From Octopus bimaculoides (lineage: Eukaryota), in the NCBI RefSeq assembly GCF_001194135.2, contig NC_068989.1:43113767-43169551 (forward strand): DNA of 55,785 nt, written 5' to 3'. Position 1 is the stretch's first letter. The number at the start of each line of letters is the position of its first letter. Below, piece after piece: positions 1 to 55,785 of the stretch. Both the position numbers and the translations under genes were made by a program. Below the pieces are notes generated by a model. It ran no database searches, had not been told where the DNA came from, and saw only the letters and a program-made list of their open reading frames with translations.

Positions 1-12749: not shown

Positions 12750-13415
12750 TTTTTCAAGCATACGGGCATAGTCTGAAATTAAGGGAAGGCAGCTGCTGGG
12801 CTAAACTCTTTTAATATTCGACTGTTTCTTTATTTTAGCAATCTCGGATGGGTGACACGCAAAGCTGTCCTCGGTGGAATTTGAAATCAGAGCAAATACA
12901 GACGGAACAAATACCTCAAGGTATTTTGTGCGATGCTGTAACGATCTTGCTAATCCACTATCATAAATATATAATTAATAATTGCCTCAAATTTAGGCAC
13001 AAGGTCTGCAATTTTAAGGGGAGGGTTAGTTGATTACATGTATCTCAGTACATGACTGGTACTTTATTTTGTCTATCCCGGAAGAATGAAAGACAGAAAT
13101 GATCTCAATAGGATTTGAATTCAGTCGGAAATGATTCCCTAAACAAATTTTCGAGTGCTCCTTTGATCCTGCCAATCCATAGATCAAAATGTATATTTAA
13201 TAATCCTTTCTACTATATGCATAAGACCCGAAATATAGTGGGAGGAGGATAGTCAATTACATCAACCCCAGTGCTCAAATGCTACTTATTTTATCGACCA
13301 CGAAAGTATGACAGACAAAGTTGACGTAGGTGGAATTTGAACTCAAATCACAAAGCCAGAAGAAATATCGCTAAACATTTTTGTCCAGCGTCCAAACGAT
13401 TCTGCCATCCTACCG
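12750..13415 (-). mobile_element. Three head-to-tail diverged SINE family B copies (about 12750-12965, 12980-13170, 13210-13415)
   Basis: Each carries the reverse-complement B-box (GGAATTTGAA/GGATTTGAA) and the AAAG...GTCGA/TACTTTATTTT body. Confidence 0.75.
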
Positions 13416-14289
13416 TTATAGTATTGTAATGCTACTCCTGCTGATTATTCAAAATACTTTTCAGTTTATTAAGAATGAAAATGTATACAAATACAATCAA
13501 AACCCCTTTTTAAGTCCTTCAAGTGCAAACAAAATATATTTATAGTAATTTCGTAAATGCACACATAAAATAAATATGAGCTTTATCATTTTCTGCTTAA
13601 ATGAAATGAAGGACGGAATTTCTTTCCTTTTTTTTTTTTTGTTGTTGTTGATCTGATTTTCTAAAATCAAAAATCAAAGGAGTATTATTTTAAAAAATAA
13701 AACGCATGATAATAAAATAAAAGTTAGATACAGAGTTTTACAACCCGCGTTTAAATGTATAAGTGCCGACATATTTATCTGTTTCTTTTATTTGGCAAGT
13801 AGCCATTTCAGTATTTACACGATTTGCAAAATGGATGAGGAGGTGGGTTCTCAGCATTTGTAATAACAACATCCTCAATAACACGTACTAGCACAAATTC
13901 CCAAGTATTTTCAAAATAAAAATACAGACACTTTAAAAAAAAATTAACACCACAAAAAATCCCAACAAAACTTTAAACACGTAGAAATACACACGCAAAA
14001 AACCCCTTCGGATAATTTTATCTTTTGAGCATCAGAGATTAAAAGAATAGCATGAAATTATATTTTTGTTTTTAAATCAGAAATTGATTAGTCTTAGTGG
14101 GTACACAGCTGCTTAATATTTTTTCATGAGTGCGTTTACGAATGTAAAAAATATGTTGTTGTATATAAATACACTTCGTTTGCATTTGAAGTATACATTG
14201 TATTCGGGCTAAATTTGATAGTAAGCATATCCACAATATCCAAGAATAAAAGTATTTTAAAATGTCTAAAAATATCAGCTAGATTATAT

Positions 14290-14690
14290 CTAGGGGACAA
14301 CAGAAATTAAGAAGCCAGAAATTGGGGCTGGTGAAATCGTAAAAATTCTCCGATAACCACCTCTGACTCTTTCCGGAAGTATGGCAAGGAACCGAATTCT
14401 GTTACCACACATGGCGTTTCAGTAGTAAACCTCTCCAACCAGTGATTAACCACAACCTCCAGCAGCTTCACGTAGCTATCTGAATTGAGCTTAGGCCCTT
14501 GTTCAAATAGGTGAAGATAAACTTCTGCTGGCCATGGCTTCGTAGTTTCCGTTGCAGCTGTTCATGTCACACCTTATGACCTCTTCAATATCCACAAAAC
14601 ATTGAGCAGCAGTCATGATATCGGCATTTTGATGACGGGTGCTAATCATCATGATAGGGTGAATCTTTTCCAACATTAAGAAAACTTCCA
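14290..14690 (-). mobile_element. Internally deleted mariner/maT (DD37D-like) transposase remnant
   Basis: N-terminal MISTRHQNADIMTAAQC...SCNGNYEAMASR joined directly to HLFEQGPKLNSDSYVKLLEVVV...QNSVPCHTSGKSQRWLSENFYDFTSPNFW. Confidence 0.75.
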
Positions 14691-15169
14691 GTTTTCCAAG
14701 TCAGTTAATTTTTTCTCAACATCTTTAATCCTTATGCATTTTAACACCATTGACTGTTCACCAAGCATCAATACATTACCAATACATCTGTTCCCGGAAA
14801 AATAAAGAAGCCATAAAAAATCGTCGAATTTATCCCAAACGCCCAGTTTAAACATTATGTATGAAAACAGAAACATTACGAACAATAATAGTAACATCAC
14901 CGACAGCAACATTTATTCTTTTGTAAACGTTCTTGGCCAAAAAATGCAACTCGACTGGAACCAGCTCAAAAAATACGCGAACTATGTCTCAAAGCAGTGC
15001 TTGTTTGCCCAACCCTATGAATTTATCTATGAAAGGCTGAGAAGCGGGGTGACGTGTCTATAGGGATCCATAAGCTCTCGAAATGAGTTGGAAGAAGCCT
15101 TACGCGGTATGTAGTAGAATGTATGCTCTATCGATGGAAACAGGAATATGAAAGCGTGTCAGTTTAGTC

Positions 15170-15290
15170 TTTCATCTTTTCGGGGCCGATAAAGTAAAGC
15201 TACTAATCAAGTACTGGGGTCGATACTATCGAATAAACCTGCCCCTCAGAAACACTGGCTTCGAGCCTAATTTAGGAATCATTACTATTA
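15170..15290 (+). mobile_element. SINE family B, 3' fragment
   Basis: TTTCATCTTTTCGGGGCCGATAAAGTAAA...AAGTACTGGGGTCGAT. Confidence 0.7.
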
Positions 15291-15439
15291 TTACTATTAT
15301 TATTTTCATCAGAAAAAAAAACTGTATAAACCATTGTCCCGTGTAAGAGCAGATTTGTAATTCACTTGTGCTCCATTCCTGGGGCGTACACTTGTTAAAC
15401 CCTCTCTAAACGTTCCATTAACTGCAGTTCAACATCAGA

Positions 15440-15900
15440 ATGTAAAAACTAAAATAGAGCCTTGATCTCTATGCCAGGATATAAAAAAGAAATTGTAAAT
15501 GTATGGAGTATTGCTCTCACATCTGGAACGATACTACTGCTTCACACACAAACAGCCTATATCGCATTCAAGAAAAAGTTATCCCACTAATTTCTGTTAA
15601 GTCACTCCCAGATACTCTCCAGCTTTTAGTCCACAGACTTACTGTCTTTTATATCAGCCTTTTCTACTGCTAGTATGATAGTTTTGCTCCTAGGAACTCC
15701 CTGCTCAGGTACTCCACTTTCATTCGTCTCTCCTCCTACCATCATCATTGTTGTGCCTGACCTATAAGGCAAAGCACTAATCACTACGTTCATCCCTTTC
15801 TCCTCAGAACGTCGGTTCTCCGGAATTCCAACATTGCTCATGTTTTTCTCATAGGTGTTGACTTGCAAAGCTTCAAAAGAAACTCTAATGGTATCAATCT
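15440..15900 (+). mobile_element. CR1/L2-type LINE, RT C-terminal remnant
   Basis: MEYCSHIWNDTTASHTNSLYRIQEKVIPLISVKSLPDTLQLLVHR...SLFYC*Y...VDLQSFKRN matches the MEYCSHIW...LDRIQ...L.HRR...SLFY pattern. Confidence 0.8.
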
Positions 15901-17241
15901 CGCTTGTCTAGATGTGCCTACAAAGGATAAGGGCACTTCCTAGCAAGTAAATATAAATGAAATATTAATGACCTGTAAGGACACCGTATTTAGTTATGGA
16001 AATATAATATACTACAAAGTATAATAACCGTTTTTATAAGTCAATAATGTGTTCTACTCTGTTAGCAGTGCTATTACATCACTTGTAGAGATAACCTTAA
16101 CAAGCTATATAAATTAGAAGGGCCCATCATTTTAACCGATGATCTACAGACAATAACTTATTGAAAAGTAGTGAAAATATTTCAAAAACAAAGCAAAAAA
16201 TGAGGAAAAAATTTATTCTTACTGCATATGAAACTTATTTGGTATTAAAATTGCTTTTTAATATCGGAAGATCTGGTCGATTTAAACAATATTCACATTA
16301 GAAATATATTCACTAAATCATTGTCATCTTTCACAGCTAACGGTCTGTGTTTACAGCAAAATATATACAGCAACATAAAAACTTTTATAATTTTTTTTTC
16401 GTATAGCTGTCTGCACCAGGAAAAACAAACCATATATTATCCTTATGTTATCAATTGGTGAATTTAATAGCGGTCGGTATTGTGACCTCAGATTTGACAG
16501 TGTCATGTCATCTTAAAAAATGTTATTTGCTTTTATTTTTTTTTAAATTTCCATTTTACTTAAATTACAATTCAGTTACAGTAAATGTATTTAGTCATTG
16601 TTTTCTTTCTTGATCTCATCAGAATTGCGAGAGTGTCGTTATTTGGTTACGTCTTTGCACGTTTTGTGTTTAAATCCCGCTTGGATTGATTCTACCTTTC
16701 GCTCTTTCAATAAAATAGGCATCAGTCATGTTCTATGTTCAATTCAATTGACTGTCCCTTTCAACAAATTTGAAGCCTTTTGTTTGCATTAAAAAAAAAG
16801 GATTTACACAAATAAATAAACTCACACGCACACACATACATATAAATGTACTATCGCGAACATAATATCTTATAGAAATATATCTCGCTGTTGTTGGTGT
16901 ATATGTGAGTTACATTCAGGCGTGTGTTCGCGCGCAACGGTGTGTATCTGCATGTGTTCGTGGGCAGTTAGTGTAGCTCTATAGAGTTAGCCTACTTGAA
17001 TTTGTAAAGGGACGACATTGAAGAAGTTATTTATTATGGATGCGCGTTTACATGCTGGTCTCTACAAATATGTCCATCTGTTTACTTGTATGCCTGTGTA
17101 TGCTGGATTTAAAGCCAAAACGGTTGCTTGAAATCATAGGCGATTTTAGGGAACAGGATGGTTGGCAATTAATGAGGTGCTTTTGAAGGAAGTGTCATAA
17201 TACAGTCTATGGGTTCCAGTATCTGCCACATGACACGGAAC

Positions 17242-17277
<36 letters not shown>

Positions 17278-17509
17278 ATGTGTATCGGGGCAGTTGTTAA
17301 AGTGTGTGTGTAAGCGTAGTCAGAATACTCGTTCTGTGAGTGTACGTGTGTGCATATGTGTGTGTGTGTGTGTTGTGCAAAAGACTCTTTGATACATTAC
17401 ATCTGTAAAACCGACGATAAAGACAAAAATAGCTCTGGACTTGTTCTAGTTTGAGATCTTTTTATGATAAAATTTGGTCATATGATTAACACTGATTAAA
17501 CCGTTTGCG

Positions 17510-17950
17510 ATATGTAGTCGCGTGTAATGTCTGGATATGCAAATACCGATGAAATTCGAAGACAAAGTGATTGCGGGAATGTGCCCTGTAGTGAGTGTAA
17601 AGAGAAAGGGTTAAAGATTGACAGTGCAGGACTAAAGTCCAAGCTGTTATCCATCTGGAAGTAAGGTTTCTTTGAAGGCTTTCTTCCTACAAGTACTAGA
17701 AAAGCTAAAAGGAAAGGAACGTCACAGACAGGGCCAGAAACAGCATGCCACAAAATTGCTGTTCTCAGAGCACTGTCAATCGCAACACCGAAAACGGAGA
17801 AGGGAGTTGCTTTGCCTTTAGACCCAACAGCCGAGCTAGTAACTATGAAACTTAGGGGCAAGAAACTAAGCACTGCTCTTTCCAGTATTACTATCCAATC
17901 AACTTGTTATGATGAAGATGAGTTGGTAACAGAGAACCCCACCCTCAGGG
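17510..17950 (+). mobile_element. Probable AP-endonuclease domain remnant of a LINE
   Basis: VACNVW, LKIDSAGL, EKGVAL, LVTMKLRGKK, QYYYP, CYDEDE fall in the order of APE motifs (WNV, IDI.GL, GVA, KL+GK, Q.YAP, D-E); frame nearly open with one stop. Confidence 0.45.
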
Positions 17951-18393
17951 AAAATTTCGACTCTTCGATGGCCCAATGATCATTGATTACTAAACCAATT
18001 TAGTGTATAATATGAACAATAAATTCTTGTTAATATTTTAGTTGACGAAAAATGGATAACCAGTAAGAGCTACTTTGAAAAGGAAGAGTGGTAGGTATCA
18101 CTGTAGCAGGAAAAGAATGTTTGAAAAATTATCCTCAAGAGAATGTAAGACGATCCACAATCCGGCTGATCTAAAATCTTTCCTACTGGCAGTAGGAGTG
18201 GAGAAATGCAGTCGGAGCCGTGGAGTTCGTCGATCCAACGCAATCGCTGTTCCAAGTTCAATGCCACTACGTGACAACTTGGGCAAGAATTATTTCAAAT
18301 TTGCTGTAACTTTACAAATTCTTCTGACGTCAGCTCTATAAACACACACACACACACGCACACACACACGCACGCACACACACATATGTATGC

Positions 18394-18439
<46 letters not shown>

Positions 18440-18832
18440 TCTCGGTTGTTGCTCCCCGATAACAATGTTTATGAATCAAAACGCAATTCTAGCTTAACAT
18501 ATCAATAATTCATTGAAAGTCGTCTGTGAAAAGAAGGGAAGATACGAATAGAATTATCGATCATTTGCAAAATAGAGAACGACTTTCTTTAGTGGTAGAG
18601 AATCATGGACTAAACGGTTATTGAAACAATGGAATCAAACAATGAAATCAATCGAAGTAAACAATCGGAAGACTAAGAACGAAATGAACAAAATATATGA
18701 ACAGAAAACAAGAGCAATCTTGAGATCAAAAAGAGGGGAAAGGCATTAAATAAACATGTGAATCGTCTGTTGATTCACTATGTTCAAAACTCCGCAGCAC
18801 ACACATACGCGCATACTCATTCAAACGTGGCG

Positions 18833-19680
18833 TGGATGTGTTAGTAGCTTGCTTACCAACCACATGGTTCCGAGTTTAGTCCCACTGCGTGACACCTTGA
18901 GCAGGTGTTTTCTACGATAGCCTCGGGCCTACCAAAGCCCTGTGAGTAGATTTGGTAGATGGAAACTGAAAGAAGCCTGTCGTATGTATGTATGTATATA
19001 TATATGTGTGTGTGTGTATGTATGTATATTATCAATCAGTTTCATTTCTGTATTTCTTGTCCATAGAGAAAGAGCCGGACTCTAACATAGATTCAAAGCT
19101 CCTTCATATGTGTATATTGAACGCTGTGAAGCACGAACTGGAAGGAAGCGGGTCGAAGAAGAATGTTCGTCTGTGCTTGGCGAGGCCAAGAATGAAAAGA
19201 ATTAGTAGCAGGACACATGTGACCAGCGAGGGGTAGGGAGAAAGAGTGGTAGAGGGAGAAGAAGGGGAGGAAGTACAATATAAGTGAGCAAAGAGAGATA
19301 GATAGAGAGAGAGAGAGATTGTAGTGACGGGGAGAGGCGAAGAACAGTACAAGGAAGAATGAGAGGGGGAGATGTATGTATGTATATATGTATGTATATA
19401 TGTATGTATCTATGTATGTATGTAGGTAGGTTGGTAGGTAGGTAGGTAGGTAGGTAGGTAGGTAGGTAGGTAGGTATGTTTGTGTGTTTGTGTTTGTTCC
19501 TCACCACCGCTAGACAACAGATGTTGGTATGTTTACGTTCTCGTAACTTAGTGGTTCGGCAAAATAACCCGACAGAATAAGTACTAGGCTTTCAAAGAAT
19601 AAGTCCTGTGATCGATTTCTTCCAATAAAGGTGGTGCTCTAGCATGGCCGCAGTCAAATCACTGAAACAAATAAAAGAAA
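18833..19680 (+). mobile_element. SINE family A split by ~500 bp of expanded microsatellite and nested sequence
   Basis: 5' half 18833-18985 (CATGGTTCCGAGTTTAGTCCCACTGCGTGACACCTTGAGCAGG) and 3' half 19490-19680 (CACCACCGCTAGACAAC...CACTGAAACAAATAAAAG). Confidence 0.85.
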
Positions 19681-19705
19681 TATATACACACACACACACA
19701 CACAC

Positions 19706-19760
<55 letters not shown>

Positions 19761-19868
19761 CAGAAATATTCATGTATTTATAAAGAATAAAAAGTTTTGA
19801 ATGGTACAACAATGCACTATAATACAAAAAAATGGACTATATACTTGTAATTTAGTTATCTATAGTCC

Positions 19869-19903
19869 GATGATATTTCGGAATAAAATTCCTTCTTCAG
19901 ATC
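19869..19903 (-). ncRNA. Minimal type I hammerhead ribozyme candidate
   Basis: Minus strand GAT-CTGAAGA-A-GGAAT(TTT)ATTCC-GAA-ATAT-C-ATC: core, 5-bp stem II, palindromic stem III, 3-bp stem I. Confidence 0.6.
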
Positions 19904-21594
19904 TTCTTAGATGGAGTTTCTGCTATAAACTGTTTACTAACGATTTTTTTTTCCGGAAGTGACGCAGTAGTGGTGTCACGAAACTCCTTCCAGAATTCCT
20001 CTTGAGAAGTCTGTGAGGTCGGCTATGTTTCAATCTCGTGTGTGTTGGTATATATGTAGCACAGCTTCTAAGTTATGTGTTATACGTGCAGCTCTGTTTT
20101 TTTTTTTATATATATATAAACAATACATGAGCATTTTATTAAGAATTAACCTACGCGCGTCCAGATGTAGCTAAATAATATATTGATTACCAATCGCCAG
20201 CCTGTTGTAAATTTGGGGTCCTAGTCTGTGTATGAGTAATGCTTCCTTAATTCTTGAATTACCCAAATTTCTTTCATTGTCCTCAATTGTGACTGTTATG
20301 CTTTTATGTATTTATATTTTTATATATGTCGTTATACAAGTAATTGTATCTGCATTTATATATGTCTGTGTATACTGGAACGCACGCAAGCACACCTTGG
20401 GGAAATCTTGTATTATATCCCCAAGCCGATCAATGCCTTGTGAGTGAGTTTGGTTGATGAAAAGTGCGTGGAAGTCCATCATACATCCATACATACATAC
20501 GTACAACTCGTACGTTACAAATACAATCTATGAGTGAAAAATTAAAATATGCAACACAGTGTTTTTGTTAAAGGCGGTGCATCAGCGTAATTCCAGTCGA
20601 CTATACCTCTATTACAAACTTGTATTTATGAATTTTTTCTTTCTTAACATGATACAAGGAATTTTCTTTTTCCCAAACTTTTTTCCATTACTCAAACGGA
20701 AAATTAATTAATTAAAAGTGCTTATGGGGAGAAAATATTAAACAAAGAAACGAGGGAGGTATCGCATAGTCGTGAGATGTGCTGAAAACAGCAGCTAAAT
20801 CACCCTTAAATTACACACAAAGTGTATTATTTTCTTTTTTCATAATTTCTGTGTATAGAACACAAATTCGCAAAAATATTTAGAAAATTCAAAAACATAG
20901 ATAAGTTACAAGGGTTTTTTAAAACGAAAAGTAAATGAATCTAAAAATAATTTTTTTCAATCATTTTCCATTACACACAAAGAAAAATATTAAATGAATT
21001 TAAAAGCAATCTGTTTTTTAAAAGATTCCACCTTACCCCCAGCATTTCCAAGGGCATTGTGAAAAAAAACAATCTGAAAATTTCCCGTCAAAACGGAGAT
21101 ATTTCCAGTTTACGTGGTCATCCCATTCCGGAACTCCACCGATATATGAGAGAGAAGAAAAGGGAAACGAGTTGTAACGTTGCGAATTTGAACGTCACGG
21201 CTGATCTATAGCTATGCTAACCACAACATTAAAGCATTTGATCTATAGCTATGCTAACCACAACATCAAAGCGTCATAACCAGACCGGCTAAATTAGGAA
21301 GCATAAACTGTATGCTAAAATACTAGTACCCTGCCAAGGAAGGTTTCAGAGACTTACTTGTTTATATTGTCTACTTAAATTGCATTTCGAGTGATGCCAT
21401 ACTTTCTTCTTCATTTTCTATTTTAACCTATATCCCCCGCTCAAGGAGAAGCCACTTCTAACCACCTTTAGCAGGCATTCTCAGTTCCACGTTTTTCAGT
21501 TGCTGTTCAGCGCGGAATACTCTTTGCTTCAACAATAAATCTGCAAAATTGACGCTTGGAAGGATTGAAAAAAATGGAACAATGGATTTGATAG

Positions 21595-21881
21595 GGGTAT
21601 TTGGCGCATGGTCGTGAGTTCGATACCTGCAGTGCGTTGAGTCCTTGAGCAAGACTTTTTATCTCACGTTTTTTCAGTCCGCTCAGCAAGCGAAAAAAAA
21701 TGAGTAGTACCTGCATTTCAAAGGGCTATCTTGTCACATTCTGTGTCACGCTGAATCTCCCTAGGAACAATGCTATGACCAAGCGTGTCTGCAAAGTGCT
21801 CAGTTACATGCACGTTACTTTCACGAGCAGGTTGTTCAGTTCATCGGATCAACTGGAACCGACTTGACCGACAGAGTGCCA
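21595..21881 (+). mobile_element. SINE family C, near full length
   Basis: GGTCGTGAGTTCGATACC B-box, GTCCTTGAGCAAGAC, and 3' end GGATCAACTGGAACC...CGACAGAGTGCCA; reverse 3' copy at 49888-50015. Confidence 0.85.
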
Positions 21882-21898
21882 TATAATATAAACATATA

Positions 21899-22290
21899 CA
21901 GGGTGCGGTGAATATATTGTCGTCTAAATTACGCAAAAATGACACTAACACAGACATCTCATTTTAACAGATATATTTACCAAAATTACATTAAAATATC
22001 TTGAAATACCAAACAGTAAATTTATTCAATAAATTCGTCATTGGCTTCAACCACAACCTCCAGGCGACTTCGGAATCTCCTGAATCTCTTCCAGACGGTC
22101 TCCTTGTTTAAGTTGGTGAATGCTGCCATAATCCTAGTCTGTGGTGATACAAGGAGTTTTGTTGGTATCTCTTTCAACCGCGCCCCACACATAATAATCA
22201 AAGGGGGTGCAGTCTGGAGAGTTAGGTGGCTAGATGTTAGGGGTGATGCGGTCGCAGAAATTGTCCAACAGCCATGACTGGAAATAATAC
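21899..22290 (-). mobile_element. Mariner/maT transposon 3' end with terminal TIR
   Basis: TA|CAGGGTGCGG terminus; minus-strand QSWLLDNFCDRITPNI*PPNSPDC...DYYVWGAVERDTNKTPC...FRSRLEVVVEANDEFIE*. Confidence 0.88.
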
Positions 22291-22394
22291 ATTTCTAAAT
22301 CTCTCAGAGAGATTTATGCAGTAGTAATACGATGAAGTAGTTGTATGCTGTCAACTTAATGTGACAGTCCCCTAAAGGGAATAATACTACTGAT

Positions 22395-22624
22395 ACTACT
22401 GTTGATTAGACCTAGGAAGCTGCACCGCTTCCTGTCGGCCTTGACAGATTTTCTGTCCTTATGTTTACTCCAGACTGAGGATGAGCAAAGACTCAGAAAC
22501 ATGTCTCTGGATGCAGGCTTAGCTGGGTGGAGGTGCTTGTCTCCCCCTTGTAAACATAAGGACACAGGAAATGTGTCGAGGCCGACAGGAAGGGTGCAGC
22601 TTCCAAGGTCTAACCAACAGTAGT
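22395..22624. repeat. Inverted repeat: arms of 74 and 75 nt with an 81-nt spacer
   Basis: 22395-22468 versus reverse complement of 22550-22624 differ by 5 substitutions and 2 small indels. Confidence 0.95.
22469..22511 (+). ncRNA. Type I hammerhead ribozyme (minimal, palindromic stem III); predicted cleavage after C22505
   Basis: TCCAGA-CTGAGGA-TGAG(CAAAGA)CTCA-GAA-ACATGT-C-TCTGGA: 6-bp stem I, CUGANGA core, 4-bp stem II, GAAA, GUC triplet. Confidence 0.85.
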
Positions 22625-22884
22625 CAGCGCATTAATAAAGAGTCATTCTTCATCACAAAATATAAACCCCTTTACAATGCATCCACCAAAAATGACTTTA
22701 CCACCAGAGGCTTAGAATAACACGCAAATATTAAAAACGATATATTCAAAAGAGTTACTTGACATAAATTTATTCAGAATAATTCCAACCGCTACTATTC
22801 CAACCACAACGGGTCACTTTTAGTTCACTTGACCATTTAAAAGGATTCCACCTTGAGCTAGCTGGCATTGTGCCAAAATTTGAA

Positions 22885-23052
22885 ATCACTATTCAGTCAT
22901 TTCTTTGCGTCTTCACGCTCTGAGTTCAAACTCAACCATGCCTTCATGCTTTTGGTGTCGATAAAATAAGTAGCAGTTGAGTCCCGAGGTCGATGTAATT
23001 GGTTTAACTCCTCTCCCGAACTTTCTAGCCTCGTGCCAATATTTGAGACCAA
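22885..23052 (+). mobile_element. SINE family B copy
   Basis: CTCTGAGTTCAAACTC...GTCGATAAAATAAG...GAGGTCGATGTAATT...CCTCGTGCCAATATTTGAGACC. Confidence 0.8.
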
Positions 23053-23353
23053 TATTTAATGACTTCTTATTTCACAGGGTCGATCTTGATTTTACTCGTC
23101 ACTCACAAGGATGTGGAATATGTATCCCTGCACACTGAGGTTGCTGAATCCTTCTTATTGTAATATCGCCACAAAAAATATTTTACGATTACTAACCTGG
23201 TACCATGAAGTATGCCGCATTGCTTCGTCTTCAATGTGACTTCAGTCAAAAACCAAAAGCCATCAGAGATCCCAATCTTCACAGTGAATTCAATACGAAC
23301 TATCCTAACATCCTTGGTATTGAATGAGGTTGTCATTTTCATCCTTTGACAAC

Positions 23354-23950
23354 TACGAAGATTCTTCTTCCTCTTCTTTGAGCGGTACATCGGGAAATCA
23401 GTAATCGCCAGTTACCATCGTCTCTGACCAACCTGTTTGCTTCTTCCTGGGAGATGTTCAGTCTGCGAAGATCTTTGAAGGTACTACGCTGTCTTCCTTG
23501 GCCGGCCTCTTTGTTACCTTCCACCAGCATCCAGCTCATAGCTGTTTTGGCAAGCCTCTCCTCTGGCAGATTTAATGTGTCCAGCCACTCTCATTCGTCG
23601 TTCGCTTACAATTGTATGCAAGGGTCTTTTTTATTGCTGCTTGGAGAATGGCTTCATTTGTTATTCTGCCTCGATAAGTGATTCGTAAGATTTTTCTGAG
23701 GCACCGCTGATGAAATACGTCGAGTCGGCGGGAGATTTCTCCTGTCATCTTCCAGATCTCAGCTGCATAGATCGCTATTGGCAGTATTGCTGTTTTGTAC
23801 AGACGAATCTTCAGCTCTATACTTATGTTATTGCTACACCAAAATGTTGTCAGTCTTCAAAATACTACGAAGATAGCGTCATCTGGCAAGGAAAGATGCG
23901 GAAAGATGGCCATTCCATCAATATTTTCCATATCTGTTTGTGGAGACTCA
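23354..23950 (-). mobile_element. RTE-clade LINE, 5'-truncated 3' fragment
   Basis: ISIELKIRLYKTAILPIAIYAAEIWKMT...LDVFHQRCLRKILRITYRGRITNEAIL...SERRMRVAGHI; GAA-rich tail. Confidence 0.9.
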
Positions 23951-24124
23951 TGGTTTATTGGTTAGTATATTCGGATCTCTGATCATAAGGCCGTGGGTTC
24001 AATTCCCCGACAAAGTCCCATAGTGAACGCATTTCATGTTCTAGTATGCAGCAGTGCGTTATAAGTATATGTACACACCTTTACACACACACACACGGAC
24101 ACGGACACACGTGTATGTGTATGA

Positions 24125-24125
<1 letters not shown>

Positions 24126-24217
<92 letters not shown>

Positions 24218-24240
24218 TGTGTGTCTGTCTGTGTCTGTGT
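24126..24240. repeat. (TG)n microsatellite, about 90 bp pure
   Basis: Direct inspection. Confidence 0.98.

Positions 24241-55785: not shown

What the first reader, a model, noticed from the sequence alone, without database searches (positions are those of the whole stretch)
22469..22511. Intact minimal type I hammerhead ribozyme
Seen in the sequence: stem I TCCAGA/TCTGGA (6 bp, perfect), core CTGAGGA, stem II TGAG/CTCA with a CAAAGA loop, then GAA, the palindrome ACATGT and C (GUC triplet, predicted cut after 22505). All core positions are present. Established: minimal type I hammerheads with a short palindromic helix III are associated with Penelope-like elements and metazoan non-LTR retrozymes, and cleave as dimers that pair through the palindrome. 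Unusual here: the 10.1-11.1 pair is U-A, and no Penelope ORF is adjacent. Inference: a catalytically competent, possibly dimer-dependent self-cleaving RNA.
Basis: partly seen in the sequence, partly recalled or inferred. Interest (0 to 1): 0.9.

Follow-up and report, generated by a model that had tools for sequence, protein, structure and literature searches.

The report
Hammerhead ribozyme motif inside dispersed repeat
The 43-base sequence really carries every conserved letter of a small self-cutting RNA (a hammerhead ribozyme), but it is the centre of a worn copy of a hairpin-shaped repeat found thousands of times in this animal genome, a setting where such minimal hammerheads are already known, and no cutting has been shown.

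Summary
The motif at 22469-22511 is exactly as described, and chance would give about 0.002 such matches per window. It is not a unique locus. It is the unpaired centre of a damaged copy of a high-copy, palindromic dispersed repeat found in several related species. The family consensus is more canonical than this copy: CUGAUGA, against the window's private G7. The common family polymorphisms avoid all 12 invariant core letters. They fall on N7, loop II, helix I and helix III. Helix III changes from ACAUGU to ACUAGU by a linked double change that keeps the palindrome. These points favour a real, ancestral minimal type I hammerhead of the kind found in Penelope-like elements and amphibian satellites. 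Several points count against it. No Rfam hammerhead model matches, even at E<=10. Helix II has only 3-4 pairs and shows no covariation. The hammerhead fold is not the minimum-energy fold. RNA-seq shows no ends at the predicted cut. There is no tandem partner and no Penelope ORF in the window. Helix I covariation is shared by the whole hairpin, so it is not hammerhead-specific. Verdict: probably a new member of a known kind, with catalysis untested.

The parts
22469..22511 (+). Complete minimal type I hammerhead-like motif; predicted cut between C22505 and U22506
   Evidence: Sequence read. It is the only descriptor hit in the window, with 0.002 expected per shuffled window.
22469..22474 (+). 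Helix I, 5' strand (UCCAGA). 22474 is A in one subfamily and G in the other.
   Evidence: 22474 A>G in 54-60% of DNA reads. G22474, C22506 and A22510 form one linked haplotype.
22475..22481 (+). Core C3 U4 G5 A6 N7 G8 A9 (CUGAGGA here; CUGAUGA in about 95% of family copies)
   Evidence: 22479 G>T 94.7% and G>A 3.3%. No variant >=2% at the other six letters.
22482..22495 (+). Helix II hairpin: U-A plus GAG/CUC pairs with loop CAAAGA. In most copies 22482 is C, giving C opposite A at the base of the helix.
   Evidence: 22482 T>C 78-85%; 22495 A>T up to 8%; loop letters 22489-22491 are polymorphic; 22483 and 22485 G>A are uncompensated.
22496..22498 (+). Core G12 A13 A14
   Evidence: No family variant >=2%.
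22499..22504 (+). Helix III: A15.1-U16.1 closing the palindromic CAUG loop (ACAUGU), able to pair with a second copy in trans
   Evidence: 22501 A>T and 22502 T>A occur at equal frequency (14.8/14.9% and 5.7/5.9%), giving ACUAGU, which is also a palindrome. Single changes are absent.
22505..22505 (+). C17, the letter 5' of the predicted cleavage site
   Evidence: It is C>U in 3-11% of contig depth in three other species, which the GUH rule still allows.
22506..22511 (+). Helix I, 3' strand (UCUGGA; CCUGAA in the second subfamily)
   Evidence: 22506 T>C 48-53% and 22510 G>A 48-52%. They are linked with 22474.
22390..22468 (.). Left arm of the long hairpin in this copy
   Evidence: Inverted repeats I1-I3, folds and the arm alignment.
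22512..22549 (.). Inner part of the right arm with no partner in this copy. In other copies the partner sequence lies just left of 22466, so about 38 nt are missing from this copy's left arm.
   Evidence: In some searches the loose letters before 22466 read ...GACAGGCATCTTCAACTAGCAGGTCATGC. They fold onto 22512-22545.
22550..22628 (.). Right arm of the hairpin. It is truncated at about 22628 relative to the family, which continues as the reverse complement of about 22358-22392.
   Evidence: The loose letters after 22592 and 22577 read ...CTAAACAGCAGT and AACAGTAGTATTATTCCCTTCAGGGGACTG.
22282..22389 (.). Outer left part of the same repeat family. The left terminus is at about 22281/22282, and other copies have AT-rich or (TA)n flanks there.
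   Evidence: contig pieces cover 22281-22392, and the loose letters before 22281, 22333 and 22335 are AT-rich with low agreement.

Best explanation
The window holds a decayed copy of a high-copy, hairpin-shaped (palindromic) non-autonomous repeat. Its unique 46-nt centre encodes a minimal type I hammerhead of the kind carried by Penelope-like elements, animal retrozymes and amphibian satellites.

Transcribed in the + sense, the arms would form a long stem. The centre could then form a three-way junction:
- Helix I has 6 bp (4 bp plus a C.A mismatch in the second subfamily) and continues the stem.
- Helix II is short: GAG/CUC plus U-A here, or C.A in most copies.
- Helix III is one A-U pair capped by the palindromic loop CAUG.

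As in the newt and Penelope-type motifs, an active fold would need two molecules to pair through ACAUGU, and would cut after C22505.

What is shown: the motif itself; the repeat family and its copy number; that the master sequences kept the core while the other letters changed; that individual copies decay neutrally; and that transcripts of both orientations exist.

What is inferred: catalysis, dimer dependence and descent from a Penelope-like element. This copy has a truncated right arm, a 38-nt gap in its left arm and no partner motif nearby. It is most likely a fossil with little or no self-cleavage in vivo.
For: Motif and chance level.

High-copy family in several species. Thousands of contig pieces were laid, and depth over the arms reached about 3000-4000 reads from about 1% of one DNA run.

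The family consensus is CUGAUGA. All four letters are seen at N7, the one free core position.

None of the 15 positions variable at >=2% falls on the 12 invariant core letters. P is 0.002, or 0.009-0.05 if linked changes are counted once. By comparison, at least 24 of the 81 right-arm positions vary at >=4%.

Helix III changes ACAUGU to ACUAGU by a linked double change that keeps the palindrome. The 22500 C>U variant would still give a G.U pair.

C17>U in other species is allowed by the GUH rule.

Pair 1.1-2.1 switches from A-U to G-C as part of one linked haplotype.

The architecture matches published minimal type I motifs:
- a 6-bp helix I;
- a 1-bp helix III with a palindromic tetraloop (axolotl HHR_Amex1);
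- a mismatch at the base of helix II (HHR_Amex2 has U.U and still cleaves);
- an extra letter after A9, then G10.1-C11.1 (PMC4209133, PMC7229834).

Penelope-type insertions often carry an adjacent inverted truncated copy and prefer (TA)n targets (PMC8557442). Other copies here have AT-rich or (TA)n flanks.
Against: No Rfam hammerhead family matches at the gathering score or at E<=10 on 401 or 57 bases.

Helix II is only 3 bp plus C.A in most copies. It shows no compensatory change and carries two uncompensated G>A variants. Published Penelope-type minimal motifs have a long helix II of 6-8 bp.

The extra A opposite the extra letter after A9 is not a described feature.

The hammerhead fold is not the predicted minimum: -8.8 against -12.4 kcal/mol in this copy, and -6.3 against -9.1 in the consensus.

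RNA-seq reads run across 22505/22506 without a dip and without a pile-up of ends. The same was reported for a bona fide Penelope hammerhead (PMC11167929), so this is weak evidence.

The two arms co-vary between subfamilies along the whole hairpin, so helix I covariation says nothing specific about a ribozyme.

The window has no tandem copy, no second motif and no GIY-YIG/Penelope ORF.

No full family copy could be fetched. All family data are per-position frequencies from reads laid on this one copy.
Confidence: 0.6

Rival explanations
1. This is a chance look-alike. The repeat is a MITE- or foldback-type palindromic DNA element (or simply a source of hairpin RNA and small RNAs). The loop between its arms happens to contain CUGAUGA...GAAA...GUC. 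Helix I is just the innermost part of the inverted repeat, and nothing is cleaved.
For: The whole hairpin keeps its complementarity through changes on both arms, so helix I comes for free.

CUGA and UCAG inside the motif are themselves complementary, and they extend the hairpin in the minimum-energy fold.

Helix II is marginal and shows no covariation.

No Rfam hit was found, and RNA-seq shows no ends at the predicted site.

The descriptor rate of 0.002 per 55 kb means tens of chance hits per gigabase.

Flanks of other copies are AT-rich or TA-rich, which also fits TA-targeting DNA transposons.
Against: Given a closing stem, a 46-nt loop would still need 6 + 4 fixed core letters in register, U-H at the right place, a helix II and a 6-nt palindrome.

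Family polymorphisms avoid the 12 core letters, and N7 varies.

The palindrome is preserved by a linked double change.

In typical copies helix I is separated from the rest of the stem by an asymmetric internal loop. It is therefore not simply the continued palindrome.
Confidence: 0.3
2. It is a monomer of an animal non-LTR retrozyme. The family would be transcribed from tandem arrays, cut at each hammerhead, ligated into roughly 300-500 nt highly self-paired circular RNAs, and copied back into the genome.
For: Retrozymes carry type I hammerheads, have low GC content, have 170-450 bp units and fold into highly self-paired RNAs. They are reported in crustaceans, insects and other invertebrates (PMC7229834). 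Dispersed monomers also exist (bioRxiv 10.64898/2026.07.22.740005). The element here is strongly self-paired and is transcribed.
Against: The window has no tandem copy. Family copies have fixed outer ends at about 22281 (and about 22334 in other species), flanked by unrelated AT-rich DNA. Their ends are neither at the cleavage site nor permuted. No read joint of head-to-tail type was seen around the motif. The loop 1-loop 2 contacts of canonical retrozyme hammerheads cannot be recognised.
Confidence: 0.05

Closest known systems
Minimal hammerheads (min-HHRs) of Penelope-like elements (Cervera & De la Pena 2014, PMC4209133)
   Same: Both are type I with a complete core and a helix I of 4-6 bp. 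Both have a letter between A9 and the G-C pair that starts helix II, and a palindromic 15.2-16.2 / loop 3 that allows dimers. Both are widespread as single motifs in invertebrate genomes, show strong sequence heterogeneity within a genome, and have low expected activity.
   Different: Helix II here has 3-4 bp instead of 6-8. The extra letter after A9 faces an extra A on the other strand (C.A, or U-A in this copy). No Penelope ORF or pseudo-LTR could be linked to it. The motif sits at the exact centre of a long palindromic element.
Newt satellite 2 / axolotl HHR_Amex1 and HHR_Amex2 in non-LTR retrozymes (PMC7229834)
   Same: Helix III is a single base pair capped by a palindromic tetraloop, as in Amex1. 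The base of helix II is weak or mismatched, as with the U.U of Amex2. Both would be poor cutters as monomers and efficient as dimers.
   Different: The amphibian motifs lie in 330-350 bp tandem repeats and keep loop 1-loop 2 contacts. Here the copies are dispersed and single, and helix I runs into a long stem.
Rfam hammerhead models (Hammerhead_1 RF00163 and relatives)
   Same: The core letters and the three-helix topology are shared.
   Different: No match at E<=10. The near-absent helix III and short helix II fall outside those models.
Palindromic MITE / foldback repeats and inverted Penelope insertion structures (PMC8557442)
   Same: The element has long inverted arms, thousands of dispersed copies, AT-rich or (TA)n insertion sites, and variable 5' starts.
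   Different: Those elements are not defined by a conserved unique centre that carries a full ribozyme core.

Membership tests
Hammerhead ribozyme (general) | Conserved core C3 U4 G5 A6 N7 G8 A9 ... G12 A13 A14, A15.1-U16.1, H17 | tested here: met
   All letters are present in the window copy. All are present in the family majority, with no variant >=2% at any of the 12 fixed letters.
Hammerhead ribozyme (general) | Three helices around the core, supported by covariation | tested here: inconclusive
   Helix I: the A-U to G-C switch is linked, but the whole hairpin co-varies. Helix II: no compensatory change and two uncompensated variants. Helix III: the palindrome is kept by one linked double change. 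No real alignment of copies could be built.
Hammerhead ribozyme (general) | Site-specific self-cleavage after H17 | not testable with these tools
   RNA-seq shows no excess of ends at 22505/22506. Standard libraries also fail to show this for a proven Penelope motif (PMC11167929).
Rfam Hammerhead_1 / HH9 / HH10 / II / 3 | Covariance-model score at or near the gathering threshold | tested here: not met
   No hammerhead family is listed at the gathering score or at E<=10 on 401 and 57 bases.
Type I topology | Helix I open; helices II and III closed by loops | tested here: met
   The order is helix I 5' strand, CUGANGA, helix II hairpin, GAA, helix III, C, helix I 3' strand.
Penelope-type min-HHR (PMC4209133) | A letter between A9 and 10.1, followed by a conserved G10.1-C11.1 pair | tested here: inconclusive
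   C/U22482 can be read as the extra letter, followed by G22483-C22494. An extra A22495 then has to be accepted on the 3' side.
Penelope-type min-HHR (PMC4209133) | Palindromic 15.2-16.2 / loop 3 allowing a dimeric helix III | tested here: met
   ACAUGU, with the variant ACUAGU in 6-15% of copies.
Penelope-type min-HHR (PMC4209133) | Long helix II (6-8 bp) | tested here: not met
   3 bp plus U-A in this copy, or plus C.A in the majority.
Penelope-type min-HHR (PMC4209133) | Location in the pseudo-LTR of an element encoding RT plus GIY-YIG | tested here: inconclusive
   The RT-like ORFs in the window gave only a weak RVT_1 hit and a DDE_3 hit, and no GIY-YIG. The rest of the genome could not be searched.
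Animal non-LTR retrozyme (PMC7229834) | Head-to-tail tandem repeats of 150-450 bp, each with a hammerhead | tested here: not met
   No tandem array at the locus, no second copy in the window, and family ends flanked by unrelated DNA.
Animal non-LTR retrozyme (PMC7229834) | Circular RNA products | not tested
   No back-joined reads appeared. However, the window copy lacks the outer right arm, so such joints could not have been laid.

The most novel reading that the evidence does not exclude
The family could be an undescribed kind of palindromic, non-autonomous hammerhead element. It would form a roughly 450-500 nt hairpin whose arm pairing is kept by compensatory changes between subfamilies, with a minimal hammerhead placed exactly at the apex. 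Cleavage would then open the loop and turn a hairpin transcript into a two-stranded RNA with free ends. That product could feed small-RNA production or serve as a priming structure for reverse transcription. The helix II junction (C.A or U-A inserted between the core and the G-C pair) would be a new variant.
Probability: 0.1. Interest if true: 0.6.

Novelty: new member of a known kind. Interest (0 to 1): 0.3.

Why it matters
If the motif cleaves, it adds one more repeat family to the very large set of minimal type I hammerheads in invertebrate genomes. It would also show such a motif at the apex of a long palindromic element rather than in a tandem repeat or a pseudo-LTR. That bears on the open question of what hammerheads do for Penelope-like elements and their non-autonomous derivatives. 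For genome annotation, the practical points are these. The hit is a decaying repeat copy, not a host ribozyme gene. Standard Rfam scans miss this class. The apparent perfection of helix II in this copy comes from an ordinary C-to-T change.

Tried and rejected
Rfam scans of the whole window at gathering score and of 401 and 57 bases at E<=10 listed no hammerhead family, only noise matches to ZFAT-AS1_2, mir-920 and SNORD44.

A search for a second copy in the window by blastn found none.

Attempts to fetch real family copies all failed, so no true alignment, R-scape-type test or custom covariance model was possible:
- exact-pattern scans of viral, metagenome and prokaryotic genome collections, using an arm anchor and a degenerate motif pattern, gave 0 hits;
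- a protein-database search with the pseudo-ORF across the element gave 0 hits. The third search was not spent, because two of the three open consensus frames were already covered.

Contig-based variant tables proved blind within about 31-34 nt of an alignment end. They therefore say nothing about 22466-22499. Raw reads were used instead.

The partner of 22510, letter 22470, could not be read because it lies 4 nt from the point where family reads stop matching this copy. The depth profile suggests it is mostly uncompensated.

An apparent direct repeat flanking the region (21880-22030 against 22654-22776) was only short AT-rich matches and was dropped.

Identifying the organism through the Tc1 transposase remnant gave only scattered arthropod and other matches.

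A tRNA-derived SINE origin was considered, but the window has no tRNA-like sequence.

The other CUGANGA...GAAA strings at 39122 and 19857 lack helices I and III.

Full report
**1. The observation.**
The sequence at 22469-22511 reads TCCAGA CTGAGGA TGAG CAAAGA CTCA GAA ACATGT C TCTGGA.
- a perfect 6-bp helix I;
- the core CUGANGA with G at the free position 7;
- a 4-bp helix II with a 6-nt loop;
- GAA;
- a 6-nt palindrome that begins with A15.1 and ends with U16.1;
- C17, so the predicted cut is 22505/22506.

I wrote a relaxed descriptor of a type I hammerhead. It is the only hit in the window on either strand. In 1500 dinucleotide-preserving shuffles of the window it gave 3 hits (0.002 per window). 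At the scale of a gigabase genome the same rate predicts tens of chance matches, so further evidence is needed.

**2. Standard family tests.**
Rfam release 15 gives no match in the whole window at gathering scores. No hammerhead family appears at E<=10 when only 401 bases or 57 bases are searched. By nearest-neighbour energies the hammerhead fold of the 43-mer is -8.8 kcal/mol. An alternative in which CUGAG pairs with CUCAG and simply lengthens helix I is -12.4. These rules do not score the tertiary core, so this is a caution and not a refutation.

**3. The surroundings.**
The window is eukaryotic, about 35% GC and full of microsatellites and transposon remnants. The motif sits at the top of a long imperfect hairpin. 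The arms are 22395-22468 and 22550-22624, the energy is -148 kcal/mol and z = -15.6, and either strand folds equally well. There is no second copy in the window and no tandem array.

**4. It is a repeat.**
Public reads and contigs were laid on 22200-22800. The stretch 22281-22624 belongs to a very abundant dispersed family. Thousands of contig pieces per run matched at 80-99% identity in at least four differently labelled organisms. Depth reached about 3000-4000 reads over the arms from only about 1% of one DNA run. RNA reads of both orientations cover it.

Family pieces stop matching this copy at 22466 and at 22592. The letters that other copies carry left of 22466 are ...GACAGGCATCTTCAACTAGCAGGTCATGC. 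They are the pairing partner of 22512-22545. Right of 22592 the family continues, and further on it becomes the reverse complement of about 22358-22392.

So the full element is a long palindrome. Its left end is at about 22281, and I estimate a length of about 450-500 bp. Its unique centre is 22466-22511, which is the hammerhead-like motif. The window copy lacks about 38 nt of the left arm and the outer right arm. Flanks of other copies are AT-rich or (TA)n and disagree with one another, as expected for dispersed insertions.

**5. What the family says about the motif.**
The following frequencies come from raw DNA reads.

| Position | Role | Change | Frequency |
|---|---|---|---|
| 22479 | N7 | G>T; A 3.3%; C also seen | T 94.7% |
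| 22482 | base of helix II, 5' side | T>C | 78-85% |
| 22495 | base of helix II, 3' side | A>T | up to 8% |
| 22489, 22490, 22491 | loop II | polymorphic | 2-20% |
| 22483, 22485 | helix II | G>A, uncompensated | 3-6% |
| 22501 and 22502 | helix III | A>T and T>A | 14.8/14.9%, 5.7/5.9% |
| 22474 | helix I, pair 1.1-2.1 | A>G | 54-60% |
| 22506 | helix I, pair 1.1-2.1 | T>C | 48-53% |
| 22510 | helix I | G>A | 48-52% |

- **N7.** The family consensus is the canonical CUGAUGA. The window's G is a rare private state at the one core position that is free to vary.
- **Base of helix II.** Most copies have C opposite A. The window's U-A pair is the minority state. The C lies in a CpG, so the T here looks like ordinary CpG decay and not a designed pair.
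- **Helix III.** The two changes have equal frequencies, and single changes are absent when only near-identical reads are kept. They are therefore linked. They turn ACAUGU into ACUAGU, which is again a palindrome.
- **Helix I.** In reads at >=93% identity, the variant letters G22474, C22506 and A22510 all fall below 1.5%. About 26% would be expected if they were independent. They form one haplotype in which pair 1.1-2.1 switches from A-U to G-C. The partner of 22510, letter 22470, appears mostly unchanged, leaving a C.A mismatch and a 4-bp helix I in that subfamily.

None of the 15 positions variable at >=2% within 22469-22511 is one of the 12 invariant core letters. P is 0.002, or 0.009-0.05 if linked changes count as single events. 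For comparison, at least 24 of the 81 right-arm positions vary at >=4%. Within the near-identical subset, rare variants (1-3%) do hit core letters about as often as other letters. Individual copies are therefore decaying neutrally. The constraint is visible only at the level of the sequences that founded subfamilies. In other species C17 is U in 3-11% of contig depth, which the GUH rule allows.

**6. A caveat on helix I.**
Single-contig flanks let me pair left-arm and right-arm variants. The left flank from a second-subfamily contig pairs almost perfectly with the second-subfamily right arm (-49.3 kcal/mol). The first-subfamily flanks pair best with the first-subfamily arm. The whole hairpin therefore keeps its complementarity through changes on both arms. 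That could come from selection on an RNA or DNA hairpin, or from the way the palindrome is made. Helix I covariation is part of that pattern and is not specific evidence for a ribozyme. In typical copies helix I is set off from the rest of the stem by an asymmetric internal loop, which is about where natural type I motifs make loop contacts. That reading is inference only.

**7. RNA evidence.**
In three RNA-seq runs (depth about 100-230 over the site) reads cross 22505/22506 without a dip. No excess of starts or ends is flagged. Both orientations are about equally represented, which suggests passive read-through transcription. This argues against efficient cleavage of the bulk transcripts. It is weak evidence, because the same negative result was reported for a bona fide Penelope hammerhead (PMC11167929).

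**8. Comparison with what is known.**
Cervera and De la Pena (PMC4209133) describe minimal type I hammerheads in Penelope-like elements and as thousands of single motifs in invertebrate genomes, shrimps and insects included. Their features are:
- a helix I of 4-6 bp;
- a letter between A9 and 10.1;
- a conserved G10.1-C11.1 pair;
- a palindromic 15.2-16.2 / loop 3;
- dimeric action with low activity in vitro.

The axolotl HHR_Amex1 has a 1-bp helix III capped by a palindromic tetraloop. HHR_Amex2 has a U.U mismatch at the base of helix II and still cleaves, efficiently so as a dimer (PMC7229834). Penelope insertions often carry an adjacent inverted truncated copy and prefer (TA)n targets (PMC8557442).

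The present motif shares the core, the type I topology, helix I, the 1-bp palindromic helix III and a weak helix II base. It differs in several ways:
- Helix II is very short: 3-4 bp, against 6-8 in the Penelope motifs.
- An extra A faces the extra letter after A9.
- It lies at the exact centre of a palindromic element.
- It has no demonstrable link to a Penelope ORF. The RT-like ORFs in the window gave only a weak RVT_1 hit and a Tc1-type DDE_3 hit, and no GIY-YIG.
- It fails the retrozyme criterion of tandem repeats.

**9. Verdict.**
The most likely reading (about 0.6) is a real, ancestral minimal type I hammerhead carried by a high-copy palindromic non-autonomous repeat. The window holds a damaged copy with little or no activity, and any activity would depend on pairing with a second molecule through ACAUGU. 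The main rival (about 0.3) is a chance look-alike in the loop of a MITE- or foldback-type hairpin. A retrozyme reading is unlikely (about 0.05). Its interpretation is partly supported: the motif and its class are plausible, but 'intact' and 'catalytically competent' are unproven, and the features it called unusual are ordinary decay in a repeat copy. It is at most a new member of a known kind, and interest is modest.

**10. Limits.**
The organism is hidden, and I could not retrieve any other full copy. All family data are per-position frequencies of reads laid on this one copy. Linkage is inferred from equal frequencies and from identity filtering. The arm-pairing result rests on three single contigs and consensus flanks.

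Noticed in passing
28706-28931, 50107-50323, 52241-52401, 40732-40857, 11421-11552, 13251-13380, 41232-41351, 51541-51721, 22939-23007, 13028-13124: A 130-230 bp dispersed repeat, SINE-like in size, occurs at least ten times in the window at 69-82% identity. One fragment lies about 300 bp downstream of the hairpin element. ARAGORN finds no tRNA-like sequence in the window.
   Followed up: partly
22208-22281: This stretch is a piece of a different high-copy repeat. In other copies it continues after 22281 as GTTCTCCTGCTTGTGTGGCATGGTGCAGAG, so the hairpin element abuts or interrupts it here.
   Followed up: partly
1086-1833, 3714-3765, 5315-5643, 8046-8750, 30963-31166, 34593-34989, 36314-36936, 39314-39534, 43389-43800, 45046-45726: There are ten runs of N, each next to a microsatellite. 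These are assembly gaps or masked simple repeats. They create the long artefactual ORFs in the ORF list.
   Followed up: no
32844-33894 (-): A Tc1/mariner transposase remnant (Pfam DDE_3, E = 1.7e-14). It is 63-80% identical over the matched part to the best transposase matches in the protein database, nearly all of them unnamed.
   Followed up: partly
5800-7915 (-), 23342-23856 (-), 49263-49556 (+), 29628-30203 (+): These are fragments of reverse-transcriptase-like ORFs. Three look like non-LTR (LINE) elements and one looks like an LTR-type RT. Only one piece reaches a weak RVT_1 hit, and no GIY-YIG domain was seen.
   Followed up: partly
39122-39165 (+) and 19857-19900 (-): Two other CUGANGA...GAAA strings have a plausible helix II (for example CTGATGAAGAGCTCCGCTCGAAAC). 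Neither has a helix I or helix III, and neither passes the descriptor.
   Followed up: yes
22296-22316 and 22347-22368: Small local palindromes (ATCTCTCAGAGAGAT and GCTGTCA...TGACAG) lie inside the outer left part of the repeat. The stretch 22347-22367 has the highest read depth of the whole region.
   Followed up: no
26678-27108 and 37343-38469: There is a long purine-rich (AGG)n / GAAGAAGGAGGAGGA tract and a 1.1-kb degenerate (CA)n tract. They account for the strong strand skews in the composition profile.
   Followed up: no
22500 (RNA reads only): Among near-identical RNA reads, 22500 C>A reaches about 20-40% in two of the three runs but is under 1% in DNA reads. One or a few strongly expressed copies probably carry a broken helix III palindrome (AAAUGU).
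   Followed up: no
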